Assembly: GCA_963704355.1 (NCBI GenBank)
Contig: OY969891.1
Span: forward strand, 495,475 to 559,474
Direction: 5' to 3'
Source: an uncultured Acidimicrobiaceae bacterium
Lineage (GTDB): Bacteria; Actinomycetota; Acidimicrobiia; Acidimicrobiales; RAAP-2
DNA: 64,000 nt
The notes under the pieces were generated by a model that was not told the origin of the DNA, ran no database searches, and saw only the letters and a program-made list of their open reading frames with translations. This document shows, piece after piece, positions 1 through 64,000 of the stretch. How positions within the stretch are numbered: position 1 is the first letter of the stretch; each line of letters begins with the position of its first letter. The position numbers and the translations under genes were made by a program.

Positions 1-641
1 ACGCCGGCGTCATGGGGACGCCCTACCGCCGGACGGACGACGGCTTCGAGTTGCAGATGGCCACCAACCACCTCGGCCCTTTCGCGCTCACTGGCCTGTT
101 GCTCGACCGTCTGGTCACCACCGAGCGCTCGCGGGTGGTCGCGGTCAGCTCCAACATGCACCGGCTCGGGCGGCTGCGCCTCGACGACGTCGCCGGCACG
201 ACACCGCATAACACGTGGATCACCTACAGCACCTCGAAGTTGGCGAACCTGCTCTTCATCGCCGAGTTGAGCCGGCGCCTCGAGGCGGGCGGCTTTGCCA
301 CCCTGGCGGTGGCCGCGCACCCCGGCTGGACCCGCAGCAACCTCGCGGGCAACGGGGTGGCATTGGGGAACAGCCGGGTCCGGCGCAAGCTGGGCCGCAC
401 CGCCGGGACGACGCTCGGGCAGTCCACGGCGGCCGGCGCCCTGCCGGTGCTCTGCGCCGCCACGGCGACGACTATTCGGCCCGGGCAGTACATCGGCCCG
501 GCGGGGGCATTCGAGCTCTTCGGCCCGCCCCGGGTGGTGCGCCCGTCGAAACGGGCGCGCGACGGCGCGTCGGCCGCCGCGCTGTGGGACGCCTCGGAGG
601 AGCTGACCGGGGTGCGTTACTCGGTGGGGGTGTCCGCCTGA
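1..641 (+). CDS. short-chain dehydrogenase/reductase family oxidoreductase, 5' end cut by window edge
   Basis: ORF 12..641 stays open to the window edge. YxxxK catalytic motif (YSTSKLANLLF) and an SDR-like C-terminal half. Confidence 0.75.
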   Translation, partial: AGVMGTPYRRTDDGFELQMATNHLGPFALTGLLLDRLVTTERSRVVAVSSNMHRLGRLRLDDVAGTTPHNTWITYSTSKLANLLFIAELSRRLEAGGFATLAVAAHPGWTRSNLAGNGVALGNSRVRRKLGRTAGTTLGQSTAAGALPVLCAATATTIRPGQYIGPAGAFELFGPPRVVRPSKRARDGASAAALWDASEELTGVRYSVGVSA

Positions 642-1378
642 ACGCAACGGGCGCACGGCCGCCCGCTCCCGGCGTCGTCTCCGCCGCCGTCTCGTGTCTC
701 GTCGCGCGCCGCCCGGCGCAGGAACGCGGCGTGCGCGGGCACGCGGTCGGGACGGAGCACGCGCCCGACGGCGACGATGACGACCGAGCGGGCTCCGGCG
801 CGGCGCAATGCGGCGGCGGCGCTCTGGGCGCGGGCGCCGCTGACGTAGGTGTCATCGAGCAGGAGGGCGCGCCGCGCCACCACCTCGGCCGGGGTCGCCG
901 GATTCACGATGAAGGCGGCGCCGTCCGGCCGCATGTGCCCGACCTTGGCCTGGCCCCGGCCGAGCAGTCCCGGGGACCAGCGGGCGCCGTGGAGGTGGCG
1001 GCGGACGTCCGCATCGAGTCCGGCCACGCCGATGAGCGGGGAGCCGGCCGGCCGGGCCGACGAGGGGACGGGCAGGACGACCTCGGGGGGACCGCCCCCG
1101 AGTGCCGTCACGCAGGGTGCGTGGTTGCTCAGGAAGCCGTCGAGCAGCGCACGGACCAGCACCGTGAAGCGGCAGCGCGCCTCGTCCACCGGCGACTCCT
1201 TGTAGCCCATGAGCACCGCGTAGAGCGGGCCGGGTAGCGGGCAGAGTCGCACCGGCAGGACCGGGGCGAGCGGGAGACCGAGCCGGCGGCTCACCACGCG
1301 GCAGGCGAAGCACACGGCCTGGCCGCACGACGCCGGCCCACAGCAGACGAGGCAGACGCCCGGCCCGGGGGCCGGCAC
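617..1378 (-). CDS. ComF-family phosphoribosyltransferase-like protein
   Basis: N-terminal Cys-rich zinc-finger-like segment (CLVCCGP..CGQAVCFAC). C-terminal PRTase motif (ALLLDDTYVSGARAQSAA..VVIVAVGR). Confidence 0.7.
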   Translation of the reverse strand: MPAPGPGVCLVCCGPASCGQAVCFACRVVSRRLGLPLAPVLPVRLCPLPGPLYAVLMGYKESPVDEARCRFTVLVRALLDGFLSNHAPCVTALGGGPPEVVLPVPSSARPAGSPLIGVAGLDADVRRHLHGARWSPGLLGRGQAKVGHMRPDGAAFIVNPATPAEVVARRALLLDDTYVSGARAQSAAAALRRAGARSVVIVAVGRVLRPDRVPAHAAFLRRAARDETRDGGGDDAGSGRPCARCVQADTPTE

Positions 1379-1409
1379 GCCGTAACGATCGTGGGGTGGG
1401 CGAGGGGTC

Positions 1410-1871
1410 CTACGTGGGGTCGGGTTCTGGCGGCGGATCGGGTCGATGCAACAGAAAGGTCCCGGTCGCCCGGCTGACCAGCGCGCCGTCCGCGTCGCGC
1501 ACCGTGGCCTCGCCGTAGGCCACCTGCTTGGCCATGCGCGCCACCTCGCCCCGCAGGAAGTAGGTCTCGCCCTTGAGCGCCGGGCGCATGCACTCCGTCT
1601 TCATCTCGAGCGTGCCCCGGGTCCGGGCCTTGCCCGGCAGGGCGGCGTTGATGGCGAAGTTCATGGCCGCATCGAGCAGGAGGGAGTGGACGCCGGCCTG
1701 CGTCACCCCGTGCGGGTTGGAGGCCAGGTCGGTCGGGGTGAACGTCCCGCCCGCCCAGCCCAGGTCCTCGCCGTCCACGCCGTAGCCGGTGAAGGCGCCG
1801 CCGACGGCGTCGATGATCGGCATCCCGCCGTCGCCCAGCCAACGGTCCATGTCCTTCACGGTGCGGTTCAT
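1410..1871 (-). CDS. PaaI-family hotdog-fold thioesterase
   Basis: 153 aa. The GGxxHGG-like core (NPHGVTQAGVHSLLLDAAMNFA) and overall length are typical of PaaI/4HBT thioesterases. Confidence 0.7.
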   Translation of the reverse strand: MNRTVKDMDRWLGDGGMPIIDAVGGAFTGYGVDGEDLGWAGGTFTPTDLASNPHGVTQAGVHSLLLDAAMNFAINAALPGKARTRGTLEMKTECMRPALKGETYFLRGEVARMAKQVAYGEATVRDADGALVSRATGTFLLHRPDPPPEPDPT

Positions 1872-1985
1872 CGGGGGCAGACCCTACCGGGCGCCCAAGT
1901 GGCCCTCCGGGGCGCTCCGGGTAGAATGTGCGGCGATCTGGACCGGCAGGGCGTCAGGTGCCCACCGGATTTGGGAGGAGACACC

Positions 1986-3164
1986 ATGACCACCGCAGTC
2001 GTCGTCGACGCCGTCCGGACGGGAGGCGGCAAGCGCAACGGGAAGCTCCGGGGCTGGCATGCCGTGGACCTGGCCTCCGAGTCGTTGAAGGCGCTCGCCG
2101 AGCGCAACGACCTGGACCCGGCCCTGGTGGACGACGTCATCATGGGCTGCGTCATGCAGGTCTCCGAGCAGTCGCTCAACGTCGGTCGCAACGCGGTGCT
2201 GGCCGCCGGCTGGCCCGAGTCGGTGCCGGCCACGTCGATCGACCGCCAGTGCGGGTCGTCGCAGCAGGCCGTGCACTTCGCGGCCCAGGGTGTCATGGCG
2301 GGCGCCTACGACGTGGCGATTGCCGCCGGCGTCGAGAGCATGACCCACACGCCGATGGGCGCCTCGGTCGTGCGCGACTTCGGGTTCCCGTTCGGCCCGC
2401 GCATGATGGCGCGTTACGCCGAGAAGGGCGGCCTGAAGGGGCAGGGCATCGGGGCCGAGATGATCGCCGACCAGTGGGGCATCTCGCGCGACGACCTCGA
2501 CGCCTTCTCGCTGCAGAGCCACCAGAGGGCGGCGCGGGCCACCGAGGAAGGCCGCTTCGAGAACGAGATCATCCCCGTCGTCGTCAAGGACGAGGAGGGC
2601 AACGAAACCGACGAGCTGCTGACGAAGGACGAGGGCATCCGCCCTGACACGACCCTGGAGAAGCTCGCCGGCCTCAAGCCCGCCTTCAAGGAGGACGGCA
2701 AGGTCACGGCGGGCAACTCGTCGCAGATCACGGATGGCTCTTCGGCCGTGCTCATCATGAGCGAGGAGAAGGCCAACGCGCTCGGCCTGCGCCCGCGGGC
2801 CCGCTTCCACGCCTTCGCCCTGGCGGGCGTCGACCCGGTGACGATGTTGACCGGCCCCATCCCGGCGACCACGTCCGTGCTCGAGCGGGCCAAGCTCACG
2901 ATGGACGACATCGACGCGGTCGAGATCAACGAGGCCTTCGCCTCCGTGGTGCTGGCGTGGGAGAAGGAGCACCACCCGAACATGGAGACGGTGAACCCCA
3001 ACGGTGGTGCCATCGCCCTCGGGCACCCGCTCGGTGCCTCGGGCGGCAAGCTCCTCGGCACGCTGCTCAACGAGCTGGAGCGCACCGGCGGCCGCTACGG
3101 GCTGCTCACGATGTGCGAGGGCGGCGGGCTGGCGAACGCCACGATCATCGAGCGCCTGGGCTAG
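1986..3164 (+). CDS. acetyl-CoA C-acetyltransferase (thiolase)
   Basis: ATG at 1986 lies in frame within ORF 1446..3164. Acyl-Cys motif IDRQCGSSQQAV, NSSQITDGSSAV, GHPLGASG and C-terminal CEGGGLANA. Confidence 0.9.
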   Translation: MTTAVVVDAVRTGGGKRNGKLRGWHAVDLASESLKALAERNDLDPALVDDVIMGCVMQVSEQSLNVGRNAVLAAGWPESVPATSIDRQCGSSQQAVHFAAQGVMAGAYDVAIAAGVESMTHTPMGASVVRDFGFPFGPRMMARYAEKGGLKGQGIGAEMIADQWGISRDDLDAFSLQSHQRAARATEEGRFENEIIPVVVKDEEGNETDELLTKDEGIRPDTTLEKLAGLKPAFKEDGKVTAGNSSQITDGSSAVLIMSEEKANALGLRPRARFHAFALAGVDPVTMLTGPIPATTSVLERAKLTMDDIDAVEINEAFASVVLAWEKEHHPNMETVNPNGGAIALGHPLGASGGKLLGTLLNELERTGGRYGLLTMCEGGGLANATIIERLG

Positions 3165-3323
3165 GTCCGGGTTCGGGTTCGGGTCGGGTCGGGTCGCCCT
3201 GAGGCCTTGAGGCCCGGCGACCCTCAGAGACCCGGTGGTGTCTCCAGAAACCGTAAACCGGTTGGCTTAGACCTTCGGCGCTCTCTCACGTGGCGCGACG
3301 ACGCGGTCGCGGCCCCGCCGAGG

Positions 3324-3644
3324 TCAGTGGTAGCGGGTGGCCGCCAGGAAGCCGGCGAAAATCATGACCAGGCCGATCACCAGCCCCCAGGGCGAGCCGT
3401 GCGCCAAGCCGGGGAGCCTTGCCAGGTAGTTGACGGTGATGATCGCCACCCCGCCGATGAGCAACACGAGGATGAGCACACCGAACCAGGGCGGGCTGTG
3501 CCGCACACTCTTGGGGATGGGCGCGGTGTACCGGCCGCTCTCCTCGGGCGTCTTGTAGCGCCCGACCTTCGAGGTCGTCCGTCCTTGGGAGGACTTGCCC
3601 TTGCGGGACGCGCCGCCTGGCCCTTTGGTGCTGGTTGCTGCCAC
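3324..3644 (-). CDS. crgA: cell division protein CrgA
   Basis: 106 aa with a basic N-terminus and two TM helices (WFGVLILVLLIGGVAIITVNY / GLVIGLVMIFAGFLAATRYH). Conserved position next to trpG and pknB as in other actinobacteria. Confidence 0.8.
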   Translation of the reverse strand: MAATSTKGPGGASRKGKSSQGRTTSKVGRYKTPEESGRYTAPIPKSVRHSPPWFGVLILVLLIGGVAIITVNYLARLPGLAHGSPWGLVIGLVMIFAGFLAATRYH

Positions 3645-3724
3645 GGCGTCAGAGGTTAGCCAGCAGAGCGGGGTCCTTCCCGGCGGGCCGGCCCACCGCA
3701 GGGCTTGGGTACGATGGTCCGCCC

Positions 3725-4327
3725 ATGGGACCCCGGGTGCTCGTCGTCGACAACTACGACTCCTTCGTCTACAACCTGGTCCAAGAACTCGGTGAGATCG
3801 GAGCGGACCCGGTCGTGTACCGCAACGATGCCATCGACGTCGATGGCATCCGCGCCGAGCGGCCCGACGCTGTGCTCATTTCGCCCGGACCGGGGCGGCC
3901 CGAGGACGGGGGCGTGAGCCTCGAGGCCATCCGCCGACTGGCCGGGGCGATCCCGCTGCTCGGCGTGTGTCTCGGGCACCAGTGCGTCGGCCAGGCCTAC
4001 GGGGGGGAGATCGTGGCCGCCCCACACCTCATGCACGGCAAGACATCGGAGATCCACCACAACGGGGAAGGCCTCTTCGCGGGACTCCCTAACCCCTTCG
4101 TAGCGACCCGCTACCACTCCCTCGTCGTGCGACCGGACTCGGTGCCGGCGGAACTCGAGGTCACGGCGACCTCGAGCGACGGCGTCGTCATGGGACTGCG
4201 CCACCGGTCGCTGCCGGTGGAGGGCGTGCAGTTCCATCCCGAGTCGGTGCTCACCGCGTCGGGACCGGCGCTGCTGGCCAACTTTCTCGGACAGTTGTCC
4301 TCCGGGAAGGCCGTCGCCGGAGCCTGA
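3725..4327 (+). CDS. trpG: anthranilate/aminodeoxychorismate synthase component II (glutamine amidotransferase)
   Basis: Starts MGPRVLVVDNYDSFVYNLVQ. Class-I GATase motifs GVCLGHQC and QFHPES. In frame in ORF 3635..4327. Confidence 0.9.
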   Translation: MGPRVLVVDNYDSFVYNLVQELGEIGADPVVYRNDAIDVDGIRAERPDAVLISPGPGRPEDGGVSLEAIRRLAGAIPLLGVCLGHQCVGQAYGGEIVAAPHLMHGKTSEIHHNGEGLFAGLPNPFVATRYHSLVVRPDSVPAELEVTATSSDGVVMGLRHRSLPVEGVQFHPESVLTASGPALLANFLGQLSSGKAVAGA

Positions 4328-4352
4328 ACTCTGAGCGAGGAAGATTGCTCGG

Positions 4353-6362
4353 CTAGGGACGACGGTGGTGGAAACCCGGGCCGCTGTTGCCGCCGACGCC
4401 GGCGGTGGTCGACGTGGTCGTCGAGCTCGAGCTCGGCGACGTGGTCGTGGTCGTCGTGGTGGCGGACTGGCACACCGAGATGTTGACCGTCGTGCCGTTG
4501 TTCACCTGCGCGCCGGCGGCCGGGTTCTGGCTGTCCACGTTGCCGGGTTGGGCGTTGCCGGGGCAGGTGGTGTCGAACATCGCGTTCGGGACGAGGCCGG
4601 CGGTCATGAGCGCGCTCTGCGCCGACGACTGGGTCTGACCCACCACGCCGGGCACCGACACGCAGCTCCCGCTCGAGATCACGATGTTCACCGCCGCGTT
4701 GGGCTGGACGCTCTGCCCGCCTGACGGGCTCTGCTGGGCCACCAGCCCGGTGGAGAACTGGCTGGAGCACGCGCTCGTCTGGCTTCCGACGTTCAGGCCG
4801 GCCCGCGTGAGGATGGCCCCTGCGTTGGTCGGCGACTGCCCGAGGACGCTCGGCACCGACACCGACGTCTGGGTGCCCACCACGGTCAGTTGCACCGGGA
4901 TGTTGGCCTTGATGTTCGAGCCACCGGAGGGGTTCTGACTGACCACGACGCCGCTCGGCTGACTGCTCTCGGTGTATTTCACGGTGTAGGTCAGATTGGC
5001 CGCGGTCAGCTTCTGGATGGCTGGCGCAAGTTGCTCGCCGGTCACCGTGGGCACCTGGACCGTCGGGATGTTGGGCCCTGAGCTCACCACGAGGTTGACC
5101 TCGGAGTTCTTCCCGACCGAGGTCCCCGCCTTGGGATTGATCGACAGCACGAGACCGCTTGCCGTGGTGCTCTGCTGGTGGGTCACCGTCCCCACGGCCA
5201 GGCCCTCGTTCATCAGGGTCTGCGTCGCCACGCTCTGCGTCTCTCCGACCACATTGGGCACGTCCACGTTGCCGCCCAACGAGCGGAAGAGGAAGAACGC
5301 GATCACGCCGAGCGCCACGAGCAGCACGATCAACACGAGTACGAGGCGGCGGGTGCGCTTCTTGCGTTCCTCGTCGTCGCGGTCGGCGGTCGACGGGCGG
5401 GTGCCGGCCGGCACGGCCATCGTGCGGCCGGTGGCGGGGCTCATCATTGTGGTGGCAGTAGCCGGTCCTGCCCCCGCCCCCACTGCTGCCATTACCGACG
5501 TCAGGCCGACGTCGCTGGCCTCGACCGGCCGCCCGTCGGCGAAGCGAAGCAGGTCGGCGCGCAACTCCTCGGCCGATCCGTACCGGTCCGCCGGGTTCTT
5601 GGCCATCGCTTTCATGATCACGGCCTCGAGCGCGACCGGCACCGCGGGGTTGACTTGACGGGGCAGGTCGGGTTCGTCGCGCACGTGCTTGGACGCCACG
5701 GCCACCGGTGAGTCACCGGTGAAGGGCGGACGTCCCACCGCCATCTCGTAGAGGACCACTCCGAGGGAGTAGATGTCGCTGCGGGCGTCGACCCCCTTGC
5801 CTTCGGCCTGTTCGGGCGAGAAGTAGGCCGCCGTGCCCATCACCGCGCCTGTCTGCGTGAGACTCTCCTCGGTATTGATGGCGCGGGCGATGCCGAAGTC
5901 CGTGACCTTGACCTCGCCCTCGGGGGTGATGAGCACGTTGCCGGGCTTCACGTCGCGGTGGACCACGCCGTGCCGATGGGCGAACGCGAGCGCGGCCGCG
6001 ACCCCGGCCCCGATCATGGCGACCTGGCGCGGGTCGAGTCGTTGCGGGTCGCGCAGCACCGCCGAGAGCGCGCGCCCGTCGATGTACTCCATCACGATGA
6101 AGTAGGCACCGTCGTCCTCGCCCCAGTCGAAGACAGGGACGATGTTGGGGTGTGACAGGTTGGCCGCCGCCTGCGCTTCCCGCCGGAAGCGCTCGACGAA
6201 GGTCTTGTCGACCGAGAGCTCGGGGAACAGGACCTTCAGCGCGACCGGTCGGTCCAATTGACGGTCAACGGCGCGGTAGACCTGCGCCATCCCGCCCCGG
6301 GCGACCAGATGGGTCAGCTCGTAACGGCCGGAGTAGATCCGAGGCGTGTCGACCGGTTGCAT
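4353..6362 (-). CDS. pknB: Ser/Thr protein kinase PknB with four PASTA domains
   Basis: Kinase motifs GGMAQVYRA, VALK, HRDVKPGNVL, DFGIARA and SPEQ. One TM helix (LVLVLIVLLVALGVIAFFLF), four PASTA-like repeats, then a Thr/Ser-rich tail. Confidence 0.95.
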   Translation of the reverse strand: MQPVDTPRIYSGRYELTHLVARGGMAQVYRAVDRQLDRPVALKVLFPELSVDKTFVERFRREAQAAANLSHPNIVPVFDWGEDDGAYFIVMEYIDGRALSAVLRDPQRLDPRQVAMIGAGVAAALAFAHRHGVVHRDVKPGNVLITPEGEVKVTDFGIARAINTEESLTQTGAVMGTAAYFSPEQAEGKGVDARSDIYSLGVVLYEMAVGRPPFTGDSPVAVASKHVRDEPDLPRQVNPAVPVALEAVIMKAMAKNPADRYGSAEELRADLLRFADGRPVEASDVGLTSVMAAVGAGAGPATATTMMSPATGRTMAVPAGTRPSTADRDDEERKKRTRRLVLVLIVLLVALGVIAFFLFRSLGGNVDVPNVVGETQSVATQTLMNEGLAVGTVTHQQSTTASGLVLSINPKAGTSVGKNSEVNLVVSSGPNIPTVQVPTVTGEQLAPAIQKLTAANLTYTVKYTESSQPSGVVVSQNPSGGSNIKANIPVQLTVVGTQTSVSVPSVLGQSPTNAGAILTRAGLNVGSQTSACSSQFSTGLVAQQSPSGGQSVQPNAAVNIVISSGSCVSVPGVVGQTQSSAQSALMTAGLVPNAMFDTTCPGNAQPGNVDSQNPAAGAQVNNGTTVNISVCQSATTTTTTTSPSSSSTTTSTTAGVGGNSGPGFHHRRP

Positions 6363-6493
6363 GGCGTCCTGAGCCTACGCTGGAGGCCCCGAGGGGCGGG
6401 GTCTGTCCGAGCAGGAAAGGGCAGCGTACCGGGCGGGTCCTCCGGGGTTCGTGCGCCCCTTGCCGGCGTGGCGGGCCGAAGGGAGGATCGGCA

Positions 6494-8056
6494 TCACAGG
6501 CCGCCTCCCGGTGTGGCGGTGGTCGTCGTGGTCGTGCTGCCGTTCGCCCCGTTGGCGCCCGGTGCGGTCGTGCTGGTCGTCGTCGTCGTGGTGGTGGTGG
6601 TCGTCGTCACCGAGGCGACGAGGCTGTTCACATAGTTCTTGGCGTCCTTGAGCGAGGACTTCTGGACACCCGCAGTGACCGGTCCGACGGCAGCGGGCGG
6701 AATCTGGCCGGTGGTCTTGCCGGTGTGGTCCACGATCTTCGGGTGGAACCACAACACGCCGCCGAGCTGGCCCTGCTTGACCACGATCTGGTCGCCCTGG
6801 GTCGTGACGATCCAGTTGTCGTAGGCGTACCAGCGAAGCACGAAGTACGCAGCGACGGGCACCGCGGCCACGAGAAGGACGAATCCGAGGACCCGGAACG
6901 TGATCCGATGTGGAATACCGAGCCGGCGCCGGCGGGCCCGCCGACTCTCCTTCTCGGGCTTTTCCGCGACCGGGACCCTTTCCGGGGGCACCCGTGTGGT
7001 CGCGCGCGCCACGGGGACCGCGGCGGCCGCGCCCAAGAAGAACTCGTCGCTCCGCGGCCCCTCCTCGGCCAACGTCGTCGTCTCGTCGCCGAAACCCAGC
7101 CGCGCCCCCGGGGCTAGGGTGTCCGACAACGAACGCGCGCCCATCTGCGCGCTCTGGGTGGCGGGAAGTGCCTGCGTCAGGTTGGTGCCGTCCGAGGGGT
7201 CCGAAGCAACAGCGTCCGCGGTCTCGGTACCCGTGGAGGCTCCGTTCGCTGCGCCGGCAGCCGCCGACGCGACGGCAGGGGCGGCGGCCGCGCCCATGGC
7301 CGAGACCTTGGATGCGGTGCCGGATCCGTCCTCCCCGATCTGCACGTCGACGATGACGACGGTGATGTTGTCCGCGCCGCCGTGCTCGTTCGCCACGTCG
7401 ACCAGTCGATGCGCCGCTTCCTCGGGGTCGGCGACCGCGCCGAGCACGTCGGCCATTTCGTCCATCTCGACCTCGTTGGACAGGCCGTCGGAGCACAGCA
7501 GGACACGATCCCCACTACGCAGGTGGAGCTCCCACATGTCGGCCTGCACCTCGGAGGAGACCCCGAGGGCTCGGGTGAGGATGTGCCGCTGCGGGTGGAC
7601 GGCCGCCTCGGCCTCGGTCATCTCGCCATGGCGCATCCGCTCCTCGGCCAGGCTGTGGTCGTCGGTGATCTGGACGAGCTCTCCCTCGGAGAAGACGTAG
7701 GCCCGGGAGTCCCCGACGTTGGCCAGGGCCAGCACGTCGCGACCGTCGTCGTCACCGACCAGCGCCACCGCAGTGAGCGTGGTCCCCATGCCCCGGAGGT
7801 CGGTGTTGGCCTGGCTCTCGTACCAGACCGCGGCGTTCGCCTCGGAGAACGCGTGTCGCAGTCCGCTGACGGTCGGCGTCTTCTCGAAGGCGTGTTCGAG
7901 CGTCTCGATGGCGACCCGGGCCGCCACCTCGCCGCCGACGTGGCCACCCATGCCATCCGCAACCGCGTAGAGGTTGGGGCGTTCCAGCGGGAGGTCCTGG
8001 TTGATCGGCCGCACCCGCCCGACGTCGGATGCCGAGCCCGAGCGCAGGACGGTCAC
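6494..8056 (-). CDS. pstP: PP2C-family Ser/Thr phosphatase PstP (membrane anchored)
   Basis: PP2C motifs ADGMGGH, LLCSDGL and GGADNITVV. TM helix (ITFRVLGFVLLVAAVPVAAYFVL), an extracytoplasmic domain and a poly-Thr tail. Its start overlaps the fhaB stop by 4 nt. Confidence 0.9.
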   Translation of the reverse strand: MTVLRSGSASDVGRVRPINQDLPLERPNLYAVADGMGGHVGGEVAARVAIETLEHAFEKTPTVSGLRHAFSEANAAVWYESQANTDLRGMGTTLTAVALVGDDDGRDVLALANVGDSRAYVFSEGELVQITDDHSLAEERMRHGEMTEAEAAVHPQRHILTRALGVSSEVQADMWELHLRSGDRVLLCSDGLSNEVEMDEMADVLGAVADPEEAAHRLVDVANEHGGADNITVVIVDVQIGEDGSGTASKVSAMGAAAAPAVASAAAGAANGASTGTETADAVASDPSDGTNLTQALPATQSAQMGARSLSDTLAPGARLGFGDETTTLAEEGPRSDEFFLGAAAAVPVARATTRVPPERVPVAEKPEKESRRARRRRLGIPHRITFRVLGFVLLVAAVPVAAYFVLRWYAYDNWIVTTQGDQIVVKQGQLGGVLWFHPKIVDHTGKTTGQIPPAAVGPVTAGVQKSSLKDAKNYVNSLVASVTTTTTTTTTTTSTTAPGANGANGSTTTTTTATPGGGL

Positions 8057-8586
8057 TTCGACACCTCGAACACGGTCGAGCCGATCTGCAGCAGATCACC
8101 CTTGCCGAGCCGCATCGCCTGAGTGATCTGCTCGGAGTTGACAAAGGTGCCGTTGGTCGAGCCGAGGTCCTCGATCCAGAGCTGGTCGTTGCGCCGGAAG
8201 AGGCGCGCGTGGAGCGTGGAGGTGTAGATGTCTTGCGGCATGGCGACGCCGCAGCCCGGCGAGCGACCGATGGTGAGCTCGTCGTCGAGGTCGTAGCTGC
8301 GCCCCGCGTGATCCGGCGGCTGCACGACGGTGAGATACAGCTGCTTGCGCCGGCTCGGCTTCGGCTGCTCGGCCGGACGCGACGCTGCCCGCTCCTCGCG
8401 CCGCTCCTGTCGCTTCTGCCAGCGCGCCTTGCGGATGGTGGCCGGGCTCATCTCGACCCACACGGCACGGATGACCCGCAGGAAGAAGAGGAAGATGAGA
8501 GCGATGACACCCCATTGCAGGACGCGGAGCACCGCGTTCAGATTCTGCGTGGCGACCAGGACGGCCACCGCACCCGGTGTGGTCAC
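8053..8586 (-). CDS. fhaB: FHA-domain membrane protein FhaB/FipA
   Basis: GTG at 8586 overlaps the fhaA stop (GTGA). N-terminal TM helix (WGVIALIFLFFLRVI). C-terminal FHA motifs (TIGRSPGCGV, LGSTNGTFVN). Confidence 0.8.
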   Translation of the reverse strand: MTTPGAVAVLVATQNLNAVLRVLQWGVIALIFLFFLRVIRAVWVEMSPATIRKARWQKRQERREERAASRPAEQPKPSRRKQLYLTVVQPPDHAGRSYDLDDELTIGRSPGCGVAMPQDIYTSTLHARLFRRNDQLWIEDLGSTNGTFVNSEQITQAMRLGKGDLLQIGSTVFEVSK

Positions 8587-9242
8587 GACATTTCGAAGAT
8601 GAGCCTCGTCGAACCCACGGTGACCTCGTCGCCGCTCGCGAGGAGCTGCTCGCGGACCGGGGCCCCGTTGACCCTGGTCCCGTTCGTGGATCCCAGGTCG
8701 GTGACGAAGACGCCGTCGCCCTTCCGGCGCAGTTCGGCATGGCGCCGGCTCACGTTCGAGTCGGGCAGGACGACATCGCACTCGGGCAGGCGGCCGATGA
8801 CCAGGGCGTGGTCCGAGCCGACGGCGACCCGGCGCCCGTCCGGAAGGACGAGCTCGGCCAAGAAGCCCCCGTCCTCGCTCTGGTGGACGTCGGCGGTCAC
8901 CGTAAAACGGCCCGGCTTGAGGTTGGACCCCTCGAAGATCTCGACCTCCACAGGCCCGACGAACGAGTAGCCCTCGATCCGAGCGTGCTCCCGGGCGGCG
9001 TCGGACAGCTCCCGGGAGAGGGCATCGATGAAGTTGGCAAAACGGCTGACGTCCGCCGGCGACAGGGTCACGGCGAATGCATTCGGCGCGATGAGCCCTC
9101 GTACCCCCACCCGTCGGTGCAGGTCCATCTCGCGCGTCAACCTCCGGCCGATCTCGACCGGTTGGAGGTTGCTTCGAAATGGCTTGGCCAACGTTCCCTC
9201 CACGAGCCGCTCGAGGCGCTCCTCAAACTGCTGGAGTCCCAT
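8583..9242 (-). CDS. fhaA: FhaA-like protein (DUF3662 N-domain plus C-terminal FHA domain)
   Basis: Starts MGLQQFEERLERLVEG, typical of DUF3662. C-terminal FHA (IGRLPECDVVL..SRRHAEL..DLGSTNGTRVNG). The ATG at 9242 is preferred over the upstream ORF start at 9317. Confidence 0.85.
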   Translation of the reverse strand: MGLQQFEERLERLVEGTLAKPFRSNLQPVEIGRRLTREMDLHRRVGVRGLIAPNAFAVTLSPADVSRFANFIDALSRELSDAAREHARIEGYSFVGPVEVEIFEGSNLKPGRFTVTADVHQSEDGGFLAELVLPDGRRVAVGSDHALVIGRLPECDVVLPDSNVSRRHAELRRKGDGVFVTDLGSTNGTRVNGAPVREQLLASGDEVTVGSTRLIFEMS

Positions 9243-9377
9243 GGTCCTTGAAACAATACCGGCCCCGTGCGCTGGAGAGGGACTCGGCAGGCGTCTGACC
9301 TGGTCACCTGCATTCAAAATCAGCCTCAGGGCTGATCTGGGTCGCCCTCGGCACCGACTACTGTTGTCGGGTCACTC

Positions 9378-9461
<84 letters not shown>

Positions 9462-9530
9462 CCGACGCGAGCGCACCCCTGAGCGGCGCCGCACTCGTGA
9501 GGATCCGGTCTCACCGGGCCGAGGAGCCGA

Positions 9531-11339
9531 TCAGTACGTGACGGTGAAATCCTCCTTGGCCTCGTGCCCGGCCGACAAGTGAATCTCCACGGATGACGAG
9601 GTGGACTGGGTCAACTCGGTCGAACCGTAGACGTCGACGAAGCCCCGCACCCACCAGGTCCCCGGCGCCAGCAACAGCGTGTAGGCGCCGCCCGACTCCG
9701 CGTAGGCGTCCTGCTCACCCTGGCACGTCGTGCCGCTCGGGAGTGTCGTGCAGGCCTGGACACCTGCCTCGGCACCGCCGGTCGGGGCCCCGATGACGTC
9801 GACCGTCCCGATCACGGCGCCCTGGGTCGGCGTTGCGTAGGCCACGGTCAGGTTCTTGGTCGCCGTCTTGGCCGAGACGATGGTCACCGAAGTTGACGTA
9901 TGGCTGACCACCGAGCCAAAGACATCCTGGTAGCCGGGATAGAGCAGCCATGAACCCGCAGTCAGGGTCGGCAGCGAATAGAGGTTGAACGTGGCTGTGG
10001 CCTGGGGGGGCCCGGCGTAGCCGGCCGGCGGTTTCTCGGCCGGATGCCTGGTGTTGACCTGGGTGCGGTCCGCGGGCCCGTATCCGTACCCACCCGGCCC
10101 CGAGTACTCGCTCACGCATTCGGGCGCGGCGATCGCCCCGCTCCAGGGTTCCGACTTCGGGCAGGCAAGCACGGTGTAGCTCGTGATGCTCACGCCGGCG
10201 GGGAGCCCGCTGACCGTGATGGTGCCCGTCGCCGTGCCGGGCACGCGGTACCGGTCCGTGAGGTCTTGCTCAGCGGAGTGACCCGAAGTCAGGGCCACGG
10301 TCACCGCCGGCCCATCGACCGCATTGTCGTAGGGAGCCGCCAGGTAGAAGCCCTTCACGAACCAGGTCCCCGCGGGGAGGATCAGGCCGTACTCACCATT
10401 CGGGACGCCGTAGACCACCTGGCACGGGGTTCCGCCTTTCGGGCACGCCGAGACGCCCAGATCGTCGGAGAACCCGGCCGGCGCATCCGTCACGGTCACG
10501 GTACCGCTCAGGAACGCCTGACCGGGCTGGAGGAACTTCGTGGTCAGGTTCAAAGTGGTGGTTTGCCCTCCCACCAGCGTGGCGGCGGTGCCGTCGTTCG
10601 GGTTCGGTGTGTTGCACGTGGACTCGGTGCAGAAGCTCGGGTACGCCGTCCAGGCACCCGGCGGCAGGCCGCTCACCGAGTAGGTGCCGACGGTCGCGCC
10701 GGGGGTCGACGGCGCCGCGTACCCGCTGACGCACGCGATCGGGATGGTGCCCCCGGTGTAGGGAGCGAAGGACGGGCAGAGGAGGACCTCGAACTGGGAG
10801 ATGGTTTCTGACGTCGGTACTCCCGTGACCGTGATGGTGCCGGTGATCGCGGCGGGCTTCCGGTAGGGAACGGAGAGATTCAAGGTGACCGTCTTACCCG
10901 TGGTGACCGTGACCACGTGGGTCCCGCCCAGGAAGGCGCCGCCGAAGGCGTTGTTCTCGTAAAAGCCGGCAGCCTTGTACTTGCCCGCATCGAGGGTGAG
11001 CGTGTAAGTCCCGTCCTCGCTCAAGGCGTACTGCGGATTGGCGCACAACTGGCCCGCTGCTCCGGTGTCGGGGCACACTCCCGCTCCGAGGTAGGCGGGC
11101 TGGAAGCCGCTCGGGGCGTTGGTGACCGTCACGCTCCCCGTGACGGTGCCGGGCCCGCACGGCGAGGACGAGGCGCCGACGGTGCTCGCCGAGCTCCCGC
11201 AGGTCGCCGGGGACGCGGGCTGATCGCGCAAGACGTGGACCGCGTCGCCGGAGGCAGCTTGGGGGAGAACAATGATGGACAACACCAAGCTCGCCAGCGC
11301 GATGAACCCGATGTGTACCTTCTTGGGCCAAGGCTTCAC
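9531..11339 (-). CDS. secreted protein with five tandem beta-sandwich-like (CarboxypepD_reg/Ig-like) repeats, each with a Cys pair
   Basis: Signal peptide MKPWPKKVHIGFIALASLVLSIIVLPQAASG. Five ~110-aa repeats start G[ST][VI]TV[TS][NGD].P (VTVTNAPSGF, TITVTGVPTSE, TVTVTDAPAGF, TITVSGLPAGV, TVDVIGAPTGG). Confidence 0.6.
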   Translation of the reverse strand: MKPWPKKVHIGFIALASLVLSIIVLPQAASGDAVHVLRDQPASPATCGSSASTVGASSSPCGPGTVTGSVTVTNAPSGFQPAYLGAGVCPDTGAAGQLCANPQYALSEDGTYTLTLDAGKYKAAGFYENNAFGGAFLGGTHVVTVTTGKTVTLNLSVPYRKPAAITGTITVTGVPTSETISQFEVLLCPSFAPYTGGTIPIACVSGYAAPSTPGATVGTYSVSGLPPGAWTAYPSFCTESTCNTPNPNDGTAATLVGGQTTTLNLTTKFLQPGQAFLSGTVTVTDAPAGFSDDLGVSACPKGGTPCQVVYGVPNGEYGLILPAGTWFVKGFYLAAPYDNAVDGPAVTVALTSGHSAEQDLTDRYRVPGTATGTITVSGLPAGVSITSYTVLACPKSEPWSGAIAAPECVSEYSGPGGYGYGPADRTQVNTRHPAEKPPAGYAGPPQATATFNLYSLPTLTAGSWLLYPGYQDVFGSVVSHTSTSVTIVSAKTATKNLTVAYATPTQGAVIGTVDVIGAPTGGAEAGVQACTTLPSGTTCQGEQDAYAESGGAYTLLLAPGTWWVRGFVDVYGSTELTQSTSSSVEIHLSAGHEAKEDFTVTY

Positions 11340-11423
11340 CGCTCTACCTCCTGTCGCCGAAGGGACTGCCAGCCCTTTTGGCAGACCATATCTCCGCCGC
11401 GGGAGCGAGGCTCGGAAGTTCGA

Positions 11424-12590
11424 TCAGAGGCGGTAGAGCTTGGCGGCGTTCTCGCCGAGGATCTTGCGCTGGTTCTCGGGGGTCAGCGTGGACATCTTCT
11501 CGGCCACCGTGTCCAACGGCTTGGGGTACAGGCAAGTCGGGTGGGGGAAGTCCGTCTCGAAGAGGATGCTGTCCGCGCCGACCGACTCGACCAGGGCGGG
11601 CACGTTGTTCTTCTCGAACCAGAAGGTGGCGTAGAGGTTCCGGCGGAAGTACTCGGACGGGAGCATCGAGAGCTTTTCGAGTTGCTTCGGGGCGTTCTCC
11701 GACATCTCGTAGTCGAGCGCCTCGAGGATGAAGGGGACCCAGCCGACGCCGCTCTCGACCGAGACCATCTTGAGCGCGGGGTACCGGTCGAGCATGCCGC
11801 TCAAGATGATGTTGGTCACGACGCGGGCGTTGCCGATGAACAGCAACGTCCCCCCGATGGCCAGCTTCGTGTCCTCGTCCTGGGACTCCCAGGGGTAGGT
11901 GCCGAAGTAGGTCATGGTGGTGAGGCTGGCACCGATGTGGAAGTGGACCGGCAGCTGCTGGTCGGCGCACACCTCCCAGAGCGGGTCCCAGGCCCGGCTG
12001 GCCAGGTCGGGGCCGCCGACGTCGTTGGGGTCCGAGGTGATGTTGACGCCGCGCATGTCCATCGATGCGACGCGCGTCGCCTCGGCCACGGCGGCCTCGA
12101 CGTCCCAGGCCGGGAGCACCGGCATGGGCATGAGGCGGCCGCCCGACGCGGCCTGCACGTCGGCCATGGCGTCGTTGTAGATCTGCACGCACGCCAGGCG
12201 GAGCTCGGGGTCCTTCACCACGTCGGAGATGCCCTGGCCGCCGAGGCCGATGGAGCTGGGAAAGCACACCTGGGCGTAGATGCCCGAGTCGTCCATGACG
12301 TCGATGCGTGCCTTGATGTCGAAGGCGCCGAGGTGGATCTGGTCCTGGGTCCACTCGAAGAGCGCCTCGGCGGCGCGGCCCTTGCCGCCCTCGCGATCGA
12401 TCACCCCGCCGCCACCGGCGAAACCGAGCTCGGCGCCGTCGACGTACCACATCGGCTTGCCCTCGACCTCGACGACGTGGGGCACGCGGTCCTTGTACTT
12501 GGCCGGGGCCCGCTTGGTCCAGAGGTCGTGGGCCTCGGTCAGGTGGGTGTCCGCGTCGATCACCCGCAACCCGTCGAGTGCTAGAGCCAT
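11424..12590 (-). CDS. amidohydrolase-2 (ACMSD-like) family metal-dependent hydrolase
   Basis: 388 aa. N-terminal VIDADTHLTE metal motif and TIM-barrel hydrolase-like length and pattern (FETDFPHP near the C-terminus). Confidence 0.7.
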   Translation of the reverse strand: MALALDGLRVIDADTHLTEAHDLWTKRAPAKYKDRVPHVVEVEGKPMWYVDGAELGFAGGGGVIDREGGKGRAAEALFEWTQDQIHLGAFDIKARIDVMDDSGIYAQVCFPSSIGLGGQGISDVVKDPELRLACVQIYNDAMADVQAASGGRLMPMPVLPAWDVEAAVAEATRVASMDMRGVNITSDPNDVGGPDLASRAWDPLWEVCADQQLPVHFHIGASLTTMTYFGTYPWESQDEDTKLAIGGTLLFIGNARVVTNIILSGMLDRYPALKMVSVESGVGWVPFILEALDYEMSENAPKQLEKLSMLPSEYFRRNLYATFWFEKNNVPALVESVGADSILFETDFPHPTCLYPKPLDTVAEKMSTLTPENQRKILGENAAKLYRL

Positions 12591-12722
12591 CTGTGCCTCC
12601 CCGAGCTAAGACATCCAACCAGTCGATCTCGTTCTCGATTTCGACGTTGATGTCGAATACACCCTACGGCCTGGGCTACGCCCTTGTCGGCGGGGTGGAT
12701 GGCGGGGTGCGGCGCGGGATGT

Positions 12723-14204
12723 CTAGCGGGTGCGCGGAAAGCCGAGGTCGATCTCGCTGGTGGCGGGGTCGGGCCAGCGCGTCGTCACCACCTTGGGCCG
12801 CGTGTAGAAGCGGATGCCCTCGGGCCCGTACATCGCGCTGTCGCCGAAGAGCGACGCCTTCCAGCCCCCGAAGGAGTGGAAGCCGACGGGCACCGGGATG
12901 GCGACGTTGATGCCCACCATGCCCGCCGACACGTCGCGCTGGAAGCGCCGGGCGGCTCCGCCGTCCCTTGTGAACAGCGCGGTCCCGTTGCCGTAGGGGT
13001 TGGCGTTGAGCAGTGCCACGGCCTCGTCGTAGGTCGGCACGCGGACCACGCTGAGCACCGGGCCGAAGATCTCGTCGTCGTAGGCCGCCATGCCGGGCCG
13101 GACCTCGTCGAGCAGGGTGCAACCCAAGAAGAAGCCCTCGGGCCATTCGCCCCTGCCGTCGACGACCAGGCGGGCGCCTGCCGCTTCTGCCCCCTCAACG
13201 TAGGCACGGACCCGGTCCCGGTGCTCCGCCGTGACGAGCGGCCCCATCTGGGACTCGGGGTCATCGCCCGGGCCGATGACGACGCTCGGCACCCGCGCCG
13301 CGATGGCCTCGACGAGGGGATCGGCCACGGACCCGACGGCGACGACCACCGAGACCGCCATGCATCGTTCGCCCGCCGAGCCGTAGCCGGCGGAGATGGC
13401 GGCATCGGCGGCGGCGCCGACGTCGGCGTCGGGGAGTACCACCATGTGGTTCTTCGCCCCACCGAGGGCTTGGACGCGCTTGCCGTGCTTGGCCCCGGTC
13501 TCGTAGATGTGCCGCGCGATCGGCGTGCTGCCGACGAAGGACACAGCGGCGACACCCGGATGGGCCAGGAGCGCCTCGACGGCCTCGGCGTCACCGTTGA
13601 CGACGTTGAGCACCCCGTCAGGCACGCCGGCTTCGCGGGCCAGTTCGGCCACGAGGAGCGAGGCCGAGGGATCCTTCTCCGAGGGCTTGAGCACGAAGGC
13701 GTTGCCGCAGGCGAGGGCGTTGGCCAGCATCCAGAGGGGGACCATGACCGGGAAATTGAACGGCGTAATACCCGCCACCACGCCGAGCGGCTCCAAGACG
13801 GTGTGCACATCGACGCCGGTCGAGACCTCGGTCGAGTGCGCGCCCTTCAACAGGTGCGGGATCCCGCAGGCGAACTCGATGTTCTCGAGCCCGCGGGCCA
13901 CCTCGCCTGCCGCATCGCTGCGCACCTTCCCGTGCTCGGACGTGACGGCGGCGGCCAGGTCGGCCGAGGCCCGTGCGACCAGGTCGCGAAAGCGGAAGAG
14001 AACCGCCGCCCGCGCGCTGAGCGAGCCGGCGCCCCACTCGGCCGCGGCCTCGGTGGCGACGTCGACGGCGGTGGCGACCTCCTCCGCCGAGGCCAGGGGG
14101 ACCTGCGCCGTCTGGATGCCGCGGGCCGGGTCGTAGACAGGGCCGACGCGCCCCGAGGTGCCGGGGACGGACTTCCCCCCTATGAAGTGCTCCAGGTCAC
14201 GCAT
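12723..14204 (-). CDS. mmsA: CoA-acylating methylmalonate-semialdehyde dehydrogenase
   Basis: ATG at 14204 (MRDLEHFIGGKSV) lies in frame in ORF 12723..14306. ALDH motifs FNFPVMVPLWM and the catalytic Cys region GSAGERCMA, typical of MmsA. Confidence 0.85.
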   Translation of the reverse strand: MRDLEHFIGGKSVPGTSGRVGPVYDPARGIQTAQVPLASAEEVATAVDVATEAAAEWGAGSLSARAAVLFRFRDLVARASADLAAAVTSEHGKVRSDAAGEVARGLENIEFACGIPHLLKGAHSTEVSTGVDVHTVLEPLGVVAGITPFNFPVMVPLWMLANALACGNAFVLKPSEKDPSASLLVAELAREAGVPDGVLNVVNGDAEAVEALLAHPGVAAVSFVGSTPIARHIYETGAKHGKRVQALGGAKNHMVVLPDADVGAAADAAISAGYGSAGERCMAVSVVVAVGSVADPLVEAIAARVPSVVIGPGDDPESQMGPLVTAEHRDRVRAYVEGAEAAGARLVVDGRGEWPEGFFLGCTLLDEVRPGMAAYDDEIFGPVLSVVRVPTYDEAVALLNANPYGNGTALFTRDGGAARRFQRDVSAGMVGINVAIPVPVGFHSFGGWKASLFGDSAMYGPEGIRFYTRPKVVTTRWPDPATSEIDLGFPRTR

Positions 14205-14324
14205 GGGCTCGATCCTCCCACCGTCGGAGAGAGCCGGCGTGATGTCTCTGGAAACCGTAAACAGGTTGGTGCATGGTTTCCGGGGACACTCGGCGATCCC
14301 GACCAAGATCAGGCTGGCGGCGGA

Positions 14325-16160
14325 TCAGCTGACGGGTTCCGGCTCGTGGATTAGCTTCGCCAGCTCCTCGGTGACCATGCGCTCGTGCTCGTCGAGGTCG
14401 CGGCGGGCCGCACGTGGGCTCCAGCGGCCGCGCATGGTGAAGACGAGGATGGCGAAGATCACCATCCCGATGAGGCAGACCGTCCACCAGCGCTTCCACT
14501 CCCCCGGAGCGGTCTTCTGCGCCGGCACCAGCTTCTGCTCCACCACCAGCAGGTTGGCCAGGTCCGGGGAGTGCGTCGCCACCCCGGCGATCTGGGCCTG
14601 TGTCACCGGCTTGCCGTTTTGTATGTCGAGCGCGAGCGGGTTGAAAGCTTCCAGGCCCTGGACCTGGGGATTCGACAGGCCGCCGGCGGCGGTGATCGCC
14701 TTCAACAGGTTGCCGGTGCTGTTGCACGCGCTCAGGATCGTGGCCAAAGTCTGCGGGCCCGGTTGACCCGTCTTCTGCAGATTGGTGATGACGGTCGTCG
14801 GCGCGGGTGTCGGACTGCACTTCAACGCGGTCGTGTTCGGCGCGTAGGGCTGGGCGGCCTGGATCGCCTGCAGCGCGGTCGCCGATGTCTGGTTGTCCAC
14901 CAGGACGGTCGAAGTGGTGATCACGTACGGCAGGACCAGGAACGACAGTGCGACGGTGATGCGCAGGATCCACCCCCACACCGCCAGGCCCGACGCGGTG
15001 AGGGCGGGGTTGTGCGACTCGACCTGCTCGGTGTAGTTGGCCATCCAGGGGGCGTAGGCCAGCGAGATCGAGACCGCCAAAAGCACGATCACCAGGACGT
15101 TGGAGTAGTACCCGGTGTGGGGATTATCGGTCTGCCTTATGAGGAACAACATCATCACGATGGCGCAGGCCGCCCCGAACAACATGAATGGTTTGCGTAC
15201 CCGCGCCCAGTCCGACAGGACACCCGCCACGACGAGTCCGATGGAGAGGGATGCGGCCAGCCACACGTTGATGCCATTGGCATCGGGAGTGGACCGGTTG
15301 AAGATGACGACCCAGTAGATGGTGAGCACGCTGACCGATGCGTAGTAGAAGAGCAGGAACACCGAGATGGCGATCGACGACGAAACCAGGTCGATCTTCA
15401 TCATGGAACGGATCGGATGCCTCGTTGCACGCTCCACGTCGATGCCCTTGGCGCGGGCCTCGACAAGTGCGCGCTCGCGCTCGGTCACCATGAGCTGGTC
15501 GCGCAGTTGCGGGGACAACTCGCGCAGGAAAAAGAAAGCGATGACGACGACGCCCAGGCAAACGAGACCGGAGATGATGAATTGGTCCTGCCACGGCGCG
15601 AGATGGGTGAGCGTGTGCGTCGCCACCACGCTCGCGCACAGGGCCCCCATCGTGGGGCCGAGGGCCCAGAAACCCATCGCGGCCCCACGCCCCATCTGCG
15701 GAGAGAAGTCGCGCATCAGTGCCGGGGTCGAGACCAGGATCACGCCTTCGACGAAGCCGATGACGCAGTACGAGGCGGCGAACCAGAATTTGTCAGAGAT
15801 GTGGGGTATGGCGAAGAGCTGGATCAGCGCGACGAGCAAGGTGCCGTAGATCGTCAGGTTGGCCCGGCCGATCTTGTCGGAGAGACCGCCGATGAACGCG
15901 CTGAACGCCCCGATCGCGTTGGAGACGACGAGCAGGTAGAGGAAGTATTGGAACGACATGTGGTAGTAGGGCAGCAGCAGCGGCGTCACCGCCCCCTCCA
16001 CGTAGTAGAGGTAATAGAGCATGATCGTCGTGAGCACGACGATCGCCAGGTACCCGAGCCGCGGCAGCGTGTCCGGGTAGCGGTACAGCTGTCGCCGCCA
16101 GAGCGCGTTCCCCAACCCCCCGCGCGTCGGGACCGGCGCTGTCGCCGCCGTCGTGGTCAT
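14325..16160 (-). CDS. MFS transporter with C-terminal extracytoplasmic extension and an extra terminal TM helix
   Basis: ATG at 16160 (MTTTAATAPV). Multiple TM helices over ~430 aa, then a ~150-aa Thr/Ala/Gln-rich soluble segment and a final TM helix (WWTVCLIGMVIFAILVF). Confidence 0.75.
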   Translation of the reverse strand: MTTTAATAPVPTRGGLGNALWRRQLYRYPDTLPRLGYLAIVVLTTIMLYYLYYVEGAVTPLLLPYYHMSFQYFLYLLVVSNAIGAFSAFIGGLSDKIGRANLTIYGTLLVALIQLFAIPHISDKFWFAASYCVIGFVEGVILVSTPALMRDFSPQMGRGAAMGFWALGPTMGALCASVVATHTLTHLAPWQDQFIISGLVCLGVVVIAFFFLRELSPQLRDQLMVTERERALVEARAKGIDVERATRHPIRSMMKIDLVSSSIAISVFLLFYYASVSVLTIYWVVIFNRSTPDANGINVWLAASLSIGLVVAGVLSDWARVRKPFMLFGAACAIVMMLFLIRQTDNPHTGYYSNVLVIVLLAVSISLAYAPWMANYTEQVESHNPALTASGLAVWGWILRITVALSFLVLPYVITTSTVLVDNQTSATALQAIQAAQPYAPNTTALKCSPTPAPTTVITNLQKTGQPGPQTLATILSACNSTGNLLKAITAAGGLSNPQVQGLEAFNPLALDIQNGKPVTQAQIAGVATHSPDLANLLVVEQKLVPAQKTAPGEWKRWWTVCLIGMVIFAILVFTMRGRWSPRAARRDLDEHERMVTEELAKLIHEPEPVS

Positions 16161-16323
16161 CCTCGATCCCCTTTCCCGCTCATTCCCGTTCCCGATGCTA
16201 GGGCCAGGGCCCGTCCGGGCTGAAGGGACTTTCGCCTCTGGCGGCGGCGGTGATGGAATCGGGACCTTCCGGCACTGGAAACGACGGCCGCCTCCGCTCA
16301 GACTTGCGGCAAAGGGAGGCCGC

Positions 16324-17730
16324 ATGGGAGACAACGGAAGGGCCTCGCGGACCGTGGACATTATGAGCGGCTCGGACGCGCTGCTCTGGACCATCAGCAC
16401 GGATCCGGTCATGCGCCCGACGATCGTGGCCGTGTTGATGCTGGCTGAGACCCCTCCCTGGCGGGAGGTCCGCACGCGGATCGACGGCCTCACGGAGTCA
16501 TTGCCGCGCTTGCGCTCGCGAGCACAAGCGCGCGGCCCCGGCAGGGCGAGGGCGCGTTTCGTGCCGGACGAGTCCTTCGACCTCGACGTCCACCTCCGTC
16601 GCGTGCGCCTGGCGGAGCCCGGCGGCCGGCGCTGGGTGCTCGATCTGGCCCAGACCATGGCCACCAGTGGCTTCGACCCGGCGTTGCCCCTGTGGGAGGC
16701 GACCATGGTGGAGGGCCTGGTGGGCGGTGGAGCCGCCATCGTCATGAAGGTCCATCACGCACTGATCGACGGGGTCGGCGGTCTGGCGGCGCTGGGCGCA
16801 CTCTTCGACCCCGCGGCCGGCGGCGACGCGACCGAGGCGGCGTCTCCGGCGATGAACGTGGGCGGAACCGACTCGGTGGACGAGGTGGAGGGGGCCACGG
16901 GGGCCGGGGTCATCACCCGGCTCCACCCGGGCGACCTCCCGGCGGCGGTGCGGTTCGTCGACGACGCCCTCGACTCCGTCCGGCATCCCATCCGGACGCT
17001 GGGCCGGATGGCGGCGGTCGGCGCGTCGGTGGCTCGGCTGATGGCGCCGGCAGGCCGGCCCATCTCGCCGATCCTGCACGACCGCGGCTTCCGGCGCCAC
17101 GTGGAAGCCCTCGACTTCTCGCTCACCTCGTTACAACAGGCTGCGCACGCCTGGGGCGGCACGGTCAACGACGTCTTCGTTGCGTCGGTCGTCCGGGGCC
17201 TCGCGCTCTACCACGAGCAGCACGGTGCGCCGAGCACGGGCTTCCGCGTCCTGATGCCCGTCAGCGTGCGCCACCCCGGCGACCGAGCCGCCGGCAACCA
17301 CTTCGTCCCAGCTCGCTTCGTCATCCCGGTTCGGGCCGATCTGGCCGAGTGCGTCGCCGAGGTGCGCCGGCTCACGGGGTCGTGGAAGAACGCACCCGGA
17401 CTCGTGTTGAGCGACGTGCTCGCCAATGGTCTGAGCGCACTGCCCGCGCCGATGGCACGCAGCGTGTGGGGATCGATGCTGCTGGGCAACGACTTCTGCA
17501 TCACGAACGTTCCGGGGCCACCGTTCGAGGTCTCTGTAGCCGGAGCCGCTGTCGAGGGCATCTACGCCGTCTCGCCGCCGTCCGGCGCCGCTTTCAACGT
17601 GTCGCTGGTGTCCGCGGCCGACCGCGCCTGCGTCACCATCACGGCGGACACCGCTGCGGTACCCGACAGTGCGAAGCTGGCCGGCTGCGTCGACGACGGC
17701 TTTGCCGAGGTCTGCTCGGTCCGCGCCTGA
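16324..17730 (+). CDS. wax ester synthase/diacylglycerol acyltransferase (WS/DGAT) family protein
   Basis: HHxxxDG active-site motif (VHHALIDGVGG), ~468 aa. The start could be ATG 16324 or 16363. Confidence 0.8.
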   Translation: MGDNGRASRTVDIMSGSDALLWTISTDPVMRPTIVAVLMLAETPPWREVRTRIDGLTESLPRLRSRAQARGPGRARARFVPDESFDLDVHLRRVRLAEPGGRRWVLDLAQTMATSGFDPALPLWEATMVEGLVGGGAAIVMKVHHALIDGVGGLAALGALFDPAAGGDATEAASPAMNVGGTDSVDEVEGATGAGVITRLHPGDLPAAVRFVDDALDSVRHPIRTLGRMAAVGASVARLMAPAGRPISPILHDRGFRRHVEALDFSLTSLQQAAHAWGGTVNDVFVASVVRGLALYHEQHGAPSTGFRVLMPVSVRHPGDRAAGNHFVPARFVIPVRADLAECVAEVRRLTGSWKNAPGLVLSDVLANGLSALPAPMARSVWGSMLLGNDFCITNVPGPPFEVSVAGAAVEGIYAVSPPSGAAFNVSLVSAADRACVTITADTAAVPDSAKLAGCVDDGFAEVCSVRA

Positions 17731-17754
17731 CCGCCGGCCGAGAGGTCCCGATCG

Positions 17755-18939
17755 TCAGGCCGGGGCCGTGGTGCCGAAGACCTCGGCGGCAACGGTGGGC
17801 TCCAGGGGCACGTGCCAGGTGAGACGGGTGCCGCCCTCCCGCGAGGTGCCGATCTCCATGCTGCCCCCCCTGCGCTCGGCCCGTTGCCGCATGTTCTTGA
17901 GCCCGAGGGAGCCGGGCGACTCCTCCCTGCTGCTCATGCCGATCCCGTCGTCGGCCACCACCATACGAAGTTCGTCACCGACGGCAACTGTGATGACCAC
18001 GTTGGTGGCTCTTGCGTGCTTGCCCACGTTGGTGAGTGCCTCACGGAGCACGGCCAGCAACTCGTCGGTCAGCTGCCCGGTGACGACGTGGTCCACCGGG
18101 CCGCTCAAGGACACGTGGGGGTGGAGCCCGAGGACCGGACGTAGCTCGTGCACGAGGTCGAGAACCTTGGGCTGGAGGCCTTCCTTGTTGATGGTCATCT
18201 CGATGTCGAAGATGGCCTTGCGCAACTGGCGGATCGTCTCGTCGAGCTTGTCGATCGCCTCGCTGATCCGCATCACAGCGTCGGGGCGTTCCACGAGCCG
18301 CGCCGTGCCCTGCAAGGACAGCCCGATGGCGAAGAGGCGCTGGATCACCGAGTCGTGCAGGTCACGCGCGATGCGGTCGCGGTCCTCGGTGAGCGCGAGG
18401 TCGCGCACCAGCGAGTGGAGCCGTGCGTTCTCGATCGCGATGCCGGCCGCCATGGCGAGCGCGAGCACGAGCTCCTCGTCGTCCTCGGAAAACTCCTTGG
18501 CGTGCCGCTTGTTGGTGAGATACAGGTTCCCGTAGACCTCACCGTGCACGCGCACGGGCACGCCGAGGAACGATGTCATCGTCGGATGGTCAGCGGGGAA
18601 GCCGAAACTGTCCGGGCTGTCCGCGATGTTCGCCAGCCGGAGAGGCTTGTCGTCGGCGATCAGGGTGCCCAGCACGCCCCGCCCCGTCGGACGCGGCCCG
18701 ATCGCGTGTTCCTCTTCGCTGCCGAGGCCGACGGTAAGGAACTGGTCCAAGGTCCGCCCGTTGGCGGAGAGCACGCCCAGAGCGCCGAATTGTGCGTCGA
18801 CGAGGTCGCACGCCTCCTCGATCATCCGGCGGAGCACCACCGGCAGGTTCAGTTCCGCGTCGAGGATCAGGATCGCCTGGACCAGCCGGCGCAGCTTGGC
18901 GGGGTCGTCGATCTGATCGAACGGCTGCACGGGGCGCAA
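17755..18939 (-). CDS. cytoplasmic GAF-domain sensor histidine kinase (HisKA_3/NarL-type)
   Basis: N-terminal GAF-like domain (no TM helix). H-box RIARDLHDSVIQRLFA. HATPase motifs (REALTNVGKHA, DDGIGM, GSLGLKNM). Confidence 0.85.
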   Translation of the reverse strand: MRPVQPFDQIDDPAKLRRLVQAILILDAELNLPVVLRRMIEEACDLVDAQFGALGVLSANGRTLDQFLTVGLGSEEEHAIGPRPTGRGVLGTLIADDKPLRLANIADSPDSFGFPADHPTMTSFLGVPVRVHGEVYGNLYLTNKRHAKEFSEDDEELVLALAMAAGIAIENARLHSLVRDLALTEDRDRIARDLHDSVIQRLFAIGLSLQGTARLVERPDAVMRISEAIDKLDETIRQLRKAIFDIEMTINKEGLQPKVLDLVHELRPVLGLHPHVSLSGPVDHVVTGQLTDELLAVLREALTNVGKHARATNVVITVAVGDELRMVVADDGIGMSSREESPGSLGLKNMRQRAERRGGSMEIGTSREGGTRLTWHVPLEPTVAAEVFGTTAPA

Positions 18940-19037
18940 GGCTATCTGCGAGTTTGCGGGCTTTTGGCCTCGCCCGAGCCGGACAATGGGGTGTCGCGCG
19001 CCGCCAAGCCCGTCGGCACCGTGGCAAGATCGAGGGG

Positions 19038-19694
19038 ATGGGGATACGAGTGTTCGTCTTGGACGACCATGAGCTCGTCCGGACAGGCTTGCGCACGTTG
19101 CTCGAAGCCGAAGAGGACTTCGAGGTCGTCGGCGAGGCCGGGACGGCCACGGAGGGTCTGCGGCTGATCGAGGCGGCCGAGCCGGACGTGGCCATCCTCG
19201 ACATCCGCCTGCCGGACGGCTCGGGGATCGAAGTCTGCCGCGAGGTCCAGTCGAGCATGCCCCAGGTGCGCTGCCTGATGCTCACGTCGTACTCCGACGA
19301 CGACGCGCTGTTCTCCTCCATCATGGCGGGGGCGTCGGGCTACGTCTTGAAGGAGGTCGGCAGCGGCGACCTCCTCGGCGACATCCGGCGCGTGAGCCAG
19401 GGCCTCTCCCTGCTCGATCCGGCCCTGACCCAGGAGCTGTTCGAGCGCCTGCGCAAGGACCAGGAGGCGGAGTCGCGCCTCACCGTGCTCACGCCGCAGG
19501 AGCGCCGGGTCCTCGAGCTGATCGCGCAGGGGCAGTCCAACCGCCAGATCGCCGAGCACCTGTTCCTCGCCGAGGCGACGGTGAAGAACTACGTGTCGAG
19601 CCTGCTCTCGAAGCTGGGCATGCGCCGGCGCACCGAGGCGGCCGTGTACGCCGCCGTGCTGGCCGAGCGGAAGTCGACCGTCCCCCGGTACTGA
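19038..19694 (+). CDS. LuxR/NarL-family response regulator
   Basis: Receiver domain (VFVLDDHELVR..DVAILDIRLPDGSG..LTSY) plus a C-terminal LuxR HTH (LTPQERRVLELIAQGQSNRQIAEHLFLAEATVKNYV). Divergent from the kinase gene. Confidence 0.9.
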   Translation: MGIRVFVLDDHELVRTGLRTLLEAEEDFEVVGEAGTATEGLRLIEAAEPDVAILDIRLPDGSGIEVCREVQSSMPQVRCLMLTSYSDDDALFSSIMAGASGYVLKEVGSGDLLGDIRRVSQGLSLLDPALTQELFERLRKDQEAESRLTVLTPQERRVLELIAQGQSNRQIAEHLFLAEATVKNYVSSLLSKLGMRRRTEAAVYAAVLAERKSTVPRY

Positions 19695-19723
19695 GCCGGC
19701 TCGCGCCACGCGCAACAGCGTTT

Positions 19724-20071
19724 TCAGCCCGCCCCGACCCGGCGGTTGTCGTCGAGCGTCCGGAAGTCGATCCCGCGCTGGCGGAGGAGTCGCTCGAGGC
19801 GGGCGCGCTCGATCAAGGGGTTGACGAACCGCGTCGGGTCGCTGTCGATCCCCATCGCCACGCAGAGCCGGATCAGCATCCGGTCGTGATCGAGCTCCAG
19901 CGCCAGGTCCTCGGCCATGACATGGCCCTGGTCCACTCCGTGGCCGTGCAGCCTGCGCCGGCACTGGAGCAAGATCACGACGAGCTCGTCACGCGACGTG
20001 GGCAGTTCTACGGGATCCATGTCCGCGCACAAACCGCTGAGCAACTCGCTGTACATCGACATGGCACTCAC
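19724..20071 (-). CDS. hypothetical protein (115 aa, helical, no recognisable motif)
   Basis: This ORF fills the gap cleanly and its amino-acid composition looks like real coding sequence. I recognise no family. Confidence 0.45.
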   Translation of the reverse strand: MSAMSMYSELLSGLCADMDPVELPTSRDELVVILLQCRRRLHGHGVDQGHVMAEDLALELDHDRMLIRLCVAMGIDSDPTRFVNPLIERARLERLLRQRGIDFRTLDDNRRVGAG

Positions 20072-20389
20072 AGCGTGCGCGCGTCGGGGCGCGTCCGACC
20101 AGAGCCGATACTCCTGAATTCACTCGGGTAATTACTCCCTACTCGCGTCACGCCCCCCGAACGAACGTTGGGCGAGGTGATCTCCGCAACCCGTCCGGGA
20201 GCGCGCGCACGGGCCGTGTGAACTGGGAAGAAAGCTCAACGGCGGGGGATAAACTGCCGAGACCCGTGCAGAACGGGAAGCCGCAGGATTCGGGGGAACG
20301 TAAGACGGCCTGGAGGGGCGCCGTACGAAAGTACGACGAGAGTTGGGCGGCCGTGCCGGACGCCGCGCCGTCGACCCGCTGCCGACCCC

Positions 20390-20575
20390 GTGATCGAACT
20401 CGTCGACGGGCGCTTCGAGCTCGTGACGCGCATCAAGCGCGGCAACGGCATCGACACCTACGCCGGCATCGACCACCTGCAAGCGTCCGACGTGATCGTC
20501 AAGGCGATCGAGACGACGAGCATGCCGACCAACGTCTACCTGCGTCTGGAGCACGAAGCGCGCCTCCTCGAGCGC
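20390..20575 (+). pseudogene. remnant of a protein-kinase-like N-lobe (first ~60 codons only)
   Basis: VDGRFELVTRIKRGNGIDTYAGIDHLQASDVIVKAIE..LRLEHEARLLERV resembles kinase subdomains I-III (Gly-loop, VxxK, alphaC Glu). It then degenerates into Arg/Pro/Gly-rich text, and no later kinase motifs appear in any frame. Confidence 0.35.
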
Positions 20576-20806
20576 GTGTGCCCCAGGCTGCCGACGTCGT
20601 CACGGCGTGGCTGCAGGGCCTGGGCGCCGAGCCGGCCGGCGGCCGGCGGGGCGCAGCCGCGGACTCGTGAGGACGTCGGCCCGAGCGACGGGAGCGCCGA
20701 CCACGGCGGAGGCGGGATCCGCCCCCGGTCCGGGTCCCGGGCCACGAGTACAGTGCCGTTGGTCGCTGGGGATGCCCCGCACCGCGTCGGGACGTCACGG
20801 GACGAC

Positions 20807-21349
20807 ATGGGGGCCTCAGTGGATGCCAGACCCGTAGCGAAGACGACTTTCGAGGTGCTGCCGGGACGATCGGCCGTCCTTGTGAAGGCTCGCTCCAACG
20901 TCGGCCCGATCTCCTTCGCCACCAGTGAGGTGAGCGGCGACATCGCGGCCGAGGTCACGGGCGGCGCCATCGACCTGAGCGCACCGATCGACGCCCGCCT
21001 CACGGTCTCGCTCCGCGGACTCACGTCGGGCAACTCGCTCTACGACACCGAGCTCAAGCGGCGCATCGATATCCGGCGCTACCCCGAGGCGATCCTCGAG
21101 CTCGAGCGGGTCACCCTCCTGGACGAGTCGAACCAGTTCGAGCTCACCGGCCGCATCACGCTCCACGCCGTCTCCCGGTCCTTGCGCGGCGAGGTCTCCG
21201 TGGAGGGGCTCGAACGCGACATGATGGTGATCCGGGGCCACCAGACGCTCGACATCAGGGAGTTCGACCTCGACGTGCCCACGACACTGGCGTTGAAGAT
21301 CTACCCCGAGGTCACGATCGAGATGCACATCGAGGCCCGGGCCCGGTGA
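20807..21349 (+). CDS. YceI-like domain protein
   Basis: ATG at 20807 lies in frame in ORF 20390..21349. Pattern FEVLPGRSAVLVKARS..L.GRITLHAVSRSL..IEMHIEA is typical of the YceI lipid/polyisoprenoid-binding fold. Confidence 0.65.
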   Translation: MGASVDARPVAKTTFEVLPGRSAVLVKARSNVGPISFATSEVSGDIAAEVTGGAIDLSAPIDARLTVSLRGLTSGNSLYDTELKRRIDIRRYPEAILELERVTLLDESNQFELTGRITLHAVSRSLRGEVSVEGLERDMMVIRGHQTLDIREFDLDVPTTLALKIYPEVTIEMHIEARAR

Positions 21350-21394
21350 CAGCCGCGACCGGCGGACCCGACGAGCACGACAGGGAGGAGGAGC

Positions 21395-21667
21395 GTGGGA
21401 CTGGTCCTGGCGTTCATCGCCGGCTACGTCATCGGCGCACGTGACGGCAGCGAGGCTCTTGACGAGGTGATCGACGCGGCGAAGGCCGTTGCCGCCTCCC
21501 AGGAGTTCGAGGACCTGGTCAAGGCGCTGCGGGCCCACGTGGGGCACGTGCTCCAGGAGGTGGGCCAGCGCATCGACCCCTCCTCGGGCGAGCCCGTGTC
21601 GATGAGCACGATCCTCGGGCGGGCCCGGGACATCGTGCAGCGGGGCGCTACAGGGACCGAATCCTGA
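21395..21667 (+). CDS. hypothetical small protein (90 aa)
   Basis: Compact ORF with a short hydrophobic N-terminus (GLVLAFIAGYVIGA) and an acidic helical remainder. No family recognised. Confidence 0.45.
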   Translation: MGLVLAFIAGYVIGARDGSEALDEVIDAAKAVAASQEFEDLVKALRAHVGHVLQEVGQRIDPSSGEPVSMSTILGRARDIVQRGATGTES

Positions 21668-21749
21668 GGTAGCGCGCGACGTCGGGGAGTGACCGCACGG
21701 CGAGCGCAGTCACCCCGACGATCACGACCCAGCGGATGAGGCGGAACAT
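21648..21749 (-). CDS. small membrane protein (33 aa), DUF6893-like
   Basis: MFRLIRWVVIVGVTALAVRSLPDVARYLRIRSL has one TM helix plus a SLPD-x-x-RYLR-x-R tail, as in small actinobacterial proteins I recall as DUF6893. It lies 5 nt downstream of the GGDEF gene. Confidence 0.45.
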   Translation of the reverse strand: MFRLIRWVVIVGVTALAVRSLPDVARYLRIRSL

Positions 21750-21753
21750 GCGG

Positions 21754-22455
21754 TCAGCGGTTGCCGACCCGGGTCGAGCGGTCGGCGCGTGTGAGGACGT
21801 CCTCGGCCGACTCGGAGTCCACGGCCTGCGCGACACCGATCGCCGCGTGCAAGCGCACCGGCCGGCCTCCGACGACGACGGGATCGTCGAGCGTGTGCTG
21901 GAGGCGCCGCGTCAGCGGGCCTACCGCCTGCTCGTCGTTCACCGCGACCACGACAACGAGCTCACCGCCGCCGACGCGCCCGACGGTGTCCTCGGTGCGC
22001 AGGACCGAAGTCAGACGCCGCGCCATCTCGCACAGGACGGTGTTGCCGGTGGTGTAGCCGAGCTCGAGGTTGATCTCGCCCAGGTTGTCGAGATCGATGT
22101 GGCAGACGACCACCTCGCCGCCGTGCCGGCGCCGGCGCGCCAGCGCCTGGGTGAGGCGGTCGAGCAGGAGCAACTGGTTGGCCAGGCCGGTGTGCGGATC
22201 CGACATGGAGAGCTGCCACAGCTGGTCGTACTTGCCGGCGCGCGGCGTGCGCCCGGGCGGCTGCGCGTCGGCGCCTCCAGAACTGAACTCCTGGAGCATC
22301 GACTCCACGCTCCTCGGGGTGCCCCCGGTCTTGGCGTCGCCCGGTGAGATCTCGGAGCCGTGCTGGCCGCCGCCGGCGTCGTCGCGGGCGCGGCCTCGGG
22401 CGGTGCCCTCGCCGAACGCGTCCTTGCCGAACAGCTTCTTCTTGGCCTTCTTCAC
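21754..22455 (-). CDS. GGDEF-domain protein with degenerate active site (GGGEL) and retained RxxD I-site
   Basis: DPHTGLAN.., DLDNLGEINLELGYTTGNTVL and RTEDTVGRVGGGELVVVV align with DxLTGLxNR, DxDxFKxxNDxxGHxxGD and RxxDxxxRxGGDEF. Confidence 0.75.
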   Translation of the reverse strand: MKKAKKKLFGKDAFGEGTARGRARDDAGGGQHGSEISPGDAKTGGTPRSVESMLQEFSSGGADAQPPGRTPRAGKYDQLWQLSMSDPHTGLANQLLLLDRLTQALARRRRHGGEVVVCHIDLDNLGEINLELGYTTGNTVLCEMARRLTSVLRTEDTVGRVGGGELVVVVAVNDEQAVGPLTRRLQHTLDDPVVVGGRPVRLHAAIGVAQAVDSESAEDVLTRADRSTRVGNR

Positions 22456-22934
22456 TGCCCCCCTCCAATACCTTTCATTCCCACTGTTACCGGATCGCTG
22501 CCCGAGCTAACAGAGCAATAAGTCATGACGTAGGCCTCTGGGCGGATGGCGCCACCCGACTGGCGCACATACCCGCAGGCCACGGTAGGCAAGAGCTTAC
22601 TCCTGCGGTGCCCGGAGAGCCCTGGTGGCGGGTGCTCCGCCACCGTCCCGCCACCAGCTTGCACCGGGGCGTGCGCGCCCTCGTCACCCACGGCGCGCCA
22701 CGATGCGACCGACCCCCTCGAAGGGGCAGAGGGGCCGCGCGCTAACGTCGGTTTTGCAACCTGCGAGCCCAGAGCCCCTCCATCTCGCTGGGGACCTCTG
22801 CTGGGCCGCTGGGCCGTCAGGGCTCTGCGCCTTGCACTTCGGCCACGCCTACGAGTCCGGATACCAGCCATCTCACGTCACGCCAGCAGGAGCACCAGCA
22901 GGCACGAGCCCGGGTACCCGCCCGCCCCCCGTCG

Positions 22935-24116
22935 GTGAGCGCGCCCGCGCCCACGGCGCGCATGGTGGTCGACGGGGATGCGATGGTGGCGCTGGTGGCC
23001 GAGGTCGCGGGCGAGGAGTACTACGGCTTCGACACCGAGTTCCACACCGAGCGGACCTACGTCCCGGACCTGGCGCTGATCCAGATCGCCTGGGCCGACC
23101 AGGTCGCGCTCGTCGACCCCTTGGCCGTGGACCCCGCGCCACTGGCCGAGGTGTTCGGCGGACCGGGCATTGCGGTGGCGCACGCGGCATCGCAGGATCT
23201 CGACGTGCTCATGGCGGCGTGCGGCGCCGTGCCCGCCACTGTCTTCGACACCCAGATCGTGGCGGGGTTCCTCGGGATGTCGACACCGTCGCTGGCGCGC
23301 CTCGTCGACGCGGTCTTGGGCATGTCGCTCCCGAAGGCCGACCGCCTGTCCGATTGGCTGGAGCGGCCGATCTCGGAGCGCCAGGTCGACTACGCGGTGA
23401 GCGACGTGGCCCACCTGCTCCAGCTCCGGTCCACCCTGACCGACCGGCTGCGCGCGCTGGGCCGGCTCGAGTGGGCGCTGAGCGAGTGCGACCAGGTGCT
23501 CGGCGACCGCACCCCGGTGCGCGTCCCCGAAGAGGCGTGGTGGAAGCTCGGCGACATCCGTGGCATGTCGCGCCGCTCGCGCGCCGTGGCGCAGGAGGTG
23601 GCGGCCTGGCGCGAGCGCACCGCTGCGGCGACGAACCGGCCGCGGCGCCAGGTCCTCTCGGACCTCGGGCTGCTCGCCATCTCCCAGCGCCCGCCACAGA
23701 GCGCGGACGAGCTGCGGCGCACCCGCGGCGTCGACGGCCGCCACCTGGCTCAGGGGCGGGCGGCCGAGATCCTCCGGGCCATCCGCCGCGGGCTCGACCT
23801 GCCGGCGGACCAGATCCGCATGCCGTCGGCGGGGCGCGAGGCCCAGGCGCCGGCGGCCGCCGTCGCCGTGTGTACCGGCGTGGTGCGCCAGATCGCCGAC
23901 GACCTGGACTTCGACCAGGGCCTCCTCGCCACGCGAGCCGACATCGGCCAGCTCCTGTGCGACGATCCGAGCCGGCTCGATACGGGTTGGCGCCGCACCA
24001 TTGTGGGCGACCCGCTGCGCCGCCTCATCGCCGGCCAGGTCGCGGTGGCGTTCGACCGCAGGGGCCACCTCGTCGTCGAGGAACGTTCCGGCCCGGCCGG
24101 GACGAGCCGGGCTTAG
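22935..24116 (+). CDS. rnd: ribonuclease D (DEDD 3'-5' exonuclease plus HRDC)
   Basis: YGFDTEFHTERTY..LIQI..AHAASQDL..DYAVSDVAHL matches DEDDy ExoI-III motifs. ~390 aa with an HRDC-like C-terminal half. The start could instead be ATG 22962. Confidence 0.85.
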   Translation: MSAPAPTARMVVDGDAMVALVAEVAGEEYYGFDTEFHTERTYVPDLALIQIAWADQVALVDPLAVDPAPLAEVFGGPGIAVAHAASQDLDVLMAACGAVPATVFDTQIVAGFLGMSTPSLARLVDAVLGMSLPKADRLSDWLERPISERQVDYAVSDVAHLLQLRSTLTDRLRALGRLEWALSECDQVLGDRTPVRVPEEAWWKLGDIRGMSRRSRAVAQEVAAWRERTAAATNRPRRQVLSDLGLLAISQRPPQSADELRRTRGVDGRHLAQGRAAEILRAIRRGLDLPADQIRMPSAGREAQAPAAAVAVCTGVVRQIADDLDFDQGLLATRADIGQLLCDDPSRLDTGWRRTIVGDPLRRLIAGQVAVAFDRRGHLVVEERSGPAGTSRA

Positions 24117-25660
24117 TTCACCGACTTCTGGCGGCCCGCCCAGTAGGGCTGGCGCAGCTTGTACTTCTGCAGCTTCCCTGTCGCCGTGCGATCCAGGGCG
24201 TCGCGGAACTCGACGCTCGTCGGTGCCTTGAAGTGCGCCAGACGGTCGCGGCAGTGCGCGATGAGCTCGGCCGCGTTCGTCGTCGTGCCCTCGCGCACCA
24301 CGACGAGTGCCTTGATCGTCTCGCCCCACTTCTCGTCGGGCACGCCGATGACGGCCACCTCGGCCACCGCCGCGTGCTGGTACAGGCAGTCCTCCACCTC
24401 GATCGACGAGACGTTCTCGCCGCCGGTGATGATGACGTCCTTCTTGCGGTCCGCGATCACGGTGTAGGCGCCGTCGAGGTAGCCGCCGTCGCCGGTGTGG
24501 AACCAGCCGCCCTCGAGCGCCTTGGCGGTCTCGTCGGGCTGCTCCCAGTAGCCGGCGAACACGTGGTTGGACTGCGCCAGCACCTCGCCGTCGGTGTCGA
24601 TGGCGATGCGCACGCCCAGGGCAGGCACTCCGGCCCGGCTGAGCAACTGGGCGCGCTCCCCCGCCGCCAGGTCGTCCCAGTCCGCCGGCGCCCGGTTGAC
24701 GGTGAGGAGCGGCGCCGTCTCGGTGAGGCCGTAGATCTGGATGAACTCCCACCCCAGCTCGGTCTCGACGCGCTCGATCGTCTTGGAGGGAGGCGGCGCG
24801 CCGGCGACGACCATGCGCACGGTCCCGCGCCCGGGCACGGCGCGCCCCTCGGCCGCCCGCGCCTCGGCCGCGCCGAGGATGGCGGCGACCACCGCGGGCG
24901 CGCCGCACAGCAGGGTGACCCCGTGCCGCTCGATGCGCGACAGGATCTCCTCCCCGTCCACCTTGCGCAGCACGACGTGGGTGCCGCCCATGCCGGTGAC
25001 GGCGTAGGGCATCCCCCACCCGTTGCAGTGGAACATCGGCAACGTGTGCAGCAGCACGTCGCAGTCGCTCACTCCGGTGTGCCAGCCGAACATGGCCGCG
25101 TTGAGCCAGCAGTTGCGGTGCGTCAGCTGCACGCCCTTGGGGCGGGCGGTGGTGCCCGAGGTGTAGTTGACCGAGCACGTCGCGTCCTCGTCCGCCTCCC
25201 AGGCCGCCGGGACCGCGTCCTCCGGGGCCGGCGCGAACAGCGCGGCGTCAGCTTGTCCGTCCAGGCGGAAGGTGTGGGCGACCTTGATGCGCTCCACCTC
25301 GTCGGTGAGATCCGGGTCGTACAGGAGGACGGACGCTCCGGAGTGCTCAACCACGTACGCGATCTCGTCGCTCGTGAGGCGGAAGTTGATCGGCACCAGG
25401 ATGCGGCCGTACCCGCTGACCCCGAAGAACGACGTGAGGAAGCGGCCCGAGTTGGGGCTGACGATCGCCACACGCTCGCCGTGCTCGACGCCGAGGTCGT
25501 CCAGTGCGAGCGCCATGCCCCGGGCCCGGGACGCCACCTCCGCGTACGTCAACGTGCCGGTCGACCCCGCGACCCCCGGTTCGTCCACCACCGCCGGCCG
25601 TTGCCCGTAGACGAGCGCGGCGCGGTCAAGAAAGTCGGCCACCGTCAGCGCGACCCGCAT
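24113..25660 (-). CDS. AMP-dependent acyl-CoA synthetase/ligase
   Basis: AMP-binding motif YTSGTTARPKGV, then TGDGGYLD and a C-terminal GKLQKYKLR. Confidence 0.9.
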   Translation of the reverse strand: MRVALTVADFLDRAALVYGQRPAVVDEPGVAGSTGTLTYAEVASRARGMALALDDLGVEHGERVAIVSPNSGRFLTSFFGVSGYGRILVPINFRLTSDEIAYVVEHSGASVLLYDPDLTDEVERIKVAHTFRLDGQADAALFAPAPEDAVPAAWEADEDATCSVNYTSGTTARPKGVQLTHRNCWLNAAMFGWHTGVSDCDVLLHTLPMFHCNGWGMPYAVTGMGGTHVVLRKVDGEEILSRIERHGVTLLCGAPAVVAAILGAAEARAAEGRAVPGRGTVRMVVAGAPPPSKTIERVETELGWEFIQIYGLTETAPLLTVNRAPADWDDLAAGERAQLLSRAGVPALGVRIAIDTDGEVLAQSNHVFAGYWEQPDETAKALEGGWFHTGDGGYLDGAYTVIADRKKDVIITGGENVSSIEVEDCLYQHAAVAEVAVIGVPDEKWGETIKALVVVREGTTTNAAELIAHCRDRLAHFKAPTSVEFRDALDRTATGKLQKYKLRQPYWAGRQKSVN

Positions 25661-25753
25661 GCCACCCCCGATCTCTGCTGCTTGTCCTGCCCCCTCGGGG
25701 CGACCCTATCGGACCGCGCCGGCGCCGCCCGGATGGGACCGACCGGCGGCGAG

Positions 25754-26734
25754 TCAGAAGTGGCCGAGGACCGGGTGGGGCACGTAGGGCTTCTCGAGTT
25801 GCTCGACCTCGTCGGCCGACAGGGTCAGCTTCTCGGCCTCGAGCGCGTCCTTCAGGTGCTTCTTCTTGGTCGCGCCCACAATGGGGGCGGTAACGCCGGG
25901 TTTGGAGAGCAACCAGGCCAGCGCGACCTGGGGCGTGGACACCCCCCGCGCCGCGGCGACCGCGTTGGCGGCGTCGACCACGTCGAAGTCGGTCGGCTGG
26001 TCGTAGAGGTAGTCGGCGAAGGGGTCAGTGCCCGAACGGGTGGTATGCCGGCCGCCGTCGCGCGTCCGGTTCCCGGCCAGCATGCCCCGGGCCAACGGGC
26101 TCCAGGGGATACACCCGACGCCCTGGTCCAGGCAGAGCGGGATCATCTCGCGCTCCTCCTCGCGGTAGACGAGGTTGTAGTGGTTCTGCATGGAGACGAA
26201 CTTCGTCCACCCGTGCATCTCCGCGACGTACTGCGCCTTGGCGAACTGCCAGGAGAACATGCTGCTGGCACCGATGTAGCGCGCCTTGCCCGACCGGACG
26301 ACCTCGTGCAGCGCCTCCATCGTCTCCTCAATAGGCGTCCGGGGGTCCCAACGGTGGATCTGGTAGAGGTCGACGTAGTCCATCTTGAGTCGGTGCAGCG
26401 AGGCGTCGATGGCCGACATCACGTGCTTGCGCCCCAGTCCGCTCCCGTTCTCACCGGGCGTGACCGGCATGAACACCTTGGTGGCGATCACCGCCTCGTC
26501 CCGGGTCAGGTACTTCGGCACCAGGCGGCCCGTGGCGACTTCGCTCGCCCCGCCTGAGTAGGTGTCGGCGGTGTCGAAGAAGATGACGCCGCCCTCGACG
26601 GCCGCCCGGACGATGGGCTCGGCGGCGTCCTCGTCGATCACCCACGGTCGCTCGCTGTCGTTGCCGAATCCCATCATGCCGAGACAGATCCTCGACACGC
26701 GCAGGCCGGACGATCCCAGGTTCGTGTAGTTCAT
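25754..26734 (-). CDS. aldo/keto reductase
   Basis: ATG at 26734 (MNYTNLGSSGLRVSRICLGMMGFG). AKR pattern FFDTADTYS..DLYQIHRWD..GASS. 327 aa. Confidence 0.9.
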   Translation of the reverse strand: MNYTNLGSSGLRVSRICLGMMGFGNDSERPWVIDEDAAEPIVRAAVEGGVIFFDTADTYSGGASEVATGRLVPKYLTRDEAVIATKVFMPVTPGENGSGLGRKHVMSAIDASLHRLKMDYVDLYQIHRWDPRTPIEETMEALHEVVRSGKARYIGASSMFSWQFAKAQYVAEMHGWTKFVSMQNHYNLVYREEEREMIPLCLDQGVGCIPWSPLARGMLAGNRTRDGGRHTTRSGTDPFADYLYDQPTDFDVVDAANAVAAARGVSTPQVALAWLLSKPGVTAPIVGATKKKHLKDALEAEKLTLSADEVEQLEKPYVPHPVLGHF

Positions 26735-26870
26735 GGTTGACCTCGCTCTGGCTGCTTTCCCGCACGGCTTATCAGATGGCGGCCCGTGGCTGTTCGCCCG
26801 GGAGGAGAGGTCGCCGCCCGCGATGTGGCCGGCACCCGCAGTTGGTGCAGGCCGGTGCGGCGGAGTTGGC

Positions 26871-27716
26871 TCAGAGCGTGTGGCCGCCCGAGGAGGGCGC
26901 GTCGTCGTGGCCGCCGCCGTGACCGCCCCCACCGTTGCCGTACCCGTTGTCGCCTTGGCCGCCGTTCCCGTCGTTGCCACCGTTGCCACCGTCGCCACCG
27001 GCGCCACCGGCGCCGCCGCCCCCGTAGCCGTTGTCGTGGCCGCCGTTCCCGTTCCCGTTGTCATGGCCGCCGTTGCCGTTCCCGTTGCCGTTCCCGTTGC
27101 CGTTCCCGTTGCCACCGGAGCGGCCGCCGCCTCCGGTCCCCCCGCCCGAAGAGATGGGGCCCGGCTGGGTCGTGGTCGTGGCGATCGGCCCGGGCGGTGG
27201 TGTGATGCTTGGAGGCGGCGCCGTGGTGGGCGTGCTGACGCTGAGGTTGGTCAGCGTGGCCGGGGCGATCACGCCCGCCCCTGCCGCAGGCACGCTGGGA
27301 CGGGCCGTCGCGGTCAAGACGCCGGTCGAGGCCGTCGTCACGGCGGGAGGCTCACTCGCCGGTGCCCCCGCGCTGGCCGAACCGATTCCCGAGACCGACG
27401 GTGCGGCCGGAATGGGGAAGTACGGGACGCTCGAGGGCGCCGCGGCAGGTTGTGCCGTGCTCAACGGCAGCCCCGAGGGCCCGGCGCCGACCGCGACGAG
27501 GGCCGCCACGATCGATACTGCCGCCGCGGCGGCGCTCAGGGAGGCGATGGCGCGGTCCCGGAGCGAATGCGCCCGGGAGAGGCCCGCTGTGGCGGCAGCG
27601 GCAGCAGCAGCAGCAGCCGCCGGCGGTGCCACCTCGTCGGGCAGGTGCCCGAAGCCTGGCGACGCAAAGACGTCTTCCAGGGTCGCGTAGTCATGAGCCT
27701 CGGCCCAGTCGGACAC
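26871..27716 (-). CDS. single-pass membrane protein with Gly/Asn/His/Asp-rich extracytoplasmic tail (paralog of 27952..28785)
   Basis: N-terminal TLEDVFASPGFGH motif, TM helix (AIASLSAAAAAVSIVAALVAVGA), a Pro/Ala/Thr-rich spacer, then (GN)n and GHD repeats. Confidence 0.6.
   Translation of the reverse strand: MSDWAEAHDYATLEDVFASPGFGHLPDEVAPPAAAAAAAAAATAGLSRAHSLRDRAIASLSAAAAAVSIVAALVAVGAGPSGLPLSTAQPAAAPSSVPYFPIPAAPSVSGIGSASAGAPASEPPAVTTASTGVLTATARPSVPAAGAGVIAPATLTNLSVSTPTTAPPPSITPPPGPIATTTTQPGPISSGGGTGGGGRSGGNGNGNGNGNGNGNGGHDNGNGNGGHDNGYGGGGAGGAGGDGGNGGNDGNGGQGDNGYGNGGGGHGGGHDDAPSSGGHTL
27069..27113. repeat. tandem 12-nt repeat (gttgccgttccc, about 3.5 copies) encoding (Asn-Gly)7
   Basis: Read directly: gcc gtt gcc gtt ccc gtt gcc gtt ccc gtt gcc gtt ccc gtt. 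It lies inside the 26871..27716 CDS, and similar degenerate units flank it. Confidence 0.85.
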
Positions 27717-27951
27717 TGCCCCTCCCTTGTTCTCCTCCGCGGGAACCGTCCGTGTGTAGGGGCCTTCCCGGAGCCCTGACCTCCGGAATTAGGTGCTACC
27801 CCCTCAAAATCACCTTATATCTGTCGGCCCGACCAGGGTAGAAAGAGAAGAAAATCCGGCACAGAAAAGGTCCAAACGGTTGTTTGGCCTCGACATTTCC
27901 GAGACGCAGGCGGAATCGGCGCACCAAACCTGCAGCCTTGGGCTCGTGTTG

Positions 27952-28785
27952 TCAGACCGCCGCGGACACCCCATGCCCGAAGTTGGCCACCGTCGCACCC
28001 AAGCCAGCGAGGACGCCGGTCACCGGGGACACCACGGGGAGCGCGGTCCCGAGCTGTTCCGACGCCGTCGTGACCGTCGTGCCGACCGTGACGGCGGTGT
28101 TGCCGACCAGGACCAATACCGGAGAGAGAACGCTGCCACCGCCGCCCGTCGGGCCGGGCGCTGTCGACGAACCCGGCGCTAGAGCTCCCGCGCCGCCTCC
28201 TGCGCCCGACGGCGCTTGGGGGGAAGCGGGGACCACGGCGACGCTGGTGCCAGGGGGTACCTCGAGCACCACCTCGGACCCCGACGGCACGGTTCCGCTT
28301 CCTTCCGTCGCTGCGACCGCCGTGGCCGGCACCGTGGCCGCGGGGACGCCGGGGGTGGCACCGGAAAGAGCGCCCGGTCTGCCCCCGTTCTGATCCGACG
28401 GGTGGGAGCCCGGGCCCGGTCCCCGTGCGGAGACCGTCGGACGCGCCGACTGACCCGTGCCCGAGGTAATCCCTGCGATCGCGAGTGCTGCCGCGGCGAC
28501 GCCACTGACTGCGGCGATGGCCCGGTACCGGACCGTCTCACGCTCCGACAGGGCGACGCCGACCGGGACCTCGCGCAGCGGGACGATCCGCGGGGGCCGC
28601 GCCGCCGGCTGAGGTCGGCCGAACGCACTCGACAAGAAGACCTCTTCGAGCTGAAGCGGGTCCAATGCCTCCCCAGGCTCGCCAACGACGTAGATCCCTG
28701 GCGAGGCAGCGCGTCCGAACTCTCGCGACAAGAAGACTTCCTCGAGACTGGTGACCGCAGCACCCGCCTCCTGCTGGTCGGACAT
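27952..28785 (-). CDS. single-pass membrane protein (paralog of 26871..27716), two copies of the LEEVFLS-x-x-FGR motif
   Basis: SLEEVFLSREFGR and QLEEVFLSSAFGR in the N-terminal cytoplasmic part. TM helix (AIAAVSGVAAAALAIAGITSG), then a Gly/Pro/Ala/Val/Thr-rich ectodomain. 60 nt downstream of the chaplin-like gene. Confidence 0.6.
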   Translation of the reverse strand: MSDQQEAGAAVTSLEEVFLSREFGRAASPGIYVVGEPGEALDPLQLEEVFLSSAFGRPQPAARPPRIVPLREVPVGVALSERETVRYRAIAAVSGVAAAALAIAGITSGTGQSARPTVSARGPGPGSHPSDQNGGRPGALSGATPGVPAATVPATAVAATEGSGTVPSGSEVVLEVPPGTSVAVVPASPQAPSGAGGGAGALAPGSSTAPGPTGGGGSVLSPVLVLVGNTAVTVGTTVTTASEQLGTALPVVSPVTGVLAGLGATVANFGHGVSAAV

Positions 28786-28845
28786 CGATCCCTCCTTCCT
28801 CCATCGGATCCGTCCTCTGTGGGTAACGCCGGTGGCGTCTCCCTC

Positions 28846-30411
28846 CTACTCTTCGAAGGGCGGCAGCGGCTCCAGCTGGTCAGCCTCCCGCCGACGGCTG
28901 AGCCGGCTGATGAGCAGACCCAGCAGCAGCGCCGCGGCCCCGATGAACAGCTCGACCACGAGCGGGGCACCGGTGAAGGCCAGCGGGCCCGACGCCGGAG
29001 CGGCGGCGGCGGCCGTCTTGACGGGGGTCGGCGTCGCCGCGGCCAGCTTCACCGGAACGGTCGTCGGTGCCGTCGAAGGTGGCGACGAGGCCGAGGTGGT
29101 CACCGCCGGCTGGGGGCACGGGGCGGCGGCCGTCCCACCCAGCGCCGCCTGAATACCGCAGATCGTGATGGGCACCGACACGCCGGTGCCAGTCGTACCG
29201 CCACCGCCGCCGATCGAGGTGGCGGAGCCCACGCAGGTGCCCGACGCGTTGCCCGATATCGCCACGGCCACCGCACACACGGTGACCGGGACGCTCGCCG
29301 TCACGCTGCCGACCGTCGTCGTGGTCGCCAGGTGGGTCGGTTCGCAGGTGTTCGACGCGCTGCCGGCGACCGCCACCACGATGCTGCACGCGTTCACCGG
29401 GATGACGCCCTCGATGGGCGCGCTCTGACTGACGTCGTTCGTCGGCAGGTCCTTCACGAGCGGGAAGCCGGCCGCCGGCATGCACGACCCCACCGCCGTG
29501 CCGTAGACCTCGGCCACCACACCACACACGGTGGCCGGGACGTAGAGGTCGGCCAGTTGGCCCTTCTGCGTGATGGTGTCCGGGAACTGTGGGCAGCCGG
29601 CGACGCTGTTGCCGTCGATCTCCGCGATCACGTCGCAGACGGTCACCGGCACGTCGGCGTCAACGACGCCGGTCTGCGACGTCGTCCCGTTCGTCCCGGT
29701 CAGGTTGCAACCACTCGCCGTGTTCCCGGCGAGCCCGACGTTGACGGAGCAGATGCTGACCGGGGCGGCCACGTTGATCGCGGCGTTCTGAGTCGTCGAG
29801 GCCGACGACTGGCCGGTGAGCGGCCCGAGCGACGACGCCGCCTGCCCGAGCAGTCCGATCGCGTTGAAGTCGGCCGTGATCGGGACGTTGATGTTCCCGA
29901 GCATGCCCAGCTGGTTCAGGCCGACCGAGGTCGTCGAGCACGTGCTCGACGCTCCCGCCAACAGTCCCAGGGACAGCGAGCAGGCGTTGACCGGCGCGTT
30001 GACGTTGATCAGCGGCGAGATCTGGTGCGTCGTGTTCGTCCCACTCAGCGCGTTCTGCCCGGGCAGGAGCGTGCTGCCGATCTCGTTCGCCACGAGCGAG
30101 ATCGGGAGGGACAACGACAGCGGCAACGCGGTCAGCGGCGCCAACGGATTGCTGGGCGCCTTGGCCGGCGTCGAGGTCGTGTGGGTGGCCGGAGCCGACG
30201 GCTGTGCCGGGGCGGTCGGTTGCGCCGGGGCCGTCGCGGTCGTGGCGGCTTTGAGTTCCGAAGTTGCGGTTTGGGCCTTCTGTTCCGCGCCCGCGACGGT
30301 TGACGCCGTGGACGCTGCGCCCACCGGCGCGACGCCCGCGACGACACTTGCGGCGGCCAACATGAGACCGCATGTGATCACAGCAGCTGACGTAAGAGAA
30401 TTCCGCCTCAA
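28846..30411 (-). CDS. cell-wall-anchored (LAFTG) protein with seven chaplin-like C-x13-C repeats
   Basis: Signal peptide and an Ala/Pro/Thr linker. Repeats such as INVNAPVNACSLSLGLLAGASSTC and INVAAPVSICSVNVGLAGNTASGC. C-terminal LAFTG plus a hydrophobic helix plus RRRE. Confidence 0.7.
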   Translation of the reverse strand: MRRNSLTSAAVITCGLMLAAASVVAGVAPVGAASTASTVAGAEQKAQTATSELKAATTATAPAQPTAPAQPSAPATHTTSTPAKAPSNPLAPLTALPLSLSLPISLVANEIGSTLLPGQNALSGTNTTHQISPLINVNAPVNACSLSLGLLAGASSTCSTTSVGLNQLGMLGNINVPITADFNAIGLLGQAASSLGPLTGQSSASTTQNAAINVAAPVSICSVNVGLAGNTASGCNLTGTNGTTSQTGVVDADVPVTVCDVIAEIDGNSVAGCPQFPDTITQKGQLADLYVPATVCGVVAEVYGTAVGSCMPAAGFPLVKDLPTNDVSQSAPIEGVIPVNACSIVVAVAGSASNTCEPTHLATTTTVGSVTASVPVTVCAVAVAISGNASGTCVGSATSIGGGGGTTGTGVSVPITICGIQAALGGTAAAPCPQPAVTTSASSPPSTAPTTVPVKLAAATPTPVKTAAAAAPASGPLAFTGAPLVVELFIGAAALLLGLLISRLSRRREADQLEPLPPFEE

Positions 30412-30652
30412 GGTGTTGCTCCTTCTGTGTAGGGGCTACACAGACCCGCTCTGAGCCCACGACGTCGCGGGTTATACCCACTGGGGAAACGACGAAAACG
30501 CCGCGCCCTCTCGCTCTCGGCCCGAAAATCTCGAACTTTTTCTGCTTACACGTGCGGTGCAACTGAAGAAGTGCGGATGCGATCGTTCTCGCCGCAGAAG
30601 GTTCTCGGCACACATTCGCGACGGTGCAACTGCCGCACACCGCAGCGGATCG

Positions 30653-31789
30653 TCAGCCGGCCGATCTCCGGAAGTACCGGCTCAGCGTCTCGATCTGTTG
30701 TTGGTACGAAGACCCGATACCCGCCCCGTACAGGGCCGTTGGCTCCTCCAACATCCGTTCGAACGTCAGCTTGCAGACGGCCTGGCCGTTCTCGACCATG
30801 AAGGGCACGTCGTGGGCGCGCACCTCGAGCGCGGCGCGCGACCCGCGGAAATCTCCCGAGGGATCGAAACCGAACCCCGGGTCGAAGAAGCCGGCATAGT
30901 GCGTCCGGAGCTCGCCACTGGTCGGGTCGTACGCTGTCATCTCGGCGGCCAAATTGGGGGGGATGCTCACCGCCTCGTCGGACATCAAGAGGTAGAAACG
31001 CTTCGGCGACAGAACAACCCGGTCACCCTCCTCGCGGTGTACGGCGTCCCAGAACGGGCCCGGGTCCACCTCCCCTCCCGTGGTGAGGTCGAGCACCGGT
31101 GCGATGTCGCGCGCGCTGTAGCCCACTTGGCCGCGCTCGTCGCCGTGGAGGTCCAGACCGAGGAAGAGGCCGTTCGACAGGACGAGGTCGTCGACCGGGA
31201 CGGGCCGGCCGTCCCGGAAGAGAATCGGATCGAGGAGGTGCGTCTGGCGGACCTCGTCGTCACTCAACCACGGGCGACCCATCGACAAGCGCAGTTGGTT
31301 CAGGGTCAGGTCCTCCTTCACCCGGATGGCGAAGGACAGAGGCACGACTTCGAGGTAGAGCGGCCCGTTGTAGCCCGGCGCCACCTCGTCGAACCGGTCG
31401 CTGCAGTCGGTGATGACGCGGGTGAAGACGTCGATCCGACCCGTCGAGCTCTTGGGGTTGGCCCTGCCCCGAAGGCCGGCGGGCAGGTCGAGGCGCTCCT
31501 TGAGCTCAATGAGGTACGGCCGCCCCGACTCGAGCATGGCGCCGCTCCCCCGGAGGTCGATCTCGTCGAGGACGTAGTCCTTGAGCTTGTTCCCGACCGA
31601 GTCGGACCCCGGCAGGAAGCTGCACCGGATGCGCAGGGCACGTTCGCCGAGGCGCAGGTCCAGGCTCGCCGGCTGAATGTTGGCCTCGGGGATCTTGAAT
31701 CGCCCGGCGTCGACGTACCCCGCACGGATGGCCCGCTCGAGCAGCTGCCCTGGCAGGACGCCCTCAGCCGACGAGTGGAGGCTCAGCAC
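30653..31789 (-). CDS. 2'-deoxycytidine 5'-triphosphate deaminase, long (~370 aa) DCD form
   Basis: GTG at 31789 is the chosen start. Text such as NIQPASLDLRLG, GRANPKSSTGRIDVF, LTLNQLRL, YAGFFDPGFG and ALEVRAHDVPF matches the two-domain DCD family. Confidence 0.75.
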   Translation of the reverse strand: MLSLHSSAEGVLPGQLLERAIRAGYVDAGRFKIPEANIQPASLDLRLGERALRIRCSFLPGSDSVGNKLKDYVLDEIDLRGSGAMLESGRPYLIELKERLDLPAGLRGRANPKSSTGRIDVFTRVITDCSDRFDEVAPGYNGPLYLEVVPLSFAIRVKEDLTLNQLRLSMGRPWLSDDEVRQTHLLDPILFRDGRPVPVDDLVLSNGLFLGLDLHGDERGQVGYSARDIAPVLDLTTGGEVDPGPFWDAVHREEGDRVVLSPKRFYLLMSDEAVSIPPNLAAEMTAYDPTSGELRTHYAGFFDPGFGFDPSGDFRGSRAALEVRAHDVPFMVENGQAVCKLTFERMLEEPTALYGAGIGSSYQQQIETLSRYFRRSAG

Positions 31790-32090
31790 CCTCGGAGCCG
31801 GGCGACGCGGGGTCTCGTTGGCTGCACGTGCAGAGCAAAGCACGTGGCGCGGCCGCACGAAAGGCCCGGCGTGGGGACGGCGTCGGGCACAGGCTGTGGA
31901 TGACTTGGGGACGACCTGGGGCGACACAGGGGTGTGGCAGGAGCCAACGGGTTGTCCACAGCCCTCGGCGGCGCTGACCGCCAGAAGACGGGGCCCCGGC
32001 CCCCGTCCGGGCCTCCCTGTAAGCTGACGGGTCGTCAGATTTCGGTGTCGCGCCGCCTGAGCTCGGCGTGGCGACCCTCCCGGAGGTCCC

Positions 32091-33830
32091 ATGCTCGACT
32101 ACGTCATCCGATCCGGCACGCTCATCGACGGCTCCGGCGAACCAGGTCGGCCGGCGGACGTCGGCGTGCGGGACGGGCGGATCGTCGCCGTCGGGCCGGT
32201 CGAGGAGGAGGCGGCGGTGGAGCTCGACGCCACCGGGCTCATGGTCGCCCCGGGCGTCGTCGATCCGCACACGCACTACGACGCACAACTCTTTTGGGAC
32301 CCGTCTGCCTCTCCGTCCAACGTGCACGGGGTGACCACGGTGATCGGCGGGAATTGCGGCTTCACCCTCGCCCCCATCAACGCGGAGGACGCCGACTACA
32401 TCCGGCGCATGATGGCGAAGGTCGAAGGGATGCCGCTCGCAGCGCTGGAGAACGGCGTGCCGTGGAACTGGTCCACCTTCGCCGAGTACCTCGACGCGCT
32501 CGAGGGCAACCTGGGCGTGAACGCCGGCTTCCTGGTCGGCCACTGCGCGCTCCGGCGCAAGGTGATGGGCGCGGCGCACGGCGAGGAGGTGGCGACCGAC
32601 GAGGAGATCACGGCCATGCGCGCGCTGCTCGCCGAATCCCTGGCCGCCGGCGGCCTCGGTTTCTCGTCCTCTCAGTCGCGCACACACTCCGACGGTGAGG
32701 GACGGCCCATCAGCTCGCGCCATGCCGACCGCCGCGAGATGCTCGCGTTCTGCGAGGAGGTGGCCGCCCACGAGGGCACGACCCTCGAGTACATCACCAA
32801 CGGCTGCCTGGACTCCTTCAGTCCCGAGGAGGTCGACCTCATGACCGCCATGAGCGTGACGGCGCGCCGGCCGCTCAACTGGAACGTCCTCACGGTCGAC
32901 GCCCGCTCGGCCGAACGGATCGAGCATCAGCTCTCGGCCTCGTCGGCCGCCGCCGCGGCCGGTGGGCGGATCGTCGCCCTGACCATGCCCACGCTCGTCC
33001 CGATGAACATGAGCTTCCGCACACATTGCGCCCTGTTCCTTATTCCCGGATGGGGCGAGGTCATGGGGCTTCCCGAACCAGAGCGCATGGCCAAGCTGGC
33101 CGACCCTGCGGTGCGTGCGATGCTCGACGAGCGGGCCCGCAGCAAGGAGGCCGGGGTCTTCCGCGGTCTCTCCCACTGGGGCACGTACGTCATCGGTGAC
33201 ACCTACGCCCCGGCCAACGAGGGGTGCGCCTTCCGCAGCGTGGCGGACATCGCCGCCGAGCGTGGCACGGCACCCTTCGACACCCTGCTCGACGTCGTCC
33301 TGGCCGACGGGTTGCGCACCGTGCTGTGGCCCAACACCGACGACGGTGACGACAACTCGTGGGTCATGCGGGCCGCGATATGGAGCGACCCTCGCGCCAT
33401 GGTCGGTGGGTCCGACGCCGGCGCCCACCTCGACCGCATGTGCGGCTCGAACTATCCGACCGCCTTCCTCGGGGACTGCCTGCGCGGGCGCCAGCTCGTT
33501 CCCGTGGAGCAGGCGGTGCACATGATGACGGCGCAGCCGGCCCAGCTGTTCGGCCTGCGCGACCGCGGGTTGGTGCGCGAAGGCTACGCAGCGGACCTCT
33601 TCGTCTTCGACCCGGCCACGGTCGGCTCCGAGCCGGCGCGCCTCGTCCACGACCTGCCGGGCGACACGCCCCGGCTCTACGCCGGCTCCCACGGCGTCGT
33701 GCGCGTCCTGGTGAACGGCGTCGAGACCGTGCGCGACGGCGCGCCCACCGGGGGCCTGCCCGGCACCCTCCTCCGCTCGGGCCGCGACACGGCCTCGGTG
33801 GTCCCTGTCCCCGCGCCTGAGCGCTCCTGA
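32091..33830 (+). CDS. N-acyl-D-amino-acid deacylase (D-aminoacylase) family amidohydrolase
   Basis: MLDYVIRSGTLIDGSG..DVGVRDGRIVAVG..APGVVDPHTHYD..GVTTVIGGNCG is the classic D-aminoacylase N-terminus. 579 aa. Confidence 0.85.
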   Translation: MLDYVIRSGTLIDGSGEPGRPADVGVRDGRIVAVGPVEEEAAVELDATGLMVAPGVVDPHTHYDAQLFWDPSASPSNVHGVTTVIGGNCGFTLAPINAEDADYIRRMMAKVEGMPLAALENGVPWNWSTFAEYLDALEGNLGVNAGFLVGHCALRRKVMGAAHGEEVATDEEITAMRALLAESLAAGGLGFSSSQSRTHSDGEGRPISSRHADRREMLAFCEEVAAHEGTTLEYITNGCLDSFSPEEVDLMTAMSVTARRPLNWNVLTVDARSAERIEHQLSASSAAAAAGGRIVALTMPTLVPMNMSFRTHCALFLIPGWGEVMGLPEPERMAKLADPAVRAMLDERARSKEAGVFRGLSHWGTYVIGDTYAPANEGCAFRSVADIAAERGTAPFDTLLDVVLADGLRTVLWPNTDDGDDNSWVMRAAIWSDPRAMVGGSDAGAHLDRMCGSNYPTAFLGDCLRGRQLVPVEQAVHMMTAQPAQLFGLRDRGLVREGYAADLFVFDPATVGSEPARLVHDLPGDTPRLYAGSHGVVRVLVNGVETVRDGAPTGGLPGTLLRSGRDTASVVPVPAPERS

Positions 33831-33868
33831 ACTCTGGGGGCCGGCTGGCCCGTCTAGCCTGCCCTCCG

Positions 33869-34540
33869 GTGACCCCCGAACGAAACGACCCGGCGCTCGC
33901 CGTCGACGAGCCCCCGGCCGGAGGTGGAGGGGTCATCGATTCCGACGTCGACGAGCTGCCCTCCGACCCTCCCCCTTCGCCGCCCTCGCGGTGGTTGCGC
34001 GAGGGGATCATCATCGTGCTCGTCGCCATCGTCGCGGCCGTCCTGCTGCGCGCGTTCGTCGTGCAGACCTTCTACATCCCCTCGGGCTCCATGGAGCCGA
34101 CCCTCCAGGTCGGCGACCGCATCGTCGTCAACAAGCTCAGCTACGAGATCCATGGCGTCAACCGGGGCGACATCGTCGTCTTCTCCCGGCCGCCGCGTGA
34201 AGACTGTGGCGGGCCCGAGGTGAACGACCTGGTCAAAAGGGTCATCGGGTTGCCCGGCGAGCTCATCTCGGTCTCCGGGGGCTACGTGTCCATCAACGGG
34301 CACCGCCTCGACGAGAGCTGGCTGCCGGCGTCGGAGCAGGGGACGACGACACCAGGCCCGAGCGGCACCGCGTACAGCCTCAACCAGCCGTACCGGGTGC
34401 CGGCCAACGACTACTTCGTGATGGGCGACAACCGGGGCGACTCGTGCGACAGCCGATGGTGGGGCCCCATCCCCGGCTCGCTCATCGTGGGCAAGGTCGA
34501 GCTGCGGGTCTGGCCCGTCTCGGCGATCAAGCTTTTCTGA
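33869..34540 (+). CDS. lepB: signal peptidase I
   Basis: TM helix, then catalytic Ser box IPSGSMEPTL and Lys box VKRVIGLPGE, plus GDNRGDSCDSR. Confidence 0.9.
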   Translation: MTPERNDPALAVDEPPAGGGGVIDSDVDELPSDPPPSPPSRWLREGIIIVLVAIVAAVLLRAFVVQTFYIPSGSMEPTLQVGDRIVVNKLSYEIHGVNRGDIVVFSRPPREDCGGPEVNDLVKRVIGLPGELISVSGGYVSINGHRLDESWLPASEQGTTTPGPSGTAYSLNQPYRVPANDYFVMGDNRGDSCDSRWWGPIPGSLIVGKVELRVWPVSAIKLF

Positions 34541-34568
34541 CGTCGCCCCGCGTCGGGAGCGGCCGGCC

Positions 34569-37097
<2,529 letters not shown>

Positions 37098-37122
37098 GTC
37101 TATTTACTCCTCGTCCGTTCGC

Positions 37123-39086
<1,964 letters not shown>

Positions 39087-39240
39087 AGGCGCGCCCTTTC
39101 AAAACAACGATCTTCGCGGTGCGAATCGAATCCCCGAACGATGCCCTCCGGCCTTTCGATGCGAACAAACCATTCTACCCGGAAGAGCGTCGCAATTCGG
39201 CACCTAAGAACGGTCTCCGGCGAGGTCCTGGCCGCGCCGG

Positions 39241-39555
39241 TCACGACCGCTCGACCACCACCTCGAGCCGCTCCAACGCAGTCTGTCCGAGGGCCTCCAC
39301 ACGCGCCAAAATCGGTCCCGCTTGCATTCGGGCCCGGGTCGCCCACGCGGGGTGCTCGACCGACACCACGAGTGTGCGCCCGTCGACACGGACCGGACGG
39401 ACGTGCCCGGCCAGCTCGGCGCCGACGATCTCCGTCCACCGCGAGAAGACGGCCTCCATGGTGGCGGGCGAGGCCGACGCGCCCAGACGCCCGAGCACGT
39501 GCGGCATCGCCTCCCCGATGCGCCGGGGGCCGTCGCGGGCGGACCTCCTCCTCAC
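39241..39555 (-). CDS. dciA: DUF721/DciA-family protein
   Basis: GTG at 39555 overlaps the recF stop (GTGA). Text RRIGEAMPHVLGRLG..WTEIVGAELAGHVRPVRVDGRTLVVSVEHPAWATRARM is typical of DUF721. Conserved recF-DUF721-gyrB position. Confidence 0.7.
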   Translation of the reverse strand: MRRRSARDGPRRIGEAMPHVLGRLGASASPATMEAVFSRWTEIVGAELAGHVRPVRVDGRTLVVSVEHPAWATRARMQAGPILARVEALGQTALERLEVVVERS

Positions 39556-40637
39556 CGGCGTTCCAGGGTCTCGACGGCGAGGACCCGGGCGATCTCGATC
39601 CCCTGGGGCAGCGGCGCCGCCGTGGTGAGGATGGCCTGGCCGGCGGGCAGCTCGGCCACCAGGGCGCGCGAGCGGCCGGGGTCGAGCTCGGAGAAGACGT
39701 CGTCGAGGAGAAGCGTGGGGACCAGGTCCGTCTTCGTCCGGACGAGCTGGTGCACGCCGAGGCGCAGAGCGAGTGCGCAGCACCGTTGCTCGCCCTGGGA
39801 AGCGTGCGTCCGCGCCTCCCGGCCGTCGAGGGTGAGGACGAGATCGTCCCGGTGCGGCCCGATGGTGTTGACACCGCGCCGCAGGTCGTCCGCCCGGCAC
39901 GCCGTGAGCGCGTCGAGCAGGTCACCGTCCCAGCTGCGCCGGTACTCCAGATGCAAGGCGGCCGGCTCGCCGGCGCCGGCGCCGGCGAGCCGGCCGTAGG
40001 TCACGCTGACGGGCGACTCCATTTCGCCGACGAGGCGCTCGCGCGCGGAGACGAGCACCTTCCCGGCGTCGGCGAGTCGCTGGTCCCACACCTCGAGCGT
40101 CGTCACGACCTCAGATTTGGCGCGTCCGCCGGCCTGTCGAAGCAAGGCCGCCCGCTGACGAAGCACACGCTCGGTGTCGTCGGCCGCGCGGGCCCCCTCC
40201 GGGTCGAGCTGGGCCAGGGCGTCGTCGAGGAGCTCCCGCCTCCCGCGCGGCCCGCCGCTGATGAGCACGAGGTCTTCGGGCGAGAAGACGGTGCACGGCG
40301 CAGCACCCGCCAGCGCCTTGCGGCTCGTCGCCACTTTCTTGTTCACCTGGGTGCGGCTGCGGCCGGCGGGCACGATCTCGGCCTCCACCAGGGTGGGGCT
40401 GTTCGCCGCCTCCATCTCGCTCCGGATGATCGCCCGCTCGCTGCCGCTGCGGACCAGGGCCTCGAGGGGTGCGCCCCGGAACGAGCGCCGGGTCGCGAGA
40501 TAGGCGAGCGCCTCGAGCACGCTCGTCTTTCCGGTGCCGTTCGGGCCCGTGATCACCGTGGTCCCCTCTGGCTCGGGTGTGACGGCGGCCGCGTGGAACA
40601 CGCGGAAGTCGGCCAGTTCGAGGTGCCGGATCCCCAC
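39552..40637 (-). CDS. recF: DNA replication/repair protein RecF
   Basis: Walker A GPNGTGKTSVLEA, the SQGEQR signature (ASQGEQRCCALAL) and Walker B LLLDDVFSELD. Confidence 0.95.
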   Translation of the reverse strand: MGIRHLELADFRVFHAAAVTPEPEGTTVITGPNGTGKTSVLEALAYLATRRSFRGAPLEALVRSGSERAIIRSEMEAANSPTLVEAEIVPAGRSRTQVNKKVATSRKALAGAAPCTVFSPEDLVLISGGPRGRRELLDDALAQLDPEGARAADDTERVLRQRAALLRQAGGRAKSEVVTTLEVWDQRLADAGKVLVSARERLVGEMESPVSVTYGRLAGAGAGEPAALHLEYRRSWDGDLLDALTACRADDLRRGVNTIGPHRDDLVLTLDGREARTHASQGEQRCCALALRLGVHQLVRTKTDLVPTLLLDDVFSELDPGRSRALVAELPAGQAILTTAAPLPQGIEIARVLAVETLERR

Positions 40638-40652
40638 CGCCGTCGTGGTCCC

Positions 40653-41771
40653 TCAGGAAACGCGGACGGGCATCAGGAGGTAGCGGAAGTCGTCGTTCTC
40701 GGCCGCGCGCACGGTGGCGGCACGCGACGCGTCCGCCGTCTCGACGATGACCTCGTCGCCGGCCACCGCCTCGACGCCGTCGATGAGGTATGCCGGGTTG
40801 AACGCGATGACGAGTTCCTCGCCGCTGTAGTCGCCGTCGACCGCCTCGGCCGCGTCACCCACCTCTTGGCTCTGCACGCTCAGGTCGACGCCTCCCGGGC
40901 GCATGGCCAGGCGCACCGGTGTGGTGTTGTCCCGCACGAGGAGCTGCACGCGACGCAGGGCGGCCAGGAAATTCTCCTTCCCGAGGTGCAGCTGGTTCGG
41001 GTAGTGGTCCGGGATCAATTGTTTGTAGTCCGGATAGCGCCCCTCGAGCAGGCGTGTGCTGATCTGCACGTTGCCCTGCCAGAAGGTGATCTCGTTGCTG
41101 CTGGCGGCGACGCCCACGCGGTTGGTCTCGGCCTGCTCCGAGATCGTGCCGGTTGGCAGGCGCTGGAGTTCCGACAGGGCGCGCGCCGGCACCAGCAGGT
41201 CTTCTTCGCCGGGGATGGTGTTCGACCCCGGCAGATCCCGCATGGCCATGCGATACGAGTCGGTCGCCACCATGCGGAGCGAGCCATCGACCCGGGACAG
41301 GAGCACCCCGGTGAGCAACGGCCGGCCGTCGTCGTGCGAGGCCGCCCGCACCACCTGGCGCACCGCCTCGGCCAGCGTCGTCTCGGCCAGCTGGGTCGTG
41401 GGCTCGCTCGTCTTGCCGACCGGGGGAAACTCCACGACCGGATAGGTGTGCAACTTGAAGGTCGAGCGCGCCGCCGAGATCGTGATGTGATCCCCGTCGT
41501 CCTCGAAGGTCACGGCCCCTGGCTCCAGTCGCCGCACGATGTCGGTCGACAGGCGGGCCGGAATCACACAATTCCCGTCGTCGATGCCGATCACCTCGTC
41601 GGTGACCTGGATCGTGAGGTCCAGGTCCGTTCCGGTGACGCACAGCGAGTTGCCCGAGCATGACAAGAGCAGGCCCATGAGGACGGGTGAGGAGCCGCCA
41701 CGTCCTCCGACCGCCCGGCTGGCCGTGGCGAGCATGTCCACGAGCGCATCACGTTCGGATCTGAACTTCAC
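40653..41771 (-). CDS. dnaN: DNA polymerase III beta sliding clamp
   Basis: 372 aa with three-domain clamp-like text (TGTDLDLTI.., MVATDSYRMA.., LLMPVRV). Lies between dnaA and recF. Confidence 0.95.
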   Translation of the reverse strand: MKFRSERDALVDMLATASRAVGGRGGSSPVLMGLLLSCSGNSLCVTGTDLDLTIQVTDEVIGIDDGNCVIPARLSTDIVRRLEPGAVTFEDDGDHITISAARSTFKLHTYPVVEFPPVGKTSEPTTQLAETTLAEAVRQVVRAASHDDGRPLLTGVLLSRVDGSLRMVATDSYRMAMRDLPGSNTIPGEEDLLVPARALSELQRLPTGTISEQAETNRVGVAASSNEITFWQGNVQISTRLLEGRYPDYKQLIPDHYPNQLHLGKENFLAALRRVQLLVRDNTTPVRLAMRPGGVDLSVQSQEVGDAAEAVDGDYSGEELVIAFNPAYLIDGVEAVAGDEVIVETADASRAATVRAAENDDFRYLLMPVRVS

Positions 41772-42071
41772 CGAGAAGAGTCCTTTCGAGTGGTGTCCCC
41801 AGAGCTGATGACAAGAAGGGGGAGATATGTAGTCAGTAAAGGTAATAAGGCCTGTGGACTGTGGATGACATGGTCTGGCCCCTGCGTGACGCCCATCGCA
41901 GTGTCCCCATGGTGTTGTGGGAGGTTTCGGGGAAGGCGCGGGCGAGGGTCTGATGACGGCCGGGCCTGGGGACGGTGGCGCCGTTGATCCCCAAGTGCGA
42001 GGCGACCGTCCACAGCCTTTGCCGTCGGCAAAGCACAGGAGAGTGTGCGCTGCATGCTCGGGGGCCTGGTG
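41772..42071. other. candidate oriC (dnaA-dnaN intergenic): AT-rich unwinding element plus DnaA-box-like 9-mers
   Basis: AT-rich stretch agatatgtagtcagtaaaggtaataag (41823-41849). DnaA-box-like 9-mers lie at 41793-41801, 41853-41861, 41860-41868, 41901-41909 and 42006-42014; the best is TCATCCACA on the minus strand at 41860-41868. Confidence 0.6.
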
Positions 42072-43466
42072 TCAGGCCGAGCCGGCACGGATCTTCTGGA
42101 TCAATTCGGTGACTTGTTCGTAGATCTGGCGTCGTTCTTGCATCTGGCCGGCGATCTTGTCGACGGCGTGGATGACCGTGGTGTGGTCGCGCTTGCCGAA
42201 GACGCGCCCGATGGCGGGATAGCTGTAGTCCGTGAGCTCCCTGGTCAGGTACATGGCGACCTGCCGGGCGGTGACCAGGGGCCGGGTCCGGCTGGGCCCG
42301 CACAGCGCCTCGACGGGAAAGCCGTAGCTCGCTGAGGTGGCCTCGAGGATCATCTGGGGCGAGATGCGCCGGGGCTCGCCGGCGAGCACGAGATCCGAGA
42401 GCACGTGCTCGGCCTGGGTGAGCGAGAGCGGCTCTTTGTTCAGCTTGGCGAAGGCACAGATGCGGATGAGCGCGCCCTCGAGCTCACGGATGTTGTTCTT
42501 GACGTGCGACGCGATGAACTCCAACACGTCATCGGGCACGTCCTGGTGTTCGCTCAAGCACTTCGAGCGGAGGATGGCCAGCCGCGTCTCGAGGTCGGGC
42601 GGGTCGATCTCGGTGATGAGCCCCGAGAGGAAGCGGCTGCGCAGCCGGTCCTCGAGCGTCTCGATCGACTTGGGCGGGCGGTCCGACGTGAGGACGATCT
42701 GCTTGGAGGCGCCCTTGAGGTCGTTGTAGGTGTGGAAGAACTCTTCCTGCAGTCCCTCTTTGCGCTCCATGAACTGGACGTCGTCGATGAGGAGCACGTC
42801 GCAGTCGCGGTAGCGGCGCTTGAAGGCCAAGGTCGTCGAGGTGCGCAACGAGTCGACGAAGTCGTTCATGAAGGTCTCGGTGGTCACGTAGAGGACCTTG
42901 CGCCGCGAATAGTTCTCGGTGACGTAGTTCCCGATGGCGTGGAGGAGGTGCGTCTTGCCCAGTCCCGAGTCGCCGTAGATGAACAGGGGGTTATAGGAAC
43001 GGCCGGGCGTCTCCGCCACCGCCTGCGCGGCGGCGTGGGCCAACCGGTTCGACGATGCGGCGACGAACGTCTCGAACGTGAACTTCGAGTCCAGCTGGAC
43101 GGCCGGAGACTCCCGGCCGGGCTTTGCCGCCACCCCGGCGGGCTCACGTTCCGGTTCCGGGTCCAGTTCCGCCGGCAGCCCGAGCACCTCGTCGAAGGAC
43201 ACCGGCACCTCGGCCGGCCCGGGGTCTTGGACCTCCAGGCGCCCGCGCACCGGCGCCCCGACCTCGTTGGCCAGGGTGTCCTCGATCATCGGGAGGTAGC
43301 GCGACTCCACCCGCTCGCGGATCAGCCCGTTCGGGACGGAGAGTACGAACACGCCGTCGGCGAAGGCCACGGGCTCGATACCCGACAGCCAGAGCTGCCA
43401 CGTGCTCTCCGACACCTGGTCGCGCAGCGACCCGCTGCACCTTGTCCAGAGATCCCCAGCCTGCAT
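42072..43466 (-). CDS. dnaA: chromosomal replication initiator protein DnaA
   Basis: ATG at 43466 (MQAGDLWTRC..). Walker A GDSGLGKTHLL, DVLLIDDVQF and the C-terminal DNA-binding domain (VAMYLTRELT..GKRDHTTVIHA). Confidence 0.95.
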   Translation of the reverse strand: MQAGDLWTRCSGSLRDQVSESTWQLWLSGIEPVAFADGVFVLSVPNGLIRERVESRYLPMIEDTLANEVGAPVRGRLEVQDPGPAEVPVSFDEVLGLPAELDPEPEREPAGVAAKPGRESPAVQLDSKFTFETFVAASSNRLAHAAAQAVAETPGRSYNPLFIYGDSGLGKTHLLHAIGNYVTENYSRRKVLYVTTETFMNDFVDSLRTSTTLAFKRRYRDCDVLLIDDVQFMERKEGLQEEFFHTYNDLKGASKQIVLTSDRPPKSIETLEDRLRSRFLSGLITEIDPPDLETRLAILRSKCLSEHQDVPDDVLEFIASHVKNNIRELEGALIRICAFAKLNKEPLSLTQAEHVLSDLVLAGEPRRISPQMILEATSASYGFPVEALCGPSRTRPLVTARQVAMYLTRELTDYSYPAIGRVFGKRDHTTVIHAVDKIAGQMQERRQIYEQVTELIQKIRAGSA

Positions 43467-43714
43467 CACCGCTCTCGCTGAACGCCCCTTCTCCCCCCTC
43501 GGCGTCCAGCCACCATGTTCGGAACGATCCTCGGTACGGGTAATTGGATGAACGTACACCCCGAGGGCGGATGCGACTAGAGCCGGCCCACAAATCGCGC
43601 CTAACATGGGAGGACTCGTCGCCGACGGCCGATTCCCGGGAACGGCCGAGGCAAGAACGTTGCGACGGACCCGTTCCCGGTTGCTGCCTGGACGCCGCGA
43701 AAGGCTGAATTCAC

Positions 43715-43849
43715 GTGAAGCGCACTTACCAACCCAACACCCGCAAGCGGGCCAAGACCCACGGTTTCCGCAAGCGGATGTCGACGCGGGCAGGTCGGGC
43801 CATCTTGAAGTCGCGCCGGCTCAAGGGGCGCCACCGTCTCACCGTCTGA
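43715..43849 (+). CDS. rpmH: 50S ribosomal protein L34
   Basis: Too short for the ORF track. GTG at 43715 gives [44 protein letters not shown] (44 aa), the canonical L34 sequence. Confidence 0.93.
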
Positions 43850-43856
43850 AGGTCTC

Positions 43857-44216
43857 GTGCCTACCCGGACGGTTGGACGGATCACGAGTCGCGCTGCCTT
43901 CGTGGAGCTGCAGCGCTCTCGCTGGCGCGGCTCGAGTGGGCCGGTCCGTGCCGCGTTCGCGCCGGCCGACGTGAGCGACGCTGGTTTGTTTCCGCAGGTC
44001 GGATATGCAATTGGGCGTCAGAGCGGCACGGCCGTGGTCCGGAACCGCCTGCGCCGGCGTGCCCGTGAGGTGGTCCGCGCCGAGGCCCCGGCGCTGCCGC
44101 GGGGCACGTTCCTCGTGCGCGTCGGGCCGGAGGCGGCCACGCTGAGCCCGGCGGAGTTCCGGGCGGACGTGGCGACGGCGCTCCGGCGGGCCGGACGGGT
44201 ACCGGTGGGCCGATGA
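43857..44216 (+). CDS. rnpA: ribonuclease P protein component
   Basis: 119-aa basic protein with the RNR motif region (AVVRNRLRRRAREV). Immediately downstream of rpmH. Confidence 0.85.
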   Translation: MPTRTVGRITSRAAFVELQRSRWRGSSGPVRAAFAPADVSDAGLFPQVGYAIGRQSGTAVVRNRLRRRAREVVRAEAPALPRGTFLVRVGPEAATLSPAEFRADVATALRRAGRVPVGR

Positions 44217-44485
44217 CGCCGACCGAAGCCCCCACGAGCCGGTCCGCCCGCGCCGCCGTGGCCGTGGTCACGGCGTATCAGGGCGCCGCCTCCGGGCGGG
44301 TGTCACCGTGCCGCTTCTACCCGAGCTGCTCGAACTACGCCGTCGAGGCGTTCACGGTGCACGGCTTCTGGCGCGGACTGGCCCTCACCGCCAGACGGCT
44401 GGTGCGCTGCCGGCCCTTCGGGCCCCACGGCGTGGACCTGGTCCCGGTGCTGGTCCACACCCACGAACGGAGCCGTCCGTGCTGA
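44213..44485 (+). CDS. yidD: membrane protein insertion efficiency factor YidD
   Basis: CRFYPSCSNYAVEA signature. The start overlaps the rnpA stop. Confidence 0.85.
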   Translation: MTPTEAPTSRSARAAVAVVTAYQGAASGRVSPCRFYPSCSNYAVEAFTVHGFWRGLALTARRLVRCRPFGPHGVDLVPVLVHTHERSRPC

Positions 44486-45669
44486 ACCATCCCATCCTGG
44501 CCGAGAACGCCCTGTTCAAGCTGGTGGGCGAGATCTTCCACCCCCTCTTCGAACTGTTCGGCTACATCCTGGCGGGCCTCTACGCGGTCTGGCCGAACTA
44601 CGGCTTCGCCATCACCGGGCTGACCGTCATCATCATGCTGGCCCTGACGCCGGTCACGGTGAAGAGCACCAAGTCGATGCTGGCCATGCAGCGGCTGCAG
44701 CCCGAGATGAAGAAGCTCCAGGCCAAGTACAAGGGCCCGGAGAACCGGGAGATGCTCAACCAGGAGATGATGCGTCTCTACAAGGAGAACGGGACCAGCC
44801 CGTTCGGCGCCTGCCTCCCGAGCCTCTTGCAGATGCCGTTCCTGATCGTGCTGTACACGTTGATCCGGGGTTTGTCGACGACGGCGACCAAGGTTGTCAA
44901 CGGGCACAAAATCATCGTCGGAGCGCCAAGGTATATCCCAACAAATTCTCAAATGCACCAGGCATTGGTCCTCAGTCAGGGGCAAATGCACTGGTGGTTT
45001 GGGATGGATTTGTCCTCCCTGCCATTCTCAAATCACACGACGAATCCATTCACGCATGTCGTGACCACGTCGGTCAGTCAGGCCGTTTTGGTCATTCCGT
45101 ATCTGGTGCTGATTGTCGCTGCGATGTTCCTGCAGTACTACCAAATGAAGCAGATGAACAGTCGTAATCCGCAGGCCGCGGCGGCGAATCCACAGATGCA
45201 AACCATGCAGAAGTTTTTCCCGCTTATTTTCGGCCTTATTTACCTGAGAGTCCCGGCCGGAGCAACGATTTACATGGTTGTGTCGTCCGCCATGCGCATC
45301 GGGACACAAGAGGTGATGTTCCGGAGCGGGATGGTCCAACCCGTGGCGGCCGAACGCGAGATCGGTTCGGCCAAGGAGGGCAAGGAGGACAAGCCACCAC
45401 CGAAACCCTCCCCCAAGGCCGACCCGAAAGCCATCGCGAAACCCCCCCCAACCACCCCCACCCGGCGCTCGAGTGCCACCGACGGCACGTCGGCCGGCAA
45501 GGGCACCGTGCCGCCGAAGACGGGCGCTGGGGCGAACGGTCGGTCCAACACGAACGGGCGCAAGCCGACGGGGAAGGCCAACGGCAAGGCGACGGGGAGC
45601 GAGCCGGAGCCGCCGGCCCCCAAGGCGCACCCGCGGTCGCGCTCGAAACGAAGCAGAAAGGCGCGCTGA
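44479..45669 (+). CDS. yidC: membrane protein insertase YidC (short Gram-positive type) with long basic C-terminal tail
   Basis: GTG at 44479 overlaps the yidD end. TM1 plus KSTKSMLAMQRLQPEMKKLQAKYKG, then GCLPSLLQMPFLIVLY and PAGATIYMVVSS. The last ~100 aa are Lys/Pro/Arg-rich. Confidence 0.9.
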   Translation: MLNHPILAENALFKLVGEIFHPLFELFGYILAGLYAVWPNYGFAITGLTVIIMLALTPVTVKSTKSMLAMQRLQPEMKKLQAKYKGPENREMLNQEMMRLYKENGTSPFGACLPSLLQMPFLIVLYTLIRGLSTTATKVVNGHKIIVGAPRYIPTNSQMHQALVLSQGQMHWWFGMDLSSLPFSNHTTNPFTHVVTTSVSQAVLVIPYLVLIVAAMFLQYYQMKQMNSRNPQAAAANPQMQTMQKFFPLIFGLIYLRVPAGATIYMVVSSAMRIGTQEVMFRSGMVQPVAAEREIGSAKEGKEDKPPPKPSPKADPKAIAKPPPTTPTRRSSATDGTSAGKGTVPPKTGAGANGRSNTNGRKPTGKANGKATGSEPEPPAPKAHPRSRSKRSRKAR

Positions 45670-45672
45670 CCC

Positions 45673-46689
45673 GTGGAGTGGGTAGAGGTCACGGGCAAGA
45701 CTGTGGACGAAGCAACCGAGCAGGCCCTCGACCGCCTCGGGGTTGCGGCCGGTGATGCCGAGGTGATCGTGGTCACCGAGCCGAAGATGGGGTTGTTCGG
45801 TCGAGTGCGGGAAGAGGCCCGGGTGCGGGCCCGGGTGCGCCCGGTAGGCGCCCGGCCGAAGCGCGAGCGGTCTCGCCGCGGGGGCGGGCGATCGGGCGCG
45901 CAGGGCGGGCGCCAGGGCACCGGACGAGGCCCCAAGGAGACGTCGGGTCAGAGGTCGGAACACCGGTCCGCCGAAGGCGCCAGCCGTTCTGCGGGCGATT
46001 CCGCGGGCGATTCCACCTCAGGGGCCAATGCCAACGGGTCGGCGACGGCCGGGAGCGGGACCGGGACCAGCCGATCGGCCCGGCGGCGCCGCAATAAGGG
46101 TCGGGCTTCGGCGGGGACGGGGACCCGAGAGGGCTCCCCGAACGGGTCGACGACCGCGCGCACCGTGGCGAAGACTTCCCAAGCGAGCTCGGAGTTGAAG
46201 GAGACTGTGGACATGGCAGAGGGCATGACGCTCGAAGAGCAAGGTGAGGTAGGTCGGGCGTTCTTGGCCGGGCTGCTGAGTGAGTACGGGATGGAGGGCT
46301 CGGTCGAGACCCGCCTCCTCGACGAGGACACCGTGGAGATCGCTGCGATGGGTGACGACCTCGGCATGCTCGTCGGCCCGCGCGGGTCGACCCTGAGTGC
46401 GCTGCAGGACCTGACGCGCGCCGTGGTGCAGCGGCAGTGCCCCTCGCGTACCGACCGGATCCTGGTGGACGTCGCGGGGTACCGCGAGCGCCGCTCCGCC
46501 GCCCTCAAGCGCTTCAGTGTCCAGATCGCCGAGGAGGTCCTGGCGTCGGGCAACGAGAAGGCCCTGGAGGCCATGAGCCCGGCCGATCGCAAGTCCGTGC
46601 ACGATGCCATCAATGAGGTGGCCGGGGTCGTCACCCGTTCCGAGGGCGAGGACCCGAACCGCTACATCGTCATTGCGCCGGCGGGCTGA
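45673..46689 (+). CDS. jag: Jag/KhpB RNA-binding protein (Jag_N, KH, R3H)
   Basis: N-terminal MEWVEVTGKTVDEATEQALDRLG (Jag_N), a disordered basic linker and a C-terminal KH/R3H region (VDVAGYRERR.., SVHDAINEV..TRSEGEDPNRYIVI). Confidence 0.85.
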   Translation: MEWVEVTGKTVDEATEQALDRLGVAAGDAEVIVVTEPKMGLFGRVREEARVRARVRPVGARPKRERSRRGGGRSGAQGGRQGTGRGPKETSGQRSEHRSAEGASRSAGDSAGDSTSGANANGSATAGSGTGTSRSARRRRNKGRASAGTGTREGSPNGSTTARTVAKTSQASSELKETVDMAEGMTLEEQGEVGRAFLAGLLSEYGMEGSVETRLLDEDTVEIAAMGDDLGMLVGPRGSTLSALQDLTRAVVQRQCPSRTDRILVDVAGYRERRSAALKRFSVQIAEEVLASGNEKALEAMSPADRKSVHDAINEVAGVVTRSEGEDPNRYIVIAPAG

Positions 46690-46774
46690 CGCCCTGGTCG
46701 GTGCCGAGCGCCGGGCCGGGGGCGGGGGCCGGGTCTAGTCGGGCGCGGGAAAGTCACCGGACTCCCCTACGGCG

Positions 46775-47431
46775 ATGTTCGACGTCCTAAGCGAGGCCCG
46801 AGAGGCTGGATTCCTGGGCCCAGGGCCTGTCGAAACGCAACTGCGACACGCAGAAGGGTTCGTCGCCGTCGCCCGCCGTCTGGCCCTCGAGGCCGAGGTG
46901 TCTCCCCCGCTGCGGATCGTGGACCTCGGCTCCGGAGGCGGAATCCCCGGACTGGTCGTGGCCGCTGCGTGGCCCGAGACCACCTTGGTGTTGCTCGAGG
47001 CGAACGGCCGTCGCGCCGGGTTTCTCCGGCGTGCGGTTCCTCGACTCGGTCTGGAGCCACGGGTCACGGTGTTAGAAGCGCGCGCCGAGGCCGCAGGGCG
47101 AGATCCCGCCAACCGTGGCGCGTTCGACGGGGTCCTGGCGCGGTCGTTCGGCCGGCCGGCGGTCGTCGCCGAATGCGGGGCGCCGTTTCTGAAGGTTGGC
47201 GGCTGGATCGTCGTCTCCGAGCCGCCGGCCGAGGACGTCCGAGAAGGCGAGGCTCGGGAACTCACCGAGACGCCGTCTCGATGGCCGGCGAGCGCTCTGG
47301 CCGAGTTCGGGCTCGAGCCGGCCCAGGTCGTCCGGGAGGGGGCTTCGTACCAGGTGCTGCGCCAGATCAAACCCTGCCCCAGCCGGTTTCCGCGTCGCAA
47401 CGGCGTTCCCGCCAAGAGACCCCTTTTCTGA
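46775..47431 (+). CDS. rsmG: 16S rRNA (guanine527-N7)-methyltransferase
   Basis: SAM motif IVDLGSGGGIPGLVVA. 218 aa, in the conserved position before parA. Confidence 0.9.
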   Translation: MFDVLSEAREAGFLGPGPVETQLRHAEGFVAVARRLALEAEVSPPLRIVDLGSGGGIPGLVVAAAWPETTLVLLEANGRRAGFLRRAVPRLGLEPRVTVLEARAEAAGRDPANRGAFDGVLARSFGRPAVVAECGAPFLKVGGWIVVSEPPAEDVREGEARELTETPSRWPASALAEFGLEPAQVVREGASYQVLRQIKPCPSRFPRRNGVPAKRPLF

Positions 47432-47543
47432 TGGCCCTCCGGGTCCTTTGTGGACCGTGCGTCCCAAGTGTCCGGTAGCTGAGCGGTCACGGGATCCCAG
47501 GCCGATAGCTTGAGAGCTATTCCAACGGCATGCCTCGGGGTCC

Positions 47544-47559
47544 TGTTCCACGTGAAACA
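47544..47559. other. parS centromere-like site (perfect 16-mer TGTTCCACGTGAAACA)
   Basis: Read directly; it matches the canonical parS palindrome TGTTNCACGTGAAACA. It lies in the rsmG-parA intergenic region. Confidence 0.9.
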
Positions 47560-47590
47560 TTCTCGAGGGCCTTTCCGCTCCGCAACGTGA

Positions 47591-47606
47591 CGTTTCACGT
47601 GGAACA
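47591..47606. other. second parS site (CGTTTCACGTGGAACA, 15/16)
   Basis: Read directly. Its start lies 47 nt downstream of the start of the first site, with a single mismatch at an outer position. Confidence 0.85.
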
Positions 47607-47659
47607 AAACCTCAAGCCTTGACCTTCGCTGAGCGGGGAGCCAGGATAGGCGGCGTAAT

Positions 47660-49075
47660 GTGGCGATTCGGAATGCCTGCCTGATGCGCATCCGGCGCAG
47701 AGACAAGCAATCACCACTGACACCAGCCCCCGCCCAACAGACGCCCGCTTCCGACCCAGAAGGCCCGACGTCGATGGACCCCGTCAAGAGCCTGATTTCG
47801 GAGGCTCCGGCACCGACGGAATCATCGCCGGCCCAGCCCTCTCCGGCCCAGCCCCCGGTCTTCGACCAGGCCGTCGTGGCCCCCCAGGAGCCGGCGCAGG
47901 AGCCGGCGCAGGAGTTGGAGCATGAGCCCGATCCACAGATGGGACGGGAGAAAGCCGCCGACCTGGCACCTGACGTGGCAAAAGCGACAACCGCTCCCGA
48001 ACCGGACAAGACTTCCGAGATTGCTGAAGAGCCCCACTCCCCTGGTGCCGGGGCGGATGCTTCAGATTCCGTCGTACCGGAGCCTGACGGCCCGCTGGCG
48101 GCCGTAGAGCAGGATGTAGGTCCCACCCCCCCGACAGCAGCCGAGGAGCCAGAGGCGGACATGGCCAAGAAGCCGAAGCCCGACAAAAAGCCCAGGGCGG
48201 CGGAGGCGTCCGCCGCCGCCGAGCCGGTCATGCGTGCACCCACCATCGGGAGCGAGGCCAACGAGCTCTTGAACGGCTCGAAGCCTGCGGCGCGGGACCT
48301 CCCCCGGGTCATCGCCATCGCGAACCAGAAGGGTGGTGTGGGCAAGACCACGACCACGGTCAACCTGGGCGCTGCACTGGCCGAGCAGGGCTATCGGGTG
48401 CTGGTGATCGACCTTGATCCGCAGGGAAACGCCACCACCGGGCTCGGCGTGGAGGCTCGCAACTTCGAGCTCTCCATGTACGACGTCATCATGCGGGAAC
48501 AACCGCTGGAGGACTGCATCGAGCCCACCAGCGTCAAGAACCTCTTCGTGGCCCCGGCGACGATCGACCTGGCCGGGGTCGAGATCGAGCTCGTCCCCGC
48601 CTTCAGCCGAGAGCTCAAGCTCAAGCGGGCTATCGACACCATCGTGGACGACTTCGACTTCGTGCTCATCGACTGCCCGCCCTCCCTCGGGCTCATCACC
48701 GTCAACGGCCTGGCGGCGGCGGACGAAGTGCTCGTGCCGATCCAGTGCGAGTACTACGCCCTCGAGGGCTTGAGCCAGCTGCTCCGCAACGTGAACCTGG
48801 TCTCGACCAACCTGAACGAGACCCTCGAGGTCACGACCATCGTCCTGACCATGTACGACTCGAGGACCCGGCTGTCGGTCGACGTGGCCAACGAGGTCCG
48901 GGAGCACTTCTCCGAGCGGGTCTGCCGGGTGGTGATCCCCCGCACCGTCCGCCTCTCCGAAGCCCCCTCGTTCGGGCAGCCCATCACGGTTTTCGATCCT
49001 TCCTCGCGAGGCGCCGTGGCCTACCGCGAGCTGGCCAAGGAGGTGAGCAATGGCGCGCCGCAGCGGACTCGGTAA
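47660..49075 (+). CDS. parA: chromosome partitioning ATPase ParA/Soj (start uncertain: 47660, 47774 or 48161)
   Basis: Core begins RVIAIANQKGGVGKTTTTVNLGAALA (deviant Walker A), then LVIDLDPQGN and VLIDCPPSLG. The ~190 codons before the core are Pro/Glu/Ala-rich. Confidence 0.9.
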   Translation: MAIRNACLMRIRRRDKQSPLTPAPAQQTPASDPEGPTSMDPVKSLISEAPAPTESSPAQPSPAQPPVFDQAVVAPQEPAQEPAQELEHEPDPQMGREKAADLAPDVAKATTAPEPDKTSEIAEEPHSPGAGADASDSVVPEPDGPLAAVEQDVGPTPPTAAEEPEADMAKKPKPDKKPRAAEASAAAEPVMRAPTIGSEANELLNGSKPAARDLPRVIAIANQKGGVGKTTTTVNLGAALAEQGYRVLVIDLDPQGNATTGLGVEARNFELSMYDVIMREQPLEDCIEPTSVKNLFVAPATIDLAGVEIELVPAFSRELKLKRAIDTIVDDFDFVLIDCPPSLGLITVNGLAAADEVLVPIQCEYYALEGLSQLLRNVNLVSTNLNETLEVTTIVLTMYDSRTRLSVDVANEVREHFSERVCRVVIPRTVRLSEAPSFGQPITVFDPSSRGAVAYRELAKEVSNGAPQRTR

Positions 49076-50009
49076 GGGCCTCAGCGCCCTGATTCCGAGC
49101 GAAGCCGTCGGGGAGTCCGACTCCCTGCTCCGGGTGGTGCCGATCTCGCACATCCGACCCAACTCGTTCCAGCCCCGCAGCCACTTCGACGACGAGTCGA
49201 TGGCCGCCCTGGCCGCGTCCATCAAGGCGGTGGGCCTGCTTCAGCCGGTCTTGGTGCGGGAGATCCACGACGAGAACGAGTCCTATGAGCTGATCGCGGG
49301 GGAGCGACGCTGGCGGGCGGCCCGGCGGGCCGGGCTCCAGACGATCCCGGTCCTCGTGCAGGTGGCCGACGACGTGGCCAGCCTCGAGCAGGCCCTGGTC
49401 GAGAACCTCCACCGGGTCGACCTCAACGCCCTCGAGGAGGCCGCGGCCTACCAGCAACTGATCGACGAGTTCGGCTTGACCCATGAGCAGGTGGCCAGCC
49501 GCATGGGCAAGGGCCGGGCGACCATCACCAACACACTGCGCTTGTTGCAGCTGCCCGCGGGCGCCCAGCAGGCGTTGGCGGAGCGCACCATCTCGGCCGG
49601 CCATGCCCGGGCCCTGCTCGGCACCCCGGACCGGGCGCTCCAGGAGAAGCTGGTCGAGCGGATCGTGGACGAGGGCCTGACCGTGCGCGCCGTGGAGGAT
49701 CTCGTACGGGGCGGTGGTTCGGAGCTCCACGTCGTCCCCGAGCCGGGCGGCGAGCCGGCCGCCGCTCAGACCCCTCCCGAAAAGGGTACGACCAAAGGTA
49801 CGACCGAGCCGGCGGCCCGCCGGCCGGCCGAGCGCAAGCTGCCCGAGCCCGGCGTCCTCGAGCTCGAGGAGCTGCTGTCGACCTACCTCAACACCAGGGT
49901 CAAGGTCGACATCCAGAACCGCAGGGGGCGCCTGATGGTCGAGTTCGCCACGCTCGAGGATCTCGAGCGCATCTACCGCGCCATGGTCGGTGACGCAGGC
50001 GTCGCATAG
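49050..50009 (+). CDS. parB: chromosome partitioning protein ParB/Spo0J
   Basis: MARRSGLGKGLSALI, the arginine patch LIAGERRWRAARRAGL and HTH LTHEQVASRMGKGRATITNTLRLL. Confidence 0.95.
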   Translation: MARRSGLGKGLSALIPSEAVGESDSLLRVVPISHIRPNSFQPRSHFDDESMAALAASIKAVGLLQPVLVREIHDENESYELIAGERRWRAARRAGLQTIPVLVQVADDVASLEQALVENLHRVDLNALEEAAAYQQLIDEFGLTHEQVASRMGKGRATITNTLRLLQLPAGAQQALAERTISAGHARALLGTPDRALQEKLVERIVDEGLTVRAVEDLVRGGGSELHVVPEPGGEPAAAQTPPEKGTTKGTTEPAARRPAERKLPEPGVLELEELLSTYLNTRVKVDIQNRRGRLMVEFATLEDLERIYRAMVGDAGVA

Positions 50010-50171
50010 TTCGCGTAACTGTCAAGGGTCGGTTCAGCTTCATCCACAACCTGTGCATGATGTTGTGGATTGTCACGTCGGTCACGTGCCCGAAGGTTTG
50101 ATCACAGAACCGTCGCCTGGGGCACCGGGATTTCAAACGCCAGTGGCACGCTGACGCATAATTACTGGTAA

Positions 50172-51110
50172 TCAGTCCCAGGAAGCGTCGGCCCAGTACC
50201 CGAGAGCGACCGAGAGGGCGGCCGCCAACGCCGGTGCCTGCTCGACGACCGTGCTGGCCGGGCCAACCTCGACGAGCACCGCAGGCATGCGCGTCTCGCG
50301 CAGGATGGGCACCGACATGCCGTGGACACCGCCGTCGGTGACACCGAGCGCTCCGGGCACAGTGCCCTGCACGAGCTCGGCCAGCCGGCGCCCGCCGGGG
50401 GATTCGTCGTGGGCGCCGGACCAGAACGCCGTCCGGCACGCCGAGGCCGACGGGTTGAGGCGCAGCCCGACGAAGACGTCGACGCCGAGCTCGTTGGCCT
50501 CCTTGGCCTGGACGCTGGCGTCGGGGTGGTGCAGCTCGCTGACCCGGGTCCCGGCCAGGGTCAGGCGCCGGCGCAGGGCGCCCGTGACGCTGCCCAGCCC
50601 GCCGCTCTCGCCGACGGCGACGTGACGCCCCCGCAAGGTCGGGGGGGCGTCACGCAGGGCGGCCCGCTCACGCACCGAGGACACCGGCCGCGGGTCGCGG
50701 TGGCGGCTCTCGAGGCGCAGCAGCTCACGCAGCGTCGCCCCGCCGACGATGCCGTCGACGGGCACGCCGGCGTTGCGTTGGAATTCGCCCAGCGCCCTGG
50801 TGGTGGCGTCCCCGAAGATCCCGTCGACCCGTGTCGTGTCGAAGCCCAACGTGCAGAGGCGCTGTTGGAGCTCGGCGACGTCGTCACCTCGCAGCATGGG
50901 GGTCCGGCGGTACAAGAAGCGGTCGCCGAGCCGAAAACCGGCTTCCACCAGGGTGTTCCAAGTCTGGGCGCCACACACCCCGTCGACCCGGAGCCCGCGC
51001 AGGCGCTGGAAGGCCTGCACGGCGGCACGGGTGGCGAGGCCGAAGATGCCGTCGGCGTCGACGGGCGCGCCCGGGAGGATAGCGGTGAGGCGGTGTTGGA
51101 CGTCGGACAC
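50172..51110 (-). CDS. cwlM: CwlM-like protein: two PG_binding_1 domains plus an amidase_3 domain, no signal peptide (true start uncertain, may lie at ~51140)
   Basis: Two PG_binding_1-like repeats (DGIFGLATRAAVQAFQRLRGLRVDGVCGAQTW and DGIFGDATTRALGEFQRNAGVPVDGIVGGATL), then an amidase_3-like region (GVDVFVGLRLN.., ILRETRMPAVLVEVG). Sits next to trxA-trxB as in mycobacteria. Confidence 0.75.
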   Translation of the reverse strand: MSDVQHRLTAILPGAPVDADGIFGLATRAAVQAFQRLRGLRVDGVCGAQTWNTLVEAGFRLGDRFLYRRTPMLRGDDVAELQQRLCTLGFDTTRVDGIFGDATTRALGEFQRNAGVPVDGIVGGATLRELLRLESRHRDPRPVSSVRERAALRDAPPTLRGRHVAVGESGGLGSVTGALRRRLTLAGTRVSELHHPDASVQAKEANELGVDVFVGLRLNPSASACRTAFWSGAHDESPGGRRLAELVQGTVPGALGVTDGGVHGMSVPILRETRMPAVLVEVGPASTVVEQAPALAAALSVALGYWADASWD

Positions 51111-51145
51111 CGCGGGGCCGCGGTCTCCGATGGCAAGCGGCAGGC

Positions 51146-51475
51146 CTACAGGTAGGCCGAGATCTCCTCGAGCAGCGCGCCCTTGGGCTTCGCCCCGATC
51201 AGGCGTACCGCGGGCTCGCCGTCCTTGAACAGGATCAGCGTCGGGATGCTCATCACGTCGAAGCGGCGCGTCACGTCCAGGTTGTCGTCGATGTTCAGCT
51301 TCGCGATCCGGACCTTGCCCGCCTGCTCCTCGGCGATCTCCTCGAGGACCGGGGCGATCATCTTGCATGGGCCACACCACTCGGCCCAGAAGTCCACCAG
51401 GACGGGGACGTCAGAACTTTTGACATTCTCGTCAAACGTAGCGTCGGTGAGGGTCTCGATCTTCTCGCTCATCAC
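51146..51475 (-). CDS. trxA: thioredoxin
   Basis: WCGPC active site (DFWAEWCGPCKMIAP). 109 aa. Confidence 0.95.
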   Translation of the reverse strand: MMSEKIETLTDATFDENVKSSDVPVLVDFWAEWCGPCKMIAPVLEEIAEEQAGKVRIAKLNIDDNLDVTRRFDVMSIPTLILFKDGEPAVRLIGAKPKGALLEEISAYL

Positions 51476-51521
51476 ATCTCCTTGTCAGCGGGTGTAACGC
51501 CGGGTGACCTGGTTCTGTTCC

Positions 51522-52484
51522 CTACTCGCCTCTCATTTCGAGCCAGCGCTCGGCGTCGATGGCCGCCATGCAGCCCGAACCGGCCGAGGTCACGGCCTGG
51601 CGGTAGTAGTGGTCCTGCACGTCGCCACACGCAAAGACGCCGTCCACGCTGGTGCGCGTGGTGCCGTCGAGCGTCTTGACGTACCCGTTTTGGTCGAGCT
51701 CGAGCTGACCCTTCACGAGGACGGTGTTGGGCTCATGGCCGATGGCGACGAAGAGGCCGGTGGCGTCGAGCTCCGACTCCGCGCCCGTGACCGTGTCGCG
51801 AAGGCGGAGACCGCTCACCTTGGTGTCCCCGCACACGTCGGCGACCACCGAGTTCCACTTGAACTCGATCTTCTCGTTGGCGTAGGCCCGCTTCTGCAGG
51901 ATCTTGGAGGCCCGCAGCTCGTCGCGCCGGACGATGACGCTGACCTTGGAGCCGAACCTGGCCAAGAAGATCGCCTCCTCCATGGCCGAGTCCCCACCGC
52001 CGACCACTGCGATGTGCTGCTCCCGGAAGAAGAAACCGTCACAGGTGGCGCAGGTCGAGACCCCGTAGCCGAGCAGGCGTTCCTCGTTGGAGACGCCGAG
52101 CATGAGGGAGCGGGCGCCGGTGGCGACAATGAGCACGTCCGCGACCACCGTCGGCTCGTCGGCGCCAGGGTCGCCCACCCAGACCTCGAAGGGCCAGGGG
52201 GTCAGGTCGACACGGCTCACCTTGGCGGTGCGGATCTCGGCCTCGAAGCGGAGCGCCTGGGCGCGCATGATGCCCATGAGCTCGGGGCCCATGATCCCGT
52301 CGACGAAGCCCGGGTAGTTCTCGACGTCGGTGGTCAGCATCAGCTGGCCGCCCGGTTGGTCACTCGTCGACGACGGCTCCCCCTCTATGACCAGGGGCTG
52401 GAGCTGGGCCCGCGCGGTGTAGAGGGCGGCCGTCAGCCCGGCCGGCCCGCTTCCGATGATGACGACCTCGCGACGCTCAGGCAT
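51522..52484 (-). CDS. trxB: thioredoxin-disulfide reductase
   Basis: FAD motif [14 protein letters not shown], redox CATCDG and NADPH motif [12 protein letters not shown]. Confidence 0.95.
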
Positions 52485-52779
52485 CGGGGGGGAGGCCGCG
52501 GCGCGCGTAGAGCACGGCGCCGACGGCGCTGAAGATCAGCCCGAGGACGATGTACGAGGCCCAGATGCGGTGGCCGGCGATGGTCGTCAGCCGGATGAAG
52601 CCGATGCAGAACATGACGATGACGGTAAGGCCGACCACGGCGATGATGACGCCGAAGACGACGCTGCGGGCGGCCACGATGGCCGGCCGCACGGCGCGGT
52701 CGTTGACAGTCGCCACCACCGTGTCGATGGTGTCGAGGGCACGGGTGGACAGTGCGTCCCCGATGTCGTTCTCAGCCAC
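52477..52779 (-). CDS. small membrane protein (100 aa, two predicted TM helices), hypothetical
   Basis: Hydrophobic stretches [23 protein letters not shown] and [18 protein letters not shown]. Its stop overlaps the trxB start by 8 nt, suggesting co-translation with trxB. Confidence 0.55.
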
Positions 52780-52788
52780 GGCGTGAGA

Positions 52789-53649
52789 CTACCCGGCGGT
52801 CCCGGCCGTCCTGGCTGGGACGATGTAGCAGACGCCCACGGTGTTGGGCCCGGCGTGGGTGCCGACCACCGGGCCCAGGTCGACCGAGAAGATCGGATGC
52901 TCGGTGGCGATGTCCTGGAGGCTCGTCATGACCTCGGCGAAGTCGTCGCAGGCGCCGTCCGCCACGGCGATGCGCTCGACCGGCGCGTCCGCCCTGACCT
53001 TTTCGGTCAGGTAGGCGAGCGCCCGGGCCCGGGTGCGCTGCTTGGACTCCTCGGCCACCTCGCCGTCCTTGAGCTGGATCACCGGCTTGATGTTGAGGAG
53101 CGACCCGACGAGGGCACGGGCCCCGCCGATCCGCCCGCCGCGCTGCAGGTGTTCCAGCCCGCCCAGGACCCCGTAGATACGAGTCCGCCCGATGCGATCC
53201 CGGGTGGCAGCGACGAGATCGTCCAGTCCCGAGCCGCTGGCGGCCTCCTCGGCGGCGGCGATGACGAGCAGGCCCTGCCCCATGGTCAAGGAGTACGTGT
53301 CGATGACCTGTACCGGCTTGGCGTCGAAGGTCTCGGCCGCCGTACGGGCCGAGTCGTAGGTGCCCGACACCTTCGAGGAGATGGTGAGGCAGAGGACGGC
53401 GTCGGCGCCGTCGTCGACGGCGTGTTGGTACGCCGCCTGGAAGGCGCCCGGGGACGGTGCGGAGGTTTCGGGCAGGGCGCCCTTGCCCCGGCAGCGCTCC
53501 CAGAACTCGGTCGGGGTCAGCTGGCGCCGGTCTTCGAACTCGGCGTCGCCGAAGCGGATGGTCAGCGGGACGACCGTGACGTTGTGCTCCTTGACGAGCT
53601 GGTCGGTGAGGTCGCACGCGCTGTCGGTGACGATGCGGACGCCGGGCAT
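52789..53649 (-). CDS. DegV-family fatty-acid-binding protein
   Basis: ATG at 53649 (MPGVRIVTDSACDL). PETSAPSPGAF and ISSKVSGTY are typical DegV motifs. 286 aa, in frame in ORF 52789..54495. Confidence 0.85.
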   Translation of the reverse strand: MPGVRIVTDSACDLTDQLVKEHNVTVVPLTIRFGDAEFEDRRQLTPTEFWERCRGKGALPETSAPSPGAFQAAYQHAVDDGADAVLCLTISSKVSGTYDSARTAAETFDAKPVQVIDTYSLTMGQGLLVIAAAEEAASGSGLDDLVAATRDRIGRTRIYGVLGGLEHLQRGGRIGGARALVGSLLNIKPVIQLKDGEVAEESKQRTRARALAYLTEKVRADAPVERIAVADGACDDFAEVMTSLQDIATEHPIFSVDLGPVVGTHAGPNTVGVCYIVPARTAGTAG

Positions 53650-53723
53650 GGGATCGAGTCTGCCACGGATGGGACGGGCGTCAGCAGGTTGAAACCGGCG
53701 TGACGGGGAGGTTGGGCGTCGGG

Positions 53724-55469
53724 TCAGGCCGGTCGGGGCGAGATACGGGCGACGCCGAGGGGACGAGGCGGGCCGACGGTCCGGGTCGGGCCGACGCGGC
53801 GGGTCGGCCCGGGTGGGTTCGGCGGCGCAGGCGGAGGCGGGGGAGGAGGTGATGGCGGCCGCCGCCGCCGGGCGTCGTGGAGCCTGCCCAGCCAGATCAC
53901 GACGGCGGCGAAGGTGGCGCCGCCGGCGATCACCGCGCCGCCGACACGGGCGAGCAGTGCGGCCACGCTGGTCGAGGCCGAGAGGTTCGAGACGATGAGG
54001 ACCACGACGGCCATCGGGACGGACGCGATGATCACCCGCCACAACGGGGCCCACGTCTCCGCCGGGGCCAGCCGGCCGAACCACTGGTGGAAGACGCCCA
54101 GGGCGAGGAGCGCGGCCACGGTGTAGGCGATCGAGAGCGAGAGCGCCAGGCCGCGGACGCCGAGCGGGTGGACGAGCGCGAGGGCGAGGACGATGTTGAG
54201 ACCGTTCTCGACGAGGTAGAGGTAGAAGGCCACTTTCGTCCGCTGCATCGTCTGGAGCACCCGGACGAAATAGAGATAGGCGCAGAAGCCGGGCAGTCCG
54301 AGGGCGAACAGGGCCAAGGCCGCGCCGGTCGTCGCGGTCTGGGCCGGCGTGCTGTGGCCGATGCCGAGCAGCAGGGCGACGGCGGGCTTGGCGAGCAGCA
54401 GCATCCCGACTGCGGAGGGGATGACGAGGGCGAGCACGGCCCGGAGGCCGCCGGTCATCCGGTGCAAGAACGCGTCCCTCCGGCCGGTCGACCACTTCTC
54501 CGCCAGGTCGGGAGCGACGACCGACATGACGGTGACCGCGATCACCCCGTAGGGGAGCTGGAAGAACGCGTAGGCATACGTATAGGACGACACCGGGTCG
54601 GGTCCTGGCACCTCGCCGGCCAGCACGGTGACGACGAAGAGCGCGATCTGGTTGGCCACGACGAAGCCGAACGTCCAGGCGCCGAGCCGGGCGACCGCAG
54701 CCAGCGCCTCGTCATGGAGGTCCCAGCGCCAGCGCAACCGGCGGAGGTTGGCCTGGCGCAGGCTCGGGATCAGCGCAACGCCCTGGAGCACCACGCCGAG
54801 CGAGGTCCCCAGGCCCAGCAGGACGAGCTGCGCCCGGTGCTGCTCGACGCTGGCGAGCGAGGCAGAGTGTCCGGCCCACAGCCCGAACCAGATGAGGATC
54901 GTGATGCAGACGACGTTGTTGACGATGGGAGCCCACGCCACGGCGACGAAGCGGCGGCGGGTGTTGAGCAAGGCGGCGCCGAGCGCGAACAGGCCGTAGG
55001 CCGCGATCTGGATGACGAACCACCGCAGGAACGTCGTGGCGACCTCCCGCTCGAGGAGCACCCGGTGGATCTGGTTCGGGTGGGCGTGCGTGTCGAGAGC
55101 GGTCAGGGCGTCGATCAGGTAGGGCGCCGCCAGGAGCGCCGCCACCGTCGTGGTGAGGAGGACGACGACCGACACGGTCAGGACGGCCGAGATCGACTCG
55201 AAGGCCTCCTCCTCGGAACGGTTGGCCAGACGTTCGACAAAGACGGGGATGAAGGTGGCGGAGAGCACGCCGCCCAGCACGACGTCGTAGAGCATGTTGG
55301 GCGTCGTGTTGGCGAGGTTGTAGGAGTCGGCCAGCGGCGTCTGCCCCAGCGCCCAGGCGAGGGCAACGAAGCGCAGCAGGCCGGTGACCCTCGACATGCC
55401 GGTGCCGACGGAGACGTAGACCGCAGCGGTCCGCAGCGGGAGGGTGCGAGCGCGGCGGGGGGAGGCCAC
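53724..55469 (-). CDS. murJ: lipid II flippase MurJ (MviN), short form with Pro-rich C-terminal tail
   Basis: The proposed GTG at 55469 follows, after 2 nt, the restored stop of the upstream gene. SRVTGLLRFVALAWALG, ADSYNLANTTPNMLYDVVLGGVLSATFIPVF and ~14 TM helices. Confidence 0.85.
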   Translation of the reverse strand: MASPRRARTLPLRTAAVYVSVGTGMSRVTGLLRFVALAWALGQTPLADSYNLANTTPNMLYDVVLGGVLSATFIPVFVERLANRSEEEAFESISAVLTVSVVVLLTTTVAALLAAPYLIDALTALDTHAHPNQIHRVLLEREVATTFLRWFVIQIAAYGLFALGAALLNTRRRFVAVAWAPIVNNVVCITILIWFGLWAGHSASLASVEQHRAQLVLLGLGTSLGVVLQGVALIPSLRQANLRRLRWRWDLHDEALAAVARLGAWTFGFVVANQIALFVVTVLAGEVPGPDPVSSYTYAYAFFQLPYGVIAVTVMSVVAPDLAEKWSTGRRDAFLHRMTGGLRAVLALVIPSAVGMLLLAKPAVALLLGIGHSTPAQTATTGAALALFALGLPGFCAYLYFVRVLQTMQRTKVAFYLYLVENGLNIVLALALVHPLGVRGLALSLSIAYTVAALLALGVFHQWFGRLAPAETWAPLWRVIIASVPMAVVVLIVSNLSASTSVAALLARVGGAVIAGGATFAAVVIWLGRLHDARRRRPPSPPPPPPPAPPNPPGPTRRVGPTRTVGPPRPLGVARISPRPA

Positions 55470-55554
55470 GGTCAGTGGGCCCGGGGGCGGTGGCGGCGCG
55501 AGCGCCGCCACGTGCGCGCCCACCAGGCCAGGAGGACGGCACCGGCCAGGATGG

Positions 55555-57528
55555 TCAGGGCGATCCCGACAAACGAGATGGCCGTCGAGTGGACCGTGAG
55601 CACGGTGCGGCGAGGACCAGCTGCCCGTTCGCGGTGTGCAGGGTGACGTCGATGGGCAGGCGGTCACCCGACGTCCGGGCCTGGGCGGTCACCCGCACCG
55701 AGGTGGTCGGGTGGTAGAGCGTGAACGACTGCGTGTTGCCGTCGGGGAACGTGAACTTGTCGCTCGAGAGGGTCACGAGGACCCGCACCGGATACGGCGC
55801 CGCCGACAGCACGGTGATCGGGATGGACGCCTGTCGCGCCGTGAACGTCACGGTCCGTTCGGTGGCGAGGGTGATCTTTCCGGTCTGGCCGGAGAAGGCG
55901 CGCTCGTAGACGTTCAGGGCGGCCGCCCGATGGGTCGGGCTCAGTCCCTTGGCCTCCGTCGCCAACAAGAGGTCCGACAGCGACGTGAGCTCCGGCGGCG
56001 GGCGCCCCATGATGGCCTTGGCGTAGGACGAGAGCTGTTGGCGGGCCAGCGCGATCCGGTCGGCGGCGCTGTGCGAGACGCCACGGCTGGCCGCGCCCGA
56101 TTGCAGCTGGCGCGAGTCGGGCTCGCGGTTGCCCCCGACCGGGACCTGCGCGTAGAGCTGGCTCAGCGTCACCGCCGTCAGTGCCGGGTTGCCGCTCAAG
56201 CCCCCGAGCAGCGTCTCGAGGAACGGCCCGGACACCGTCCACCTCGGGGTGGGCGTGACGACGACTCCGCGCGGCTCGGCGAGGAACGCGTTCTCGAAGT
56301 GCACGAACGACAGCCCGGCGAGGAGCTGCTCCGCGTCGAGCACCGGGTTGGCCGGATTGGCCGTGAAGCGGGAGCTCAAGGTGGAGTCGGACGCGACGGC
56401 GGTGACCGTCGTGCCGTGACCGAGGTCGAGGTTGAAGGGCTGGGCGAAGGTGTAGTTGCTCAGCCCGCCGTTGGACAGGTCATTGTCGTTGAGGACGAGC
56501 TGCGACGCCCCGGCCTTGTTCATGCCTGTCGCCAGCCCGTTGGCGTCGCCCTGGGAGAACGAAGAGCTCGTGTCGACCCAGGCCCCGCCGGACGGGCGCA
56601 GGCCCGCCGCCCGCAAGAGCGCGTCCCCCCGCGCCACCTGAGTGCCGATCTCGCCCGAGATCCCCGCCTCGGAGAGCGCCGCGACGTTGATCGGCACGTA
56701 TGGCTCGCTGAGCACCTCTTCGGCGTCGAGCGTGGCGAGCTCCTGGAGGGCGTGCACGCCGTCCCGGGACTGGGTCTGGGCGATCCGGTCGACGGCAGCG
56801 GGGCTCACCGCCAGTGTCGTGGGCACGTCGCGGTGGTCCGACAGCGCCGTCGCCACGGTCTCGGTGCCGTTCGTCCCGACCGGGACGACCACGCCGACAC
56901 GCAACGCGCCGCCCTCGCCGACCGCACTCGGCTCTTCATACGTGAGGAACGTGGTGAAGCGCGCGATGGGCGAGCTCGTCCCCTGGCGCTCGAGCGCGAC
57001 GTTGACCGGGTAGACATCGCCGCAGCGACCGGTCAGCGGCGTGCAGCCGAGATCAAGGGTGGGGCCACCGGGCGCGCAGACCCCCGGACCGGTCGCCGGC
57101 GGGGTGACGCTGTCGTCGGGCAGGACGGTCACGCAAATGGACGCGCCCAAGCCGGTGGTCCCCGCGGTGACCGGGATGTCGTTCAGGTGCAGCAGCGCGT
57201 CGCTCGTCGGGGTGCCGTTGATCGACTGCTGCAACTGCGAGCCGCTGTCCATGCGCCCGTAGAACGTGACGCTCACGTGCAGCTCGGACGCCGGGCCCGC
57301 ACGGGGGCCGACGGCAAAGGAGGCGTTGAACCAGGGCTGGGTCGCCATGACCCAGGGCGTCTGGCTCACCAAGGCGAGCGGGGGCGCGTCGGGGGACGAG
57401 GCGCGCGCGGCCGCCGCCCGATGGCCGGAATGTCCGGGGGCGGTGGCGGCAGCCGGAACGGTGCCCAGGAGAAGGGATAGAGCCACGGCGAGCGTGCAGA
57501 GGGCAGTCTTGGCCCAGCGCATCGGCAC
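55555..57528 (-). CDS. DUF6049-like secreted protein (Rv3909-position homologue); C-terminal TM anchor encoded in another frame down to 55472
   Basis: Signal peptide MPMRWAKTALCTLAVALSLLLGTVPAAATA. Large Ala/Thr/Leu-rich ectodomain. Conserved position upstream of murJ; see the frameshift finding. Confidence 0.65.
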   Translation of the reverse strand: MPMRWAKTALCTLAVALSLLLGTVPAAATAPGHSGHRAAAARASSPDAPPLALVSQTPWVMATQPWFNASFAVGPRAGPASELHVSVTFYGRMDSGSQLQQSINGTPTSDALLHLNDIPVTAGTTGLGASICVTVLPDDSVTPPATGPGVCAPGGPTLDLGCTPLTGRCGDVYPVNVALERQGTSSPIARFTTFLTYEEPSAVGEGGALRVGVVVPVGTNGTETVATALSDHRDVPTTLAVSPAAVDRIAQTQSRDGVHALQELATLDAEEVLSEPYVPINVAALSEAGISGEIGTQVARGDALLRAAGLRPSGGAWVDTSSSFSQGDANGLATGMNKAGASQLVLNDNDLSNGGLSNYTFAQPFNLDLGHGTTVTAVASDSTLSSRFTANPANPVLDAEQLLAGLSFVHFENAFLAEPRGVVVTPTPRWTVSGPFLETLLGGLSGNPALTAVTLSQLYAQVPVGGNREPDSRQLQSGAASRGVSHSAADRIALARQQLSSYAKAIMGRPPPELTSLSDLLLATEAKGLSPTHRAAALNVYERAFSGQTGKITLATERTVTFTARQASIPITVLSAAPYPVRVLVTLSSDKFTFPDGNTQSFTLYHPTTSVRVTAQARTSGDRLPIDVTLHTANGQLVLAAPCSRSTRRPSRLSGSP

Positions 57529-57562
57529 AGGGAGAGGCTAGAGGGCGCACTACCGTGGGCGG

Positions 57563-59002
57563 GTGCAGTCCACGTCGGTTCCCGAACGGTTCCGCCCCTA
57601 TGTCGAGGCCACCGAGGAGCTCGCGCGCCGGTTCACGGCGGCGGGCCGAACGTTGTATTTGGTGGGTGGATCCGTACGGGACGCGCTCTTCCCTGGAGCG
57701 GGCGGAGCGGGCGCCGCGGAGGGGCCCGTGGGCTCGGACCTGGACCTGACCACCGACGCCAGGCCGGACGAGATCGAGCGATTGGTGCGCGGCTGGGCGG
57801 ACGACGTGTGGACCCAGGGTGCGCGCTTCGGCACGATCGGGTGCCGCAAGGGGTCCCACGTCTACGAGATCACCACCCATCGGGCCGAGGTCTACGTGCC
57901 CGAGTCGAGGAAGCCCGAGGTGACGTTCGGCGACGACATCACCGTGGACCTGTCGCGGCGGGACTTCACCATCAACGCGCTTGCGCTGCGCCTGCCCGAC
58001 ATGGAGCTGATCGATCCCTTCGACGGCCTGGCCGACCTGGCCGCAGGGCGGCTGCGCACCCCACTCGATCCGGAGGTGTCCTTCGGCGATGACCCGCTGC
58101 GCATGCTGCGGGCGGCGCGGTTCAAGGCTCGGTTCTCCCTCGAGCCTGACCCGGCGCTGACCGATGCCGTCGTCCGCCTCCACGGTCGGCTGTCGATCGT
58201 CTCCGCCGAGCGCATCCGGGACGAGCTCGACAAGATGATCATGCTCGACGTGCCCTCGACGGCGTTGTGGTTCGTCGTCCGCACCGGCTTGGCGGACGAG
58301 TTCTTGCCCGAGCTGCCGGCGATGGCGCTCGAGCAAGACCCGATCCACCGGCACAAGGATGTGCTGGCGCACACGCTCGCCGTCGTCGACAAGACGTCGA
58401 AGAACCGGCTGCTGCGACTGGCGGCGCTCTTCCACGACGTCGGCAAGCCGCGGACGCGCGCGATTACCGACGGCGGAGTGAGCTTCCACCACCACGAGGT
58501 GGTGGGGGCGCGCATGACGCGAGCCCGCATGGAAGCGCTGCGCTATCCGAGCGCCGACGTGGACACCGTCGTCCGCCTCGTCGAGTTGCACCTGCGCTTC
58601 CACACCTACCGGCTGGGATGGACGGACAAGGCCGTCCGGCGCTACGTCCGAGACGCCGGGCAGTATCTCGACATGCTGAACGAGCTGACGCGCTGCGACT
58701 GCACGACGCGGAACGCGGCGAAGGCGCGCGCCCTGGCGCGGCGCATGGACGAGCTCCAGGCGCGGATCGCCGAGCTGCGGGCACAAGAGGAGCTCGATGC
58801 GTTGCGGCCCGATCTGTCGGGCAACCAGGTCATGGAGCTGCTCGGCATCGGGCCGGGGCCGGCCGTGGGCCGGGCGCTGGCCTTCCTGATGGACCTGCGG
58901 CTCGACGAGGGGCCGCTTGGCGAGGAGGAGGCGGCCGTCCGCTTGCAGTCGTGGTGGGACGAGGAGCGGGCGGGCTCGGGTCGCGGGCAGGGCGACGGCT
59001 GA
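57563..59002 (+). CDS. cca: CCA tRNA nucleotidyltransferase / poly(A) polymerase family with HD domain
   Basis: LYLVGGSVRDALF, DLDLTTDARP, RRDFTINALA and HD region HRHKDVLAHT..LFHDVGKP. Confidence 0.9.
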   Translation: MQSTSVPERFRPYVEATEELARRFTAAGRTLYLVGGSVRDALFPGAGGAGAAEGPVGSDLDLTTDARPDEIERLVRGWADDVWTQGARFGTIGCRKGSHVYEITTHRAEVYVPESRKPEVTFGDDITVDLSRRDFTINALALRLPDMELIDPFDGLADLAAGRLRTPLDPEVSFGDDPLRMLRAARFKARFSLEPDPALTDAVVRLHGRLSIVSAERIRDELDKMIMLDVPSTALWFVVRTGLADEFLPELPAMALEQDPIHRHKDVLAHTLAVVDKTSKNRLLRLAALFHDVGKPRTRAITDGGVSFHHHEVVGARMTRARMEALRYPSADVDTVVRLVELHLRFHTYRLGWTDKAVRRYVRDAGQYLDMLNELTRCDCTTRNAAKARALARRMDELQARIAELRAQEELDALRPDLSGNQVMELLGIGPGPAVGRALAFLMDLRLDEGPLGEEEAAVRLQSWWDEERAGSGRGQGDG

Positions 59003-59037
59003 GCAGCGGGGCGGCGGACCGGGCTACCGTCGGCACC

Positions 59038-59523
59038 ATGACGCGCATTCAGGCACCGGACAGCGGCATGGGGGAGCACATCGACTGGGCGCTCCTGCGC
59101 CCGGAGATGGCGGCGGGCATGGGAAAGCTCTCGGCGGCCGTCTACGGCAACTCACAGCTGTCCGTGCGCGAGCGCGAGGCGGCGCGGTGGACGATCGCGC
59201 TGATCAACGACTGCGCCGTGTGCCGTGACACCCGGGCCCGTGACGGCGAGCAGGTCGGCGCGGGCGAGCCCTTCTACGCCGAAGTCACCGACTGGCGCGC
59301 CGCGACGGGATTGAGCGAGCGGGAGCGGCTGGCGGCCGAGTTCGCGGAGCGGTTCGCCATTGACCACCTGGCCATGGACGAGGACTTGTGGGGTCGCCTG
59401 CACGCCGCCTACTCCGACGCCGAGCTGGCCGACCTCACGATCTGCTGCGGCTGCTTCCTCGGGATGGGCCGGACGCTCGCCGTCGTCGGGGCGCGGGCGC
59501 CCGACGAGCGCATTCTCGTCTGA
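59038..59523 (+). CDS. carboxymuconolactone decarboxylase (AhpD-like) family protein
   Basis: 161 aa with a CxxC-containing core (LINDCAVCRD) in an all-helical AhpD-like context. ATG at 59038 lies in frame in ORF 58267..59523. Confidence 0.6.
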   Translation: MTRIQAPDSGMGEHIDWALLRPEMAAGMGKLSAAVYGNSQLSVREREAARWTIALINDCAVCRDTRARDGEQVGAGEPFYAEVTDWRAATGLSERERLAAEFAERFAIDHLAMDEDLWGRLHAAYSDAELADLTICCGCFLGMGRTLAVVGARAPDERILV

Positions 59524-59566
59524 ACCGCTTGTACGGTTCCGGCGGTTCGGCTGGGGCCTCCGCGGG

Positions 59567-60667
59567 TCAGTCGGCCGGCCAGGTCCCTTGCGTCTCGCCG
59601 GCCTCGAAGGCCTCGACCATGGCGTGGGCGACGTCGTCGTGGTACTGCACCGGCGGCGACTTCATGAAGTAGGCGGAAGGGCCGAGCAGTGGGCCGCCGA
59701 TACCGCGGTCGAGTGCCAGCTTGGCGCAGCGGACGGCGTCGATGATCACGCCCGCTGAGTTGGGTGAGTCCCACACCTCGAGCTTGAGCTCCAGGTTCAG
59801 CGGCACATCGCCGAAGTTGCGGCCCTCCATGCGGATGTAGGCCCACTTGCGGTCCTTCAGCCACGGCACGTGGTCGGACGGCCCGACGTGGATGTCGTCC
59901 GCGTCGAGCACGTTGTCCTCGATCTGGCTGGTGACGGCCTGGGTCTTCGAGACCTTCTTCGACTCGAGACGCTCACGCTCGAGCATGTTCTTGAAGTCCA
60001 TGTTCCCGCCGAAGTTGAGCTGGTAGGTGTGGTCGAGGGCGAGACCACGGTCCTCGAACAAGCGGGTGAGGATGCGGTGGACGATGGTGGAGCCCACCTG
60101 GCTCTTGATGTCGTCACCCACGATGGGCACGCCGGCGTCACGGAATTTGCGGGCCCACTCGGGGTCCGACGCGATGAAGACCGGGATGGCGTTGACGAAG
60201 GCCACCCCGGCGTCGAGGCAGGCCTGGGCGTAGTGGCGCTGGGCCTGCTCGGAGCCGACGGGCAGGTACGAGACCAGCACGTCCGCCCGGGCGTCCCGCA
60301 ATGCCTGTGCGACGTCCACCGCTTCGACCGGGGACTCCTCGACGATCTCCTTGTAGTACTTCCCGAGGCCGTCGAGCGTCGGCCCGCGCTGGACAGTGAC
60401 CCCGAGCTCGCCCACCTCGGCGAAGCGGACCGTGTTGTTGTGGCCGGCATGGATCGCCTTGCCGAGGTCGGTGCCGACCTTGGTCTGGTCCACGTCGAAC
60501 GCCGCCACGGGCACCAGGTCATGGACGTGGTACCCGCCGAGCTCCACGTGCATCAGCCCGGGTACGACGTCGTCGGGATGGGCGGCGCGGTAGTACGTGA
60601 TCCCCTGGACGAGCGAACTGGCGCAATTGCCGACGCCGGCAATCGCGAGGCGGATGGGGCTGGACAT
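59567..60667 (-). CDS. ino1: inositol-3-phosphate synthase
   Basis: [38 protein letters not shown] and NFGGNMDF are typical of actinobacterial Ino1. 366 aa, next to padR as in mycobacteria. Confidence 0.9.
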
Positions 60668-60710
60668 TGACGGGTCTCCTTCTGTTATCCGGTGGTGCGA
60701 GTCGTGGTCC

Positions 60711-61370
60711 TCAAAGGACCGGCTCGGGGTTGGCGACCCCGGCTCCGGCCTCGGGGGCTCCAGCGACTCCTGCGGTGGCGAGCGAGGCGCGCTCGGAAGC
60801 GATCAGCGTGTCGAGCCAGCTGATGTCGCGAGCGACGCCGTCGGCCGTGTGCTGCACGACCGAGCGGGCGTAGACGTCGAGATCCTCGCCGGCGTTCTGC
60901 GTCTCACCGAGGCGTTGGACCAGAAGGGCGCGCCGGCGCTCCAGCAGGGCCAGGCGGGCCTGCGGTGCGAGGTGCCGGGCGAAGGCCAGGCGGAGCCCGA
61001 AACTGCGGGCGTCGTCGGCCGCTCCGCTGCCCGCCAGTAGCTCAGTGAAGAGCTGCCGACCGGCGTCGGTGATCCGGTACACCTTGCGGCCTCGGCGACC
61101 GCGGGCGGGGGAGTGACGCCGGGCGCGCAGCACAGCGAGTTCCCCGCTGAGCGATCCGGTGGGGGGGGCCGGCGCGGGTGGGGCGCTCTCGGACGAGGCG
61201 CCCTCGGTGGCGACCACGGCACCCGCCTTCTCAAGCCGGGTCAGCGCCGGGTAGATGGAGCCGAAGGAGACGTTGGCGAGGATCCCCAGGTGCTCACGCA
61301 GCCGCCGGCGGATCTCGTAGCCGTGGAGGTCACGCTCCTCGAGGAGGCCCAGAATGGCCATGTCCAACAT
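60711..61370 (-). CDS. PadR-family transcriptional regulator
   Basis: N-terminal winged helix [33 protein letters not shown]. 219 aa. Confidence 0.85.
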
Positions 61371-61380
61371 TGCGAAGCAG

Positions 61381-61397
61381 TATATCGAATCGATATA
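61381..61397. promoter_or_regulatory. 17-bp perfect palindrome TATATCGA-A-TCGATATA, candidate PadR operator
   Basis: Read directly. It lies 11 nt upstream of the padR start codon, in the AT-richer padR/DUF5318 divergent intergenic region. Confidence 0.45.
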
Positions 61398-61516
61398 GCG
61401 TTGTACAGGGATTCGTCACAGAGGCGTCACGACGATGCCCGAATCAGGCACGAGGGCGTTGGAATTTGGGCTCGGGGTGGGTGGGCTCCGAAGAGCCGAG
61501 AGGTAGCCTGGCCGCC

Positions 61517-61969
61517 GTGTCAGTCACCTCGGAGCCGAGGTCATCTTCCCGGGCGGTCAGCCCCGACGTCACGGCCCAGGTGGAATACCGGATCGTCCGC
61601 AACGGCTTGGTCAGAGACGTCGAACGCGGCCGGGTGCTCCGCACCGACGTATGCGACGCCCACCCCGAACTCCTGCGGGCGGCACGCAACGTTGGCCGTC
61701 CGACCAAGGAGGTTTGCCCGATCTGCGACGAAGGGCGGGTCGTGACCGTCACTTTCGTGTTCGGGGCGAAGCTGCCGCCCGGTGGACGGTGTCCCGGGAC
61801 GGCCGCCGAACTCAAGGCGCTGTGCCGGCGACCGGAGCCCGTCCTCTGTTACGAGGTCGAGGTATGCCCCGCGTGCGCCTGGCATCACCTGATGCGCAAG
61901 TACCCGGCCGGGGGCGGGCGTCGTCGGAGCCGGACGCCCATGCAGCCCGACAAGGGGACGCCGAAGTGA
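61517..61969 (+). CDS. DUF5318-like four-Cys protein
   Basis: GTG at 61517. CPICDEG..CPACAWHH is a zinc-ribbon-like pair. Conserved partner of padR/ino1 in actinobacteria, and its stop overlaps the panB start (GTGA). Confidence 0.6.
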   Translation: MSVTSEPRSSSRAVSPDVTAQVEYRIVRNGLVRDVERGRVLRTDVCDAHPELLRAARNVGRPTKEVCPICDEGRVVTVTFVFGAKLPPGGRCPGTAAELKALCRRPEPVLCYEVEVCPACAWHHLMRKYPAGGGRRRSRTPMQPDKGTPK

Positions 61970-62805
61970 CACACGGGCCCGTCACCGTCCCTTCACTGCG
62001 GGCCCGGAAGCGACACAACGGCGACACCCCGATCGTGATGGTGACGGCCTACGACGAGCCGGGGGCGCGCATCGTTTCGGACGGAGGCGCCGACATCATC
62101 CTGGTGGGTGACTCGGTCGCCAACAACGTCCTCGGCTATCCCGACACGCTGCACGTTGACATCGGGGTCATGGCGCACCACACCGCGGCGGTGGCCCGGG
62201 CGAAGCCGCACTCCCTGATCCTGGGCGACATGCCGTGGATGAGCTACCACCTGTCGCCCGACGACGCCGTGCGCAACGCGGCGACCCTGATCCGCGCCGG
62301 CGCACAAGCCGTGAAGCTCGAGGGGGGGCGGGCCCGGCTGCCGGTGGTCGAGGCCATCATCAAGGCGGAGATCCCGGTCATGGGCCACCTGGGACTGACC
62401 CCCCAATCGGTCCTCGCCATGGGCGGCTTCCGGGTGCAAGGCAAGAGCGTCGACGCCGCGACTGCGCTGCTCGACGCGGCGAAGGCCCTCAGCGTGGCTG
62501 GCTGCTTCGGCTTCGTGATCGAGGGCGTGCCCGACGTGGTCGGGGCAGCCGTCACCGAGGCCCTGGACGTGCCGACGATCGGTATCGGGGCCGGGCCCTC
62601 CTGCGACGGACAGGTGTTGGTGTTCCACGACCTGCTCGGGTTGGGGTCGGGAACCCCGCCCAAGTTCGTGCGGCGGTACGCCGAGGTGGGGCGAATCGCC
62701 ACCGAGGCGATCGCGGCCTTCGCCGAGGATGTCCGCAGCGGGCGGTTCCCGAGCGATGCCGAGACCTACCACGGCCCGGAGGGCCTGGGGGACGCCCTGG
62801 CCTGA
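61966..62805 (+). CDS. panB: 3-methyl-2-oxobutanoate hydroxymethyltransferase
   Basis: VMVTAYD, ILVGDS, VKLEGG, GHLGLTPQS and VIEGVP are KPHMT motifs. 279 aa. Confidence 0.92.
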   Translation: MTHGPVTVPSLRARKRHNGDTPIVMVTAYDEPGARIVSDGGADIILVGDSVANNVLGYPDTLHVDIGVMAHHTAAVARAKPHSLILGDMPWMSYHLSPDDAVRNAATLIRAGAQAVKLEGGRARLPVVEAIIKAEIPVMGHLGLTPQSVLAMGGFRVQGKSVDAATALLDAAKALSVAGCFGFVIEGVPDVVGAAVTEALDVPTIGIGAGPSCDGQVLVFHDLLGLGSGTPPKFVRRYAEVGRIATEAIAAFAEDVRSGRFPSDAETYHGPEGLGDALA

Positions 62806-62895
62806 GCCGGGCTACCATGGTCGTCCGCAAGAGACCCTGCTCCTGACCGTCAGGAGCCCGGGGTGACACCCGGTCCAGAGGGAGGTACGCCGCAC

Positions 62896-63222
62896 ATGCG
62901 GCCTTACGAAGTCATGGCCATCTTCGAGGCCACCACCGAACCGAGCGTGATCCAGGGTGTCCTCGACCGTGCGCTCGAGGTCATTCGTACCACGGGAGGC
63001 AACCCAGGTGCGATCGACCGCTGGGGGAAGCGCACCTTCGCCTACGAGGTGAACCACAAGCGCGAGGGTTACTACGTCGTGGTTGAGTTCACGGCCGAGC
63101 CAGAGACAGTGGCCGCGCTCGATCGCATGCTCGGCCTGGCCGACGAGGTCGTGCGCCACAAGGTGATCCGCCTGCCCGAGGGAGCGCGCGCCGCCGCGGC
63201 TTCCGAAGCAGCGGCGAGCTGA
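62896..63222 (+). CDS. rpsF: 30S ribosomal protein S6
   Basis: MRPYEVMAIF...WGKRTFAYEVNHKREGYYVVV is the canonical S6 sequence. Confidence 0.93.
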   Translation: MRPYEVMAIFEATTEPSVIQGVLDRALEVIRTTGGNPGAIDRWGKRTFAYEVNHKREGYYVVVEFTAEPETVAALDRMLGLADEVVRHKVIRLPEGARAAAASEAAAS

Positions 63223-63241
63223 CGGCAGGAGAGGAGCAGAG

Positions 63242-63724
63242 ATGGCGACAGACAACAGCGTGACGCTCGTGGGCAACGTGACCCGTGACCCCGAGCTCCG
63301 ATTCACCAACACCGGCCAGGCAAACGTGACGTTCGGGTTGGCCGTCAACCGGCGCTGGCAGAACCGCCAGACCCAGGAGTGGGAGGAAGCGACCTCTTTC
63401 TTCGACGTCGTCTGCTGGCGCGAGATGGCAGAGAACGTGAGTGAGACGATCACACGGGGCGCGCGGGTGATGGTCGCCGGTCGGCTCGAGCAGCGCAGCT
63501 GGGAAACCCAGGAGGGCGAGCGGCGATCGAAGGTCGAGGTCGTGGCGGACGAGATCGGGCCGTCGCTGCGGTGGGCCACCGCGCAGATCGTGAAGAACGA
63601 ACGCCGCGGCGGCGGGGACTCGGGCCGCGGTGGTGGAGGAGGCGGCGGGCGGGCGCCGGCGCCGGCGCCACAGCCGGCCGCCGAGACCGGTGGCGGCTAC
63701 GGATTCGACGAGGAGCCCTTCTGA
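63242..63724 (+). CDS. ssb: single-stranded DNA-binding protein
   Basis: OB-fold text [16 protein letters not shown], a Gly-rich linker and the acidic tip GFDEEPF. Confidence 0.95.
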
Positions 63725-64000
63725 TGGCACGCAACAATCAACGAAGCGGGTCGGCGGCTCGCCGTGCGCCGAAGGACCTGGGCCGGCGAGTCAAGAAGAA
63801 GCCGTGCGCGCTCTGCCGCGACAAGGTCGAGTGGGTGGACTACAAGGACGTTCCCATGCTGCGCAAGTACATGAGCGACCGCGGCAAGATCCGTTCGCGC
63901 CGGGTGACAGGGAACTGTGCGCAGCACCAGCGGGCCCTGGCGATGGCGATCAAGACGGCGCGGGAGCTTGTGCTGTTGCCCTACACGCAGCGCACGGTGA
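63724..64000 (+). CDS. rpsR: 30S ribosomal protein S18 (3' end runs to or just past the window edge)
   Basis: ATG at 63724 overlaps the ssb stop. [43 protein letters not shown] is the canonical S18 sequence. No stop codon occurs before position 64000. Confidence 0.9.

Follow-up and report, generated by a model that had tools for sequence, protein, structure and literature searches.

The 64,000-nt stretch of DNA analysed here (the window), from an uncultured Acidimicrobiaceae bacterium, carries the following features around the gene of interest.

27952-28785, minus strand: downstream gene (277 aa), beginning 58 nt past the stop codon of the surface-protein gene, with its own RBS GGAAGGAGG
28846-30411, minus strand: complete coding sequence of a poly-chaplin-like LAxTG surface protein (521 aa plus stop, TTG start)
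30412-30652, minus strand: 241-nt upstream intergenic region between the DCD gene and the surface-protein gene, with the RBS GAAGGAG 7 nt before the TTG

The sequence-only reading of this DNA had described the surface-protein gene as a 521-aa open reading frame with a signal peptide and left its strand unstated; the ORF listing of the window agrees and assigns the coding sequence to the minus strand, with a GC3 of 0.89; read on the plus strand, the region translates to nonsense. Its promoter is presumed to lie within 30412-30652, where a promoter scan gave no match to the sigma-70 consensus, as expected for a high-GC actinobacterial host. No terminator was found between the gene and its 277-aa downstream neighbour, and the two are possibly co-transcribed. 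In the downstream product, the cytoplasmic 'LEEVF..FGR' motif occurs twice, and a single TM helix is combined with an ectodomain of low complexity. The product returned no matches in Pfam or NCBIfam and is a frequent conserved neighbour, its gene lying immediately 3' at 29 of 64 loci. In several MAG gene calls, the two genes are fused by frameshifts. We rejected the resulting 815-866 aa 'fusion proteins' (P0015, P0021, P0025 and P0031) as real architectures, since their alignments turn Arg-rich out of frame or continue past the stop codon into the neighbouring reading frame of the 277-aa product, indicating assembly frameshifts.

The protein is laid out below from N-terminus to C-terminus; for the units, Prob and P values were obtained by comparing each unit's position-specific profile with C-x13-C units from proteins positive for the Pfam chaplin profile PF03777.

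30316-30411, minus strand: Sec-type signal peptide by sequence inspection, residues 1-32 (MRRNSLTSAAVITCGLMLAAASVVAGVAPVGA, followed by AS)
30127-30315, minus strand: variable Ala/Pro/Thr/Gln-rich low-complexity segment, residues 33-95 (GRAVY -0.29; AF2 pLDDT <50)
30031-30126, minus strand: conserved N-terminal segment, residues 96-127 (LPLSLSLPISLVANEIGSTLLPGQ...), with P103, N109 and P117 at least 90% conserved
29938-30012, minus strand: unit 1, residues 134-158 (C144-x13-C158); Prob 95.5%, P 1.3e-8
29824-29898, minus strand: unit 2, Cys-less, residues 172-196 (GNINVPITADFNAIGLLGQAASSLG); Prob 83.4%, P 8.4e-6
29707-29781, minus strand: unit 3, residues 211-235 (C221-x13-C235, both Cys invariant); Prob 91.8%, P 7.5e-7
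29593-29667, minus strand: unit 4, residues 249-273 (C259-x13-C273); Prob 93.6%, P 2.1e-7
29482-29556, minus strand: unit 5, residues 286-310 (C296-x13-C310); Prob 94.9%, P 4.3e-8; AF2 hairpin pLDDT 72-80
29344-29418, minus strand: unit 6, residues 332-356 (C342-x13-C356); Prob 91.8%, P 7.4e-7; local pLDDT up to 83
29233-29307, minus strand: unit 7, residues 369-393 (C379-x13-C393); Prob 96.5%, P 9e-10; local pLDDT up to 87
29116-29190, minus strand: unit 8, residues 408-432 (C418-x13-C432); Prob 96.8%, P 2.6e-10; local pLDDT up to 86
28984-29115, minus strand: Pro/Thr/Ala/Ser-rich stalk by composition, residues 433-476, variable in orthologues
28849-28983, minus strand: cell-wall sorting signal, comprising LAFTG 477-481, a hydrophobic helix 482-505, RRR 506-508 and a short acidic tail

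Alignment of orthologues shows that the RR of the signal-peptide n-region, the h-region and the xGA/A cleavage site are kept, while residues 33-95 are poorly conserved and vary in length. Of the 15 Cys in the protein, one, C14, falls within the signal peptide; a lipoprotein reading of this residue was rejected, as its context (VITC) differs from a lipobox and orthologues do not keep the Cys. The other 14 form seven pairs, each with exactly 13 residues between its members, and an independent parse placed them at the residues that the sequence-only reading had listed. The single Cys-less copy that it had reported also stood up: the motif was found in 49 of 64 orthologues, and the linker at 311-330, used as a control beside it, did not match the chaplin-positive C-x13-C units. 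By these comparisons, we regard unit 2 as a genuine degenerate unit. The proposed LAxTG-type sorting signal was likewise borne out, with LAxTG, a hydrophobic span and basic residues, the features of a class E sortase (SrtE) substrate, all present; AF2 predicts a helix at 482-511, and NCBIfam gives a weak LAXTG_small_WW match (E 0.075). The stalk preceding this signal presumably spans the cell wall. The repeat core is hydrophobic, with a GRAVY of 0.57 (0.96-1.30 for the units, compared to 0.31 for a classic chaplin domain), acidic and nearly uncharged (4.7% charged residues), in keeping with the high domain hydrophobicity and low charge of the chaplin family.

The family comprises 45 homologues and is represented in approximately 66 species-level Acidimicrobiales MAGs, where the locus is syntenic, oriC-proximal and set among housekeeping genes. 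Across the 66 species, identity is 50-77% and the Cys are invariant. The repeats and Cys pairs, on whose conservation in orthologues the sequence-only reading had staked its proposal, are indeed retained, with every paired Cys invariant or at least 90% conserved. Cys-Cys gaps of 13 residues occur 269 times among the 45 homologues, far more often than any other gap length; exactly seven pairs are present in 47 of 64 genome orthologues, and every detectable sorting signal, found in 50 of the 64, reads LA[S/F/L/T]TG, with LPxTG in 0/64. Together, these observations argue that the C-x13-C pattern is not a product of chance.

The sequence-only reading had likened the repeats to the chaplin core, a claim that stands as remote homology via intermediates and fails as a direct match. 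In hmmscan, Pfam ChpA-C (PF03777 / DUF320; gathering threshold, 21 bits) matched neither the whole protein nor any of four sub-segments or 30 orthologues at E≤10, and an NCBIfam scan of the protein and its orthologues returned no chaplin match; an Iamia relative gave a sub-threshold PF03777 match (E 0.0018). Three GN motifs are the defining feature of the chaplin domain (PMC13251363); they lie at -14, +1 and +15 relative to the first Cys in classic chaplins and at -14, +1 and +16 in the intermediates. All three are missing here, the sole GN being a hairpin-turn GN at +8 in three of seven units, and the protein thus falls outside the current chaplin family definition. Two Cys per domain are present, as in chaplins, with a spacing of x13 compared to x17 in all nine Streptomyces Cys-containing chaplin domains examined. 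These domains and the literature (PMC5618241) bear out the picture of classic chaplins as C-x17-C proteins with one or two domains. The x13 spacing also occurs within bona fide PF03777 proteins.

When 1.84e9 proteins were searched exhaustively by HMMER using the core profile of the family, only 98 representatives reached E≤1e-3, the distant matches being multi-unit C-x13-C, LAxTG-anchored proteins. PF03777 is detected at E≤0.01 in 20 of 36 such proteins, in some above the curated cutoff, for example P0126 (2.8e-63, eight domains), P0117 (2.2e-41) and P0114 (2.4e-16). In RefSeq, P0117 is named 'chaplin family protein', and relatives from Blastococcus and Geodermatophilus carry the name 'DUF320'. 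A search seeded with a 42-aa unit alignment yielded 228 word candidates and no matches; a word index cannot seed degenerate short repeats. Using hhalign, the units aligned with those of the intermediates over 29 columns with both Cys in register (Prob 97.3%, E 2.6e-11), and the intermediates in turn aligned with real Streptomyces C-x17-C chaplins (Prob 97.8%, E 1.1e-12), providing a transitive, profile-profile relationship to PF03777 members. Direct comparison with chaplins gave Prob 72% and P 3.5e-5 over only 18 columns. Every Cys unit individually reached Prob 92-97%, and residues 96-127, which matched the intermediates weakly (P 0.0033, Prob 9.8%), may represent a degenerate ninth, Cys-less unit ('U0'). 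These profile comparisons indicate that the units are real, if remote, homologues of the chaplin domain, constituting a short-loop C-x13-C subtype.

Structure prediction was informative at the level of single units. In AF2, every C-x13-C unit was modelled as a beta-hairpin, with local pLDDT reaching 87; for the full-length protein with 30 sequences the mean pLDDT was 51.7 and only local hairpins were credible, a run on the core with 14 sequences was unusable (pLDDT 34.3), and neither run gave confident tertiary or inter-unit packing. Searched against PDB sequences, the core profile gave nothing above noise (TrmE, E 0.41). With regard to possible partners, neither a sortase (PF04203) ORF nor a TLxTC motif was found among the approximately 30 larger ORFs scanned in the window, some of which matched no Pfam family at all, and no sortase was present within ±10 kb of the orthologue in two relatives (precomputed Pfam). 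A short single-unit partner and a rodlin were likewise absent from the window and from ±10 kb in the two relatives.

Chaplins are textbook functional amyloids of Streptomyces. The long chaplins are SrtE-anchored via LAxTG and tether the amyloid hydrophobic layer; their conserved Cys pair is believed to close an intramolecular disulfide (PMC5618241, PMC13251363). A further function of chaplins is attachment to surfaces (PMC4255298). Based on the homology and architecture presented above, the explanation we favor, and consider probable, is that the protein is a covalently wall-anchored, very hydrophobic surface protein with eight (possibly nine) tandem chaplin-related units of ~25-37 residues, probably acting as a sortase-anchored hydrophobic surface coat or adhesin. 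Judging from its N-terminus, it would be exported by the Sec pathway and cleaved after VGA32. By analogy with chaplins, each C-x13-C pair would form an intramolecular disulfide stapling the hairpin predicted by AF2. A class E-type sortase would cut between the T and G of LAFTG and link the protein to peptidoglycan, as the strictly conserved LAxTG, TM segment and RRR suggest, leaving the Pro/Thr-rich stalk to cross the wall and present the uncharged hydrophobic array at the cell surface. Such an array would render the surface hydrophobic and/or adhesive, and beta-sheet (amyloid-like) self-association between units or neighboring molecules may underlie the effect, as in the Streptomyces long chaplins.

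The units are not interchangeable copies. Identity is 60-90% between orthologues at a given unit position compared to ~20-30% between units, indicating that the repeats are ancient and position-specific, without recent expansion; this position-specific conservation suggests a defined fold rather than a generic amyloid-former. The most serious alternative, which we judge possible but distinctly less probable than a hydrophobic coat or adhesin as proposed above, accepts the same origin and posits a folded, monomeric, non-amyloid module: the eight stapled hairpins would pack into a single rigid rod or solenoid rich in beta-structure. Such a module would serve as an adhesin or as a structural protein of the envelope and would bind polysaccharide, soil particles or neighboring cells, with neither polymerization nor tethering of short chaplin fibers. 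The strongly conserved signatures at each unit position (VPVTVCDVIxEIxGNS in unit 4, the CEPxH motif after unit 6), the fixed inter-unit spacings (62/23/22/31/22/24-26) and the constant unit number (seven pairs in 47/64 species) are hallmarks of a single cooperative fold, not of interchangeable amyloid units, and the housekeeping, oriC-proximal setting of the gene and the lack of a short secreted partner in the available DNA point the same way. However, the two AF2 attempts gave no confident inter-unit packing, an exposed domain that is soluble would not usually combine a GRAVY of 0.57 with a charged fraction of <5%, and the characterized relatives of the domain, the chaplins, form amyloid (PMC5618241). 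It is also conceivable, though we regard it as rather unlikely, that the eight covalently linked, specialized chaplin-derived hairpins stack into a cross-beta (amyloid-like) assembly that is self-contained and pre-templated. One polypeptide would then do the job of the mixed short and long Streptomyces chaplins, and these unicellular, deep-branching Acidimicrobiales of soil would gain a hydrophobic coat that is attached covalently. If so, the chaplin fold would be older than the aerial mycelium, and its original role would have been surface hydrophobicity or attachment.

A further alternative, which we consider improbable, is that the likeness to chaplins is convergent, a hydrophobic 'PVxVC...G...C' disulfide hairpin having arisen independently. 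The protein would then belong to an unrelated family of LAxTG-anchored surface proteins with Cys repeats. Neither Pfam nor NCBIfam gives a direct match, the GN motifs are missing and the loop is shorter by four residues; moreover, both unit sets used for hhalign, those of the protein and of the intermediates, were extracted with one regex, and short units of low complexity such as these can mislead profile methods. Against convergence, the whole-core HMMER search, which is independent of the regex, retrieves PF03777 proteins with library-wide E values of 1e-12 to 1e-4. Shuffle controls fell far short of both hhalign links: column shuffles scored 8.5±2.2 (0/300), shuffles with the Cys columns fixed scored 9.3±2.7 (maximum 18.9) against a real score of 42.9 (z ~12), and replacing Cys with Ala still left a score of 24.6. 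A graded series also leads from Streptomyces C-x17-C chaplins through the Spirillospora-type 'GVLSGNQ..CGN' C-x13-C proteins, the Geodermatophilaceae type and Iamia to the protein itself, and the LAxTG anchor and restriction to Actinomycetota are common to both families. Finally, the LAxTG signal and the many spurious ORFs of high-GC DNA might suggest a pilin polymerized by sortase, or else an ORF that is artefactual or of low complexity and recent expansion. These readings are effectively refuted by conservation (50-77% identity across 66 species, invariant Cys, ancient position-specific repeats); the GC3 of 0.89 and the RBS, and the lack of a pilin motif, an adjacent class C sortase or a pilus gene cluster, also speak against them.

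While this finding overturns no concept and the function is one that we infer, it places a chaplin-superfamily core gene, conserved and syntenic, in ~66 uncultured species of Acidimicrobiales, a separate class of Actinomycetota, widening the known range of the domain and supporting the idea that surface attachment or hydrophobicity preceded the role in aerial growth. The short-loop subtype and its graded intermediates could help to broaden the PF03777 model. The family could be annotated as something other than 'hypothetical protein', and the packing of disulfide-stapled chaplin hairpins could be studied on this protein as a natural construct with eight units in tandem.

Compared to the long chaplins ChpA-C of Streptomyces coelicolor (PF03777 / DUF320), the protein is similarly secreted and Actinomycetota-restricted, and shares a hydrophobic beta-hairpin domain with an 'xPVxVC' strand and conserved Cys pair, a Pro/Thr-rich linker between domains and anchor, and a C-terminal LAxTG, TM segment and basic tail, the signal recognized by class E sortase. 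It differs in having eight units rather than two, a Cys spacing of x13 rather than x17 and units that are individually specialized, in lacking the three GN motifs and escaping detection by PF03777, and in its host, a deep-branching uncultured member of the Acidimicrobiales that is probably not mycelial and in whose genomes short chaplins or rodlins are not known.

The sequence-only reading had taken the tandem array for an undescribed architecture, but poly-chaplin C-x13-C LAxTG proteins with 4-9 domains are already in the databases, and the architecture is therefore not new. They include the 'chaplin family proteins' WP_329518656.1 (Spirillospora sp.) and WP_285939990.1 (Actinomadura xylanilytica, five domains), as well as P0126 (eight Pfam-matched domains, LAMTG) and the DUF320 proteins of Blastococcus and Geodermatophilus; to our knowledge, none of these multi-domain proteins has been studied experimentally. 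They share with our protein the C-x13-C spacing, tandem arrays of 3-9 units, the LAxTG anchor and occasional Cys-less units. In contrast, they keep the 'GVLSGNQ' and 'CGN' GN motifs; several pass the Pfam threshold (up to 210 bits, with P0116 borderline at 21.4 bits and P0090 below); their units are near-identical within a protein, whereas those described here have diverged from one another (~20-30% identity) and are orthologously conserved; and several are basic or charged (P0117: pI 10.5, 15% charged), whereas the core here is acidic and nearly uncharged.

A parallel of a different kind is provided by CwpA and CwpB of Actinoplanes missouriensis, SrtE-dependent wall proteins that make the cell surface hydrophobic and whose function, suppressing exploration and promoting sporangium formation, is tied to a mycelial life cycle (PMC13251363). 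Compared by description rather than by sequence, they resemble our protein in combining disordered regions with clusters of beta-strands and in having no canonical chaplin domain by the GN and Cys criteria, and differ from it in having no tandem C-x13-C array. Set beside these systems, the protein appears from its sequence to be a highly diverged variant of a chaplin-type protein, one that has moved beyond the reach of current family models.

The ORF listing of the window places the gene at 28846..30411 on the minus strand, with a TTG start and a product of 521 aa. The coordinates in the sequence-only reading were exact; the plus-strand translation of this interval is an Arg-rich nonsense frame. 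A Shine-Dalgarno sequence (GAAGGAG) lies 7 nt 5' of the TTG, and GC3 is 0.89. The protein has a signal peptide, a stalk rich in Pro and Thr, and an LAxTG sorting signal that is strictly conserved; its mature form is rich in A, T, S, V, G, L and P, with ~5% charged residues, and its core is hydrophobic and almost without charge (GRAVY 0.57). There are 15 Cys, one (C14) within the signal peptide and 14 in seven C-x13-C pairs, and our independent parse returned the same list of pairs as that reading.

Features of the 28846..30411 (minus strand) product
Cys pairs, 13 intervening residues in each: 144/158, 221/235, 259/273, 296/310, 342/356, 379/393, 418/432
C-terminus (sequence parse): LAFTG, 477-481; hydrophobic span of 24 residues; RRR, 506-508

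A search of a 5.8-billion-protein collection yielded 45 homologues at 36-70% identity, none with a Pfam domain and all either named 'hypothetical protein' or unnamed. Scanning one genome per GTDB species returned 66 close orthologues, every one from a MAG that carries the label Acidimicrobiales or uncultured Acidimicrobiaceae; soil surveys supplied most of these MAGs. More distant relatives were found in Iamia, another Acidimicrobiia MAG and the cultured Blastococcus haudaquaticus. The repeats and Cys pairs are kept in orthologues: in the homologue and orthologue alignments both Cys of each pair, like the LAxTG/TM/RR tail, are invariant or conserved at 90% or more, and exactly seven pairs occur in 47/64 genome orthologues, the other 17 being for the most part truncated or frameshifted contigs. 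The sorting pentapeptide is LA[S/F/L/T]TG wherever detectable among these 64, with no LPxTG among the detectable signals. Same-position units are 60-90% identical between species, compared with only ~20-30% for different units within one protein. The array is old and every unit position specialised. Five 'long' homologues (P0015, P0021, P0025, P0031 and P0036; 573-866 aa) were rejected as true fusions; in a family alignment (A1) they switch to Arg-rich out-of-frame translation or read through a stop into the downstream gene, and they are frameshift errors of long-read MAG assemblies, which make the architectures look more diverse than they are.

The syntenic order is gyrB, gyrA, signal peptidase I, amidohydrolase, dCTP deaminase and the gene itself, followed by two hypothetical membrane proteins, an aldo/keto reductase and an AMP-binding enzyme. 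The window is the oriC region and carries ParA/ParB, Jag, YidD, gyrBA and PknB/PP2C/FhaA. Given this syntenic locus in the oriC region, the gene belongs to the vertically inherited core of a clade and is neither mobile nor a recently expanded repeat protein.

Other features of the window
27952-28785, minus: conserved gene, starting 58 nt past the surface-protein gene without an intervening terminator
26871-27716, minus: conserved downstream gene; product with a long Gly/Asn tract at its end (GNGNGNGNGNGNGNGGHDNGNGNGG...)
30653-32092, minus: dCTP deaminase ORF, 479 aa listed, DCD domains from ~residue 107
37123-39086, minus: gyrB, as two overlapping ORFs in different frames
37851-39086, minus: gyrB ORF with HATPase_c and DNA_gyraseB domains
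37123-37947, minus: gyrB ORF, presumably carrying Toprim and GyrB_C
9534-11423, minus: 630-aa ORF between FhaA and an Amidohydro_2 gene, coding-like GC3 0.87, no Pfam family at E<=1e-5
4356-9371, minus: PknB (PASTA kinase, 4356-6374), directly then PP2C phosphatase (6497-8095) and FhaA (8586-9371)

No Pfam or NCBIfam family was found for either conserved downstream gene. Both products open with a cytoplasmic motif, 'LEEVF/LEDVF...FG', which occurs twice in the 27952-28785 product; after it come a single TM helix and a low-complexity ectodomain of Pro/Gly/Ser. The 27952-28785 gene immediately follows the surface-protein gene in 29/64 orthologous loci, and its product may cooperate functionally with the surface protein. 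The split gyrB points to a frameshift, most likely an assembly indel; in a relative (L001), gyrB is called as a 211-aa C-terminal fragment only. Translation of the dCTP deaminase probably starts well past the first in-frame ATG, and the Arg/Pro-rich N-terminal extension is likely untranslated. The usual actinobacterial operon is fhaA-fhaB-pstP-rodA-pbpA-pknA-pknB, from which the PknB/PP2C/FhaA cluster of the window differs; between its members there is no ORF for RodA or PbpA.

AF2 predicted a beta-hairpin for every C-x13-C segment (local pLDDT up to 87); neither of two runs yielded a reliable tertiary model (pLDDT 51.7 and 34.3), and no sequence relative was found in the PDB. The protein would be exported by Sec, seven intramolecular disulfides would staple the hairpins, as has been suggested for chaplins (PMC5618241), and a class E sortase would cleave the protein and attach it to peptidoglycan. 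Such anchoring has been demonstrated for ChpC, a long chaplin, and is expected for ChpA and ChpB (PMC5618241, PMC13251363). No sortase gene was found among the larger ORFs scanned in the 64-kb window or within ±10 kb in two relatives, and the window contains no short single-unit partner or second LAxTG protein. Once displayed at the surface, the array may confer hydrophobicity and/or adhesion, possibly by beta-sheet self-association. Chaplins also mediate attachment, a role proposed to be older than aerial growth (PMC4255298), which would fit the probably non-mycelial host. The main alternative is a cooperative fold, in which the eight specialised units would make up one non-amyloid rod that serves as an adhesin; both the conservation specific to each unit position and the constant number of units favor this, and we regard it as a serious, if rather unlikely, explanation.

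A surface array of chaplin-related units is the reading that we prefer. Pfam-A hmmscan (E<=10) assigned no family to the whole protein, four sub-segments or any of 30 orthologues, and NCBIfam gave no chaplin match, only a weak LAXTG-signal match. The published chaplin domain is highly hydrophobic, with two Cys and three GN motifs 12-13 residues apart at turns (PMC13251363, citing Elliot et al. 2003). The hydrophobicity and the Cys pair are present in our protein, but it falls short of the Pfam threshold and has no GN at the positions found in classic chaplins and in the intermediates described below (-14/+1/+15(16) relative to Cys1).

For direct comparison, tblastn of a ChpH-like query against PLSDB led to annotated 'chaplin' genes on Streptomyces plasmids; eight loci were retrieved and their annotated CDSs translated. 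All nine Cys-containing domains were C-x17-C (VPVNVCGNTxNVIGLLNPAFGNxC), bearing out the longer spacing of ~17 that the sequence-only reading gave for chaplins; in one long chaplin the second domain lacks Cys and the anchor is LAHTG. In hhalign, pooled family units matched the chaplin profile with Prob 72-74% (P ~3e-5, 18 columns), the first Cys in register (xPVxVCG...G). The score of 21.9 compares with column-shuffled nulls of 8.5±2.2 (max 16.1; 0/300 in either direction), and every position-specific unit took the same register, above the reversed-profile control. This direct match is suggestive but not conclusive.

Decisive support for chaplin homology is transitive, through multi-unit C-x13-C intermediates that match PF03777 (ChpA-C/DUF320). 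Exhaustive HMMER with a profile of the family core (alignment A5, residues 96-436) against 1.84 billion cluster representatives returned only 98 proteins at E<=1e-3, 34 of them at E<=1e-30. The strongest matches were family members or fragments thereof; the others (library-wide E 1e-12 to 1e-3) have 3-10 tandem C-x13-C units, and most end in LAxTG, a TM helix and RR. Many carry G(V)LSGNQVNAPVSVPVNVCGNAVAVLGxAxAxC, which is the N-terminal half of a classic chaplin (GVLSGN...VPVNVCGN) followed by the short loop of our family. PF03777 was matched at E<=0.01 by 20/36 distant relatives.

Pfam ChpA-C matches of homologous proteins
P0126: 2.8e-63, 8 domains
P0117 (RefSeq WP_329518656.1, Spirillospora, 'chaplin family protein'): 2.2e-41, 5 domains
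P0124: 4.2e-24
P0094: 2.5e-19
P0114: 2.4e-16
P0089: 4.6e-14
P0119: 1.7e-9
P0116 (Blastococcus saxobsidens): 21.4 bits, just at threshold

Blastococcus and Geodermatophilus relatives bear the UniProt name 'Small secreted domain DUF320', and the Iamia relative matched PF03777 sub-threshold (E 0.0018, 5 stretches). The Iamia sp. MAG relative (L067:9620-11320, plus strand) has 10 C-x13-C units, DAPVxVCGVxVAV...C, and an LARTG signal; that of Blastococcus haudaquaticus DSM 44270 (L069:9749-10669, plus strand) has 3 Cys units, Cys-less VPVTVTGNAVGLLGDA units and an LAYTG signal. The latter strain is cultured and offers an experimentally tractable entry to the C-x13-C subtype.

Units of our protein aligned with those of PF03777-positive intermediates across all 29 columns, both Cys in register (Prob 97.3%, E 2.6e-11, score 42.9), and the intermediates aligned with Streptomyces chaplins at Prob 97.8% (E 1.1e-12). 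Because one regex had extracted both the target and intermediate unit sets, a stricter null with the Cys columns fixed was employed, giving 9.3±2.7 (max 18.9, 0/200, z ~12); with Cys changed to Ala in our units, the score was still 24.6. Taken singly, the seven Cys units matched at Prob 92-97% each and the Cys-less unit at 83% (P 8e-6); for the conserved stretch 96-127 near the N-terminus the result was equivocal (P 0.003), and linker 311-330 gave no match at all. The units are thus very probably remote homologues of the chaplin domain, and a graded series leads from Streptomyces x17 through the Thermomonosporaceae-type x13, the Geodermatophilaceae type and Iamia to our family at the far end. 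Convergent resemblance to chaplins appears improbable, and a pilin or an artefact can hardly be entertained. The chaplin likeness first proposed stands as remote homology, but not as membership by Pfam match or GN motifs; since both are missing, the protein is best regarded as a diverged branch of the chaplin superfamily and not filed as 'a chaplin'.

The array is not the undescribed architecture that the sequence-only reading had supposed, as 4-9 tandem C-x13-C chaplin domains with LAxTG are already present in RefSeq and metagenomes, several annotated as chaplin family or DUF320. Chaplins are still reviewed as one- or two-domain proteins (PMC5618241), and our literature search found no description of chaplin-like proteins that are multi-domain or come from Acidimicrobiia. 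The novelty lies in a subfamily that has diverged deeply and is currently unannotatable, with GN motifs lost and eight individually specialised units, and in its standing as a syntenic core gene in an uncultured Acidimicrobiales clade. The family widens the range of the domain past the lineages where chaplins are thought to have arisen (PMC4255298).
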